Assembly (NCBI GenBank): GCA_951406725.2
Contig: OX597814.1
Span: 13,826,001-13,890,000 of the forward strand
Direction of reading: 5' to 3'
Source of the DNA: Octopus vulgaris
Lineage: Eukaryota
Length of the DNA: 64,000 nucleotides
Every line of letters starts with the position of its first letter. The first letter of the stretch is position 1. Below are positions 1 through 64,000 of this stretch, one piece after another. The translations under genes and the position numbers were made by a program. The notes under the pieces were generated by a model. The model saw nothing but the letters and a program-made list of their open reading frames with translations, searched no databases and was not told the DNA's origin.

Positions 1-816
1 AAAGTAAGGTTATCGTCTATTTGATCATCACAACATGTATGGATTGATGCTGATGAAATAGTATGAGACGAATTAGGTTATGGACAAGGTTACTTTTAGA
101 GAAATGATTCATGAAATTAGTTATTTCGCATAACTTTTGTTTTATATTTCCTGACATAGTCGCTAACGGTGGATAAATTATTTTATGACACTTTATATTC
201 TAGCGGTTCGTCTGACATATTTCATATTGAATAGAAGTTTATTAAAGGTGTTCCGACTTAATGTTTGGGTGCCTAGACATAATAGAACTTAGCTTTACCA
301 ATCCTAGGCTGTGTGGATTAGCAGCACAAAAAGTATGCCAGACATATAATTTAGCGGTGTTTTCTCCAGCTCTTAAATTTTTAAGTTAAAATCGTAGCAT
401 CTCCTGTATGGAAAACCTACACAACACGTCATCTATTTTAAAATCAACTTCAAATAATCTATGAGTCTTTAACAAAGTTCTTTCTGTTGCAAACATTCTT
501 ACCTGGTCTCAAGTTTATGGATATTTTCTCCCTCCCTCTCCATACATAGAAGTTCGGTAAACAGACACGGATACTAGCTACTATCTTGAACAAAAGATGA
601 AGTATTAATTCGGAAAATAGATAAAACATATTTTGATTATTGTAAAGTTTGCGAAATACATTTCGATTATTATATATACATTGCATTTTTTTTCTTTCGT
701 GTGTGAAATCTAATTCAAAATGGGCCGAAATCTATACTCTTTTTGGTATAAGCTAAATGCTACTTTACATAATATTTTAAATTATGCTCTTTTGTCAAAA
801 GTTTCTATATTCGCTG

Positions 817-848
<32 letters not shown>

Positions 849-1342
849 AAAACGTTATGTTCACAAATTCTCTGGGAGATAGATGTTTGCTTTATTCTTA
901 TTCGGCCAATCACACTAATATATGTGTATATTTTTTTTTACTGTGTTTAAATTACGTGACAGCAGTTAGCGTGGAACTCATGTATACTGCAACTGAAAAA
1001 TTAAGAGCTTTTTCTTATATTAGATACAACTTCATTCTGAGTATATAAAGCTCGTTAATCTGCACATCTGTGAGTGTAGATTTCGTTTAGTTGAGTTATA
1101 ATTATTTATGGAAATATCAGTATTAATATTTTTCCCCTTGATTAATGAAAAATGTGTACCACGCTATGATAAATTACTTTTTCCTTTTAGTTTTCACTCC
1201 ACACCTCATAGAATATTTATGTTAAATATTTGTGGTATACCACTTTTTTTTTATATCGTGTTATAAAGGATTTCTGTGGTTAGAAGTATTGGTTATTTTA
1301 TTTGAATCGACCTTCTGATTATCTGATATTAAATAAAGTTTC

Positions 1343-1815
1343 GGATCTTTACTTTTGACCGGCAGATGTAGAAAATATTTTTTTATAACTAAATACTTCA
1401 AAATTTCGTATACAGGTAGAATGAGTAATATAAACAGCTTTTACTCGTAGCGTTTTTGAGAAAAAATTATGTTTACGAAGTTATTTCGTTTTAAATTACT
1501 CGTATTTCGGTAATTTCAGCCAGTCAATGACGTTTATTCAGCTGACAACAGTGACAAACGGAATATACACCGCCGATAGTTGCTATTGACAAACAACGGC
1601 AGTAATTTTATTCAGCCGAATAAACGCCATTGATTGGTTGAAATTACCGAAATACGAGAACTTGAACATGAAATAACTTCGTAAACAAACCTTTTCACAG
1701 AAACTCTAAGTGTAAAAGATATTTTATATGACACATTCTACCAATATACGAAGTTTGAAAGTGTTTAGTTATAAAATATGATTTTCTAAATCTGCCGGTC
1801 AAAAGGTAAAGATCC
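1343..1815. mobile_element. MITE with ~200-bp imperfect terminal inverted repeats, Merlin-like
   Basis: Starts GGATCTTTACTTTTGACCGGCAGAT and ends ATCTGCCGGTCAAAAGGTAAAGATCC. Complementarity continues ~200 bp inward. Flanks AAAGTTTC (1335-1342) and AAATTTTC (1816-1823) form an 8-bp TSD with 1 mismatch. GG termini plus an 8-bp TSD fit Merlin (superfamily call is inference). Confidence 0.8.
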
Positions 1816-1849
1816 AAATTTTCTTGTATTGTGAATTTTTTATTGTATA

Positions 1850-2148
1850 CTAGCAGTATCGACCGGCGTTGCTCGGGTTTGTAAGGGAAATAACTATATA
1901 AGCATTTTTAGAGAATTACTTCCCTTATATAATAGCAAAAAAATGCATTAAAAATGGGGAAAAATGATGATTAATTTATTTTTAAATCGTAGACTCATCG
2001 TAGACGCGCGCTAATACCCAGAAGGGCTCGATATGAATCACGACTATAAGATACCCGGTTTTGGTTAAACTGCACCGCAAAATGTGGGAGTAGTTAGGAA
2101 TCTAAATCGTAGGAGACAGACACACAACTTCACTTTTATATATAAAGA
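1850..2148 (-). mobile_element. Non-autonomous Helitron
   Basis: On the minus strand: A|TCTTTATATATAAAAG ... hairpin CCCGAGCAACGCCGGTC ... CTAG|T. Shows 5' TC, a subterminal GC hairpin, 3' CTAG, insertion between A and T, and no TSD. Confidence 0.8.
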
Positions 2149-2899
2149 TATTGTGGACTTTTTGGGAGATGAGGCTAATTACTTATTTAGTACCGAGTGG
2201 GCACGTCATGGTAAATAATATTTTCATGTGAGTAAACAAGAAATAGCTACATATTTTTTTGGTTTTTATACACACACACACAGACGCACACATATATATT
2301 ATAACTATATTGCATTATATTATATGAATTATCAGCCGAGAAAATTAGTTTCGTTCATTGGTGTACAGACGGTGATGTGTGTGTTTCATTTTCTGAACTG
2401 TAAACGAATCAAGGCAATAATTGTAGATCCAATATGAAATATGTCATGAGGTACAGTTTATAGATTTTTGTATTATAATGAAATGTTTTCTGGCTAATAA
2501 CATTTATTTTTGAAAAGAAATGTATAATAATTTCCAAATGTTCTACGTTTGATCATATTCATGAAATACGAATATATTGCAATAAATTGCTTATGAGTAA
2601 TTTGATTTACTTTTCGATATTGTATATGCATATGGTTTCCGGCATCGAGGAATTTATATATATATAGATAGACTGCTGATGTTATATTATGAATAGAAAC
2701 GTATATTCTTAATACTGTCACTGTCAATAAGCTCACTGATTGAGTTTTATTTAAATTAAACTTCCAAATGTTCGGTATTGGAATATTGCGTAGACAGAAT
2801 TATTTCAGCACTTCATCTAATGTATTTCACATTAGAATATTCCGCTCGCACAAGACATGGTATTGCACATTGCATTTCCTATATCAGAAGTCAGAAGTC

Positions 2900-3084
2900 C
2901 AGAAGTCCAGAATACCAAGAAGGTCAGATCTCACTCCATGTGATTTTTGCCTGTGGGATTACACAAAAGAGGAGGTGTACAAGACATCAACCCGTACACT
3001 AGAGCAGTCGGAGACACAGATTCATGAGTTCTATATTTAAGAAATGAGGAATTCTGAGGAGTTTGATTCCAGTCAGTGACCTGG

Positions 3085-3166
<82 letters not shown>

Positions 3167-3565
3167 TAACAACAACAACAACAACATCGAAAAATGAGAA
3201 TGAGAACCTAGGAATGAGAACCCAGGTTCGAAATTTCCCCAAGACACCTGGTGAAGGTAGGAGGGTATATCAGCCGAAGCGTTATTCTAACATCAAACAA
3301 GTTGAGGACAAATATCCATCAAATGTAAATAATGTACAGATTCATTAGGTACTTAATGACGACGTGCTTCAGAAGGTTTTTCATTCCATTCCTGGCCGTT
3401 TGCGGAAACTGGCTGACGCTACCGGTGCTTACGTTGAAATGTGAAGTTTTACATTCTTTTCCCCATGTAATAAAGAACATGCAGCATTGGGTTCAATAAA
3501 TTTGTAAGTTTGTAATATACATGTTATAACCAATTTTTAATGACAACTTATTTTCGCCCAACCTG
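2900..3565 (+). pseudogene. Tc1/mariner transposase C-terminal remnant with right TIR
   Basis: Translates PRRSDLTPCDFCLWDYTKEEVYK (cf. mariner-type WPPRSPDLTPCDFFLWG). After an insertion it resumes as DDVLQKVFHSIPGRLRKLADATGAYVEM*. Ends TTATTTTCGCCCAACCTG|TA. Confidence 0.7.
3026..3335 (+). mobile_element. Short non-coding insertion with (AAT)n tract and degenerate hammerhead-like motif
   Basis: Bounded by a 10-bp direct repeat ACAGATTCAT (3016-3025, 3336-3345) that splits the mariner frame. Contains CTGGTGA-AGGT...AGCC-GAAGCGTT at about 3248-3283. Confidence 0.55.
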
Positions 3566-3575
3566 TATATTCATA

Positions 3576-3626
<51 letters not shown>

Positions 3627-3760
3627 GATGTGTGTATATTTATATAATTAATAACGGTAACATTAATTAATTAATTAATCAATCAATTAATTAATAATTT
3701 TACCAAGTAGATTCGTAGGTTAAAATAAATTTTATATGTAAAATTATACAAATATTGTGC

Positions 3761-3998
3761 AATTATAAACATAATTATAATTATGGGTCGGCTAATTGCT
3801 TCACCACATACCGAATTTAGAAACGGGAGTTAAACATTACTTTACTATTAATGTAAGAATCTACACAACAGTAAAACGAGCGTGTTACTGTCGCGGAGAT
3901 TCTTACAGTAGTAGAAAAAGAATGTTTAACTCCTACTTCTAAATTCGGTATGTAGTGAAGTAATTAGCTGAACCCTAATTATAATTATGTTTATAATT
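3761..3998. repeat. ~240-bp imperfect palindrome
   Basis: AATTATAAACATAATTATAATTATGGGTCGGCTAATTGCTTCACCACATACCGAATTTAGAA... mirrors ...TTCTAAATTCGGTATGTAGTGAAGTAATTAGCTGAACCCTAATTATAATTATGTTTATAATT. Centre near 3878 (ACAGTAA/TTACTGT). Confidence 0.85.
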
Positions 3999-4007
3999 AT
4001 AGAATAT

Positions 4008-4071
<64 letters not shown>

Positions 4072-4260
4072 TCTTTAGTCTTTTACTTGTTTCAGACCCT
4101 TGACTGTGGCCATATTGGAGCACCGCCCGCAGGACATTCTTTATAAGCCTAGTACTCATTCGATGGGAATCTTTTGCCGAACCCCTAAGATACGGGGAGG
4201 TAACTACATCAGCGTCTGAGAAGAAGTGATGTTGGGTGGACAAACATAGACACACAAACA
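4072..4260 (-). mobile_element. 3' fragment of tRNA-derived SINE family A
   Basis: TTTTACTTGTTTCAG..TTGACTGTGGCCATATTGGAGCACC..TTTTGCCGAACC matches the full-length copy at 39095-39548. Confidence 0.75.
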
Positions 4261-4269
4261 TACACACAT

Positions 4270-4357
<88 letters not shown>

Positions 4358-4386
4358 ATACAATATGTTACATTACTCGGTAGTCA

Positions 4387-4449
4387 AGATAAAACTCTGA
4401 GTTTCAGATGCCGAAGTGGAAATCCACAACACCATCTCATCGGTTATCT
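4387..4449 (-). ncRNA. Type I hammerhead ribozyme in PLE 3' region (left arm)
   Basis: Reverse complement of 8260-8322. Confidence 0.75.
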
Positions 4450-4635
4450 GGCTATTTGAAAACGTTATGAAAAAATATACCGTTAAAAATTAAGGGAAAT
4501 TACTCTGTTATAACTCTGCTTTGCCTGCGTACTTATACATCGCTCGCATTTTTCGTCATAAAAATTATATAAAAATACATAAAAATATATAAAAATATAT
4601 AAAATCTTCTTGGGACATAACACAGAAAGCATGTT

Positions 4636-6557
4636 CTATCCGTTTTCTTTAGGGGACCAAAAACGTAACAGAAATTTAGTCACATGTGGGCATGATCCGA
4701 AAAGTTCTGTCCTTGTATTTAGACATGTGGTAGGGTCTAAGCTGCTTTTCCAGATAAGCCATCTCTCCATGTCGCATAAACCGCACCTTCCGCTGCCGTT
4801 AGTATAGGGCTTACATCTGGCCAAAATCTTCCATTGTATGTTATAATCGACACCTTTATCTCTTAAAGACCAAATATGATTGGATAATTGTGTCGCTTTT
4901 CTTTTGTTCCAGTGCCTAAAGCTCAAAGTGTGGTTATTGAACCTGGCCTTGAAATTACCCTCTGTCAGGCCCACGTATTTCTTCGTCGAAACGGTGTCTT
5001 TAGTGGTTATAGAGTTTACGGTAGCTTCATATATGATGGTCTTGGACATGCAAGCTCCATTTAGCGGGCACAATTCTTTATTCCTGCATGAACAGCTGTT
5101 TTCTTCTTGTGTTTTTTGTATGTTATGATTGATTATGTTTTTAAAATTGGTAGTTGAACTAAAACTAATTTTTAAATTGTGTCTATTGAAGAGTTTCCTA
5201 TAAGCATGGTTAACTGGAAAATGTCTATCTATCAGTGCTAGGAAATATTTACCTATATTGAAGGCCACCTCGGGTGAGTAAGGGGGCGTAAACCAGATGA
5301 CCTTCCTATTTCTATTATTCCTTTTCCTTATTGTTGGGCTGGTGATAGGTGTATATTTTATTTTTTCGCTAAAACCACTATCTTTTAAAGCTTTATTATA
5401 AACTGGGGCAACGCTATTGAAGATGTCCTCATTAGATGAGAGGCTAGAAATCCTCTTACTAATATTTTTAACTAAATTTTTGAATACTATAGGGGGATGG
5501 CATGAACCTACATTAATATAACTTAGTCTATCATTGGGCTTCCTATAAGGCTTATAAATATTATTATTAAGATCTAAGGAAACGTCTAAGAAATTGACAA
5601 CCGTCAGGTTAGTGTCTATAGTTATACTAAGTCCGAAGTGTTTCATTAACTGGATAATATCCTTCCTAAAACGATCTTGTGTTAGTCCATTTGTATTAGC
5701 TGTTAAGGCGAGGGCATCATCTTTGTAGATGGCGAAATGTACGTTAGGGAATGTCTTACCGAAGGTATCTAGGAGAAAGAGTCCAATTAGATCACAGATG
5801 CCTGCCCCATCATATGAACCCATGCTCACATCGAAAGCGCCCTCCGTGTCGGTGTTTTTTACCCACTTTGCATTCTCACTGAAAAGTAATGTCTTTCTAG
5901 CATGGAAGATTATATCCTTATCATTGGTACTAATTTCTATGAAGTCACTAGCGAAGATTAGGGCTTTATCTAGCAGTTCTTTAGAGATAGAGGCATAAAA
6001 ATCAACAATATCGAATTGTGTAAACCTCGCTTTTTTCTTATTCTTAATAGCTTTAAACCAGTCTACGACTTCTATACTATTGGACCATTGCACTAGCCTA
6101 GTATCGGTCTTAATTTTCGTATTTATTTTATCTAAAATTTCTTTGCTAATAATCCCTAGTTCTGACTTGGCTGGGTTGATAAGCCTACATTTAGGGTTGG
6201 AAAGGAAGTTTTCTTTGTGGTCTTTAATAGTAATAAAGGCCTCTTTTTGGGGAGGGTTTCTATTTTTTTATCTAATTTAAGTTTAGCGGCGATGACGCTA
6301 GCTTCTTTATTAATTTCGTTATATGTCTGTGACCTAGCCTTAGTATAATTATTAATGATGCTGTTGTGTAAGAGTTGTGTGTATTTGCTGTTATCTACCA
6401 GGTATAAGTTCTTGGTTTTATCCGAAAAAAGTGCTTTTTTCTTGGAGCTTTTTATATGATCAATATCTTTTTTCAATTTATGTTGGAAATTGTTAAAAGA
6501 CTTACGAAACTTTATTTTGCTCATGATCTTCAGCAGGTCCGCTTCGAAATCTTCCAA
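4636..6557 (-). pseudogene. PLE reverse transcriptase + GIY-YIG endonuclease, one frameshift near 6250
   Basis: N-terminal FSDKTKNLY (DKT in place of DKG). After the frameshift: EAFITIKDHKENF..CRLINPAKSELG, then FDIVDFY, FDVSMGSYDGA, YKDD, NFLDVSLDL, YKPYRKP, CSCRNKELCPLNGAC, IIYEATV..YVGLT..FKARFNNH, CGLC and SCPH. The frame is open from about 6250 to the stop at 4636. Confidence 0.9.
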
Positions 6558-6616
6558 GCCTTTAATCCTAGGAGGGAATTTTTTGGATTTTATCCGATAG
6601 AAAATGTACTAGGCTA

Positions 6617-8073
6617 GTGCAATGGTCCAATAGTATAGAAGTCGTAGACTGGTTTAAAGCTATTAAGAATAAGAAAAAAGCGAGGTTTACACAATTCGAT
6701 ATTGTTGATTTTTATGCCTCTATCTCTAAAGAACTGCTAGATAAAGCCCTAATCTTCGCTAGTGACTTCATAGAAATTAGTACCAATGATAAGGATATAA
6801 TCTTCCATGCTAGAAAGACATTACTTTTCAGTGAGAATGCAAAGTGGGTAAAAAACACCGACACGGAGGGCGCTTTCGATGTGAGCATGGGTTCATATGA
6901 TGGGGCAGGCATCTGTGATCTAATTGGACTCTTTCTCCTAGATACCTTCGGTAAGACATTCCCTAACGTACATTTCGCCATCTACAAAGATGATGCCCTC
7001 GCCTTAACAGCTAATACAAATGGACCAACACAAGATCGTTTTAGGAAGGATATTATCCAGTTAATGAAACACTTCGGACTTAGTATAACTATAGACACTA
7101 ACCTGACGGTTGTCAATTTCTTAGACGTTTCCTTAGATCTTAATAATAATATTTATAAGCCTTATAGGAAGCCCAATGATAGACTAAGTTATATTAATGT
7201 AGGTTCATGCCATCCCCCTATAGTATTCAAAAATTTAGTTAAAAATATTAGTAAGAGGATTTCTAGCCTCTCATCTAATGAGGACATCTTCAATAGCGTT
7301 GCCCCAGTTTATAATAAAGCTTTAAAAGATAGTGGTTTTAGCGAAAAAATAAAATACACACCTATCACCAGCCCAACAATAAGGAAAAGGAATAATAGAA
7401 ATAGGAAGGTCATCTGGTTTACGCCCCCTTACTCACCCGAGGTGGCCTTCAATATAGGTAAATATTTCTAGCACTGATAGATAGACATTTTCCAGTTAAC
7501 CATGCTTATAGGAAACTCTTCAATAGACACAATTTAAAAATTAGTTTTAGTTCAACTACCAATTTTAAAAATATAATCAATCATAACATACAAAAAACAC
7601 AAGAAGAAAACAGCTGTTCATGCAGGAATAAAGAATTGTGCCCGCTAAATGGAGCTTGCATGTCCAAGACCATCATATATGAAGCTACCGTAAACTCTAT
7701 AACCACTAAAGACACCGTTTCGACGAAGAAATACGTGGGCCTGACAGAGGGTAATTTCAAGGCCAGGTTCAATAACCACACTTTGAGCTTTAGGCACTGG
7801 AACAAAAGAAAAGCGACACAATTATCCAATCATATTTGGTCTTTAAGAGATAAAGGTGTCGATTATAACATACAATGGAAGATTTTGGCCAGATGTAAGC
7901 CCTATACTAACGGCAGCGGAAGGTGCGGTTTATGCGACATGGAGAGATGGCTTATCTGGAAAAGCAGCTTAGACCCTACCACATGTCTAAATACAAGGAC
8001 AGAACTTTTCGGATCATGCCCACATGTGACTAAATTTCTGTTACGTTTTTGGTCCCCTAAAGAAAACGGATAG
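6617..8073 (+). pseudogene. PLE RT + GIY-YIG, broken by a 1-bp deletion near 7468
   Basis: ORFs 6617-7471 and 7636-8073 match the minus-strand 485-aa ORF. AAATATTTCTAG here versus AAATATTTCCTAG in the left arm. Confidence 0.9.
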
Positions 8074-8259
8074 AACATGCTTTCTGTGTTATGTCCCAAG
8101 AAGATTTTATATATTTTTATATATTTTTATGTATTTTTATATAATTTTTATGACGAAAAATGCGAGCGATGTATAAGTACGCAGGCAAAGCAGAGTTATA
8201 ACAGAGTAATTTCCCTTAATTTTTAACGGTATATTTTTTCATAACGTTTTCAAATAGCC

Positions 8260-8322
8260 AGATAACCGATGAGATGGTGTTGTGGATTTCCACTTCGGCA
8301 TCTGAAACTCAGAGTTTTATCT
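8260..8322 (+). ncRNA. Type I hammerhead ribozyme in PLE 3' region (right arm)
   Basis: Stem I AGATAA/TTATCT; core CCGATGA; stem II GATG/CATC with inner GTGGA/TCCAC; extra T then GAAA; near-palindromic stem III ACTC-A-GAGT; predicted GUU cleavage triplet. Confidence 0.75.
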
Positions 8323-8418
8323 TGACTACCGAGTAATGTAACATATTGTATAGATAAATTTCCTCTATTTACATAATATTGAGGTCTCTTTCTTTCTTTT
8401 GTTATCTTACCGTTTTAT

Positions 8419-8468
<50 letters not shown>

Positions 8469-8640
8469 GTAAACAAGTTGCTACATCTAAGTAGCAGATG
8501 AATGTTACTACTAGTCTAACTTCAGGCAGACTCTCCGCCAGGTGGTTCTCGATGCAGAATCTGCATCCTTTATACACAATACATTGCTAGCAGGGAAAGC
8601 GACCACTTATTAACACTCCATTACCTAATAGGAGCGTGGG

Positions 8641-8683
8641 AATGGGTCAGTTTCGAGCTAGTTGGCTCTTCGTCAGCCGCATT
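8641..8683 (-). ncRNA. Hammerhead-like motif, probably inactive
   Basis: Minus strand AATGCGG-CTGACGA-A-GAGC-CAACTA-GCTC-GAAA-CTGA-CCCATT. Core and stem II are intact, stem I has a bulge, and there is no NUH triplet. Confidence 0.5.
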
Positions 8684-9171
8684 TTCGCACACGTTGTTAC
8701 TCTATCTTGTTTTGACATTTTTTTAACAAGCTAATTTGCTTGTTGTAAATCAGTGACCGGTGGTGACTTTGTTAACAATATATTGCTGGCAGAAGTGGAT
8801 CGTGTGTGTGAGTGTGTGTGTCTGTGTAGTACAAATTTGTGTCGGTTTTCGTCTAAGAATATTTTTGTTATCCCGGAGCTATAGTGCAGGCAACTTATCC
8901 AGGGTTGCGCACAATATGATTGAGAAGAAAATGTCTTCCCAGATAACCATAAAACTGTGTCAAGCATTAACCAATTTCTTATCAAGTACCTACTTTATAT
9001 CATAGACTAAAACATAATAGAATGCAAAAAGTATTTAGCTTATATGGATAAGCTTTTTAGATATATCTTCGCCTATTTTCTCAGTTTGACTGTTGCAAAC
9101 AGGTCTAGTTACTAAAAAAGGCTATCATAATAACTTGTTTTGCTATTTCTTACATGCATTTACAGAGTTTT

Positions 9172-9209
<38 letters not shown>

Positions 9210-9252
9210 TCATAAAAACCACACACAAATACACATACACAAAATGCACACA

Positions 9253-9295
<43 letters not shown>

Positions 9296-10387
9296 ATCTA
9301 TCTATATGTATATATGTATATATATATATGTGTCTGTGTGTCTGTGTGTAATGTATATGTATGTGTGATTATTGTACGTGTACGTATATGTACGCATGTG
9401 CGTGCGTTCGTGTGATTGAATATGAGTCTTTATATTCATATTTAGAACATATTTCGAATTTTATTCTCTGTTTTCTATTTGAAAGTATTAATGATACGTG
9501 CGACAAAAATTAATTGTCCTATATGTTGGTAAAGTTATTTATGCAACGGTGTATATCATTAATTCTCATCTGTGAAGGTCAGACGTTTCTACTTGTACTT
9601 TTTTCTCATATATATTTTCTTTCCGAAGAATAGATGATTAACTATTTATATTAAAACTGAAATAAACATGCAAAAATTACAAAAAGGAAATTCTCTAACT
9701 TGGTTGCGTTCTAATTTTATTTTTATCTTGTGTTCTGCTTTTACATATAAACACCTGGCTTTAGAAAATATATATTGTGTTCTAATATACTTTCAAAACT
9801 GATTTATGATTTATACATTCTCACGTGTACATATATAGTGTAGATGCTGAGAGTGGAGGATCTCTGTGTCTTCTTAATATAGCATTCGAAAATACATCCT
9901 GGCACTCTACAGTCTTAGAATGGAACTGAAAGAAAGAACAATTCGAAATTCTCTTGTGCCTGAACACCAAGTAAATCATTTTGTATGTATTCGGAAAAGG
10001 AACGTCTGATTTAAGAAGTTGAAAGATGAATAGTTAATAACTTTAATCATGCAAAATTACTTTTCTACCAGATGTTTCCCTCTATATTGCATATAAATTA
10101 TTGTGTGAAAATTTACGCACTATACGTGGGTGTATATTTCGGATTCGGATTTCGTCAGACTAACATTTAACCATATGTATTCACATTGTGAAAAACTCAA
10201 CTTAGTGTTAGTCTGTTTAAGTACCACTCTAACAGATTCAAAAACTTATACTGCTTAATATCCCGACAATGAATCAGTTATATTTATATGAAATGTGAAA
10301 CGGAGGGTACTAAAACCTCGGAACGCATATTATAGTTATGCTAACATCATTCTTTGCGTTGTGATATATATATATATATATATATAT

Positions 10388-10601
10388 CATCCAAAATGTG
10401 ACCGCGTATGTACCGTTGGCGACTTTTTTCGTCCGTCTTCCCTTCTCTGGATCTTTCTTTTTCCTATGTTTCTGACGAAGAGCTCCGCTCGAAACGTAAA
10501 ACCCTCCTTCTTCCCTTCCTTCCTGGGCGTCCAATAATACTATATTTGTTCCACGTCCTCGCGTTGTTGTGTTTTCTCTTGGTGTTTTCATGTTTGGATT
10601 A

Positions 10602-10605
<4 letters not shown>
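10388..10605 (+). mobile_element. ~215-bp hammerhead-bearing non-coding element inserted in (TA)n
   Basis: (TA)n on both sides. HHR at 10468-10502: GTTT-CTGACGA-A-GAGC-TCC-GCTC-GAAACGTA-AAAC. Confidence 0.75.
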
Positions 10606-10636
<31 letters not shown>

Positions 10637-11249
10637 GTTATCAAATGTATAAATTACCTATACATTTTTATTCCATGGCGACTACTTGATAAACATCATT
10701 AACGTGATTTTATCCTTATATTCAGTATGAATTAATAAAAAAAATTATATATATAACTACTCATACATACACACACTAACACTGACCACTGACACACAGT
10801 CGCAGATGTAGTTATATGTTCATCAATTCGATATTATAGGACGTTTCTGATGCATAAAATTTAATCAGCAATTTAAATACCAATCTAAATGAAATATTAG
10901 AAATTTGAAGTCTTAGTAACTTTCATTTGTTTTGTGTGGTAGGTCTACATTAAGTCCATTTCTCAAATAATACAGTAGAATACCTGGCACTTAGCAATCT
11001 CATTAAACATTTCGTCTCGAAGCAAATCGAACGAGTCATCGCCTTTATGATTATATGAAACGTTGAATTAACTAATAATATTGAGTTTTGTATTAGTAGT
11101 TAGCATGGATGGACAGTTAAAAATAGTTTTTTTCTTTTTTGGAAATGATATTCTCTGAAATGTTAGTATCTAAATTGCAGCAAATATCCCTTTCATTATG
11201 TTAGTACCTAAATTGTAACAAATATCCTTTTCAAATATGTTTATCTGCA

Positions 11250-11497
11250 AAGCGGCGAGCTGGCAGAAACGTTAGCATACCGGGCGAAATGTTTAGCGTA
11301 TTCCGTCTATCTTTACGTTCTGAGTTGAAATTCCGCCGTGGTAAACTTTGTTCAAATTCCGCCAAGGTCGACATTGCTTTTCATAATTTCGGGGTCGATA
11401 AGTGCCAGTTACGCACTGGGATCGATGTAATTAATCCCTTTGTCCTAGTTTTTTCCCTCTATGTTTATCCCCTTGTGGGCAATAAAGAAATAAATAA
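11250..11497 (+). mobile_element. SINE family B (tRNA-like head)
   Basis: GCGGCGAGCTGGCAGAAACGTTAGC...GTTCAAATTCCGCCAAGGTCGAC...TTTCGGGGTCGATA...AATAAAGAAATAA. Related copies at 42325-42800, 50615-50815 and 28600-28790. Confidence 0.75.
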
Positions 11498-12419
11498 GTT
11501 GATTTGCATAAACGTTATCAAGAAATACTTGTAGACTCAGACGCAAAGAACTGTAGTTTTTCGTCACAGAACAATTTTATCTCTCACATGGTTGTGTGTT
11601 CCTAACACACTCGACTGATTAACGTAAAGGGACTGTAGATGAACTGCTGTTTTGACATTGTTGTGTACTAGTAGGCATAGAAACCTGAACCAATATATCT
11701 AACAATAATCCGCGATTCTTCTTTATAACTTCAATATACAAATTATTTACTAATACGCACTGGTACAGATATCGGAAATCAATCATTCAAATATAGTACT
11801 AGTTGAATAATATTCTTAAGGTCGCAATTTACTCACTTGCAGCATGTTTCAGAAGCTAGTATCTAATCCAGTTCTTAACCAGATTGAAAATTGTTAACAG
11901 TTTTGAAGAGGACTAGCCCCTAGCTAAATTTTGGCCTAACAGAATTGAGATTTGATCCAGTAGAAACAAATTTATTTCAAAATTTTTAGCAACGTTATTG
12001 GAGAGTTTTATATGTATGTTAGCTTTAATGATAGAAGAAAGCATGAATATTTCCACAGCTTTCGTCCCATGCAACAAACATTTGTATGAAAAGAGCCGTG
12101 GGGGAAAATATCATGAAAATAAATATAAGGAAGGCAAAAATGGGATTTAAGTATAATTAACATTTTTTAATTTGAAATTAAGCTTAAATGATAGAGCTCA
12201 ATTCGAGAAATTTCCTGGTAGCTATCTCGTGCAATGAAGTTTTAAAAAAAAGTTATGAATGTTTGTTTCTCAAATTTGAGGGTGATAATATAGTTCTATA
12301 AGGGGTCATTTGATATATGTCACTGGCGTCATTGAGGTCAGGATAAGATTATCAACGACTCCGATAATTGACAATTTTGATCCATTATTAATTAGCATAA
12401 TAGCATTGAATGGAAGAAA

Positions 12420-12794
12420 CATGAATTACATGGAAAAATGCGAGCAAGAGAAATATTATTCTCAAGATCATAAACCTACACAATTACAGGACAAGTTATT
12501 ACGCTTGGAAAAGTTCAGGACAATGTATTACACCTGGTAAAGTACAGAACAATAAAATATTTTACTTAAAATATTGCAGCTAAGGATAAAATTTGAATAC
12601 TGAATATTAGTTGATTTTAATTTACAAAGTAACATAATAATTTAAAAAAGGGACCAGCATTTCATAATATTGATACAATAGAATACTTCAAAATGAGAGC
12701 TACAAGTACTATTATAACTAAAGATGTATGCAAAGTAGAATAGCATACAGTAGTAACTAGGTCTACGAACGCCTCTAATCACGAATAAATCGTG

Positions 12795-12831
<37 letters not shown>

Positions 12832-13803
12832 AACACGCATATAAATATCTGTATGTATATATAAATACATATAGTGCTGATGACACCTACTGAGGCAGAG
12901 AAACGTGACCCTAGTGTACTTTAATCACCAGATCACATTATATTACACATAATCATACCTTTTCAAATGTATAGTAAGTTTTTTCAATGTTTTTCCCCAG
13001 TATATATGTTCGAAAACCGAGGTACTACTGTAAATGGCAGGTAAATTCACTATGTAACAAATAGACATTGGAACAAGATTAAAATGTGAAGACTTGGCAA
13101 TAACTCAAGCAAATGTTACTGTCTAATTGCTGTTATAGATAGCTTTACTGTAATATATAACCAATTTTGTATTAACCTATTTATTATATTAACTAACTAT
13201 GTACTACTATTACATTTTATAACCTACCTTCAAATTCCTAATTATTAATGAACCTATTAAGTCCCACTGTCCTATTAATTGGACGCTAAATGAGAAAATT
13301 AAAAGAGCTATATTACATTGTCTCAATGTTCTATTTATAGGACACCGAGTATTTCCATTTCTGCTTGAAATAAAGTAGTTTCAATTTTTTTTTTCATTTT
13401 AACCTATTTTCAATAATCTGCAAAAAATTTAAAACTAATATTCAGAAATTTAAGTACTCTGGGACTTAATGGGTTAATAATTTTTAAAATGAGTTTTTTT
13501 GAAGTGCAAAAGACATTTTAATTGAATTATTTTATTTTTGATAGAATTAACAAGTAATAACAAATAGAAGCAATAATATAAATTTTAGTTTTAATAAAAG
13601 CTAATATTTTCTAAATCTAAATATTTTATTTGAAATTTTATTCTTAGCTGCAATATTTGAAGTAAAACTTTTTGTTCCGTATTTTACCAAATGTAATAAT
13701 TTATTCTGTACTTTTCCAAGAGTAATAACTTGTCCTGTAGTTTTCGATGTTTATAATCTTATGAATATTATTTCTCTTGCTCGCATTTTTCCATGTAATA
13801 ATG
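12420..13803. repeat. Pair of diverged ~175-bp inverted repeats (12420-12595 and 13633-13803)
   Basis: ATGGAAAAATGCGAGCAAGAGAAATA..ACAGGACAAGTTATTAC.CTTGGAAAAGT..AATATTGCAGCTAAG at left; its reverse complement at right. Both translate YMEKCEQEK. Confidence 0.8.
13253..13473. mobile_element. piggyBac-like MITE
   Basis: TGAA|CCTATTAAGTCCCA ... TGGGACTTAATGGG|TTAA: a 14-bp TIR with 1 mismatch and a TTAA target (left copy mutated). Confidence 0.65.
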
Positions 13804-13865
13804 AATTGCCATGTATACTGTGAACAGCCAGAAGTAGAATAATATGCATATATACATACACACAC

Positions 13866-13923
<58 letters not shown>

Positions 13924-13968
13924 ACACACACACACATAAGCATACACACACATATATACATATATATA

Positions 13969-15338
13969 ATATTGGCCAAATTTATAGGATAGGTGTGAAA
14001 AAGTAGAGAATATAATTGAAACTCATTTACTTAATAAATGGAAATACTACAATAATCACTCTAGAAAAAAATCATCAATAATTAGTATTTGATATATCCT
14101 CCTTTTGTTTTTATAATCACTTTTACGCATTTTAGCATACTAGAGATTAAGTTGGCATAAGTGGTTGGGTCAATTTTCTGCCACTCTGCATAAAATTTGG
14201 CTTCTAATTCGGTTTTTGAAGAACATTTGTGCACCCTCACACTTGTACCTAAGTGGGGCCACTAATGTTCAATGGGATTGACGTCCGGAGACTGATGCGG
14301 GTGATTTAATCCCTTTCTCCTCAAGCCAACCCTTTGAAACTCTGGATGTGAAGCATGGAGCATTATCTTGTCGAAAGATTACGCTACCTCAGATGTTATC
14401 AATGAAAACTTAGCAAAGGGAGGTTGATAAACTTGTCTAACATGCTGGTGTAAGCTCTCGAATTCATTCTGCCCTCACAAGTGAACAACATTTCTGGGCC
14501 TGAAGACTACATGCAACCCCAAAACGTTAGACTTCCACCTCCAAATTTGACTGTTGAGACAACACACCTAGGATGATAAGCCTCTACAACTCTACGGCAA
14601 ACATAAACAGCTCCAGGGGTTCCAAATTTATCAGAAGAAAAACAAATTTGCTGATCACTTTTGGTATTCAAGAAGAAATTTGTACTGATATAAGAATTTC
14701 AATTATGCGTAGTAAAGTGATGGAAATGAATGTGGAGTATCTACAGTAAAGTTACCTTCATCAGACCAAACAACATAAGCTGAATCATCATCAGTCGAAT
14801 CATCAATGCTCTTTTACCCAAGACAATCGCTTCATGTTCACCTCAGACAAATGGCTTATTTCTGGCCTTACATCCTTTAAGCCCAGCGTCTAATAACCAT
14901 CTTCTCACTGTGCGAGTTGATACTTCCTTGTTTTTTTTTTTATTTTTTGCCACCTGAAACTCAGCAGTAACGTCAGAATATGTCCTCTTCTCGAGTATTT
15001 GAAATCTCTTGCAGTTTCAACTTGGAAAAATCTTTCACTGGGTATGAGGTTCAGGAAACCATTTCTCCTAAGACATTGTCAAGAAATATTAACGCTTCAT
15101 ATGTTATCAATTAGGTATTCACTGACAAAATAGGAAGCAAACGTTAGTGGAAGAAAATTAACCTAGTCATTTCCGCTAACTTCGTCTCAAAAATGCATAA
15201 AAGTGCTTACAAATGCAAAAGGAGGACACATGAAAATTAATTATTGACAGGATGGATGCAGAATGTTTTTAATACTATTTACAATTATTAAGTAAATGAG
15301 TTTTAATCATACCTGCTCCTTAATTTTGGCCAAGGCTG
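13969..15338 (-). mobile_element. Decayed Tc1-type DNA transposon with long TIRs
   Basis: Minus-strand peptides VKFGGGSLTFWGCM, FRQDNAPCF and HQSPDVNPIEH. Right end ...TAATTTTGGCCAAGGCTG|TA; left TTGGCCAAATT. Inner inverted blocks AAACTCATTTACTTAATAA and CCTCCTTTTG occur at both ends (~200-bp TIR). Confidence 0.85.
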
Positions 15339-15344
15339 TATATT

Positions 15345-15540
15345 CTTTCTTTTACTTCTTCCAAGCATTTAACTGCAGCCATGATTGAGGTTATAGTCGA
15401 AGGAATAGGCCCCCTAGGCTTATTCCTTATTCCATCGGTTTCTTTGCAGAAGGGCTAAGTTACGGGGTCATAAGCACTTCAGCATCGGTTGCCGAACGAT
15501 GGCGGAGGGATAAACACAAACGCAAAGATACACGCATACA
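15345..15540 (-). mobile_element. Decayed 3' fragment of SINE family A
   Basis: TTTTACTTCTTCCAAGCATTTAACTGCAGCCATG..GCTAAGTTACGGGG..AGCATCGGTTG, similar to 39095-39300. Confidence 0.6.
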
Positions 15541-15549
15541 TACACACAG

Positions 15550-15881
15550 AGATCCCCTTCGGTCATGACTTACCGTGGGATTGCACCTAGAAAGTTACCA
15601 TCCCAGACACAAGTCCGGGAAAGATTGTTTATAGAAGACCAGTAGTCGCCCATGCATATCGGTCAACCCTCTCCACGCCACCAGTGTTACCCAACGGAAA
15701 GGCGAAGGCCAATACAGGTTAGCACCTGTGACGTTGCAACATATTTCTACAGCTGTGTGTACACGGGCAATGTGAAATAAAGTGTCTTTCTCAAGAGCAC
15801 AACACGCAGCGCGATCCGTGATTCGAACTCACAACACCACGGTCGTAAGTTCGACGCTCTAACCACTGAGCTATGCACCTT
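15550..15881 (-). mobile_element. tRNA-derived SINE family C
   Basis: Minus strand begins AGGTGCATAGCTCAGTGGTTAGAGCG (A box) and contains GAGTTCGAATCA (B box). Ends GTCATGACCGAAGGGGATC. Confidence 0.75.
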
Positions 15882-15998
15882 CACACATACTCACACACAC
15901 ACATACCTATATATATATATATATATCATATATGTAATATGTAATTTTATATAGAATGGTATACACACATACACATATATACATCAGCCATGCCTGGT

Positions 15999-16037
<39 letters not shown>

Positions 16038-18053
16038 CTCAAGGTTTTTCTCAAAATTTCTATACATACAATTTGTGTGTGTGCGTTTGTGTGTCTAAGT
16101 ATATATATTTAATTATAAAATATGTAGAAAGCAACGTTCCTCATATATAGTAGTCGTTTTGTCCTAAATCTAGGTATTTTCACGTTCGAAGAAATTTGTT
16201 CATTACGAACATGCATAAATCCCTACTTTCTACCCAGTGAATAAAGAAATCCCTGAGTTCATGCAATTGTAAGTCCAATTCATTAAAGACATCTATAAGG
16301 CACATTACATCAAGTAATATACTTTTCATAAGTCTTTAAAGTTTATAGTCTTTCAAGGGTTAAATTATTTTCAAAGTTTGGAATATTTACACCATGGAAT
16401 CATTTTCCAAATTATTTAAGCTTATGTACTGTTTATTGATGTCTTTACCTTATGAAAGATTTTGGAAAATCTTTAATATTTTAAAAAATTGTATTTGTAT
16501 AAGGGATGCAAATAATATCTTAACATTAGAAATAGTGTTCAGTTTAGAAGAATTACAGGCGGAAAGTTGACGTAAACTTCATGCTATAGCATTGATATCC
16601 AGTCAATTAATGAAGTGTAATCGAAGAGACTTTTCTAATTTATTTGGTATTTATATGGCAATTTATATGGTAACCGATTGACGGAGATGTTGACATATGA
16701 CATCCTATGTGTGTAGATATCTTAGATGTGTTTTATAAGAGAATGGAGCGTAAACAATTGCTGTAAATTTATATGAAAGCGGCAGTAATGTTACCCATTG
16801 CAATATTTCCACATGAAACGTATTTTGTGTTTGACTTTTATATTGTTTTTGGAATGATTATGCTAGGCATATTATTGGAAATCAGTAACTGGAGCATAAA
16901 ATACTAAAACATATTTCTTTAGTAAACATTACATATATATTTCAGCAAAATTAGTATTCTTCTAACTATTCTTGCATAAAATTTTCAACTGATATTCAAT
17001 ATCACTGTCGTAAACAAATGCATTTTCTCAATGAATGTTTCAGCAAGGAAGGACCATGTTAAAATCACAGAACCTGAGAACACTATATCGATTACAGTTC
17101 AAGTGGAATAGAAATACTCCTGTGTAAAGGGCGCATAGCAAATACATGCACTTTTTAATATCCCATTTAATTTACCCTTAAACAGAAAACTAATTATCCG
17201 CTTGCCGGATATAATTAAATTTCTGTTAATTAACTTGTTGCTGTACATTAGAATGATTTCTATGCTAATTACCATAAATATCCTTTGAGTATATAGCAAG
17301 TGTTCTAAATAGATATTTATGGTACAATAATTAAAAAATTATTGTTTTAAAAATATATTTACTACATCATTTTCTATTTATTACACAATTCTTGTTTGTG
17401 GGAAAGGCATCTTATTAATAAATATATGTTGGCTCTTACATGTAAGTTAAGATTGTGTAATGAATCATTCAATATTTTTCGGCTATCAACAGAATTACCG
17501 AGGGCTATTTCTTTATTGTATCGAAACGATTATTAATTTTCTCGGGAAAATGTTATATTCATGGAAAGATTCGTATTAATTTATTCATTACACACGGGCA
17601 AGTTACCTTGTAGCATAGCTCAACGATTTAAATATTAGCGTGTGCTGTAACACCCATGTCTGAATATTAAAATCCGATTTTTTTCCACAAAAAAAATCAA
17701 TTATCGATATAAAATTTTTGACGGAATGATTGCTGTATCCAGATATTTGTTTCTTATCATGTAAATAAACGTAAGCCAGGAATATTTAGCTGTAGCAATC
17801 TGTATCTGTATTTTCATGTCACATTTTGTGGTGGGGGGAAATATTACGTTAAGCGTTAATTGATTTTTCCCGCAGTCAGCTACGTAATAAGGTGAATTTC
17901 CTCAGAATATTATTCAAGATACATCGAGTGTTTGATTATTGGAACATTTATCTCTTCTGCGTACTACGCGATCCATGCACATGTATAAAGTTACTATCAT
18001 CTAATGAGATAAATTTATTCTATTACATTATTATTATTATTATTATTATTATT

Positions 18054-20599
18054 CAGTAGTTTTATTTTTATTTTTATAGCGTGCTTTCACTTCACTACCG
18101 AGCACAGCTCTGTGTGCCTTGGGTTTGTGCTGTGATTTGTTGTGATGCTCTGATGGTTATTGTATGGAAAGTGTTCTGCGTAGGATGTGTGCAGTGCCCA
18201 GTAGTGCAATTTTCTGTATGTTATATGTGTTTGTAAGTCCTGGTGTTTTTGTTATGTATTTGTCTGAATATTTTTTTATCATGCCTAATGCACCTACTAT
18301 GATAGGAATTGTTTCTGTTTTCAGATTCCACATTCTAGTTACCTCTATTTCCAGGTCTTTGTATTTTGAGAGTTTCTCCATTTCTTTTAGAGACACGTTG
18401 TCATCTGCCGGTACTGATACATCAATTAGAAAGCATTTTTTTCTTCATGGTCTCTGACAACTATATCTGGTCTGTTGGCCTTAATTTCTCTATCTGTGTG
18501 TATCGGCATATCCCAGAGTATGGTTGCTTTCTCGTTTTCTGTGACCTTTTCTGGTGTGTGCCTATACCATCTTTTTTCTGTTGTTATTCCATAATGTTGG
18601 CATAGCTTCCAATGTATGTAAGTTCCAACTCTGTCATGTCTGTGAATATATTCCTTCTTAGCCAGGACTGGGCAGCTAGAGATAATATGATTTATTGTTT
18701 CTTGTCCATCTCCACATATTCTGCAGTTACTTGTAATATTTCTTTTCATTACATGTTTTTGGTAATTTCTGGTGGGGAGGCTTTGGTCTTGTGCTGCAAT
18801 TAAAAATCCCTCTGTTTCTGCTTTGAGTCCTGAGCTTCTCAACCATTGCTGGGATTTTTCTTTGTCTATTTCTTTTGCGTTTAGTTTAGTCCAGTATTTA
18901 CCATGAAGGGGCTTTTCTTGCCATCGTTTTATCATGGTTCGTTGCTGTTCTATTTTTAGTTTGGATTTCATTTTTTTTATAGCTTTTGTTGTTTCTTCAT
19001 CTTCTTCTTCTTCTTCTTCATGTTTATTAGGTGGTATGATTTCTTGTTTGTATTTGTCAGCTTCCTTAAATACTGAGAACAGTTTTTTGTTTTGCTCGTG
19101 TTTTGCCGCTATCTGGATCAGTTTTCCTTCCTTCTGAAGTAGATATTTTTGCAGTCCTATGGTGGTTATTTTATAGTAGTTTTCCAGCTGTATAAGGCCT
19201 CTACCACCTTCTATACGTTGTATATATAGTCTTTCTATGTCAGATTTTGGGTGATGCATCCTAGATCCTGTCATTATTTTTCTTGTTTTCCTGTCTATTT
19301 TGGTCAGTTCATTTCGTGTCCAGTTAAGGATATTGTAGCTGTAACTTATAACTGGGACAGCTAAAGTGTTGATACCTATTATCTTGTTTTTAGCATTGAG
19401 CTCTGTGTTTAGTATTGATCTAACTCGTCTATAATATTCTTTTTTTATTTTCTCTTTCATTTGTGTGTGTTGTGTCTTATCTAGTTCATGGATTCCTAAG
19501 TATTTGTAAGTTTGGCTTTGGTCTAATTCTTTTATTTCATTTGCTTCATCTAGTGTGATGTTGTTACTCTTAACTAGTTTTCCTCTTTTCATGGTTACTT
19601 TGGCGCATTTTTCTAATCCAAATTTCATATCTATTTCTTTGGTAAATCCATGAACTGTCTTTAATAGTGTTTCCAGCTGTTTGTCATTTGCAGCGTATAG
19701 TTTTAGGTCATCCATATATAAAAGGTGGCTGATCGTTTGGCCGTAACATTTATATCCGCATCCAGTTCTATTTAGCATATCAGATAGAGGTGACAGTGCT
19801 AAGCAGAAAAGGAGTGGAGAGAGCGTATCTCCCTGGAATATTCCTCTTCTAATGGGGATGTCTTTTGTTTTCATGAGTCCCTCTTTTGTTTGGAGGTGTA
19901 GGACTGTTTGCCATTTATTCATAGAGTGCTCTATGAATTTTATGATTGTTGGTGCTACTTTGTTAATGGCTAGTGTTTCGAGGATCCATGTGTGGGGGAT
20001 GCTATCAAACGCCTTTTTGTAGTCAATCCAGGCCATACTGAGGCCTTTCTTCTTTCTGTGGCTGTCTTCAGTTATGGCTTTATTAATCATTAGTTGATCT
20101 TTACAGCCATATGAGCCTTTGCGGCATCCTTTCTGCTCTTCTGGGAACAGTTTGTTTTCGTCCAGGTGCTTGTTCAGCCTTTGTGATATCACTGCAGTAA
20201 ATGCCTTGAACATAGTAGGGAGGCAGGTTATTGGTCTGTAGTTTTCTGGTTTTTCTGTTTCATTTGATTTGGGAATTAAGATGGTTTTCCCCTTCGTGAG
20301 CCATTCAGGCATTGTCTCTGGCTCTGCTAGTACGTTGTTAAAGTTTTCAGCCAGCTTTTTGTGCATTCCTGTTAGATATTTCAACCAGAAGTTGGGGATC
20401 TTGTCATGCCCAGGTGCCTTCCAGTTGCTTAGTCTTTGCAGTGCCTGGGTGACCTCTTCAGTTGTTATGGGGGTCCAAGTTTGTTCAGATGCCGAGTTTG
20501 TTATTTTGATACTCCTTTTTTTTGGTGGTTCGTTCGCCGACCATATTTCTCCCCAGAATTCTTCCAATTCTTCTGCCGTTGGTGCTGCAGTGACTTCTA
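18054..20599 (-). mobile_element. R4/Dong-clade non-LTR retrotransposon (RT + restriction-like endonuclease), 5'-truncated, in (TTA)n
   Basis: The 3' end abuts (TTA)n at 18027-18053 and (TTA)n resumes at about 21040. Dong elements are known to target TAA repeats. Confidence 0.92.
18157..20567 (-). pseudogene. R4/Dong ORF: RT, CCHC zinc knuckle, RLE endonuclease; single frameshift in an A-run near 18440
   Basis: 713-aa ORF with KAPGHD, NYRPITCL, EQKG, WIDYKKAFDS, GIFQGDTLSPLLF, YMDD, YKYLG, CRICGDGQETINHIISSC and NRPDIVV. Continues in the next frame as CFLIDVSVP..EKLSKYKDL..ILRRTLSIQ*. Confidence 0.92.
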
Positions 20600-21036
20600 T
20601 TCTTCCAATTCTTCTGCCGTTGGTGCTGCAGTGACTTCTATTCTTCCAATTCTTCTGCCGTTGGTGCTGCAGTGACTTCTATTCTTCCAATTCTTCTGCC
20701 GTTGGTGCTGCAGTGACTTCTATGTTCTTCCAATTCTTCTGCCGTTGGTGCTGCAGTGACTTCTATTGGTGCTGCAGTGACTTCTATTGGTGCTGCAGTG
20801 ACTTCTATTGGTGCTGCAGTGACTTCTATTGGTGCTGCAGTGACTTCTATTGGTGCTGCAGTGACTTCTATTGGTGCTGCAGTGACTTCTATTGGTGCTG
20901 CAGTGACTTCTATTGGTGCTGCAGTGACTTCTATTGGTGCTGCAGTGACTTCTATTGGTGCTGCAGTGACTTCTATTGGTGCTGCAGTGACTTCTATTGG
21001 TGCTGCAGTGACTTCTATTGGTGCTGCAGTGACTTC

Positions 21037-21038
<2 letters not shown>
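20559..21038. repeat. Nested tandem array made of LINE 5'-junction sequence (5x41 bp + 13x21 bp)
   Basis: The 41-mer TTCTTCCAATTCTTCTGCCGTTGGTGCTGCAGTGACTTCTA starts at 20559, 20600, 20641, 20682 and 20725 (TG inserted before the last). The 21-mer TTGGTGCTGCAGTGACTTCTA occurs 13 times over 20766-21038. Confidence 0.95.
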
Positions 21039-21100
<62 letters not shown>

Positions 21101-21534
21101 CGAAGGAGAGAGCAGTTCAAGACATCCAGCCTAGTATACCCATAATGACTAACCATCTCATAACGGTACACCAGGTACAAGCACCACAGCCATATGTGCG
21201 CGACATGGTGATCTCATATCAAGAGAAACAGCAAATGACCTTGCAGGTGGGGCTGAGTTAGAATTTTCTTCAGGTCGAGTAGCCCATCCCAATCAAAAGA
21301 TCCCTGAATAAGGTTTGTTTAAGGATGATGAGTAAAACACACAAGTTTCCACAGGTGTATGGCTCAAACATCAAAAGTATTCCTCTCAACACATGGCTAT
21401 GATGCTCACCCACTACTTTTGCTCGTGATCAGAGATGCACATATCGTCAACCATTAAGGAACATGCTCAACTTGTTAAGATCAAACAATTGACAAGAAAA
21501 ATCTGTGGTATTCAACAAATTATTTGCTGTAGCC

Positions 21535-21535
<1 letters not shown>
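21101..21535. mobile_element. ~435-bp non-coding interspersed element embedded in (TTA)n
   Basis: Complex, relatively GC-richer sequence with sharp (TTA)n boundaries on both sides and no credible ORF. Only one copy in the window, so repeat status rests on my recollection of a similar cephalopod repeat. Confidence 0.55.
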
Positions 21536-21606
<71 letters not shown>

Positions 21607-21668
21607 CTTTATTATTATTAATATTATTACTGTTGTTGTTGTTATTATTATTATTATTATTGTTGTTG

Positions 21669-21727
<59 letters not shown>

Positions 21728-22679
21728 TTGCTGCGGAACACATCGGAGGTTTTTTCAAGCGCTGCAAGACAGTTCGGTTCAAAGTATTTAGTTACACCAG
21801 GTTTGCTGTTGTTTTGCAGTAATTATTTTATTCCAAGTCGTTAATAGAAGCACCAGGAATATATTACCGGTTTTTATGGTTGTGTAGCCTCCTGAGAGGC
21901 GATTTTCAGCTCACCAAACAAATTTGGTGGGCGTTAAAATTTAATGGAATCAATAAAACTTAACAAAATGGCAGAGCACGTCTTGTGAAAGTTGCGGGTA
22001 AACAAAACAAATCCTGTTACCAAAATGTAACAGATGGGTATTTCCCTCCCCATCCCTTGGTTACGGGCAGCAATACAGTGGAATTGGAGGAAGGGAAGAA
22101 CAAGACTGTTATGGTACAAAGTACAACAAACACTAACAACGACACCAACAGAAAAACTAACATCTGTAGAAATTACATCAACAGCCGCTGCAGTAGTAGT
22201 GAGAGCAGCAACAACCAGGAACAAGAAAGCAAAAGCAGTGGCAGTAACTATAGCCACAACAATAACAACAACAACTAGAACAAAAGTGACATGAACAACA
22301 GCAAAACCAATACTAACAACATCGATAAGAACAGCATGTTCTTTCCAAATTTCGGACAGGATGATGGTGTTGTTTTTCTTGAATATAGTGCCCAACTGAC
22401 CCAACCATATTGTGTAGTCGACAAAATCAAAAACAAACGATGCGCATGCGCGAAATAACTGATGTACAATCGCAAAAATTTAACCATTTCATCCTGTACA
22501 TGTATATGTGTGTGTGTATGTATGTGTGTGCATTATACTTTACGTGATATTCACTTACGTTGCGTAATGATTGCTATTCCAAGTTTGACGTTGGTATATC
22601 CTCGATAAAATAAACAAGCCACTGAGCATTGACATCAAAGAAACAGATGATGGGAAAGTTGTCATTAAGAAATAACTTA

Positions 22680-22850
22680 AATAATACTCTGTTCTCTCCT
22701 TGTTTTTTTCTGTGTATCATTCTGTGGAAGAGCGTAGGCTCGAAACGTAAAAGACTTTTTCTATTTCTATTCCTGAGCGCTATCCTAATACATTTGCTCG
22801 TTTGTACTCCACCTGCCTTCGTCTTTTGTTTATTTTCGCAAACTTTCCCG
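22680..22850 (+). mobile_element. Variant-hammerhead short element, copy 1
   Basis: CATT-CTGTGGA-A-GAGC-GTAG-GCTC-GAAACGTA-AAAG (22718-22753), followed by the family tail ..TTCCTGAGCG..AATACAT..CACCTG.CTTCGTCTTTTGT. Confidence 0.75.
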
Positions 22851-25453
22851 TTATGTATGACTAAGTTTAGTACAATACACTCCCCTCTCATGAAAGTAAA
22901 GCCAGTGGCCATTATTAATGATGATTCAGGATTGATGAAGAAATGAAATTTGCTTAAATTATATGCCTATTTATCTCCATTTTAATTGTATGTCACCCTG
23001 TCAATAAAGGTACTATTCTATGTTACCCAATGTGAATTGGAAATTTCAGTAATATATTGCGAGAAGTAGCTAGAAAATTTTACATGTTCCGAGAGATGTG
23101 TTAGAATGCTATAATTCCCTGAGTGGCAGACATCACACCTTATTATGTTTAATGTAGAGAGATGAATGCGGTATATATAGCAACCGATATAATTGTATAT
23201 ATTGTCCATAGCTTAACTCCAGACACATATGCATAATTAGACAATAAATCGTATTTCTATGTTTCTGAAAATTTGAGAATCATTCTCAACAGAATTTGAA
23301 GGAAGCAATAAACTTTTGTTTCAGTGTTATCTAAAATTAGAACTTAGCACGATACACTAAAGCTTTAGAAAGACTCGTCGCTTTTGAATAGCAGATATTA
23401 AAGTTGTAAATATTTAACGAGCTTTTGTGTTCATACTGGAAATCTTCCTCGTATTGATATTGAGTATGGGGAAATTTGTAGTTATGGTGCCTTTAAATTT
23501 CGCCTTCACGTTGTTTCATTTCAGTCCGTCCGATCCCAACCTTTTAAAGCAAAATGCTTGTTTAAACGATGTAAAAGAATGTCATTGAAATATAGGAGAG
23601 AGAATTTAACTCATAGAGGTTAGTTTATCAAGCTATATTTCTCTGCCTATTGTTTGCATTTATGAATTTTAAATTATTTCTTCAATCTATGAGCACTTCT
23701 TCAGAACTTTCTGTAAATGAATTTATGTGTTGCTGATAAAGCAACTGCACATCTTAGAATTGTTTACATATACGCTTAATTTACACTTTGGAATTTATCT
23801 ATTATATTCTACAGCATCATATTCCCTTTACTATAAGTCTACTATTTAGCATTATCTCATTTAACAAATTTAAAAATTAAAATATGTGGAGATTAATATT
23901 TATTGTAATCTCGGAATATATTGCTTTGAATATGAACGGGAAGAACATACAAAAAGTATCTATAATATGGTTAGTCATATTTCGTAAACTTAGTTTATAA
24001 TATTACAATGAATGATCTCGTATTGAAGAAACTCTTCCTGAGGATATCAAGGATATAAATGTAGCAAACTCAAGACCATAATTGGTGACATTAGAGTAAG
24101 TTTAGCCACAAAATAACAATTGTAAATGTTCAACTATTTCCAGGGTGGCCAATGATACCAATACTATCAATGTTCCAATTGACCAAGCTGAATGAAATCG
24201 CCATAGCATTCCTGTAACATACAGATTTTTAAATTGGTTCAGCGTGGGTACCAATTTCATTCCCAATAGCTTGCAACCGTTATTGCTTCCGGCTATTCCA
24301 CCTAGTTTATTTTACTAAAATTAAATTCTACCATCTATTCTAACCTTGTGATAGCCCTATGAGGTCTGTTTCAATTGAATTCTTCGTCTCTCTATTTCCG
24401 TCCTTTAGAAAACCATTCATAACTATATCTTCTCAGTTTTGTCTACTCTTGGTTCAACCAGGTTTTCAACGTCTCAAATTTATCCCATTTCTCCTGTAGC
24501 AAAGACATCCATCCCACCAGGTGCATTCACTGTATAATATTTACATTCTCTTAGAGTGCATTTATCCCAAACTAGCTGGTGATGCTGTCCAGTATCTTCA
24601 GTTAATGCAATTATTTTGAAAATTCTGTCCCATTCTTTAGACGCTACCATACTTTTCAGAAAATTTCTTATTGATTCATATGCCATTCAACTCTCACCGC
24701 ATTAAAGTTGGTGAATTTGCTTGTTCCCCATTCATGTTGCAGTGTCTATTGTTTATAAGCACCGAGATATTTTCTCACACACAGGCACATCTCTCTATCT
24801 CCATTTGCATCCTCTTGATTCCCATATATCTACTGCACCAAGTACCAAATATGCGTTTTGCTATTCATTAGGGACTTGGTTTCACGCTAGCTGATATAGG
24901 TTTGGAGTATTTGCGGACGTCCATCACAATAAAGATGAACTACACTTTCTTGTCGCCCATATCTGTAATTCTCCGTACCTCACTCTTTTGGGAGTTAAAT
25001 GATATCATTTCAAACTTGCCATCTACATCATGTGCAACAGTTGATGCAACATTTGGTAGATAAATGGTTGTAGCTGCTGGACTTCCTTTCTCAGAGAAAT
25101 ACGCCTGCTATTTATACTGTTTTTGAACAAGATGTGCACACTCAAACGGCTCACATATGCGTCTACACTATATATCATCTCAAGTTTTGAATACTACCGC
25201 ACGCACCTATTACTAGTTTATCCTATGAAATAGCACCTTAAAAATACCTTCTCACGAATATCATACTTGCGTTGGGCAGTCGTTTGCAGCCAGACTTACG
25301 CACCCAGAAACATAGTTCCCTTTACATACAGACACACACCCAAATGTACTTGATATACAGTTTCACTTGCTATCACATATGCCCCGCACCCATTCACACC
25401 GCACACTCTACGATGAGATCGACACTATACTCAATGACATTTTCCTTTATTTA

Positions 25454-25837
25454 TCTCTCTCTATATAAACGGCAGTTTGTCTGTGCGTGTTTCTGTGTGT
25501 CTGTTTTCTCGTACCCTCACCCTGACCACGGCTTTCAACCGATTCTGATGAAACTTGACACACACATAGCCCAATGTCATAATTCAAAACTAACGCAGCG
25601 AAAATTTTGAAAAGTTCCCCCAGTTCTGAAAAAAAATCGATAAATTCGACATGGGGTCGAGAATCAGAAACACAAACCGCAAACTGTCTAGGGGACGCAA
25701 CTCCACCTTTTTTTACTCTCAAAAAAATTTACCATCATTTTTTTCAATTTTTTGGCTATTTTTTGGCTATAACTCTCTAAAAATGCTTTATAGTTATTTC
25801 CCTTACAAACCTGAGCAACGCCGGGCGATACTGCTAG
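25454..25837 (+). mobile_element. Non-autonomous Helitron
   Basis: A|TCTCTCTCTATATAAACG ... CCTGAGCAACGCCGGGCGATACTGCTAG|T. The last ~65 bp are nearly identical to the 3' end of 1850-2148. Confidence 0.8.
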
Positions 25838-28341
25838 TCGTAACTAAACATGTTCAAACGGGAAATTGCTAATAAACTTGTTTTTTCGCACACACGCACA
25901 TCAGGATATTAACATACAAAATATGAACGGATCAGCTTCTCTCAATATTGACATTCGTACGTAAATTTACTTTTCATATAATACATTTTCTCACAGAAAT
26001 TATCATGCTTATCTTCCTTTTTTTCTGTTAAGCAATTAAAAAAGTTACGAATTTCTGGGGGGTTTTCTTTTTTTTTCTTCTTTTTCTTGCTCACCACTCT
26101 AAAATCTAACATACTGAACAGGTTCACTTATTTGTACATCTCTAGACCGCTCCTTTATTTACATTTCATAATTTGAATTTTGTGTTAATTACGTTTTTTC
26201 GCAGCAAACTTCGTTGCTTTGCCATTTTTTTTTAGTTTTCCTTTGTACCTTACTATAAGATATAAATTAAATATATAATTATAAATTACCACTTTGGATT
26301 TATAATTTTAAGATACAAAATGCATATCTTTATATTCCACTGATTGAACGCCATTTCTATGGGCTCAGTGTTTTAAAAAAACAACTGCATAACTATATTA
26401 TATATATTTACGATAGGTCCTTATTGCCAACCAATTTATTGGGGTTAGGTTTTGTTTTCTACAAAGCACAACTTAATAAGATATATATACCATTCAAAAA
26501 GAAACAATTTTTAACACGTTTGTTTAAATAATATCATTTAGATGCAAATACAGTCACTAACCTTGCTAATGTGATCAGTTCAGCTAAAGCCACACACAGG
26601 ATAAGGATTTAGTTGACTTTCTGGAAAACATTGCCTTACTGTAATATGTTTATAAATATAGATCAAGGCAGATAATCATAGATTAATTTCTTATTGCTCA
26701 AGTCATGGAAACATATTTTACAGAAAAAGAAAGAATTTAATCCGTTATTTATAATTCTAAATGTAAGCTAGATAATACAGAAATGCAAAAAGACTCTACT
26801 TGTAAAAAAAGTGATTTTAGATATGTTGGTGTCTTTCCTATAATGAGGAATCATATTTTGCGATTGACTGGCTAGCGCTGTTTCTGTTGTTTAGCATTCA
26901 ACAATAAGAAATTAATGATTGCAGTCTCTTTTTTATACATACGCCGAAGTATATATAAATACAACCCAGACGTAAGCGTAATGTTTTTTCAAACATAAAA
27001 TATTTGGTATATCTTTTATCAATTAGTTTCTAGTCTTCTCAATTAGTGTCTAGTCTTCCACTTTGAACTATTTAATGTGCTGCACATATAGAGTACAGAC
27101 ATTTTTCTGATGATTTACTATCTACTGCATAGATTGGTAGATTTTATTTATGTCTTCATCTAAAACATTTACTATTCTGCGTATTACGCCTTTTAAGTGG
27201 TTGCTTTACGTTTGTAATATATACAATATTTAGATGCAGCCACAAGAAAAATATTAACTTTTGGTTACAGAGACTATAACCAGTTCGCTGCTACTACTAC
27301 TTGTGTTTATTATTTTTCCCCAATTTCGTATATTGTATATAATAAAGCATTTATAATGTTGCACCTGAGTATTATCTACGAATATAGAAAACAATGAAAC
27401 AAGAGGAGCACCCATTTAATTCCCTTCCACAACAACAGCGAATAGCTTCCTGTTAGGCCTACATCAAGGATCTTCACGACATATAGTACCAATTATGTGA
27501 AACGCGAGCCATTGTAATTCACATTATATAATACGGATTTAGAAAACTTTTCACATTGATCCTCATCAATTTGTTAAAAAAGAGAGTACTTAAGCATTAT
27601 TTTAATGGCTATTGTAAATGTCTCAGTGTAAATAAACCATTAATAACCGATATCATATTCACGTACCTGGCAATGTAATATCCTGAAGCATAATAATTTC
27701 CCAAAATGTAATATAAACGATAGTATCCCATACATAACATATGATAGTTTCTAACGCTTTCTTATATGCAAGGCGTACGATTGCTTCAAAGATCAGAATG
27801 AGTATTCAAGCAAATCAGAAAAAAAATGCACTACTGATTTTCCCGGTAATATGAAATGTATAATGTTAGACAGCTTCCTCTCAAGGCTACCTATTCAAAA
27901 CCTTAATATACGATGAAATTGCTAGAAGGGAACGGCGGAATTCACAAAAACAATGGAACCAATCCATCTATGTCGAATGGAGTAGAACTCTGCTCATTTT
28001 TCAAAAGCATTCCAAAATAAACCACATAATAACTTTTTTGAAAATGCCAATGACCTTTTGTTGCGAATCTACATTCAACTAAATTTTAAATTTCGCAAAT
28101 CTTTTTCCGCATATGTCTGTTAGCATCATAACATCTTCTGATATGCATCTTCAGAAGGATAATCTTAATATCAGGATCTGCAGCCTTCAGATATTACTCA
28201 AGGAATTACATGTTCTTCCGTTGTATAATGCCTACTGAGTGCATGTGATATCTGACTATCAGTTCAGGTATACTTTTCCAAGAAATTGTAAGGATAAGAG
28301 CAGGGGAATAGAGTATGTGTTATTAAAGAAACATATATGTA

Positions 28342-28574
28342 CAGTAATCCCTCGACTATCGCGGCTGGTACGTTCCAAAACGCCCCGTGATAGGTGGAAA
28401 CCCACGAAGTATAAACAGTACTGTTTTGTATATTATTTTTAATAATTTTATAATTTGTATATGTTTATTTCATCATAAAGGCAAATCACCACGGAGGAAT
28501 CTACGTAAGCTTAAATAATAAACCAGGATAAGAGAGCCGAGATAGGTGAACCGTGATATCGCGAGGGATTACTG
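28342..28574. mobile_element. Tc1/mariner (pogo/Tigger-like) MITE
   Basis: TA|CAGTAATCCCTCG ... CGAGGGATTACTG|TA: a perfect 13-bp TIR, extending imperfectly, with a TA TSD. Confidence 0.9.
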
Positions 28575-28599
28575 TAATTTTTTCTATTATACGCACAAT

Positions 28600-28790
28600 C
28601 ATGATATTTTGAGGAAGAAGATAGTCGACTACATTCACCCCTATTAGTTAGCTGGTACGTATTTCTTCGAATCAGAAAGGGTGAATGGCAACGCCGTCTT
28701 GTTTTTCAGGTAATTTTAACTCAGAATATAAAGAGGGACGTAATGCTGCTAATTTTCCTGCATGTTAACAATTCTTTCAGTTCACCATCT
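28600..28790 (-). mobile_element. Highly decayed SINE family B copy
   Basis: AGTCGACTACATT..CTGGTAC.TATTT..GAAAGG.TGAA..TTTAACTCAGAA resembles 42660-42760. Confidence 0.45.
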
Positions 28791-29263
28791 TGTGGGAAAT
28801 ATATATATAATGGTGCTAATTACGCGAGAAAAGTACCTCTTGTAACAGTAGTCTCTCAGAGAAAGTTGCATTATGTGAAAAATTCAGAGGAATAAATATT
28901 TGATTAAAAAACAACCGGAAAATTTATTTTAATACACATTTCTATGGTTGCCGCATCTAATTGTGTTCAGAATGTTCTGGCACTGGTAAAAATCGCTTTC
29001 CTATCCATAGAGAATACAAGAAAGATGTTAATGGTAAGAAGTTAAATGTTAATATGCACAACTAAAACAATGAAACACAAATTTCTCCAGGCAGTAACAG
29101 ACACTGAAATAAAAACATTTAAACTATATGATGCATGCAAGCAACAACACATTCGATACATTCTATAACAAATATCACAGAAGCGTTAAATTTGTAAAGG
29201 TACATAAAAATTTCGTATGTACAGAAGATTCACAGAAACAGTGTAGAGAACCTTAACTTATCT

Positions 29264-29340
<77 letters not shown>

Positions 29341-29354
29341 TTTTTTTTTTTTTA

Positions 29355-32050
29355 AATTTTTATTATTTTCCTTCTTCAAATATTCTCACTTTTCTCACCG
29401 AGTGTTTTCCGTACGCCTGGAGCAAAGAAGCTCATTGTATTCATTCCCAGATTACACACACAAATTCACAGGTAAAATATGTATTTAAGAAATTAATAAA
29501 TAAATAAATTCATGAATGGATGTTGTTTTCACAGCGATAATGCTCTTGTGAGTACATGAGTCTTTCCAGTTAACACGATTTTTTGCACTTCTTGTAAGGA
29601 TGGTCAGCCTGGTATAAATAGGTTTCAGTACCCTTTTTTATCATTCCTAGAGATCCTACAATCACTGGTACTGTAGTCGCCTTGAGATGCCACATTTTTT
29701 TCAATTTCTATTTACTGATCTTGTCAAATTCTTTCGCCGCTATATTGTGATTGCAAGGAATACTCATGTCAATTAATAAACACACCTTTCTGTCTGATCT
29801 TTTATAATGATATCCGGTTTATTAGCTTTTATAGTTGTGTCGGTATGTACGGAGAAGTCCCAGAGAATCGAGACATCTTCTCCCTCAGTCAAAGCTTCAG
29901 GATGGTGTTTATACCATCTGTCAGCCGTTTTGATTTTATAATGTCGACATAATGTCTAGTGTAAATACTGGCGTATCTTTCATGTCTTGCTTTATATTCT
30001 ACAGGAACTAAGACTACACCCTGAGATTAGACGGTCTATTATTATCGTTGTTGTTGTTGTTGTTGTTGTTATTATTTTCATTATTATTGCTGTATTTCTC
30101 AGAACGTTCTGTCTTATTTTGTTCTGGTAGGTTCTATGAGAGCGGACAGCAGCCTGCAGTCAGAGATCACACAGGGTATCTTTCCGCAAATTATAAGTCT
30201 TTGATACTTGCCTGATAATAATCGTGGGAACATTCAACAAATCAAGAATCAATCACAAAATGCTAGCTGTCCACAGCAGAGCAGATTCTTTTGGCTTGCT
30301 CTGCTCTCATGTAATGTTTCATGACAGCTATATTCATCGTCTTGGAGTTAATTTTATTAATCATCGTCTCGGTGTTAATTCTATTAATCATTACAGTCAT
30401 GTAGAGAGAAGTGTTGATAAGTTATAACCATCTCTTGGTGGGTTGGTATAACAAGACTCAAAGAGGTCCTTCTCCCGTTAGATGTTTAAGTGTATTATCC
30501 CGCATTGGACAAAAAAACCAGTAGGAATGTTATACCATTAACTAGCCAAGAAGGAATCATACTAGGATGTTGCAAAACATTGTTGTAAAGGTTTGTTAGC
30601 AGGTTTGTTAGGTGCAGGAGTGGCTGTGTGGTAAGTAACTTGCTAATCAACCACATGGTTCCAGCGGGCCGACCAAAGCCTTGTGAGTGGATTTGGTAGA
30701 CGGAAACTGAAAGAAGCCTGTCGTATATATGTATATATATATATGTGTGTGTATATGTTTGTGTGTCTGTGTTTGTCCCTCTAGCATTGCTTGACAACTG
30801 ATGCTGGTGTGTTTACGTCTCCATCACTTAGCGGTTCGGCAAAAGAGACCGATAGAATAAGTACTGGGCTTACAAAGAATAAGTCCCGGGGTCGATTTTC
30901 TCGACTAAAGGCGGTGCTCCAGCATGGCCGCAGTCAAATGACTGAATCAAGTAAAAGAGAGCTCATGGGTCTCTGGGTAGGCATTCAACCAGAAGTTAGG
31001 AATTCTATCCTTTCCTGAAGACTTTCATTTGCTTGACATCCTGAAAGCAAATCTTATATCTTCTACCTGGATACCCTCTTTCTGTTGCTCTTCTAAAATG
31101 TCTAAGTGTGTAGATATTCTATCAATCCAAGGGGTTTTTTATTGTGTGTTTGTTCTTCTACCCAAATTTTATTCCAAAATTCCTGCACTACTACTTTTGA
31201 TGTGACAGACATTACTGTAACTGGTATTTTCCCTATCTTCCTGTAAAAATTGTTGCGGTTATTTTTTAACATGTCGTCCTTGAAGAATATAACGCGCTTT
31301 TCATACTTTTTTATGCAGGCAGCTTTAGCACATACCTTTTGCCTGAAGGTTTCTATGATGGTATCAATGTCAAATATGCTTTTCACATTATATTTTCTCT
31401 TTAATGTTCGGGTGTTTGTAAGTTTGATAGTCTTGTCAAACTTAAGGTTTTTTAAACACTATATGTCGGATCTAAGTAGTTGAAATTGATGTTAAATACG
31501 TTCTTACGAAGAAGGTTTTTTTCTAGGAATGTGTTCGTTTTCTAATCTTTCACAACATTGAATCGTTGAGATTTTCTCGGATGCATAGTACAGATGGTTG
31601 ACATCTGTAATATTAACATCATTAGCTGAAATTATATCCTTAAGTGCAAGACGGATTTTACCAATTATTTTCAGCTTCCTATTAGAATTACGAATTTGTA
31701 GGAGAGCAACGCGTTCATTCATACTGGTTTCTTTAATTTTCAGCCATTCGATCATGATTTGATTTTTTAGATCATGTAGTTCTGTTGGGTCAATTTCTGT
31801 GTGACTTTCTTCATGTATTTGATTTTCATTTGCCTTAGTGTTTATGGTTGGTTCAGAGAGTATTTCACTTTGCCTATCAGTTACATTAACTCTTTCAATC
31901 ATTATTGCATTTTAATCAGCTCTGGGCCGGTCTATAATTATTTCCTCTGTAGTATCTTCTTTAGCTGCAACTTCGTTCCTTTTATCCTTTACTGCTTGTT
32001 TAATTTGGTCAATCTCTACATTTTAAGTTATTGGTTTCTTTCAGCATAGG
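29355..32050 (-). mobile_element. Old, disrupted R4/Dong-like LINE of a second family
   Basis: The 3' end abuts (TTA)n/poly-T at 29266-29352. Minus-strand peptides WDFSVHTDTTIKANKPDIII, EVQKIVLTG, DRIPNFWLNAYPETHELLTNLYN, PSWLVNGITFL and QEFWNKIW. Many stops; the RT core is missing. Confidence 0.8.
30612..30960 (+). mobile_element. SINE family A copy nested in the old LINE
   Basis: GGAGTGGCTGTGTGGTAAG..GGATTTGGTAGACGGAAACTGAAAGAAG..GGTTCGGCAAAAGAGACCGATAG..CAAGTAAAAGAG. It interrupts the LINE frame THE|LLTNLYN, and the B-box region is deleted. Confidence 0.85.
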
Positions 32051-35031
32051 AGCAGTTCTTACTTACAGTTGGTTTAGCACGGATATTATGAGAGAAGTGT
32101 TTGAACGAACGATGTTGTATCGAGATTTAACTCAACTTATCTGGTATTTTACACCTTTATAGAAATATTGCATCTTGTTTTCATTACTGAAAACTTTATT
32201 GTACTATTTATTTGTAGACTTGCCATACACAGGACTGAGTATGCATATGTATAAATACTCAAATACACGCACATACACGTTCATACATGCATACGTACAC
32301 ACATATATATGTGTGTGTGTATTATGTCATATGATATGCTCAAGGAAGGGAGTTCTCTAAGCTTCTGATTGAGCAATGAAATTGTATTTGAACGGATAGT
32401 GTTGTGACTCCTATTCCTACTCTAAAAGCAAACTAATTTTATAACACGGGCCAGAATAATCATAATTTGTGACACAATTCCTTACTATATACACCTTTGA
32501 AAATATGTGAAACGGATCAAATACATTCCTATATTTTAAAATATTATAAGATTCTAATTAATTATATGTCTTCTTTGCATTTGGAAATTTATTTCTGCTA
32601 TTCTGCTATACTCTGTGTTTGGATTTCTCTCTCTCTTTCCAAATTCAAAGAATGGAGTAGGTAAAATATAGGTTACATATGTTTCATAGCTAACAAAATC
32701 TCAAAAGAGAATGTATTACATAATCAGTGTCTATAGTCAAAAATTAAATGTACAAAACCATCTAATTCTTAATAGTTCGCCGATAAAGTAACATTCTCAA
32801 AGTACAAATAATTGGGCCCTCCCGTCCCGTTATTCACTAACTATTTCTATGCCCCCACTTTCAGCTCTTATACCTATTTATAACAAACGAATTTTAACTA
32901 CCTATATATTTTTATGCATTATATTTTTTATATTTTTATTCTTTTTTATATTATATTCTTTTATTATATTATTCTTTTTTATATTAAATTATTTTATTAT
33001 ATTCTTCTTTTTTATATTATATTCTTTTATTATATTATTATTCTTTTTTCTTTTATATTTCGTATTTATTGTTAAATTAGTGATCTCTGTATATGCACAT
33101 GAGCATATCAATATTTTCCCCTACTCTTCCCCTTTCATTTTCTTTATTCTGCTTTCTAATATCTAAGTGGTCAAATTTCTAACGTTGTTAACAACGTTAG
33201 ATATTTGCCCACTTCTATATAATATTTCTTCACACATATATATTTGTTTTTCTTTTCTCTGTGTTTTCCGTGCATTTTCAATCAAATTTCGTGGCGACAA
33301 TATAAAATTCATTTGACTAAGGTAGCTTTTGTTTGATGAGTACATAGCAGATTACCCTTCGTTAAATAATTACAACTTCTGATGTTCTGCTAGATAGGAA
33401 ACATATGTAGTCTGGATTTTACCTTCTCCATTCCCTAAATTTGAATTTTTATTGGCATACATAGCAAACCCAGTTGTCAATTGTGAACCATAGACTTTGG
33501 TATGGGAAAACGCTACAACCTTCTATGTCAATACACCACTATTGTTCCTGAATATTGATTTTTATACCTTCAACGGACTCTTCGAATCTTACTAACTTCC
33601 TGCACCTTGATAAACGGATCTCATCTTTACATATAATTATATATGTATATATGTGTGCGTGTGTATGTGTGTGTGTGATATTTGAGATGATTACCTCTCA
33701 GACTTGGAATTTATAGGTCTCATACTCCACAAACACAAACGCTTCATTGACAAATTAAATGTCGTCGCTGTTAAAAAGGGCGCACATTTATATGATGCTA
33801 CCTTGGCATGAGTGATTATGTGATGCAGATGTGCAACACGATGAAAATACTAAAAGAATTTGTTGCATTTTACATTACCGTAAATGTAAGTACCTTTAGT
33901 AGATTTGACGTAATGCTACAAACAATACTCTACACAGAGAATATGCTAATAACCAAAATAACATAAGTTTAACCTTTTTCCCCCTGTTCTTAATTATTGC
34001 ATCCCGTCATATATTCATAAATATACTACGTAAACCTCCTCGTGAATTAACGAAAGCCTGGTTTTAATCAATAGGTGAATATAAGTTCTGGCGTTGTTTA
34101 TCATAGAGGATTGTGCTTTGGTTTTTAGGAACATATTGAGTTAAGAAAAAGGAACACGGAATAAAAGATTAAACGGTTATTATTTAATTTGTCTTTTGCC
34201 GTGTGGTATAATTAGTGTATTATTTTATATCTAAAAATCAGATTTGCAAGTCACACAATATCGCATACGTTTTCGCTAAAGCTATTCACTGAAAGGCATA
34301 CGCAGTATCTACCTTAGTGTTTGAATATGCTTCAGCCAGCCACGTTTCAGTTCGTCCTATTTTGTACTTAGAAGATTACTTTGCCATAAGCTGTAGGATT
34401 ATCACTATGTCCATCTGATATTATGCTCCCCTATTTTGTTTACTTTTTTTCTTCTGCTTCAGTTAATCTTGACACTTCATAATGGATATCATTCTTGCCC
34501 CATTTGTCACACCGAAATATTGTGCTTAACTTTGCAACTGGCACTTCATTGCTGTCTTTATTCTCCTTCAATTTATCAAACAGTCTCTTCGGATAAATTT
34601 GAAAGCAGATTTTCTTCTGAAAGTAGTCTTTTCTATGTTTTTATCGATTTTATCTAAGCTGACTTTGTTGTCACACTTTATTTCTGTTCTTCATTTACAG
34701 CACTTACTTTTTTTTGTTTCTTTTTGCCTTTTCTACATAGTATTTTATTTCCATATTTAAACGATTCTTTTTTGTGCATCATGTTCAAGAATCTGCTTTC
34801 GTGAATCAAGCACTTAATGCTAGTTTCTCACCGTCTTTGAAACTAGTGTATTTTTCTCTTCATTCTTGTTTTAACAGCCGTATAGCCAACACGTTTTTGT
34901 ATTGCTCACGCTACAGCGGTGTATAGTGCCATAAGAGAAATAATTGCCACATATCATATCATATTGTCAATTTTTGCTGTTTTTGGATTACCATCTTCAT
35001 AAAGTTAGCAGACTTCTCAGTAACTTGCCGA

Positions 35032-35112
<81 letters not shown>

Positions 35113-35115
<3 letters not shown>

Positions 35116-35239
35116 TAGTTTTATTTTTATAGCGTGCTTTCACTTCACTACCGAGCGCAGCTCTGTGTGCCTTGGGTATGTGCTGTGATTTGTTGTATGC
35201 TCTGATGGTTATTGTATGGAAAGTGTTCTGCGTAGGATG

Positions 35240-35241
<2 letters not shown>
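35113..35241 (-). mobile_element. 129-bp 3'-end copy of the young Dong LINE
   Basis: Nearly identical to 18054-18189 and flanked by (TTA)n on both sides. Confidence 0.92.
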
Positions 35242-35294
<53 letters not shown>

Positions 35295-35790
35295 GCTGGT
35301 TGTATTTGCTGTTAATATTATCATTATTATAATTACAATTGATGATGATGATGATCCTGATGATGATGATGATCATGATGATGATCATGATCATGATGAA
35401 GACGACGAGGACGACGATGTTGATGATAATACATCACCCTATGTTACATCGTTTTATTTGTTGGCAACTTGTTACATAAATAAATTGGAAAGAAAAACAT
35501 TTTGCTTCATGAAAACCCCACTCGAGATCAACTTTAAATGTGCAGAGAAGGCAGAAATATAAGCATTTATATCGAATTAATCATGCTATTCTTATTGAGC
35601 AACGTATAGCAATAATTTGTACATAAATGAAGATATACACCCGTGCAAGCCTAAATATATACATACATGTGTATATACTTCAACACGTGCACACACACAT
35701 AGATAGATATATAGATAGATAGATAGATAGGTAGATAGATAGATAGATAGATATATAGAGAGATAGATAGATAGATAGATAAATAAATAA

Positions 35791-35874
<84 letters not shown>

Positions 35875-35876
<2 letters not shown>

Positions 35877-36032
35877 CGCTAGCCACTATACCTTATTTCT
35901 GCATTCCTTTCTGTCGATGAACGTAGGCTCGAAACGTTAAAGACTTTCTCACTTCCCGGACGTTAAACGAATACATCTGTTTGTAGTTTACACACTAGTC
36001 TTCGTCTTTTGTATTTTTTTTGTAAATTCTCA
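35875..36032 (+). mobile_element. Variant-hammerhead short element, copy 2
   Basis: CTTT-CTGTCGA-T-GAAC-GTAG-GCTC-GAAACGTT-AAAG (35907-35942), lying between (AGAT)n and (TA)n. Confidence 0.7.
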
Positions 36033-36048
36033 ATATATATATATGTAA

Positions 36049-36113
<65 letters not shown>

Positions 36114-36115
<2 letters not shown>

Positions 36116-36300
36116 GCCATGATTAATCGCTAAATCCACGATTTTCTTTTATTCTCTCTGTTTATTTCCTCATATTTCTTTATGTTGAAGAGCGTGGGTT
36201 CGAAACGTAAAATACGTTCTCACTTCCCGAGCGTTAATCTGGTACACCTGCTTGTTGTTCACACACCTGTCTTCGTCATTTGTTTTTCAGTAAATTTGAA
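36114..36300 (+). mobile_element. Variant-hammerhead short element, copy 3
   Basis: CTTT-ATGTTGA-A-GAGC-GTGG-GTTC-GAAACGTA-AAAT (36178-36213), with the same head CGCCATGAT and the same tail. Confidence 0.7.
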
Positions 36301-36314
36301 ATATATAAATATAC

Positions 36315-36955
<641 letters not shown>

Positions 36956-38049
36956 GAAAAGAGAATTTTGCACTAAGAATTTCGAGATATAAAACTTCAT
37001 CTACATTATTTGAGGTACTGCAAAAGTGAGCTTCATCTGTATTTCGAAAATGCGTGGTTACGGCCAGTTCACCAGAATGCACCGACAAATGGAAGTTATC
37101 TCAAAGCTTTCGGCATTCCTCATATATATGGTAGGTAGAGGGCAGTGGCCTATGTAAACTGCTGTCAATATCAATTCTGGTTTTCTTCGTGTATCACATT
37201 TCCGTGATTTAATGCCGGCTTCATCATACCAATGAGAATGCCCACAGAATGTAACGCGAATAACCTCCGAATCAAGGTAGCTAGCCTTAAAAATAAGCTG
37301 AAATCAGCAATAAACTACTGAAAAAAGTTTACTAAGCAAAATGGCATTAATAACTAAACCACATTGCGCATGTTTTTTCCCCTCCCAAATTCATGAGACA
37401 TGATACTCTCTTTAATCCGTCTTCCATTTCTCCACTTATCCTGATGAAGTACTCCAAGCTCCAAAATATTGAGATACGAGGAGAAACTTGTTCATCATTC
37501 GGTTTTTGGTACGGTCGTTATAGGCCCGTATCTAAAGCTAAGTTAACATGTAGATCATTAACGTAACTATGTCCTTTTTCAAAAGAAAGAGAACGACTTA
37601 AATAATCCCAAAAGTTTTTTCTGGGACCTTTCCAATTTAGCATTCCTAGATCTGTGTATTGTATAAAGAGCGTCGGCCCTATATAATCAAGTTCCTAACT
37701 CCGGAAATTCGCTATTAATATATTTTAAAATATAACTTCCAGCGAGCCGAGCCGCTGGAGCCCATAGAAATGTCAAATCCACGAAGCCAATCCTCACGTT
37801 CCCAGTTTTTCCTTTGAATTCGGTTAAGAATTATCTATCAGCTAGCACGTATGTGTCTTTTTTAGATAAGCAAGAGTTCTTCACTGCAAATACTACTGCA
37901 TTATTAACTACAATTGAATTAATATATGCATAGTAAATACATATATCAATTTGTATGAATTTTATGCATTTTTTCTTATTATCGGTAAAGCAATCAAACA
38001 CATCATAAGTAGAAGACTATAACTTAAGTTGAGTTATCTTTATAAGTTT

Positions 38050-38900
38050 AAGTATGTGTTTGGCAATGATAACTTTATCAATTTTGCCTATATCTGATTT
38101 AGAAATGTATCAGTCTAAGGGTTTAGTTGTAATAACCGCCTTGAAAACATATTTCATATACTTAGAGCTGAATATAGATTATTAAAATACGGAAATAAAG
38201 TAAAATGTTTACAATCATATAATATGATAATTATTACAAACAAACACAGTGCCGAATCTAATCTGAAGAACTGCAACTTCAAAGAAAAGACTTGCTGTCC
38301 GTTGGAAGGTAAATATCTTGAAAAAGGAATTGTTTATAAAGCTAAAGTGCAAAGAGATGGCTCACAATAATACAAAACATACACAAGGCCTTCGAAAAAT
38401 TCATTCAAGAATCGTTTCTCTTCCCATCGAAATCCTTTCCGATATCCCGAGAATAGGACAGTAACTAGTTTTGCAAAGCATGTCTGGGAATTGAAAGAGA
38501 ATGACAACCGTCCTCTCAATAAAACCTGCGAAATTCAAGAAAAAGCATCATCGTACAGACAAGGCGGTTATAAAAGACTCATGAAATTTTATCTTTGCCT
38601 CTCAGAAAAGTTCTTCATCCTTTTCCAGGATAAACATGCTTTGAACCAGAGATGCGCGCTCTTAAATTCCTGCAGACACGCTGCAAGGTTTAAAACGTCA
38701 ACCAATAAAATACCGTATGCGTAAAATGTTTTGACTTGTGGAAAATTTTCATTGTCACATTTGAATTTGACTTTACACGTTATAGTCGTTTTTACAATCA
38801 GTATTGGCCTGGGTCTAAAAATACCGGTTGCCAGGAGACTAAGTGCGCTAACCCGCAACTAAAATGCTATCATTTATTTATAATTATTCTTTCTTTTTGT
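38050..38900 (+). pseudogene. Decayed PLE GIY-YIG endonuclease region (same clade as 4.3-8.4 kb)
   Basis: Peptides CNFKEKTCCPLEGKYLEKGIVYKAKV, FKNRFSSH, TSFAKHVWELKE, LCLSEK and LNQRCALLNSCRH align by eye with the young PLE C-terminus. Confidence 0.75.
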
Positions 38901-39094
38901 TTGTTTGTTAAAATTATTCTTTTCAGTTGTCTACAAATACAGCCAGGCTGAAATAATGCATTCTTCCAGAAGTGAATAAAAGATTCTCAAACTTGAGGGC
39001 CCCTTAGATGCTAACATGGGTCTCTATATATGGATTCTAATGGCGCAGGGGTCCACTTGCCATCAGACAAGCTGGCAACCTGACCAGTCCACCA

Positions 39095-39330
39095 CTCTCT
39101 TTTACTCTTTTAATCTTTTACTTGTTTCAGTCATTTGACTGCGGCCATGCTGGAGCACGGCTTTTAATCGAGAAACATGACCCTGGGACTTATTCTTTTG
39201 TAAGCCCAGTACTTATGCTATCGGTCTCTTTTGCCGAACCGCTAAGTGACGGGGACATAAACACACCAGCATCGGTTGTCAAGCAATGCTAGGGGGACAA
39301 ACACAGACACAGAAACACACACACGCATAT

Positions 39331-39381
<51 letters not shown>

Positions 39382-39548
39382 TATATACGACGGGCTTCTT
39401 TTCAGTTTCCGTCTACCAAATCCACTCACAAGGCTTTCGTCGGCCCGAGGCCATAGTAGAAGACACTTGCCCAATGTGCCACGCAGTGGGACTGAACCTG
39501 GAACCATGTAATTGGTAAACAAGCTACTTACCACACAGCCACCCCTGA
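39095..39548 (-). mobile_element. Full-length tRNA-derived SINE family A with internal (TA)n
   Basis: Minus strand: GGGTGGCTGTGTGGTAAG (A box), GGTTCAGTCCC (B box), a CORE-like GGCACATTGGGCAAGTGTCTT, and a tail ending (AAAAGAGT)-like repeats. Confidence 0.85.
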
Positions 39549-40161
39549 TTACGATTCTAATACGTAGTTCGACTTTTTTAAGGAAGCCTTCGACAGTTTC
39601 ACAAATTTAAGCTTAAGTTTCGCCGAGGTTTCTTATGTTAATTTAAATTCTTGTGCTGTAGTCTTTATTTTAACATTTTAATATTATATATACCGGACAA
39701 ATTATTAAAATGTGTCCGTATATACGTTATGACATATGTATTTAACCTGATGTGAAGATATGTCTCTAAATATTTATGTGCATGTATGCATTGTAGATAT
39801 GTGTATGTATTCGTGTATAAATATGTATGCGTATATGTATATACATATATATGCACAAATACATATATATATATATATATATATATAAATGTTTATATTA
39901 TATAGAAGGCATTATTACACATAAATGCCACACGCTAGGAAGGGCTTTTAAAGTCATAACTACCAAAAATAAACCAATCGTACCGAATGCAATTCTCGAA
40001 GCGAGACATTTAAAAACAGAATTTAGCTCCAGTTAACCTGTGACTTCGCAATTAACGTGAAAAATTTTACAGATATTTTTCTCTTATGAGATTTTCACGC
40101 TAACTACCTGATAATTTCTTATTTAGATTTTATCCTATTTTTAAATTTATATATATAAATG

Positions 40162-40330
<169 letters not shown>

Positions 40331-41006
40331 TTATAAATATACATGTTTATATATATACATATATATGTGTACATATATATATATGTGGGGGCATGTATTT
40401 CCATGTATGTTTATATTTATGTAGCTATATATTCAATTTTATGTGTGCGTTGTTAAGCGTAAGTTTCGCAAGCTGAACGAAGTATCTAACTTTCGTTAGA
40501 TGCTGTTGGAATATCAGTCATTTCATTCTCTATACCTCAATCTCATTTTCCCTTTCTCTAGGTTTCTGTTTCTTTTTCTTATATTACTTCTTCCTATTTT
40601 TCCCTCATCTTTCTCCCCATCCCACTTTTTTCTCTAATTTTTTTCCATTTCTTTCTTTCGCCTGTAACCACTAATTTGTATAAGCATTCACCAGGAGATT
40701 TTGGGCGCGCGCGTGGATGTGCGTCCGTGTGTGTGTGTGTTAGTGCATACATATATTTGCATTTGTATATATATGTTTTGCTTATATATGCCCTGTATAT
40801 GTATGTAGCCATGTACCTACGTCTGTATGTTTAGTGTATAACGTATATTATTTGACTGTTTGATATATGTATGTATTGGCAAATGTATATGTAATTTAGC
40901 GTGAAAAGTTTTTTAACGCATATATCTTTTAATTGAATGTTTTTACAGTATATATATATATACATGCATACATAAACACACACACACATATATATATATA
41001 CATACA

Positions 41007-41088
<82 letters not shown>

Positions 41089-41089
<1 letters not shown>

Positions 41090-41277
41090 TATCAAGATGG
41101 GAAAAAATATTCCCTTTTCCAATATGCTGAAAAATAGATTTTAGTCGTCTAATCACGTACAATATTTTTCACTATGAATACACACCGTGTATTATGGTGG
41201 AAAATATTGTATGTGGTGAGACGATCTAAAGTCTAATTTTCAGCATATTTATAAGGAATGTTTTTCACCTTAAAATG
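41089..41277. mobile_element. Palindromic MITE with TA flanks
   Basis: AATATGCTGAAAATAGATTTTAGTCGTCT..TACAATATTTTTCACTAT mirrors ATGGTGGAAAATATTGTA..AGACGATCTAAAGTCTAATTTTCAGCATATT. The whole element folds back, with TA at both ends. Confidence 0.7.
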
Positions 41278-41368
41278 TATTTGATATGCTGGCCACTGAT
41301 AAAATACTGTTGAAAAATGTTATTCGTATATTAGAAGTATATATAATATATGTATGTGTATATATGTA

Positions 41369-41459
<91 letters not shown>

Positions 41460-42324
41460 ATGTATTAAATTATGTATGAATGTAAGCATGTATATGTCTA
41501 AAACGTAAAAACAGTCCAATTGTCAAAGTCTTTTGGGATTCGGGTATTGCAATTTTTGGTTCTGTTGTAAAGATCATATAGTTTTGAGGTTGTCGTTCAC
41601 TATGTTATTTCATGCATTCCAGTCAAGTATTTTTCAACAATAATTACTAGTTAACTAATATATTGTGACTGAAAATTACTACATAATAACTACATGCATT
41701 TGACTGCATATGTGCGTGTTTGCGCAATCAGTGAATCAAGCAGCGTTTAAATTCAGCTCCTCATTCGGAATCACTTATCAGCTCAAGCAGTCATCAATTA
41801 ATGAGTTGTGTTTTAACGTATCGCAATATGTACGTGTAAACTGAACAACATATTTTCCCGTGTGCAATAAATAAAGACGTAATCTATACCTTCTCCTTTT
41901 ATATACGTTGTAACCTTACGTGTAATGCATGTGCATACATTTTTGTCCGTTTATATTCGTAGTCTGTAATTAGGTGTTCACTTAATTAGTCGTGGATTAA
42001 CCAACGAGAGATATTAAATTATGTACTGGAGTTCATGCGATGATTAACAAAATTTGGAGGTAATATCGAAGTATATCTATAATCTGTACGATAAATAATG
42101 AAATATATGGAATTATAAATGTAGTTAAGTTACTATCTGCAGGGAAAGTCATTTCATTAACACTTCTTGTGACTTATCGTAAATATTTGATACTCATTTC
42201 CATTCGTATTACTTCACATTATCCGCTGTCTTCCTAAAATCAAATTCGTATTAAGGGAACTTGTTTCACCATTCTTCGGTAAAATAGCTAATATAGTTAT
42301 TTTTATCATTTTACATTATATAGA

Positions 42325-42800
42325 AAGTGAACTGGCAATATCGCTAGGACGCCGGACTAAATGGTTCGCGGCATTTCTTCAGGTTTCATTTACGAGTTTA
42401 GATGCTACCGAGGCTGACTTAACCTTTCCTCGTGTCAGCCTCGATGAAATAAATATTCTTCTTCTACTCTAGGCACAAGGCCTGAAAATGTCGTGGGGGG
42501 CAACTGGAACTTAATTTATCGACCCCCAAAAGGATGAAAGATGAAGTCGACCTCGGCGGAATTTGAACTCAGAACGAAGCGGCAGACAAAATACCTATTT
42601 CTTTACTACCCGCAAGGGGCTAAACACAGAGAGGAGAGACAAGGACAGTCAAACGGATTAAGTCGATTATATCGACCCCAGTGCGTAACTGGTATTTATT
42701 TAATTGACCCCCGAAAGGATGAAAGTCAAAGTCGACCTCGGCACAATTTGAACTCAGAACGTAGCGGCAGAGGAAATACCGCTAAGCATTTCGCCCTTTT
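42325..42800. mobile_element. Cluster of SINE family B copies (one plus, two minus)
   Basis: AAAGTCGACCTCGGC..AATTTGAACTCAGAACG occurs twice (about 42545 and 42730). A degenerate plus-strand head lies at 42325-42455. Confidence 0.75.
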
Positions 42801-45467
42801 CAACAATAAAATAAATTTTACAAGGCTGATGGGTCGATGTAATTACTGGTCTTGTGCATATATTGGAAAGGATTATTTTTACTGGATTCAATTGCATAAC
42901 TTATCAACATAGAGAAGCCAGACCATTATGTACTCATTTGATTTGATTTGGTGAACTACGAAGATTTCATTTGCAACTGTGTAATATTAAAGTCCAGCAT
43001 GCTGTCCAGTGCGATGAAATTTAGCATAATCAAATTTTGAATAATAAATGACATAGCGCAGCCAGCACAAAGGAGAGTGATTTTTGAAACTATTATATTA
43101 ACTACAAGTTAGCCGTAGATGTCACAAAAGCATTTCTTGTTGTTTCATAAACCAAATTATATCTTCTCGACACATTCTTTGAGTATGTTTTAGAAGGTGG
43201 TATTTTAAAAAACTTTATGAGTGATAAATGGTTTTAGGGTCAGTAATCTCTTTCATCCACAGGAATTTTGAGACAAAATGGAAAGTACTTTAGAATATGA
43301 ATGTATAATGGTATGCCCATTCAAGTGAGACAATAAATTTATTAGGAATATTAGTGAAGTATAGAATAACGTCTTATACACGTAAAAGTCGATGGACAAT
43401 ATAATAAGACCACAGGAATTCGACCAACCAGGCTGAAGAATCGTGAGAAAGGCCTATAGGATCAGCATAGATAACAAATCTCCCTCATAAGTGTAATAAC
43501 AAATTTACCATTACAATTAACCTGGTTCCATGCATTTTAACCAATTTCTCAAATCACATAGTCGCACTTAATTTTGAGCTCCGATTCAAGATAGAAGGAC
43601 CACTCTAAAAAATCTGACTTTCAATAATTACTCAATTACACCAGACCACATTTTTATTTGTAAAACACCTTTTGCATTGCATCACTTCAACCATCTTGAA
43701 CTTTAATATTCACACGTAAGCGTGCACTACAGAACAAGTAACCTATTTCTTCCTACGTTTCTATTGGAATTCCTTCAAATCCAAAGGTTTTTCGTCCCAC
43801 TTACGCGTGCGAAATATTTTAAAATTTATTCAACTATCCAATCAATGCATCCTAATATTTTTGCCACCGTAGTAGGATTCCTTTCCAATTATTAATAATT
43901 GTTGCTCTACATTAAGTTGAAACAGAAGCACAGTGTAATGAATGTGGATATTAAATCTCATTACTGTTAAGGAGACCAAGGACCCTTATTATTCAGCTTG
44001 GCATAAGCTTCGGTATATATTAACAATACATATATTTACGTTCCTGATTTTGTTCAGGATATTTTACTCATCATATCATTCTCTGTTTCACTTGCTCTAG
44101 ATGTCGACAATAAAGATTAATTATTATACTAGACAGAATTGTTTACACTGATTGCTGGTCAATCCAATACTTATTTTGGAATGCGTTAACCACAATGAAA
44201 CTAAAGCACTAACACTCATCTCATTTCTTTTAATAATTTGTTCATAATTGAAATCTTTCTCTAAGTTTTAGCTAATGAAATTTTCGCTTAAATTTTACAT
44301 ATCAAGCGTTTATAAGCATTGGATATTATTTCATAATTTTCGCACTTCATTAAAACTTCTGCTTCTTTCTTATAATACTATTATCTGTGTTAACAACTGG
44401 CCTTCTCATATCCGAACACATCGCATTACATTCAGCTGTTTCTTTATATCTAGATATGTGCTATTTCTCTGGTGTATGTGAGTGCATAGTTGTTCATTTC
44501 TGCAGCTGTTTATATTCTGAATCTGCGAACGAATATTACAACTCAGTTCTCAGTAAATTTGTTTCTAATGTATAAATTCGATTGATTAATTCATACATTT
44601 TCAGGAATATCTAAGATGAATATGCCAACGATTATTATTTCCCTTTCTATAAATATTAAATAAATGCAATGTGTTGTAAAATTATTATAAATATAGCCAA
44701 AGCATAACATTTTCAAATGATGAAGAACATAGAATGATGAAGAACATAATGTACGGAGAGAAGAGAGAAAAATATAGGTAAATTAAAATTTGATCTACTT
44801 ATTCACATTAGGTTACCATATTGCTAGGCCGTTCCGTAAAATCAAAAATAGAACAGCAGGATGCTTGTTGCTTTTTTTTTAAATGAAACTTAGATGCTGA
44901 AAAAAGAAATGCATTAAGTTACAGGCAAAAAGACACAGTTATTTCAAGAATGTTGCCCCCAAACAATTCCTGACATAAAATATAATTGGCAAATAACAAA
45001 TTGTTAAAGAAACTTTCCGTGTGACAGAAAATACGTCTATACTTAGTTCAATATCATTAAAATGAGAAATATATTCGGTAAACACTAGATAAATGCAACT
45101 AATAACTGGAGGGGAAATATGGCATATATACTGAAATGTGATGAAGGAGAAAAAGAAATTTCGGCATGCACTTTTCTCCGGCTGCAAATAATGTAATGTG
45201 CATTATTTGTAGTGTTTATACATGAATTCAGCAATAACAGAGCCAAGCAATGTTTAGGCATAAGAGAACTTTAGACTAGTTAAAATATGTTTGTGACATA
45301 TTTCAACTTCTAAAGGGAAATTCACTACAGCTACTGAGGAGAAAATTTTTCTCACATATTAAAAGGTGTATAAAATCAACATATATACCGAGTTTTGCTC
45401 TCTATTGGAATAGCAAACACACCATTTCTGGCTTTTGAAACATCCTCAATCGGAAATATATACATAC

Positions 45468-45501
<34 letters not shown>

Positions 45502-45619
45502 GTGAGTATGTATGTATGTATTAAAGAAAATAGATACAATTGGCATATAAATAGTTATTTACATTATAATAAAATATATAAAAAGATATATCTTTTACTG
45601 CAGTAAATCAATTATTTCC

Positions 45620-45832
45620 CTCGTGTTTCAGCTGAGAGTTGCGGCCATGATGATGCACCACCATATTGCTACATTTCTTCCTAAACAGCAGGGGTCGCCA
45701 CCATCCCCTCCTAGAGCCTTGTGGGGTTTTAGATATTTTTGCTCAATAAACACTCACAACGCCCGGTCTGGGAATCGAAACCGAGAACCTCCGACCGCGA
45801 GTCCGCTGCCCTAATGACTGGGCCATTGCGCC
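45620..45832 (-). mobile_element. 5' part of SINE family D
   Basis: Minus strand GGCGCAATGGCCCAGTCATTAGGGCAGCGGACTCGCGGTC..GGTTTCGATTCCCAGACCGGGCG matches 46691-46820. Confidence 0.8.
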
Positions 45833-46690
45833 CAGTCGTTAAACAATTGTATAAAGCTACGATTATTGTAAAGTATACTATTTCTTAGATAAAAAAAAAC
45901 CAATGAAACATACTACTCATCAGATGTGTACAAGAGTTAATAAGACGAGCCTAACATCATCACGCACAATTCCCTCTGCTTTATATTTACCAATCCTTTT
46001 TTTTCTCTCTCTCTCTCTCCCTCTCTCCATCACCTGTTCTTTCCTATCAAATACATACAGAACTGCGCACATGCTCGAATGAATCTTTTGATAGGTGAAA
46101 ATTGATGAACACCCTTCCGTTATACCTTCGTAGCTTGCAACTTTAATGCCATTTCGCCTAATCAACAAAGATCCACTTGATGTCCCTAGATAGTACGGAT
46201 TGCACTGCAATCATCGTAAGAATACGGACTATGATGGTAAGAAACATGTGATGCGTGAAAACACACGAAGCGATGCATTGAAATATCTGTAAATTCTCTC
46301 GGTGGATTATTATTATTAAAATTATTACTATATTACCCTACATTATATCGGCGGAACGCAGTACAACCCCAGGAAACTACTATTGCAAGTTGATACCATA
46401 AGACGCAGCCGATATAATAATATAGGATCTATTATATGCATACGCAAAAGCGTTTCCCGTAAACAAACTTAAACGGTACACATGGACACGCACACACATA
46501 CACATACACGCCACACGCACATACACATACACACACAAACACACACGCACACATACACGCACACACACACACGCACACACACGCACATACACACATAGTG
46601 GCGGATTGGCTGCTTGCCTGCTTGCCCGATGGCAAATGGGCCCCCTACGCCATTAGAATCCATATAGAGAGTCTCATGTTAATATCTAAT

Positions 46691-47078
46691 GGAGGCGCAA
46701 TGGCGCAGTGGTTAGGGCAGCGGACTCGCGGTCATAGTATCGCGGTTTCGATTCCCAGACCGGGCGTTGTGAGTGTTTATTGAGCGAAAACACCTAAAGC
46801 TCCACGAGGCTCCGGCAGGGGATGGTGGTGATCCCTGCTGTACTCTTTCACCACAACTTTCTCTCACTCTTACTTCCTGTTTCTCTTGTACCTGTATTTC
46901 AAGGGGCCGGCCTTGTCACTCTCTGTGTCACGCTGAATATCCCCGAGAACTACGTTAAGGGTACACGTGTCTGTGGAGTGCTCAGCCACTTACACGTTAA
47001 TTTCACGAGCAGGCTGTTCCGTTGATTCGGATCAACCGGAACCCTCATCGTCGTAACCGACGGAGTGCTTCCATTCCC
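46691..47078 (+). mobile_element. Full-length tRNA-derived SINE family D with TSD
   Basis: A box TGGCGCAGTGG and B box GTTTCGATTCC. Perfect 10-bp TSD AATATCTAAT (46681-46690, 47079-47088). Confidence 0.92.
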
Positions 47079-50000
47079 AATATCTAATATAGTAGTTTGA
47101 GAATTTTTTATTCACTCCTGGAAGAATGCGTTATTTCAGCCTGGCAGTGTATGTATACATTTGAAAGGAATATTTTTAACAAAAGAAAAATATATTGCAT
47201 AATAGCATTGCAGTTGCGGATGGTCCCTCGTTAGTCTCCTGGCGACCAATATTGTTAGATCCCGTCCGCCACTGTACATGCATGCTCATGTACAGACAGA
47301 CATATACGCACACATACACATACATTTTCATACGTGCATATTTGTATATATCCAGATATATATGTAAAAATCGTTCTGCATTTTCAGAATTCCTCACATC
47401 TATTCGAAAACATTCCGACACATAATTTTTCTCAATCTGTTATAATCTCAAGGAAAATTTGCAATAAACTGTAAATATGATATCAGAATAAAAAAACTTC
47501 TATTCGTAAAATCCCACTACTTGGTCTGACAATTCATTTCTCGATCCATAAATGAGGGCAATTTATGATACAACGTGATTTGATTATAAATCGCAGAGAT
47601 CTTTGACGCTTGGAATCACTGTTCTGCCGTCTCCACTTCATTAATTTGAGATTAATATCACACATAGGTTTCCGTGATATTATAACAGACTAGCAAAAAT
47701 ATTATGTCGCAATGTTACGGAATATGTCTAATCATTCTGATAATGCAGCACGGCCTTTACATATTAGTTTCGATGTTTGCGTTCACTAAGTTTTATTCAT
47801 GCTGTATTTTCAAATATATTTTGAACAAACATGTACATATACATACACACACACACACGGACACATACACGCACGCATACGCACAAACATACACACAAAC
47901 ACACATACACACAGACATATATATCTATATATCATATTTGTCGGCTTGATATTGATATTTAGACGCAGTTGAACTGTGATCGAGCAGAAGCAGACCTTCT
48001 CATCCTGCAGTAGTTATGTCGACCGAATCTGAATAGATTAACTCCATTCCACATTCTGTATTATTAAACGAAATATGAAAGCTATTAATCCCATCCTTTC
48101 TACGTTCTGTAGTCAATAGTGCTATTTACAATATATCTGTGGAGAGTTTTAGTTATTGACTATTTCGCATTACTGTATAGAATAAATATATAACATTTTC
48201 ACTGTTATGGTTTTGTTTTCCCTATGCATCAGCTAAACTTCCACTTATTCACCGATACTTAACTACACAATGAAATTGAGTTTCTGAATACTTTAGCATA
48301 TATCTCTATGAAATATATCTGTACAATATTTCAACAATCACTGGAATCTGACAAAATATATTTTTCATTATATATATTTCTGGATCGAAGCTGTGTATGA
48401 TCCGCATCGCCGACTCGAGCCATTTCGAAAGAAGCACCTCTAACTATAAATACCGTCGCTGACGTAAATTTATTTGATACGTGTTTTTTTACATATAACG
48501 GCAGATAATTTGTGCAGGTATTTAATAGTTAAAAGCCAAAACAATATTACGGAGGTGAGGATTTTGTGCAGTTGATTTCTGTATTCTTGCTAAACTACTA
48601 AACTTTTCCAAGACATAGCTCGAAAAGAGAAGAAACTTAGTAGTTAAACCTTGTTTGACTTATCTATGGAAAATGATCATCATACGCTCAAAACATTTCC
48701 CAGTAAGTTTACTAAAAGACAATGGTTTCAAATGGCACCAGAAATTAGTTCAGTTTCAGGAACTCATGTATTTCTCTTACCATTCTCATCATATAATCAT
48801 AAGGCAGTGACTATGTCTTATTGCAAACTGATGAGGACTGTTGGAAGAATGGAGGAACAGCTGACCAAAACGGCACCCCGAATCTAACATTTACGACATA
48901 TTGAACTCCGGTAAAACATCTAGTTTTCTTCGTGCTCTTATAAAATTGTGTGATATGTGAAATCTGCAATTTACGTAGGCAAATGCTTGATTTGGAATGA
49001 GATGGTAAAGAGCACGAATCAGTAGAGCAATGGCTGTCGTTCGACGTTCTAACAGTTCTGGCTTGGATTTGTACTTCATACTGGATTGGGCAACACCGCG
49101 AATTATTTAGTTTGATGTCCCAATGACTACTAATTGGCGAGTTTTAACAATATTTTCCTCATTATCAGTTACTTAGTAACATATGTAACTGCACGCTGCT
49201 TTCTTGGGATTTTGGGAAAAATTACTTATCAAATTCAGAACAAAATCTAGAAGCATGGCAAATCCATCAGCAAGGCTTGCTCGTGATGCGACTAAAGTGA
49301 CGACCTACATGCATGAATTTGTGCAATGCTTGTGCATTATTTGTTTGTGGGTTATTGTCGAACAGCTGCAATGGGATTTCGGATTCGACAATTGACCGAC
49401 CCCATTGTGAACATCATTGTGAAGTTTTTATGATGTGGGATTAGAATGATTTTATGTGTGCCGGAATGCTATCGATTTACATAAGTTATATATTGTGTGT
49501 GATGTTCGTAGGTTGACGAAAGTGATCCATAAATATTTTACTGCTAATGATTACGAACGCGAGGTTTATGATTTCTTTCTCGTTATATTTTATTTTTCGT
49601 GGTCGTGTGTGGTCTGGCTGTTCAGATGTGTGTCATCACGTTTGTGCTTCTGCTGGTGATAATGGTGCCTATCATAGTAGTATAGTAGTGGTGTTGCTGA
49701 TGTTAATCATGTAGCAACTGGAGGAAATATTGGTGTAATTTAGCACCAAATCAAAATTTGTTCATATTTCCGATTGCTTTATTTTTGTTGACGTTTTTCT
49801 TCCTTATCCTTTTCTTTCCATTCGTATTTCCTCACTGTCACCGTCGCACGACATTTGTGTGTGATGGGAGTCGCCACTGGGGAACGCGTTTTTTGCTTGT
49901 TTTCTTCTGTTGATATACATATTTTGTTTGGAAGATTTTTGCTGATGCAGTCTTTTTTGCAATGTCCCTCGAAAGCAGTGATATTTTTCCGTTAATGATC

Positions 50001-50614
50001 TTGTCTTGCGGCTGAATTTAAGGCCGTTACTTTTCTTACAATAACTGGTATTGATGCTGTTATTCCTGTTGATAATGTTACTATTGTTATTGTTGCTGTG
50101 GCCGTTGTCTTTTTTCATCTGTCGAATGCGAAAGTGTAATTATTTGAAATTTGAAATGTTTAACTTTCCCGGTTTTCATGTGCATAATGCCATGCTTTCT
50201 ACTACTGCTGTAGCTTCATTTATTGTGTTTATAAATTTTGCTGTTGTACATATTGCTACAACTGTAGCAACAGTTTAAATATTTGGAGTTTAAAATATTT
50301 CACGGTTGAAAATTGTTCTCCGCCAAGTGTACGTGCAGATACTGTATTTGCAAGTCAGATCTTAACCATCCCTTGTAAAAACAAAAACAAAAAAATCAAA
50401 TTATCTAATAATTGTAAGTCCGAAAGCGGAGAGCATCCAACATTCACATCGGTCATATATGTTCTAGGTGGCCTCACCAAATACCAAATTAAGATATTTA
50501 AACTTCTCAATGGAAGATCCGACAAACAAATGCACGAGTGGCTTCAAGTGGTATGTTGTAGACACGAAAACAACAAAATCATCGGCAACAAAACAAAATA
50601 AAATAAAATAATAA

Positions 50615-50815
50615 TGATTTTAAATTTTGGTGCAAGACCAGCAAGTTCGTGGGAGTGGGTAAGTCGATTATATACCTGTACTGGTACTTACCTCATCGAT
50701 CACGAAACGACGAAAGGCTAAGTCGACCTCGGCGGAATTTGAATCCATAACGTAAATATCGACGAAATTCCGCGAAGCATTTTGCCCAGCGTGCAAACGA
50801 TTGTGCAGCTTTGCC
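50615..50815 (-). mobile_element. Decayed SINE family B copy
   Basis: AAGTCGACCTCGGCGGAATTTGAA..AAGCATTTTGCCCAGCGTGCAAACGATT. Confidence 0.7.
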
Positions 50816-50818
50816 CAC

Positions 50819-50884
<66 letters not shown>

Positions 50885-51102
50885 TGAGAAGAGCATTGTC
50901 GATGTGAGAACTGTTGCTGCTCATGTATTTTAATTTAACTTAAAAAAAAAAAAAAATGGACGAACTACTGAGTTTTGGTTTAATGGCCTACCAATGTATA
51001 CTATGAGTTTCTTTGCCCTAGGAGTCGGGAAGACACTCGGCAAGAAATGGAAGCAAATTTGAAAGAAGAAAAAAAAAGTAATAATAATAATAATAATAAT
51101 AA

Positions 51103-51133
<31 letters not shown>

Positions 51134-52563
51134 AAGAAGAAGAAGAAGAAGAAGAAGAAGAAGAAGAAGAAGAAGATGAAGAAGAATGATGATGATAATA
51201 ATAATCTTATATTATAATAAGAGCCGCGCCCGTCCGTCTGTCTGAAGCCACCAGTAATTAGATTGGAGACAAGTAGAGCTAGAGAGAGAGAGGGAGAGAG
51301 AGGGGTAGGTAGAGAAGTAGAGTTGAGAGAGAGGGGGAGAGAAAGAAACGCACAAGGTGGGAGAACATATGCGTATGTAAAAAGAATGTCTGTCCGAACC
51401 CATCGATAATTAGACAGATTCGAGATTCAAAATGTGGGGTATGGTAATATTTTTGTGAGGCACCTTTTGTACACTAAGTTCAGTATACCAATAGAGAAAG
51501 GGGGCAATTCGAGAAAGAGTTATTAAAAAGAAATTACATCCATTCTGTGGACAATTTTATCAAATTTTAAACACTTTAGAGACAACAGATCGTTTTCATC
51601 ATATTCACAAGATCTGATGTCACTAAAGAAGGAATAGATTATTTCTTTCAATTTAGTGGTATGTGAAAACAGGTATGTATTTACAAACGCGAGCGTTCAC
51701 GCGCGTGTGTGTATGTGTTTGTGTGTGCGTGCGTGCATGCGTGTATGTAGTATAGAACTGCTCAGTACTGAAAGCAATGCCATCTTAATTCCCCATGGAG
51801 AAATAAACTGGAGACAGACGTATGTGTGCGGTTGTGTCTAAAAGTAGTGACTCTTTTATCTCTGGTGACAAAAATCTAGGTACACAAGAAAAATGTGCAG
51901 CTGAAGAGTATGGAAATAAGTGGTGTTGGGTTAGGGTTTCAAGAATTGAATGTTGTGAAATGGGTTGGAGTCAGTGAAGGAAGTGAAAAAGAGAAAGAGA
52001 CGGCAGACAGATATATAGATAGATAAATAGACAGATAGAGAGAGAGAGAGATTTATAGTGCAGGTAACGCACAGATACACACATGTATATATATGAACAG
52101 AGGTTAAAATTAACAGGTCATTTTATTCACACTAGTCAGCTTGTGAATACAGCAAAAAATGTAAGATAAGACTTCCATCAGTGATACAAAAGCTTTTCCA
52201 TCTGAGAAGATTCACAGAATATTTTTTTGTTTCTGTTTGAGCATATTTTCCGAAAGTTTATACTGAAATCTTTTTGAAGAAATTGTTGAAAAAATTTGTT
52301 TGAACTGAAATGTTTTCGTTCTTGATTCAAGCAAATGATATTACTGATTTTGTAAAGTATTTGCATAAATAAGAATATGTAAACATATTATCAGATTATA
52401 TCTTTTGTGTGTTTCTAAAAACAATACTTGAATTAAATTGAAATGTTATTCTAAACATAGCATTGTTTTTTTCCTTATTGACGGACCATGTACTAGTAGT
52501 AGTAGTAGTAGAAGTAGTAGTAGTAGTAGTAGTAATAATAACAACAACAAAAATAATAATAAT

Positions 52564-52623
<60 letters not shown>

Positions 52624-52834
52624 CATACCTATGAAAAATATAAAAAATATAAATTGTGTGCTGGTATGTTTCTATATTGTGACACAATATAGAAAGAAAT
52701 ATAAAACTGATAACTTTATAATCCAACCAAAATATCTCAATTACTCTAATGTAAACAGAATTACTATTCAACATGAAAATACAGCGTACATATTCAAAGA
52801 AACTTTTTGGTTTAGGGGTACGGACCGTTCTTCT

Positions 52835-53319
52835 TGTATTCTTTTACTTGTTTCAATCATTTTTCTTTCGCCATGTTGGAGTACCGCCCTTCATTCGAAG
52901 AAATCGACCCCTGTACTTATTTTCTGTAAGCCTGGTGCTTATCCTATCAGTCTCTTCGGTCGAAAAGCTAAGTTACGAGGACGTAAACATCGGTTGTCAA
53001 GCGACGGTGCTATGGGTAAAAATACAGACACAAACACACATGCACACACAGACACCCACATATATATATGGGGAGAGTTTACGAAGAAAACAAAGGACGA
53101 AGACAGGTGGTGTACAAAACAAACAGATGTAATTAGTATAATGCTCAGGAATAGAAAAAGTCTTTTACGTTTCGAGCCTTCGCTCTTCTACGGAAAGGGA
53201 CACAGAAAAAATAAGGACAGAAACAAGGAGAGAAAAAAATGTATGTAGTAGCGAAAGATCTATCATGGCGGCTGATAGATACATATGCATATATAGATAG
53301 ATATTTATGCATATACATG

Positions 53320-53393
<74 letters not shown>

Positions 53394-53470
53394 TATGACG
53401 GTCTTCTTTCAGTTCCCATCTACCAATTGGACTTACGAGGCTTTGGTCGGCCTGAAGCTATATAGAAGAC
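52835..53470 (-). mobile_element. SINE family A copy split by a hammerhead element
   Basis: 52835-53060 and 53398-53470 match consecutive parts of 39095-39548. The internal TA tract holds 53070-53271. Confidence 0.75.
53070..53271 (-). mobile_element. Variant-hammerhead short element, copy 4
   Basis: Minus strand CTTT-CCGTAGA-A-GAGC-GAAG-GCTC-GAAACGTA-AAAG (53162-53197). Stems I and II are perfect. Confidence 0.78.
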
Positions 53471-53934
53471 TCTTTAAAATATGAAGTTCAATTTCTTGTT
53501 GCCATCTGTTGGCAACTTTTCTCTCGCATTTTTTAGGGGGTATTACCCATTTATCTGACCTCTTTTCACAACTATACTCGTTCGAAATTTCCATTAGTTG
53601 TTGTATGAAAAAAACTGAAGGAGTGAGGTTTGTTTGTTGTTTGTAAAGAAAACGTTAAACGTGCTTCAAAAAAAGTGTTCTTTACCCGAAAGAAAAGATA
53701 TGAAGAATTATCAAACGAAGCGAATAAGTACCGGGGGTGGAGGCAAGAATGGAAAACTAACAAAGGAGACTTCTAGAACTCCCAAAAAGGAAAGGTAATC
53801 ACCTGAGAGACTTTCCCTCTATTCATTCCTAAATGTCTTTCCGTCATGTTAAATGTATAGAAGCTAGAAAAGATCGATCGTATTCCAATCTAGTTGTCAT
53901 TTCTCTGTCTCTATCGCTTCCCTCTATTTCGCTA

Positions 53935-54262
53935 CGGTGTATGACTCAATGGTTTGGGGAATTCGGCCCACGAGCATAAAGTAATGAGTACAATTCCCGG
54001 TGGCGCGATGTGTGTGTTTTTGCGTTAGGTACTCTGCTTCACCTTGTTGCAGTCCAGTCCATTCAGCTGGAAAAAATAGCTGTAATTGTAATTGAATATG
54101 GCCAGCCTAGTCAAATTATGCGTGAGGCTGAAACTCTCTAAGAACTACGTTATGGTATGCATATCTGAGGAGTACTCAGCCGCTTGTGCGTTTATCTTAC
54201 GAGCAGACTGTTCCATTGATCAGATAAACCGGAACCTCGTCATCGTAACCGACGGAGTGCCA
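53935..54262 (+). mobile_element. Older SINE related to family D
   Basis: Shares GAGAACTACGTTA..GAGCAG.CTGTTCC.TTGAT..CCGGAACC.TCGTCATCGTAACCGACGGAGTGC with 46940-47070. Confidence 0.7.
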
Positions 54263-54789
54263 TTTTCTGAATGAATGAAGGAAAAGAATATGTTCCATTG
54301 CGTAAGGTAAATATGTCATGTGCTTAGTATAACGTATGAAATCTAAGACGAAATAATTGCTATTCCATCGTGTAATGAATTCTCCCTCGACTGACGCTCA
54401 GATTGAAAGCAACACCCTGCGCATCGGTATTTATCTGGGAGTTGGCCTCCAGATCTGTGAGACCCACAAATGCTGCTGTTAGGACCAGATTAACAACCAT
54501 AGTGAGCCGAATGACTAAAGAGATTTTCCTTCCCCCCTATATAAGATCTACTTTTGTTTTCTTCCAGCCACTTGAAAATTTATCTTGCTCCAGTCCACTC
54601 AGCTGGCCAAGTGGAATTGTAGCTGTAATTGAAAGGGGTCAGAATTGTCATATTCTCTGTGAGGCTAAACCTCCCTGAGAACTACGTTAATGGTATACAT
54701 CGAAAAAGGCAATGCGATAGACAATTAATGGCCGATATCCTGTTTGCCACTTATGTGGAAGTTATTCACTGGAATACTCGCAGGGTCAA

Positions 54790-55380
54790 TGTACCAATAT
54801 CTGGAAGAAATGGCGTCCTGCCACATCAGCAGACGAGTTGCAAGCATAAGTGCAGAGGCACCAAGGATAAACTCCTAATAGATAAAAATGTACTTAGAGA
54901 GTGTAAGAGGAGGAAAAGTAACTTAGCCATGTCATGGATCGAATATTTTAAGGCGTACGATATAATCCCGGATTCTGGGATTATGGAATGTAAAAACCTA
55001 TTTGGTACTGCGTCGAATATTGAATGATTGCTTGGAAAAATTATGGCGAATTGGAGAACGGATCTGACAGCATACGGAAGAAGTTTAGGGATAGTAGATA
55101 TTAGGAAGGGCATCTTTAAACAGAACTGCCTGTGCCCACTGACCTCTTTAAGGTGCTAGATACCACTAACGTTGATTCTGAGGAAAGCAATGTCTTTGTA
55201 TGTATTCAGTTCAATGATTTGGTATTTATGGATAACTTCAAACTTTATGGTAAAGATGATGCCCAAGTCAGTTCTCTCGTTGACACGGTGTATACCTTCA
55301 GTGCTGATATCTAGTTAGGACTGAGAAAGTGAGGTGTGTTAGTCATGAAGAGAAGCAAAATCAAATGTATGGATCGGCTG
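54790..55380 (+). pseudogene. Decayed R4/Dong-type RT fragment
   Basis: [37 protein letters not shown] and FMDNFKLYGKDD parallel EQKGCRKGSYGCKDQLMINK..LSMAWIDYKKAFDSIP and YMDDLKLYA. Confidence 0.8.
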
Positions 55381-56569
55381 CTCGTCTTGGTGACCGACGG
55401 CGTTCCAATTATATATTCTTTTACTGAAATACATCAAATTCTGTTTCGGGAAATGGTAAATGGTAAATGAAGAAGTAATTGCACAAGTTTCATAGTCTAC
55501 AACATGAGGTTTTCGTTGAATGCTGCCGCTATTTGACGAGGACACAGTAAATGGATGCTGAAAATATCAGCAGGCAGGAGAATTTCTTACCTTGTGAAGG
55601 GGATGGAGCTGTAAGACATCTACTAGGGGAAGTATTTGATGCATTCCTGTTCATGCCTCTGCAAAAGAGCAACTGTTAAGTACTTCATAAATATTTTAGG
55701 AATTTGATATTTATATGGACATGATACCTGTTGAAGGATATCTTAGAAAAGGTGTAATAGTGTAGGAAATTTTTATTTGTTATAGCAATGTTGCGATTTG
55801 AAATAGGCACTGTGATGATAGTGCATGTTCATATACTACGATAAACATGATGGAAACTTCTTGATAGTCTGATGTGAATTTCTGCTCAGACTATCGTAAA
55901 GTAGTCCGTGGTAACATGTGGTATAATTGACAACAAGGCTGCTATTTGGACTTTGAAACTATTATTTCGGTAAGCCTTGACAGCACAGAACATTTATGAC
56001 CATCATGTAGGTTTGTGTAAGAAAGATTACAACTTTGTTTTTGTGACTCCTTCCTAATCTAGGAAGTATTTTCCTTCCCGTTGCTGATGTTGGTGCTTTG
56101 TTACCATTGCCAATATATCATGAATTCAGATATTAATCAGGGTACTTATACAACGAAAGAAGTCGCGATCTTCATTAACGCACTAATCTTTCTTTCAATC
56201 AGAGTGTAACCAATATTAGTGTATCATATGGCATACTTCTTACAACATGATCGGGTGTGATTCTAAATATAGTTAACTGATAACTTTATTTGACATTCCG
56301 TATTTTAATTTTGCAATTCACAATGTATACATGATAACACATTGATAACACATGAATTTCTTAGGAAATTAAATTGGATCCATGCCAAAGAAAATATATT
56401 TTCCGGGTTTGGTGGAAAACCATGTTATTGCAATAACTATCTTTCTGGATTGGTCTCTCCTCATGCGCAATGGGGTGTATTCTTTAGACGAAGATATTTC
56501 TGTTAATAAATAAATAATTTAAAACTTTATATTTTATTTTCATTGTATTATCATTATAAACGTTCTTAC

Positions 56570-56880
<311 letters not shown>

Positions 56881-57831
56881 AACAACGATTCGTGTCTCTT
56901 CCTCAATGCACTGTTTAACCATTTTCTTATCTATGTTTGACTTCGGTAGCAGGGTTTGGCACATTCTAAATACGATCTATTATTCTCTTTTAATTTAGTT
57001 GATCATAAAGAAAATCAATTCATATGCATTTTGTTAAGACTCCCTTCACAGCTTTCGGTTTGACGATATATTCGTTTCCATTGCAGTAAAAACTCAATTT
57101 CTAAAGCCTTCACTACACTTGAGCATTACCTTTCTCTTGGATGATTTTGCGTGTTTATTCGCGTAAGAAATATAAGAAAAGACACACAAAAACAGTAAAA
57201 GTTACAAATATAATGGTCAGTTATTGATTCGCATTCTCAGTCGCAGGCAGCATATTTTCAATAAAATGAAAGAATTGCGTCTGACTAATAAATTTGGCAA
57301 ATAGGTTTCAATTATATATTTGTTGTCGACAACAATAACAAATATATTACTTGTAACATTACATTTTCATAAAATCGATGTAAATTATACAAGGAAATAA
57401 ATAAATAAAAATACACTTGCAATATGACTATTCTTTCTTGGAAACAAAATTCTTCATGACTATTCATATATAAAATGTAAATGGGCAGGAGAAAGGGGTG
57501 ATTCACAATTACAGTAAGCAGAAGGAGTTAATTGATGTGAATGGACACTTACAAAACATAGTATCAACGACCTGAAGATCCGCCATCACAACAGGTTCTC
57601 TTTAGATGTTCATACTGATCTCTTTACTCAAGATCTTATGAAGCAATTTCACAATGTTTATCGTTCTTCTCTGGATTTAATCGATATTTACTCAATTTTG
57701 TAGCAATATATTTTTACATCAATATAAGCATCCGAAAGTATGGATACTACAAGGTCACATAAAAACAAAAACATATATGTATTCGCATATCATATGTATG
57801 CAAATACACACAGAGACACACATACACGCCC

Positions 57832-57874
<43 letters not shown>

Positions 57875-57906
57875 TAGATAGATAGATAGATAGATAAATA
57901 GATATA

Positions 57907-58021
<115 letters not shown>

Positions 58022-58200
58022 CCAGGAAATCTGTCTAAGAGATGAACGTAGTAACGTTTGTCACCACTCCAAAATGGTTGTTCGGACGAATCGATGTGAC
58101 TACCATTTTTATCAGGCAAAAGGACACCTCCTCTAGCTGGTTATATACGCAATCTGTACCCGACATATATTGCAAGCAGGTGGACGAAACACTACACGCA

Positions 58201-58249
<49 letters not shown>

Positions 58250-59239
58250 AGAGAGAGAGAGAGAGGGGGGAGAGAGAAAATATCGCAAATGGAATCGAAC
58301 GACGATTAGTGACATAAAGTGGGGATTGACACATAACAGAAAATTTGAGGAGAAAGGATATGGTGTGGCAGGAGATGAAGATGGGTACAAACATGTATGA
58401 GTATGTATATAGAAGCAATCATATATATGAATATGAACAAGAGATTGTGTGTGTGTGTTTTGTGTGTGTGTTTGTTTGTTACGTAGTGAATATTTGGGGA
58501 AAGTAATAAAATGTTTCAATATATCACCTGGCATATGAGAACGATATACTTAGATTATGTGAAGATATCACCACAACCCTGTAATATCAATGCGCCTGCA
58601 TTCGCATGGATGATACTACAACAGAAATCTTCCTGATGAAGAGCGAGTTATCCAGCCTCCTGGAAACTTCTCTCCAAATAGCTCGGGATACTAACCGTAC
58701 ATTTCCTTGTTAGCTTGCTTCTTCTGTTACTAGCCTCCAAACTTCCTTCCGTTGTAATGATTTCCAGGCCTCTGATTCTTCAATTATGGCTATAATTGAC
58801 GCTCTTCTGTTTTCTCGCAATGTTCATGTGTTGTCAACTTTCACCTAATTCCTGTAAGAGCCTCGAAACATTCTCTTATACACCCACATCACAAATGCAT
58901 TGATTATATTCTCTTTACAAACAGCTATTGACCAAATAAGCGTTCGCAAAAGCATTGTGTTCAACTTAATTTTAGGCATAAACTTGAAAAATTGGTGTGT
59001 ATAGACTGCGTGGTGTGGCGGTGTGAATTTGTGAGCATATAATGTTTTACATGCACAATGTTTTATGTATGGGATGGGAGGCTATCGTGATATTAGGTGT
59101 ACAATATTGGGATATACATGCTTAAAGTAAAGGGACATCTAAGGACGTGGACTGATCCATAATGTCTGAGCTGTAGCCATAGTAACAAATCTAACGTACG
59201 GAGAGTGAAGCTGCTTGGTACAGATTAACTTAAACTCTG

Positions 59240-59620
59240 CTGTCCTTGCGTACTAAGTCTTAACGTTCTAGCTCACGCTCACTGTGATTTGTAACGTTTG
59301 ATCATCACATGAAACATAACAGAATTGTGTCAAAAAAAAAATATCCAAATGGAGAATCAGCACACTCCAACACAAATACGGATTCATTGGTGGCTCGGAA
59401 AACCAATTCAAAGTCCGTTATCTTAATCATATCTCATCATTCCGAAAGATAAACAGATAACACGCAATTTCACTGGCAGAGCTACCATGGAGACAGAAAA
59501 AAAATCAAAAATTAAATACAAAATGGAATGGTCAAAAATAAAAAAAAAGCACACCCATGTAATTTGCTATCCGGTGAATTTGACATTTGACTTGAGGAAG
59601 CATTGAGTAATAAAAACCTG
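59240..59620 (+). pseudogene. Decayed PLE GIY-YIG endonuclease fragment
   Basis: KYGFIGGSENQFKVRYLNHISSFRK parallels KYVGLTEGNFKARFNNHTLSFRH; YKMEWS follows. Confidence 0.6.
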
Positions 59621-59973
59621 GTAAGCAGGCATGATGAGAAAATTCCGAGGTACTAACACCGCGCCAAATATGTATTTTCAAGATGGGACACTGTATAAAA
59701 ATATTAATTATAATTCAGGTTTTCCCAAACGCCTTCCCACCCTTCCTCTCATTGCCATACAGTATGTACATGCATATATGTTGGACTGCCCAAAAATATA
59801 TCTATGTACAAACATATATGTAAATATATGAATATGTGCGTATATATGTATATGAATGTATTTGTTGATCGGTGTGTATGTGTGTGTGTGTAAGGTACTA
59901 AAATGTAAGTCTATTGGATTAACGAACATTTTTCCTATTATTTTTTCTTTCTATTTTATCTTTGCCATATAAT

Positions 59974-60052
59974 TGTTCTGAAGATGTTTATCAATTGTAA
60001 CGAGGTAAATGTAAATTTACCCCATGTTGATAAATAGAAACACCTGTAAACA
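59974..60052 (+). ncRNA. Type I hammerhead ribozyme with canonical core
   Basis: Stem I TGTT/AACA; CTGAAGA; stem II TGTTTATCAA/TTGATAAATA with inner hairpin GGTAAAT/ATTTACC; GAAA; stem III ACA-CC-TGT; GUA site. Confidence 0.8.
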
Positions 60053-60154
60053 CACTCTTATTTCAATTAAATAATGACTTTAAAAAAACAATGATCCACT
60101 TTTCATTGTTAATTATTGGTCCATTTCTTATCGTCTCTCACTCTCTCTCTCTCT

Positions 60155-60203
<49 letters not shown>

Positions 60204-60208
60204 TAGAG

Positions 60209-60285
<77 letters not shown>

Positions 60286-60796
60286 TCTGGGGATACCCAG
60301 AGATGTTTATGTATGTATATATATATGTATATATATATATATGTATATATACGTAAGTAGTTGAATATGTATGAAGGTATCTGTGAGTGTATGCATCTGG
60401 GCATATATACATGAATGTATATGGGTGAGAGTTTGTGTGTCTCTGGAACACCGAATACTGAAGATGAGATAATAAAATTTCACATGTGCTGCCTAACATG
60501 AGGAAGAGCTCAAAAAAGCTGACAGTACCAAGATAAACATACAATACATCTAATCCACTCATACCAGGCACGCAGATGCAAGTTAACAGAAAGCGGAAGA
60601 GAACTTCCAGCGTCTAAAAAGTTGAAAGGTTTAGTCGAAGGTTTATTAAATAACGGTGACAGCAATTGAATATCACCTGAGGAAATACAATTAGATCTCA
60701 TTGGTTGCATAATCAAATACCTGTATATCCGAAGAACTATGATGTATGAAAACATTTGTACACGTTTTTGATGACTATCTACTATCTTCTTCAATG

Positions 60797-60843
<47 letters not shown>

Positions 60844-61197
60844 TGTGTGTGTATACACAGATACATACCTACATACATATAAATAACGGCATACACACAT
60901 ATAACGTGCGATCGTGTGTCTAATACATAGACTTGGTGAGATACCCCATTTAAGACTTTTACTTTCCTCTATACAGTAGTAATAAAAAAATACTTACGCT
61001 GTCAAGCCTGCCAATTGCTGTAACATACTGGAAGTTCCAACGGATTCGGTGTGATTTATATTAGAGAGCGCTCATCATTATACATACACCTAAAATATTT
61101 AGCGAATGTATGGTAAATTATATAAAGTCTTACTCGCTTGTGCTAAACTGATAAACTACTGTCTGCCCTATACTTTGTATATATATATATATATATA

Positions 61198-61705
61198 CGT
61201 AACCCAGTACAAGCTGTTGCATGATCGGCGACTAAACCGGCAACCCCACCAAGCTTGCTTGCTGAGGAGGGTGTTTATTGTACATCCTGCGGGAGGAAAT
61301 ACAAAACCTGTCAAAGGGCGGAGGAACTCTTGAGAGTCAACGGCCATCCAATAAATGTCTTAAGGCTGTATCATGCGCGGGGAAATAGAAATAATCGGAC
61401 TGAATAACCGATCGTGCGGTTAAACCATTGGAAGTGAAGGACTCCTAGCCTTTGTTAGGGCATCCTTCTAGGAGAAGGTAACTCAGGTAACTGGGATAAC
61501 TCCGACATAAAACCTGCGGCTCAGTGGTTACCGATGATGTTGACTTGTTCTCCTTTTCGGATTATGGCTGCTGTTGCTTAGTGAGTGGGATTGACTCAGT
61601 ACACAGCCTTTCCTCAGAAAAAAATCTTCTTGTACAGGCATTGCACGATAACAACATTGATTAAGCTTCGCGCAATGGCCATACACGGTAACGAGGGGGC
61701 AGCCA

Positions 61706-61707
<2 letters not shown>
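61198..61707 (+). mobile_element. 510-bp non-coding element in (TA)n, probable non-autonomous RTE derivative
   Basis: GC-richer, with (TA)n on both sides. GGGCATCCTTCTAGGAGAAGGTAACTC resembles the RTE 5'-UTR motif as I recall it. Confidence 0.55.
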
Positions 61708-61745
<38 letters not shown>

Positions 61746-62691
61746 GTGTGTGTGTATTTGTGTGTTTGTGTGTGTGTATGTGTGTGTGTGTCTCTGTGCG
61801 TGAATAACTGAAAATTGTGTACATATTTTTGACAGAGAATTTTTTAAGTATGATTCACAAAAGAAGCCACAATGAATATATTGCTTAAAATTGTTGACCA
61901 AACATCATTAAAATTTCTATATATTCCGACACTGATATGCAATTGTGTGTTATCAGCACTGTGGAAGGTCATGAGGTGTAGAGAGCTAAAGGGAAAAGAC
62001 GAAAGAGCAAAAGTACTGACAATGATGATCACCAAAAAATAGCTTTCGACCAATACGGTAAACCAAGACAAGAAGTGGGAAACAAAGCAGGAAATTTACA
62101 AAAGTATACGCATAACGTGTTTCGATACGACGATAGTATCTAGGAAAATTGTGCAAAGTAACATTAAGAGAACAAAACAAATATCAATTGTAGTGAAAAG
62201 AAAATGGGTAAATAAATGAAACAAGCCCAGAGGCGAAAGTCATTTTCAAAGATAACATTCATTTCATGGAAGTATGAAGGGGTAGATAAAAGTATAACGG
62301 GATGATGCTAAACTGCAGATTCATGAAGGGGAGAGATATATAGGGTAAGAGCAGAGCCAAGAGAGAGAAAGAGAATGATAAATTGACATGGACGAAACAA
62401 TCGCAGAGACAACGAAAATAAAAAAGAGTAGAAAGTGTCGACGATGCGAATAAACTATAATTAAATAGTCAACGGTGTAAAGAAGGGAGACAAAAAATAA
62501 TGTAATGGAGAGAAGCAGAGAATTTGAATGTGTTTATGTATATACATATATGTTAGTATACATCTAAATACATGTGTGTATGTTTATCTGTACACATGCT
62601 TATGAACATGCGTAAGTGTGTGTGTGTGTCTTTGTATGCTTATATGTGTATAGATGCTTGTATGCATCTTTATATATGTATGAATGCATGA

Positions 62692-62767
<76 letters not shown>

Positions 62768-63221
62768 ATATGTATGCGCATATAATTTATAACTGTTTCA
62801 TCCACTAGAAACCGTTATAAATTTTCTTACATTATATAAAATATAATTGGATATTTTCAATTTGTTTCAATTTACACCTTTATTCAAACCATTATTTTCA
62901 TACTTGGACTAACTTTTTTAAAATGAAATTATTGAAATAAATATTTGAATGAATAAATATTAACATACAGATATTTATTTTCGCAGGAAAAATCTTATAA
63001 AGATACTAACACACCAATGATTTTGCACGTATACAAAAATTTAGGCAAGTGCACTGTGAAAATAGCACATATATGTGTGTGCGTATATGTGTGTGCGTGT
63101 GTGTGTGCGTATGTGTGTGTGTGTATGCGTGTGCATGCGTATGTGCGTGTGTGTGCATGCGTGTGCAGTTTGGGTGTACATTTATTTTCGCATGTATGTA
63201 TATAAATGTTTGTGTATACAG

Positions 63222-63272
<51 letters not shown>

Positions 63273-63795
63273 ATATATATATGTATGTGTGTGTGTGTGT
63301 GTGTGTATGTACATAATTACATCAAGCACAATTGAAATGTAATAATATACAACATATAATTCAGTTATTTATTTCAAGAAGCGTTCAATCTGTACATTCA
63401 TTTTTAAATCTTTATTACAAACATTTTTCTTTATTCTTTCGAGAAACAAAATTTAAAAATACAAATTAGGTAACTAAACACAGGCGCATACAAAAGCACT
63501 AGAACACATGTACTCTAAATTCTCGTACATGCCATACAACTGTTTGCACAATTACATACGCCTATACACATTCACATACAGACGGGCACAAGTTTTGTAA
63601 TTCGCACACTGCTGTACATAACCATACCAGACTCTCAAAATTTGAACAACAGGCATTTGTAAAAAGAAATATCTCTCAGAATTAATTACAAAATGTAGTA
63701 CCTCTATAAGAGGTATTTTAGGATCTTATGGCTGATATATATATATATGTGTGTGTATGTGTATATTTCAAATAATATTACAGGCAGCTTATGTC

Positions 63796-63882
<87 letters not shown>

Positions 63883-64000
63883 CATATATATATACTATAT
63901 CCTAAAATAATCTAAACATATGTACGTACATTAATGCGTATAGATATGAAAATAACCACACGCCTTCTCACATTCATGCCTATTTCATAGCAACTGCACA

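What the first reader, a model, noticed from the sequence alone, without database searches (positions are those of the whole stretch)
4353..8420. Penelope element inserted as a 4-kb head-to-head palindrome: a double-priming snapshot
Seen: arms 4353-6103 and 6607-8356 are reverse complements with only three differences noticed by eye (GLT/GPT codon, a 1-bp deletion, one silent change). The 503-bp spacer is simply the extra 5' part of the left copy. The two 5'-truncated ends are joined directly at 6606/6607, both 3' ends sit in (TA)n, and the right arm runs ~64 bp further. Known: PLEs often carry inverted segments. Inference: one event in which both strands of a cut (TA)n target primed cDNA and the products were joined, with an unusually long inverted part. 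Read-through would give a 1.75-kb dsRNA, a potential endo-siRNA/piRNA source or ADAR substrate that could silence the family.
Basis: partly seen in the sequence, partly recalled or inferred. Interest (0 to 1): 0.7.

Follow-up and report, generated by a model that had tools for sequence, protein, structure and literature searches.

The report
Typical head-to-head Hydra-clade Penelope insertion
This 4-kb mirror repeat is one broken copy of a young, abundant jumping gene that usually lands as two back-to-back halves, a known layout; its many sister copies show a strict short-end/long-end rule and matching halves, likely because one RNA is copied from both strands of the cut DNA.

Summary
The palindrome is real: arms 4353-6103 and 6607-8356 with four differences (not three), a 503-bp spacer, a 1-nt junction overlap and (TA)n at both ends. 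It is a dead copy of a young Penelope-like family with Hydra-clade motifs. The layout is the family norm: 76 of 111 end-selected sites on contig C1 are head-to-head, and the extra 66 bp is the published PLE 'tail'. These arms are long but within a continuum. The family data constrain mechanism. Exactly one end carries the tail in 87 of 87 resolved insertions. Either arm can be longer (tailed 22, tail-less 13). The two arms share a haplotype (9 discordant calls against 174 expected), and this locus has three rare alleles in both arms. This favours priming from both target strands at two fixed start points, likely on one RNA, over simple fold-back; two RNAs from one source are not excluded. The dsRNA/ADAR/silencing idea is untested; no A-to-G-skewed copy was seen. 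The scan noted this end rule before at other loci of this genome. Known architecture, modest mechanistic value.

The parts
4250..4326 (.). (CA)n microsatellite flanking the left end
4327..4354 (.). (TA)n target tract, left side
4353..6606 (-). Left copy: 5'-truncated PLE (unit positions about 327-2590 of a 2590-bp unit), tail-less 3' end
4353..6103 (-). Left palindrome arm (1751 bp)
6104..6606 (-). 503-bp spacer = extra 5' part of the left copy
4636..6267 (-). 543-aa open frame: RT (YKDD), CxCX5C linker, GIY-YIG endonuclease, CxxC and CxH; lacks the N-terminus; frame break at 6248/6249 relative to an uninterrupted natural copy
6156..6608 (-). Upstream frame of the same ORF with the DKT motif, start codon and RWK motif lost by truncation
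6606..6607 (.). Head-to-head junction, 1-nt microhomology
6607..8356 (+). Right arm: 5'-truncated copy (unit positions 830-2590), 1-bp deletion at 7467/7468 splits the ORF (6572-7471, 7462-8073)
8357..8422 (+). 66-nt tail = first bases of the next tandem unit; present on this end only
8421..8467 (.). (TA)23 target tract, right side
8260..8322 (+). Hammerhead-like motif in the pLTR (stem I and II fold; core CCGAnGA...GAAA, U4C variant); mirror copy at about 4387-4449 on the minus strand; cleavage untested
   Evidence: no Rfam hammerhead hit
8242..8262 (+). Position in the unit where 28 of 124 arm 5' ends of sister insertions cluster (possible RNA 5' end)
7028..7028 (+). Rare allele shared by both arms (mirror 5682); further shared rare alleles at 8218/4491 and 8270/4439
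   Evidence: (window positions converted by hand from unit positions 1251, 2452, 2504)

Best explanation
This is a single, now inactive insertion of a young Penelope-like retrotransposon with Hydra-clade motifs, laid down as two back-to-back 5'-truncated halves in a (TA)n tract, likely because both nicked target strands primed reverse transcription of one element RNA at two fixed start points 66 nt apart. Shown: the anatomy, the family-wide one-tail rule, mixed arm lengths and the shared haplotype. Inferred: the GIY-YIG/RT protein (probably a dimer) nicks both strands of (TA)n; one 3'-OH starts at the body end and the other at the tail end of a read-through RNA; each cDNA stops independently or at the RNA's 5' end; the two cDNA ends are joined with 0-4 nt microhomology or filler bases; host repair fills in. 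Here the tail-less cDNA ran 503 nt further. Speculative: the tail is the free single-stranded landing site for the second primer, whose RT displaces the first cDNA.
For: Tail on exactly one end in 87 of 87 insertions with both outer ends resolved; 10 further junction rows had an unresolved end; no tail/tail or none/none case, and none among the C1 pattern lists either. With arms differing by more than 45 nt the tailed arm is longer in 22 and the tail-less arm in 13 of 35, so neither arm is always a partial copy of the other; at this locus the shorter arm holds 66 nt the longer one lacks and the longer holds 503 nt the shorter lacks. Arms agree at shared polymorphic sites: 9 discordant of 1065 comparisons in 57 insertions against 174 expected from other insertions. 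Both window arms carry alleles found in only 2 of 53, 2 of 60 and 4 of 82 insertion counts. Near-equal arms (within 45 nt) are enriched: 6 of 34 against 1.4 by permutation, p=0.002, and 13 of 62 have both arms ending at one hotspot, as expected if both cDNAs run off one RNA end. 48 of 50 ends in the set not selected for TA lie in (TA)n. In vitro, a Poseidon PLE cleaves and extends both strands, starts RT at two internal sites that delimit the tail, and is predicted to be a dimer (PMC11167929, parts 1-2 of 4 read).
Against: Shared haplotype cannot separate one RNA from two RNAs of one source locus, and the expected value partly reflects subfamilies of different age. Nine polymorphic calls in 6 insertions are discordant and the 10-bp repeat count differs between arms in 6 of 47 insertions (about 15 expected at random, hand calculation), which needs slippage or a second template. 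Near-symmetric arms also fit fold-back. 35 of 111 C1 sites show no second arm of 22 nt or more. In vitro no strand preference of start sites was seen and coupling of the two starts was not tested. The in vitro enzyme is from another clade. No target-site duplication can be read in (TA)n.
Confidence: 0.55

Rival explanations
1. Both strands prime, but on two RNA molecules from the same source locus held by an asymmetric dimer that uses one start site each.
For: Gives the shared haplotype if few sources are active in a cell; allows the few discordant arms; needs no strand displacement; dimer predicted in PMC11167929.
Against: Does not by itself explain the excess of near-equal long arms; needs a further rule to forbid tail/tail and none/none (0 of 87).
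Confidence: 0.22
2. Self-priming fold-back (on the cDNA or on an antisense RNA, as proposed in PMC3846280) makes a hairpin that the endonuclease opens with a staggered cut, leaving one tail.
For: Predicts identical arms, near-symmetric junctions and one tail; microhomology of 2 nt or more in 21 of 37 junctions without filler against about 18% for random joins (the other 50 of 87 scored as gaps, some inflated by nearby substitutions). Discussion section read.
Against: A strand-specific staggered cut should put the tail always on the longer or always on the shorter arm; observed 22:13. This locus would need a 503-nt loop closed by 1 nt of pairing.
Confidence: 0.15
3. Two independent insertions, or a later inverted duplication, homogenised by gene conversion.
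For: Long inverted repeats can convert each other (general knowledge); 31 insertion-private variants are shared by both arms.
Against: 92 private variants sit in one arm only, so conversion is not erasing differences; chance of a tailed end within 20 kb in the right orientation is about 0.005, observed 30 of 42; a strict one-tail rule is not expected.
Confidence: 0.05
4. Fold-back assembly artefact.
For: Palindromes are a known long-read artefact (general knowledge); the specific junction has not been confirmed in reads.
Against: Four arm-private differences, a tail and flanks unique to each end; the same rule at dozens of loci; short-read contigs of runs from other studies contain head-to-head joints of this family at depth 40-700, e.g. 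4451 to 8252 in X2 and X3.
Confidence: 0.03

Closest known systems
Hydra-clade Penelope-like elements (Craig et al. 2021, PMC8557442; section 11 and passages read, supplements not read)
   Same: Unit under 3 kb, single ORF with C-terminal GIY-YIG, RWK, DKT, CxCX5C linker, CxxC and CxH, (TA)n targets; partial tandems, inverted 5'-truncated copy and tail at one end (Fig. 2 legend).
   Different: Tail is 66 nt rather than 30-40; hammerhead core carries a U4C change; no phylogeny against their proteins was run; the paper says 'often' one end, here 87 of 87.
Poseidon_Ac of the green anole (Frangieh et al. 2024, PMC11167929; parts 1-2 of 4 read)
   Same: AT-rich targets, tail between two RT start points, both strands cut and extended, tandem organisation.
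   Different: Different clade; tail and start sites lie upstream of the ORF start here; coupling of the two starts and origin of inverted arms were not addressed in the parts read.
Adineta vaga Penelope insertions with inverted pLTR and optional tail (Arkhipova et al. 2013, PMC3846280; passages and Discussion read)
   Same: Head-to-head arrangement, tail on one inverted pLTR, microhomology at junctions.
   Different: They propose self-priming on an antisense template; inverted parts shown are mostly pLTR-sized; here arms reach 1-3 kb and tail polarity is independent of which arm is longer.
L1 twin priming (recalled, not from a call)
   Same: Both target strands prime on one RNA and the cDNAs join by microhomology.
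   Different: L1 gives non-overlapping inverted segments; here both cDNAs start at the 3' end and overlap almost fully, giving a palindrome.

Membership tests
Penelope-like element, EN+ | Single ORF with RT and GIY-YIG endonuclease | tested here: met
   717-aa stop-to-stop frame in 8 natural copies; YKDD and YVGLT motifs; GIY-YIG Pfam E=0.008, below the curated cut-off; Atlas neighbours at 0.94-0.98 with RVT_1, GIY-YIG and HTH_animal. Pfam gave no hit for the 717-aa frame at E<=0.01 and PDB none.
Penelope-like element, EN+ | Partial tandems forming pLTRs, inverted 5'-truncated copy, tail on one end | tested here: met
   (143 exact tandem junctions genome-wide)
Hydra clade | Short element (<3 kb), C-terminal EN | tested here: met
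   2590-bp unit
Hydra clade | RWK present, GxKF not conserved, DKG changed to DKT | tested here: met
   RWK at 46, DKT at 123, no GxKF in natural copy L031; RWK lies in the part missing from the window copies
Hydra clade | CxCX5C linker instead of CX2-5CxxC; CxxC and CxH near the EN end | tested here: met
   in both L031 and the window's left ORF
Hydra clade | CCHH motif absent from EN | tested here: inconclusive
   By eye no cysteines lie between the GIY and YIG halves; no alignment to CCHH-bearing PLEs was made
Hydra clade | Insertion into (TA)n | tested here: met
   48 of 50 ends
Hydra clade | Canonical hammerhead in the pLTR | tested here: inconclusive
   Stems I and II fold (z only -0.9 to -1.7) but the core reads CCGAnGA in 229 of 231 matches; no Rfam hammerhead hit
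Hydra clade | Placement in the RT phylogeny | not tested
   Reference proteins were not available as session sequences
Penelope/Poseidon clade | No Zn-finger-like linker before EN; DKG motif | tested here: not met
   CxCX5C linker and DKT present (definitions)
Naiad/Chlamys | N-terminal EN | tested here: not met
   EN is C-terminal

The most novel reading that the evidence does not exclude
Endonuclease-bearing PLEs normally integrate by obligate paired priming: one RNP copies a single RNA twice, from both strands of the cut, at two fixed start sites, so the tail and the head-to-head inversion are two footprints of one step. This makes the element a built-in factory of hundreds of kilobase-long hairpin loci that could feed its own silencing or editing.
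Probability: 0.4. Interest if true: 0.7.

Novelty: new member of a known kind. Interest (0 to 1): 0.36.

Why it matters
The locus itself is ordinary. How PLEs make their inverted repeats and one-sided tail is stated as open in PMC8557442 and PMC11167929 (passages read). This young, autonomous, coding family gives countable constraints (one-tail rule, free arm polarity, shared haplotype) that argue against simple fold-back and define a direct assay. I did not find these counts in print in four library searches, which miss most subscription papers and did not include supplements; earlier AI notes of this scan report the same end rule at other loci.

Tried and rejected
Junction check in reads: no contig of X1-X4 bridged 6606/6607; these are short-read contigs of possibly other individuals, partly read, so this is no evidence either way. 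Empty site: not testable, the flanking (CA)n(TA)n is skipped by the tool. ADAR fossils: no hit with an A>G or T>C excess among the fetched copies L031-L166 and the window, and none of the four arm differences is A>G. Host gene: Pfam on 120 of 205 window ORFs found only a LINE-type RT and two weak chance-level hits, so intronic position and read-through are unknown; the upstream 10 kb (L167) was only checked for family copies (none). Rfam found only simple-repeat noise. PDB search empty. Scan look-up by sequence empty. My first reading 'Poseidon-type' was dropped after the motif test. Target-site duplication could not be read in (TA)n.

Full report
Observation. Alignment of the two copies gives arms 4353-6103 and 6607-8356 with three substitutions and one 1-bp deletion (one search gives the same two blocks). 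The spacer is the extra 5' part of the left copy, the junction at 6606/6607 overlaps by one base, and both 3' ends enter (TA)n. The right arm's extra 66 nt equals the first 66 nt of the next unit in tandem copies.

Identity. The window lies in a 2.8-Gb genome; earlier scan notes call it an octopus, which I did not test. The left copy found 1899 first-look candidates, 40 scored, nearly all 99% identical. Exact end patterns occur 538 times (tail-less end into TA), 1238 times (tailed end into TA) and 143 times (tandem junction). The unit is 2590 bp, and 8 copies in 36 fetched loci have an uninterrupted 717-aa frame, so the family is probably still active (inference). Motifs RWK, DKT, YKDD, CxCX5C, YVGLT, CxxC and CxH match the Hydra clade as described in PMC8557442 section 11; no tree was built. 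Profile support is weak: GIY-YIG E=0.008, nothing for the full frame at E<=0.01, Atlas neighbours with RT and GIY-YIG. Both window copies lack the 5' end and carry a frame break, so neither can encode the whole protein.

How common is the layout? I took every listed pattern site on contig C1 up to 210.9 Mb: 42 tail-less and 100 tailed ends, 111 sites after merging. All were fetched (and the window). 76 of 111 have a head-to-head second arm: 70 of L067-L166, 2 of L169-L175 and L044/L168, plus L046, L051 and the window. 35 show no second arm of 22 nt or more; 3 of the first 30 of these have a micro-remnant of a tail-less end. The sample is selected on an exact end next to TA, so it favours young copies. 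Published descriptions already give this layout as typical: an inverted 5'-truncated copy with a tail often at one end only (PMC8557442, passages; PMC3846280, passages). The window's shorter arm is in the upper range: 1 of 62 other resolved C1 insertions is longer, 10 of 62 reach 1 kb.

Three constraints on mechanism. First, the tail is on exactly one end in 87 of 87 insertions with both outer ends resolved (62 from the C1 sample, 25 from the length-biased set including the window; 10 more junction rows unresolved). No same-type pair appears in the pattern lists. Independent choice of start site would give about half. Second, polarity is free: for arms differing by more than 45 nt the tailed arm is longer in 22 and shorter in 13 (27 of 62 within 45 nt). 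The window is a tail-on-shorter case, so neither arm can be a plain copy of the other. Third, the arms share a source: 9 discordant of 1065 polymorphic calls in the 57 of 87 insertions with at least 150 nt overlap, against 174 expected. The window's arms share three rare alleles, two of them also in L148 and one in L140. Ongoing gene conversion does not explain this, since 92 private variants are arm-specific and 31 shared. Against a perfect single template: 6 insertions have discordant calls and 6 of 47 differ in the 10-bp repeat count.

Further hints. 28 of 124 arm 5' ends fall in a 21-nt window just upstream of a hammerhead-like motif, and 13 of 62 insertions have both arms ending there; near-equal long arms are enriched (6 of 34, permutation mean 1.4, p=0.002). 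Both fit run-off at the 5' end of one RNA, and also fit fold-back. Junction microhomology of 2 nt or more is seen in 21 of 37 filler-free junctions against about 18% at random.

Mechanism. Best reading (0.55): both nicked strands of (TA)n prime on one RNA at two fixed sites 66 nt apart, and the cDNA ends are joined. This extends the in vitro result that a Poseidon PLE cuts and extends both strands and starts RT at two sites bounding the tail (PMC11167929, parts 1-2). The coupling and the single template are my inference. Rivals: two RNAs from one source (0.22); self-priming fold-back with endonuclease resolution as in PMC3846280 (Discussion) (0.15); later rearrangement (0.05); assembly artefact (0.03). 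Short-read contigs from other studies hold head-to-head joints of this family, so the architecture is not an assembly product, though this particular junction remains unconfirmed.

dsRNA claim. A read-through transcript would fold into a 1.75-kb duplex by sequence alone, but nothing here shows transcription or a host gene. No A-to-G-skewed copy was found among those fetched. Earlier notes report edited Penelope copies elsewhere in this genome; I did not check those loci. The hammerhead-like core has U4C, a variant I did not see in the passages read of PMC4209133; cleavage is untested.

Prior scan notes. The short-end/long-end rule and the one-RNA idea were noted before for other loci of this genome; these are unchecked AI notes and are not counted as support. 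One note suggests halves from different parents; in this family that is the exception. Supplements of the cited papers were not read and may hold related counts.

Verdict. A real feature, a new member of a known kind, with family statistics that make an open mechanistic question testable. Interest 0.36.

Noticed in passing
window 18429-20678 (-), with 20558-21040: 750-aa frame with RVT_1 (E=6e-33) and zf-RVT, a LINE-type element, abutting perfect 41-bp and 21-bp tandem arrays.
   Followed up: no
window 3733-4026: Imperfect palindrome of 146-nt arms, 82% complementary, 2-nt loop, ending in (TA)n just left of the element; MITE-like.
   Followed up: no
window 45685-46841, 12425-13799, 30724-30876/39197-39349: Further short inverted pairs (131-153 nt, 85-91%).
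   Followed up: no
L085 (G000:C1:128565117-128570938): Near-perfect 5-kb palindrome of this family: arms of about 2.47 kb with no base difference and a spacer of about 35 nt; a better dsRNA or instability candidate than the window copy, and worth a read check.
   Followed up: partly
L044/L168 (G000:C1:57208773-57222592) and L054/L055 (C3:37.22-37.24 Mb): Insertions of 14-15 kb with several tandem full units in one or both arms, still with one tailed and one tail-less end.
   Followed up: partly
unit position equal to window 8242-8262: Hotspot of arm 5' ends giving many 270-290-bp mini-palindromes; may mark the transcript start.
   Followed up: partly
window 8105-8151 and 4558-4604: 10-bp tandem repeat in the 3' UTR; where arms differ by one unit, the tailed arm is the shorter in 5 of 6 cases.
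   Followed up: partly
window 8266-8272: Hammerhead-like core carries C at the position of U4 in nearly all copies; the window has the rare T at the variable position (13 of 231 matches).
   Followed up: partly

What the first reader, a model, noticed from the sequence alone, without database searches (positions are those of the whole stretch)
20559..21038. Telomerase-like reiterative copying at the 5' junction of a Dong LINE
Seen: at its truncation point the LINE's own coding sequence (IEVTAAPTAEELEE) is repeated 5x as a 41-mer and then 13x as its terminal 21-mer. All units end at the same base (..GACTTCTA), are identical, and restart at ATT/TT microhomologies. One junction has an extra TG, and the array then joins the (TTA)n target. 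The + strand is the first-strand cDNA direction. Inference: the RT repeatedly reached the end of a truncated template, realigned and recopied it about 17 times, making a 480-bp minisatellite de novo. Template jumping and untemplated additions are known for R2-group RTs; this degree of reiteration is unusual to my knowledge.
Basis: partly seen in the sequence, partly recalled or inferred. Interest (0 to 1): 0.75.

Follow-up and report, generated by a model that had tools for sequence, protein, structure and literature searches.

The report
Jumping gene stutters at its start
A young jumping gene in this animal genome leaves head-to-tail copies of its own first 20 to 40 bases (17 extra copies here, up to 40 elsewhere) at about 60 in 100 of the full-length insertions sampled, most likely because its copying enzyme re-reads a leftover scrap of its RNA again and again during insertion.

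Summary
The array is real in the assembly: 5 x 41-mer, then 13 x 21-mer, co-terminal with the 5' truncation of a Dong/R4-like LINE. Its 21-mer junction occurs nowhere else in the genome, and the LINE body is identical over 2,543 nt to a sibling copy. It is a family habit: 59-60 of 99 full-length insertions carry 1-40 extra 5'-end units, against 9 of 71 other truncated junctions, each with its own unit. Unit ends are fixed within an array but differ between arrays, junction variants fall in random order, units tend to shorten towards the target, the outermost unit is often clipped, and array length does not grow with age. Best reading (0.55): the RT runs off the RNA 5' end and jumps repeatedly onto a short retained RNA fragment. 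Repeated second-strand priming is the main rival (0.22). Not confirmed in raw reads. Serial R2 jumping in vitro and a threefold repeat at one R2 junction are published; I found no family-wide case. My look-ups in this scan's earlier notes found no such report.

The parts
18027..18051 (-). 3' (TAA)n tail / downstream half of the target microsatellite
   Evidence: 26 of 30 sibling 3' ends printed continue straight into (TAA)n, 2 after a short interruption, 2 not scored
18052..20601 (-). 5'-truncated Dong/R4-like LINE body, starting about 1,425 nt into the ~4.0-kb element; RT, CCHC knuckle and RLE-type endonuclease region; frame shifts at the 7-nt T run 18436-18442
   Evidence: 100.000% identical over 2,543 nt to the copy in L142
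20559..20599 (-). the element's own first 41 nt (template of all units)
20600..20765 (-). four extra 41-mer units; the fourth carries 2 more nt (20723-20724): one untemplated base in place of the 3-nt overlap
20766..21038 (-). thirteen identical 21-mer units with the same 5' start, 2-nt overlaps
21039..21100 (-). (TAA)20 upstream half of the target microsatellite, joined through a short A/T overlap

Best explanation
The array is 17 extra head-to-tail copies of the first 21-43 bases of a 5'-truncated Dong/R4-like LINE, likely written during this one insertion by the element's reverse transcriptase running off the RNA's 5' end and jumping back, again and again, onto a short RNA fragment it still held. 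Steps: (shown) the element sits in a (TAA)n run, all units share its 5' start, the array is unique to this locus, and siblings make their own arrays at their own 5' ends. (Inferred) After target-primed reverse transcription, host RNase H would cut the RNA of the hybrid just behind the enzyme, leaving a 5'-terminal piece with two fixed ends. The RT would add 0-3 untemplated bases, pair 1-3 bases with the piece's 3' end and recopy it. Here the piece would first be about 43 nt (4 rounds), then be cut to about 22 nt (13 rounds). (Inferred) Cycling stops when the cDNA end is joined to the upstream (TAA)n, often with clipping of the last unit. In full-length copies the variable G/GG in front of each unit would be a fresh copy of the cap plus untemplated C at every round. 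No function is claimed; it is probably a by-product of slow 5' joining.
For: Unique junction; body with no substitution against a sibling over 2,543 nt. 60 of 99 or 59 of 99 (second parser) full-length insertions have 1-40 extra units; 621 matches to the commonest junction type genome-wide, control 0. 9 of 71 other truncated junctions have extra units of their own start (one of the 9, L088, is doubtful); Fisher p 1e-10 against full-length. Template memory: adjacent junctions share the 3' extent in 169 of 195 cases (shuffled mean 84, maximum 100 in 5,000) and 23 of 37 arrays are homogeneous (shuffled mean 7, maximum 17); the same start gives 41/21-mers here and 34-mers in L135. Of 14 heterogeneous full-length arrays 8 shorten towards the target, 2 lengthen, 4 are mixed; L113 repeats this locus's long-then-short order. 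The outermost unit starts 5 or more bases late in 16 of 59 arrays against 2 of 197 inner units, p 1e-9, and 14 of those 16 have no overlap with the target, which is hard for a model where that unit is made first and the missing bases reappear later. In L247 seven distal units lack the first 5 bases that the proximal units have. Junction variants show no clustering in six long arrays (runs tests, P 0.21-0.88); 15 arrays share at most 3 junction variants in order. Unit count against divergence: rho -0.24, p 0.14, n 41; the 25-unit array has no substitution against its nearest sibling. R2 RT jumps after untemplated addition (PMC8857657, passages; PMC11371274, passages) and displaces RNA during second-strand synthesis (PMC13000458, passages).
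Against: First- and second-strand models predict the same shared start and the same long-to-short order, so the choice rests on the clipped-outer-unit asymmetry and a few single arrays. The order is not strict: L180 and L142 lengthen outward by 2-3 nt, L063 is mixed; some 'mixed' or 'longer' calls are parser effects of substitutions. The extra bases in full-length arrays would be C and T on cDNA, while R2 RT mostly adds A (PMC8857657, passage); the cap reading that explains this is untested, and B. mori Dong has a ribozyme-made 5' end (PMC3774820, passages). Three copies (this one, L135, L019) are cut within 3 nt of one target-like A/T-rich spot, which suits target-primed second-strand starts. 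RNase H cutting and fragment retention have no direct evidence here. Homopolymer slips exist in this assembly (L246), so part of the G/GG variation may be sequencing error. No reads spanning any array were seen.
Confidence: 0.55

Rival explanations
1. Repeated second-strand priming: the upstream (TAA)n 3' end is extended on the cDNA 3' end (by the RT or by a host polymerase such as Pol theta), stalls at a block such as RNA still on the cDNA, releases and re-primes at the cDNA end; the block recedes (21 nt, then 41 nt) until synthesis runs through.
For: Same geometry and order as seen. Extra bases would be purines on the growing strand. Starts are often target-like, and three copies share one such cut site. 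R2 second-strand priming is imprecise and involves jumps (PMC13000458, passages; PMC2718515, passages), and host repair takes part (PMC13486585, passages).
Against: The first-made (outermost) unit would have to start inside the cDNA without pairing in 14 arrays while later rounds regain the skipped bases; L247 would need seven such rounds. R2 RT displaces RNA, so a stable block needs another polymerase. L050 has the same 2-nt gap in two units but not in the body, awkward for an intact DNA template.
Confidence: 0.22
2. One reading: first-strand RT slides back on the intact, long RNA to an internal microhomology each time it reaches the 5' end.
For: All but one junction here have 2-3 nt overlaps; internal deletions in several copies suggest that this RT can re-enter inside its RNA.
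Against: Re-entry points should then be drawn alike in all arrays of the same sequence, but they are array-specific, and L135 and L116 have junctions with no overlap.
Confidence: 0.12
3. One duplication at insertion, then ordinary slippage or unequal exchange; or arrays handed down from source copies that already had them.
For: Long perfect tandem arrays are mutable (general knowledge); the 13 identical 21-mers carry no internal record. Some later change in unit number cannot be excluded from one assembly.
Against: No rise of unit number with divergence and a 25-unit array on a copy with no substitution against its sibling; variants in random order; no shared variant order between arrays; this junction is unique in the genome.
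Confidence: 0.07
4. Sequencing or assembly artefact.
For: No reads spanning the array were seen; one array lies in error-rich sequence (L246).
Against: Arrays sit at this family's 5' junctions, start at each copy's own end, hold varied junction bases and occur at about 70 independent loci examined.
Confidence: 0.04

Closest known systems
R2 RT end-to-end (serial) template jumping with untemplated addition
   Same: Related RLE-type RT (best solved relatives are R2 proteins, E 9e-36); jumps after adding bases; longer products by jumping to more RNA molecules in vitro (PMC11371274, PMC8857657; passages).
   Different: In the passages seen the jumps are in vitro onto excess separate templates, or once onto another RNA in cells; here up to 40 rounds of one short 5' piece are fixed in the genome at most full-length insertions sampled.
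Tandem duplications at R2 5' junctions (PMC3774820)
   Same: Short direct repeats at the 5' junction; one sequence in the Figure 5 legend holds three head-to-tail copies of about 20 nt (passage).
   Different: There the repeat is mostly a single duplication of 28S target sequence carried in the RNA, in about 5-10% of junctions in the two species for which the passages give such a minority share, explained by failed annealing; here the unit is the element's own 5' end or any truncation point, with many rounds.
Telomerase and DRT2 repeat addition (PMC12039810, passages)
   Same: A short RNA stretch copied many times with re-pairing of a few terminal bases.
   Different: No fixed, structured template or fixed boundaries: unit length varies (about 12-43 nt; one of 315 nt), changes mid-array, and no function is evident.
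Mouse L1 5' monomer arrays (bioRxiv 10.1101/2022.08.06.500894, passages)
   Same: Tandem copies of the element's 5' end; RT template switching or staggered second-strand priming are listed there as speculative ways to regain monomers.
   Different: L1 monomers are long promoter units (about 200 nt, recalled) inherited through the RNA; these units are about 23 nt, appear to be made anew at each insertion, and no promoter role was tested.
Dong elements (B. mori Dong, DongAg, DongBg; R4 clade)
   Same: Single ORF with RT and C-terminal RLE-type motifs, inserted in (TAA)n (PMC3812793, passage); Dong-R4 families are reported as recently active in Octopus vulgaris (PMC13282606, passages).
   Different: No HDV-like ribozyme was found at this 5' end; I found no report of 5' arrays for Dong elements.

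Membership tests
Dong / R4-clade non-LTR retrotransposon | single long ORF with non-LTR RT | tested here: met
   natural copy L120 has a 1,226-aa open frame, RVT_1 E 3e-32, YMDD at 708
Dong / R4-clade non-LTR retrotransposon | C-terminal CCHC knuckle and restriction-like endonuclease (motif list recalled) | tested here: met
   CX2CX8HX4C at 1038, RHD 1066, PD 1123, D 1139, K..KY 1155; matches R2 proteins over residues 457-1207
Dong / R4-clade non-LTR retrotransposon | no N-terminal zinc finger, unlike R2 (recalled) | tested here: met
   no cysteine before residue 539
Dong / R4-clade non-LTR retrotransposon | insertion into (TAA)n | tested here: met
   both ends in (TAA)n here and in most siblings
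Dong / R4-clade non-LTR retrotransposon | RT tree groups with named R4/Dong elements | not tested
   no named reference proteins were fetched
[quoted passage not shown]
   Rfam scan of L100 1000-1700 gave one unrelated weak match, 21 bits against a cut-off of 95; a divergent ribozyme could be missed
Telomerase-type repeat addition | fixed template region with defined boundaries | tested here: not met
   units arise at any truncation point and change length within arrays
Telomerase-type repeat addition | many rounds from one template with terminal re-pairing | tested here: inconclusive
   array-specific fixed ends and 1-4 nt overlaps fit it; processivity of one enzyme cannot be read from sequence
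R2-type end-to-end template jumping | untemplated bases or 1-3 nt pairing at each jump | tested here: met
R2-type end-to-end template jumping | carried out by the element's RT on RNA | not testable with these tools
   needs biochemistry

The most novel reading that the evidence does not exclude
This LINE's RT has real repeat-addition processivity in the germ line: at most full-length insertions it cycles on a retained, capped 5' RNA scrap up to 40 times, down to 3-nt units ((GAA)n or (GGA)n beside the target in 9 of 99 full-length against 0 of 71 truncated junctions). It would be a living intermediate between retrotransposon copying and telomerase-style synthesis, a direct source of new mini- and microsatellites, and a working model for how LINEs regrow tandem 5' promoter units.
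Probability: 0.35. Interest if true: 0.85.

Novelty: new variant of a known kind. Interest (0 to 1): 0.66.

Why it matters
How the 5' end of a LINE insertion is finished is still argued (RT or host repair; PMC13486585 and PMC13000458, passages). This family records each round of a stalled 5' step at many loci (621 junction matches of one type), so order, fragment size and added bases can be counted, and a natural intact ORF exists for assay (L120). It also offers a one-step origin for minisatellites, against the slippage-after-duplication view in PMC6947457 (passages), and bears on the open question of how L1 monomer arrays are regained.

Tried and rejected
Reads: runs found with the right flank hold at most 0.42 of its words, and those that hold it are contig sets. 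Laying four runs on the body beside the array showed the family in three contig sets at 95-100% identity but no go-back joint of this locus, and the one raw-read run laid 0 reads: no test either way. Family consensus holding the repeat, or a duplicated locus: rejected. Covalent circle as template: disfavoured by junction-to-junction variation. Unit counts are not clearly beyond a geometric law except for the 40-unit array (4 seen against 1.4 expected at 13 or more). Rows dropped before counts: two of the 100 hits are one insertion (L171), giving 99; from 82 truncated rows I dropped this locus and 10 rows that are internal deletions or diverged starts (71 left) and rejected 2 of the 12 automatic array flags (L220, L121) as point mutations; copies under 97% identity were not scored, which left out L125, a visible single duplication. 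The body-versus-outer comparison (25 later, 0 earlier) is biased because bodies were picked by a 5' pattern; in 19 near-full-length rows from loci found without it 18 bodies start at 1-4 and one (L146) at 5. Target-site duplication cannot be scored inside (TAA)n. Literature searches found no report of family-wide multi-round 5' arrays; the library lacks many subscription papers, and George 1996, Bibillo 2004, Kojima 2004 and McIntyre 2025 (recalled) were not read; no supplements were read. Look-ups in earlier scan notes gave nothing on this feature.

Full report
Observation. The window holds a LINE on the minus strand from about 18052 to 20601, with an RT domain (RVT_1, E 5e-33) and (TAA)n runs on both sides. 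At its 5' cut the first 41 nt are followed outward by four more 41-mers (one with two extra bases) and thirteen identical 21-mers, all sharing the same start, then (TAA)20.

Is it made here? A search of the own genome with the adjacent body found 1,376 candidates; the 40 scored were all 100% identical. The 30 fetched loci show the family reading on upstream without any repeat. The 22-mer over the 21-mer junction has 13 matches in the genome, all in this array. The body is identical over 2,543 nt to the copy in L142 and differs by one gap from L143, so the insertion is very young. Scored against sibling sequence, the 17 junctions are 3-nt overlaps (3), one untemplated base (1) and 2-nt overlaps (13).

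What element? A natural copy (L120) has a 1,226-aa frame with RT, a CCHC knuckle, RLE-type motifs and no N-terminal cysteine; the closest solved proteins are R2 proteins. With (TAA)n targeting, which PMC3812793 (passage) lists for Dong elements, this fits Dong/R4; no tree was built. The window's copy has a frameshift before the endonuclease, at the same place where L109's frame ends. The animal is probably an octopus (my guess; an earlier scan note says the same; not tested).

Family survey. An exact 37-mer at the element's 5' end has 294 matches; I examined the first 100 listed, which are 99 insertions (fetched). 60 of 99 have extra 5'-end units by one parser (261 units), 59 of 99 by another (256); the longest have 14, 19, 25 and 40. 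The commonest junction type has 621 matches genome-wide. Among truncated copies found through internal or 3' sequence 9 of 71 junctions other than this one carry extra units of their own start, for example L113 (one long unit, then three 21-mers), L142, L005, L147 and L135, which is cut at the same base as this copy but has 34-mers. It also shows that 17 rounds is high but inside the family's range.

What the arrays record. (a) Memory: the 3' extent of units is kept between neighbours in 169 of 195 junction pairs against 84 in shuffles, and 23 of 37 arrays are uniform against 7. (b) Fresh junctions: G, GG and rarer variants alternate without clustering in six long arrays, and 15 arrays share at most three variants in order. 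(c) Direction: 8 of 14 mixed-length arrays shorten outward, 2 lengthen, 4 are mixed. (d) The outermost unit is clipped by 5 or more bases in 16 of 59 arrays against 2 of 197 inner units, 14 of the 16 without overlap to the target; L247 loses five 5' bases for its last seven units. (e) No age effect: rho -0.24, p 0.14, on the 41 of 99 copies with enough body and a neighbour. (f) (GAA)n or (GGA)n of three or more units sit between target and element in 9 of 99 full-length and 0 of 71 truncated junctions, p 0.011, as if the last three bases were stuttered.

Mechanism. Points b and e argue that arrays are written at insertion. Point a asks for a template with two fixed ends that differ between events; a 5'-terminal RNA piece cut from the hybrid and held by the RT gives that, with a size (mostly 22-23 nt in full-length copies) that could be the enzyme's footprint. 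For this locus one piece of about 43 nt explains both 41-mer junction types (terminal overlap, or one added G paired with a terminal U), and a second cut to about 22 nt explains the rest. R2 RT needs untemplated addition to jump (PMC8857657, abstract and passages) and jumps to further RNA molecules after full-length cDNA (PMC11371274, passages). The rival, repeated second-strand priming against a receding block, gives the same shared start and order; point d, L247 and L050 weigh against it, while the purine bias of added bases and the shared target-like cut site weigh for it. I put 0.55 on the fragment model, 0.12 on sliding along intact RNA, 0.22 on second-strand priming, 0.07 on later slippage or inheritance, 0.04 on artefact. 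RNase H cutting, the cap and the acting enzyme are all inferred.

Known and new. PMC3774820 (passages and first part of the Discussion) describes direct duplications of target sequence at R2 5' junctions, and one legend sequence has three copies. PRINT papers (PMC11371274, PMC11331408; passages) list anneal, join, snap-back and extra-template junctions, not repeated 5' ends, in the passages seen. PMC2718515 and PMC4370867 (passages) describe no such arrays in what I saw. DRT2 and telomerase (PMC12039810, passages) use fixed templates. Nine searches found no family-wide case, but key older papers were not available to me, and repeat curators may know the pattern. I rate it a new variant of a known activity.

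Limits. One assembly; no reads over any array (searches gave no test); samples are the first listed places on the largest contigs and exact-match patterns favour young copies; homopolymer errors occur (L246).

Noticed in passing
window 4636-6267 (-) and 6572-8073 (+): Two near-identical RT plus GIY-YIG-like frames pointing away from each other, an inverted pair of a Penelope-like element (the label is recalled from motifs, not tested).
   Followed up: no
window 20599-20601, L135 and L019 (element position about 1424-1426): Three independent copies are cut within 3 nt of the same A/T-rich, target-like spot; two of them have arrays. Possible RNA cleavage or pairing hot spot.
   Followed up: partly
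L043, L047, L055, L158, L163, L170, L176, L192, L028 (5' junctions): (GAA)n or (GGA)n runs between the target and the element start, only in full-length copies; may be stutter of the last three bases and a source of compound microsatellites.
   Followed up: partly
L038, 5' junction: A 7-nt inverted copy of element 5' sequence next to the target, like a snap-back junction.
   Followed up: no
L135, L099, L111, L063, L064, L038: Large internal deletions joining distant parts of the element, which suggest RT jumps within its RNA.
   Followed up: no
L171 (G000:C2:195326548-195326899): One extra 5' unit of 315 nt that differs from the body at several places, perhaps a jump to a second RNA molecule.
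   Followed up: no
L050, 5' junction: Two units share a 2-nt gap that the body lacks.
   Followed up: partly
L001, L002, L017, L023, L116: Copies inserted into the (TAA)n tails of other copies or of older related LINEs.
   Followed up: no
L246 (G000:C2:145578500-145579000): An array of more than 20 units with many homopolymer slips that continue into the body: probably low-quality consensus.
   Followed up: partly
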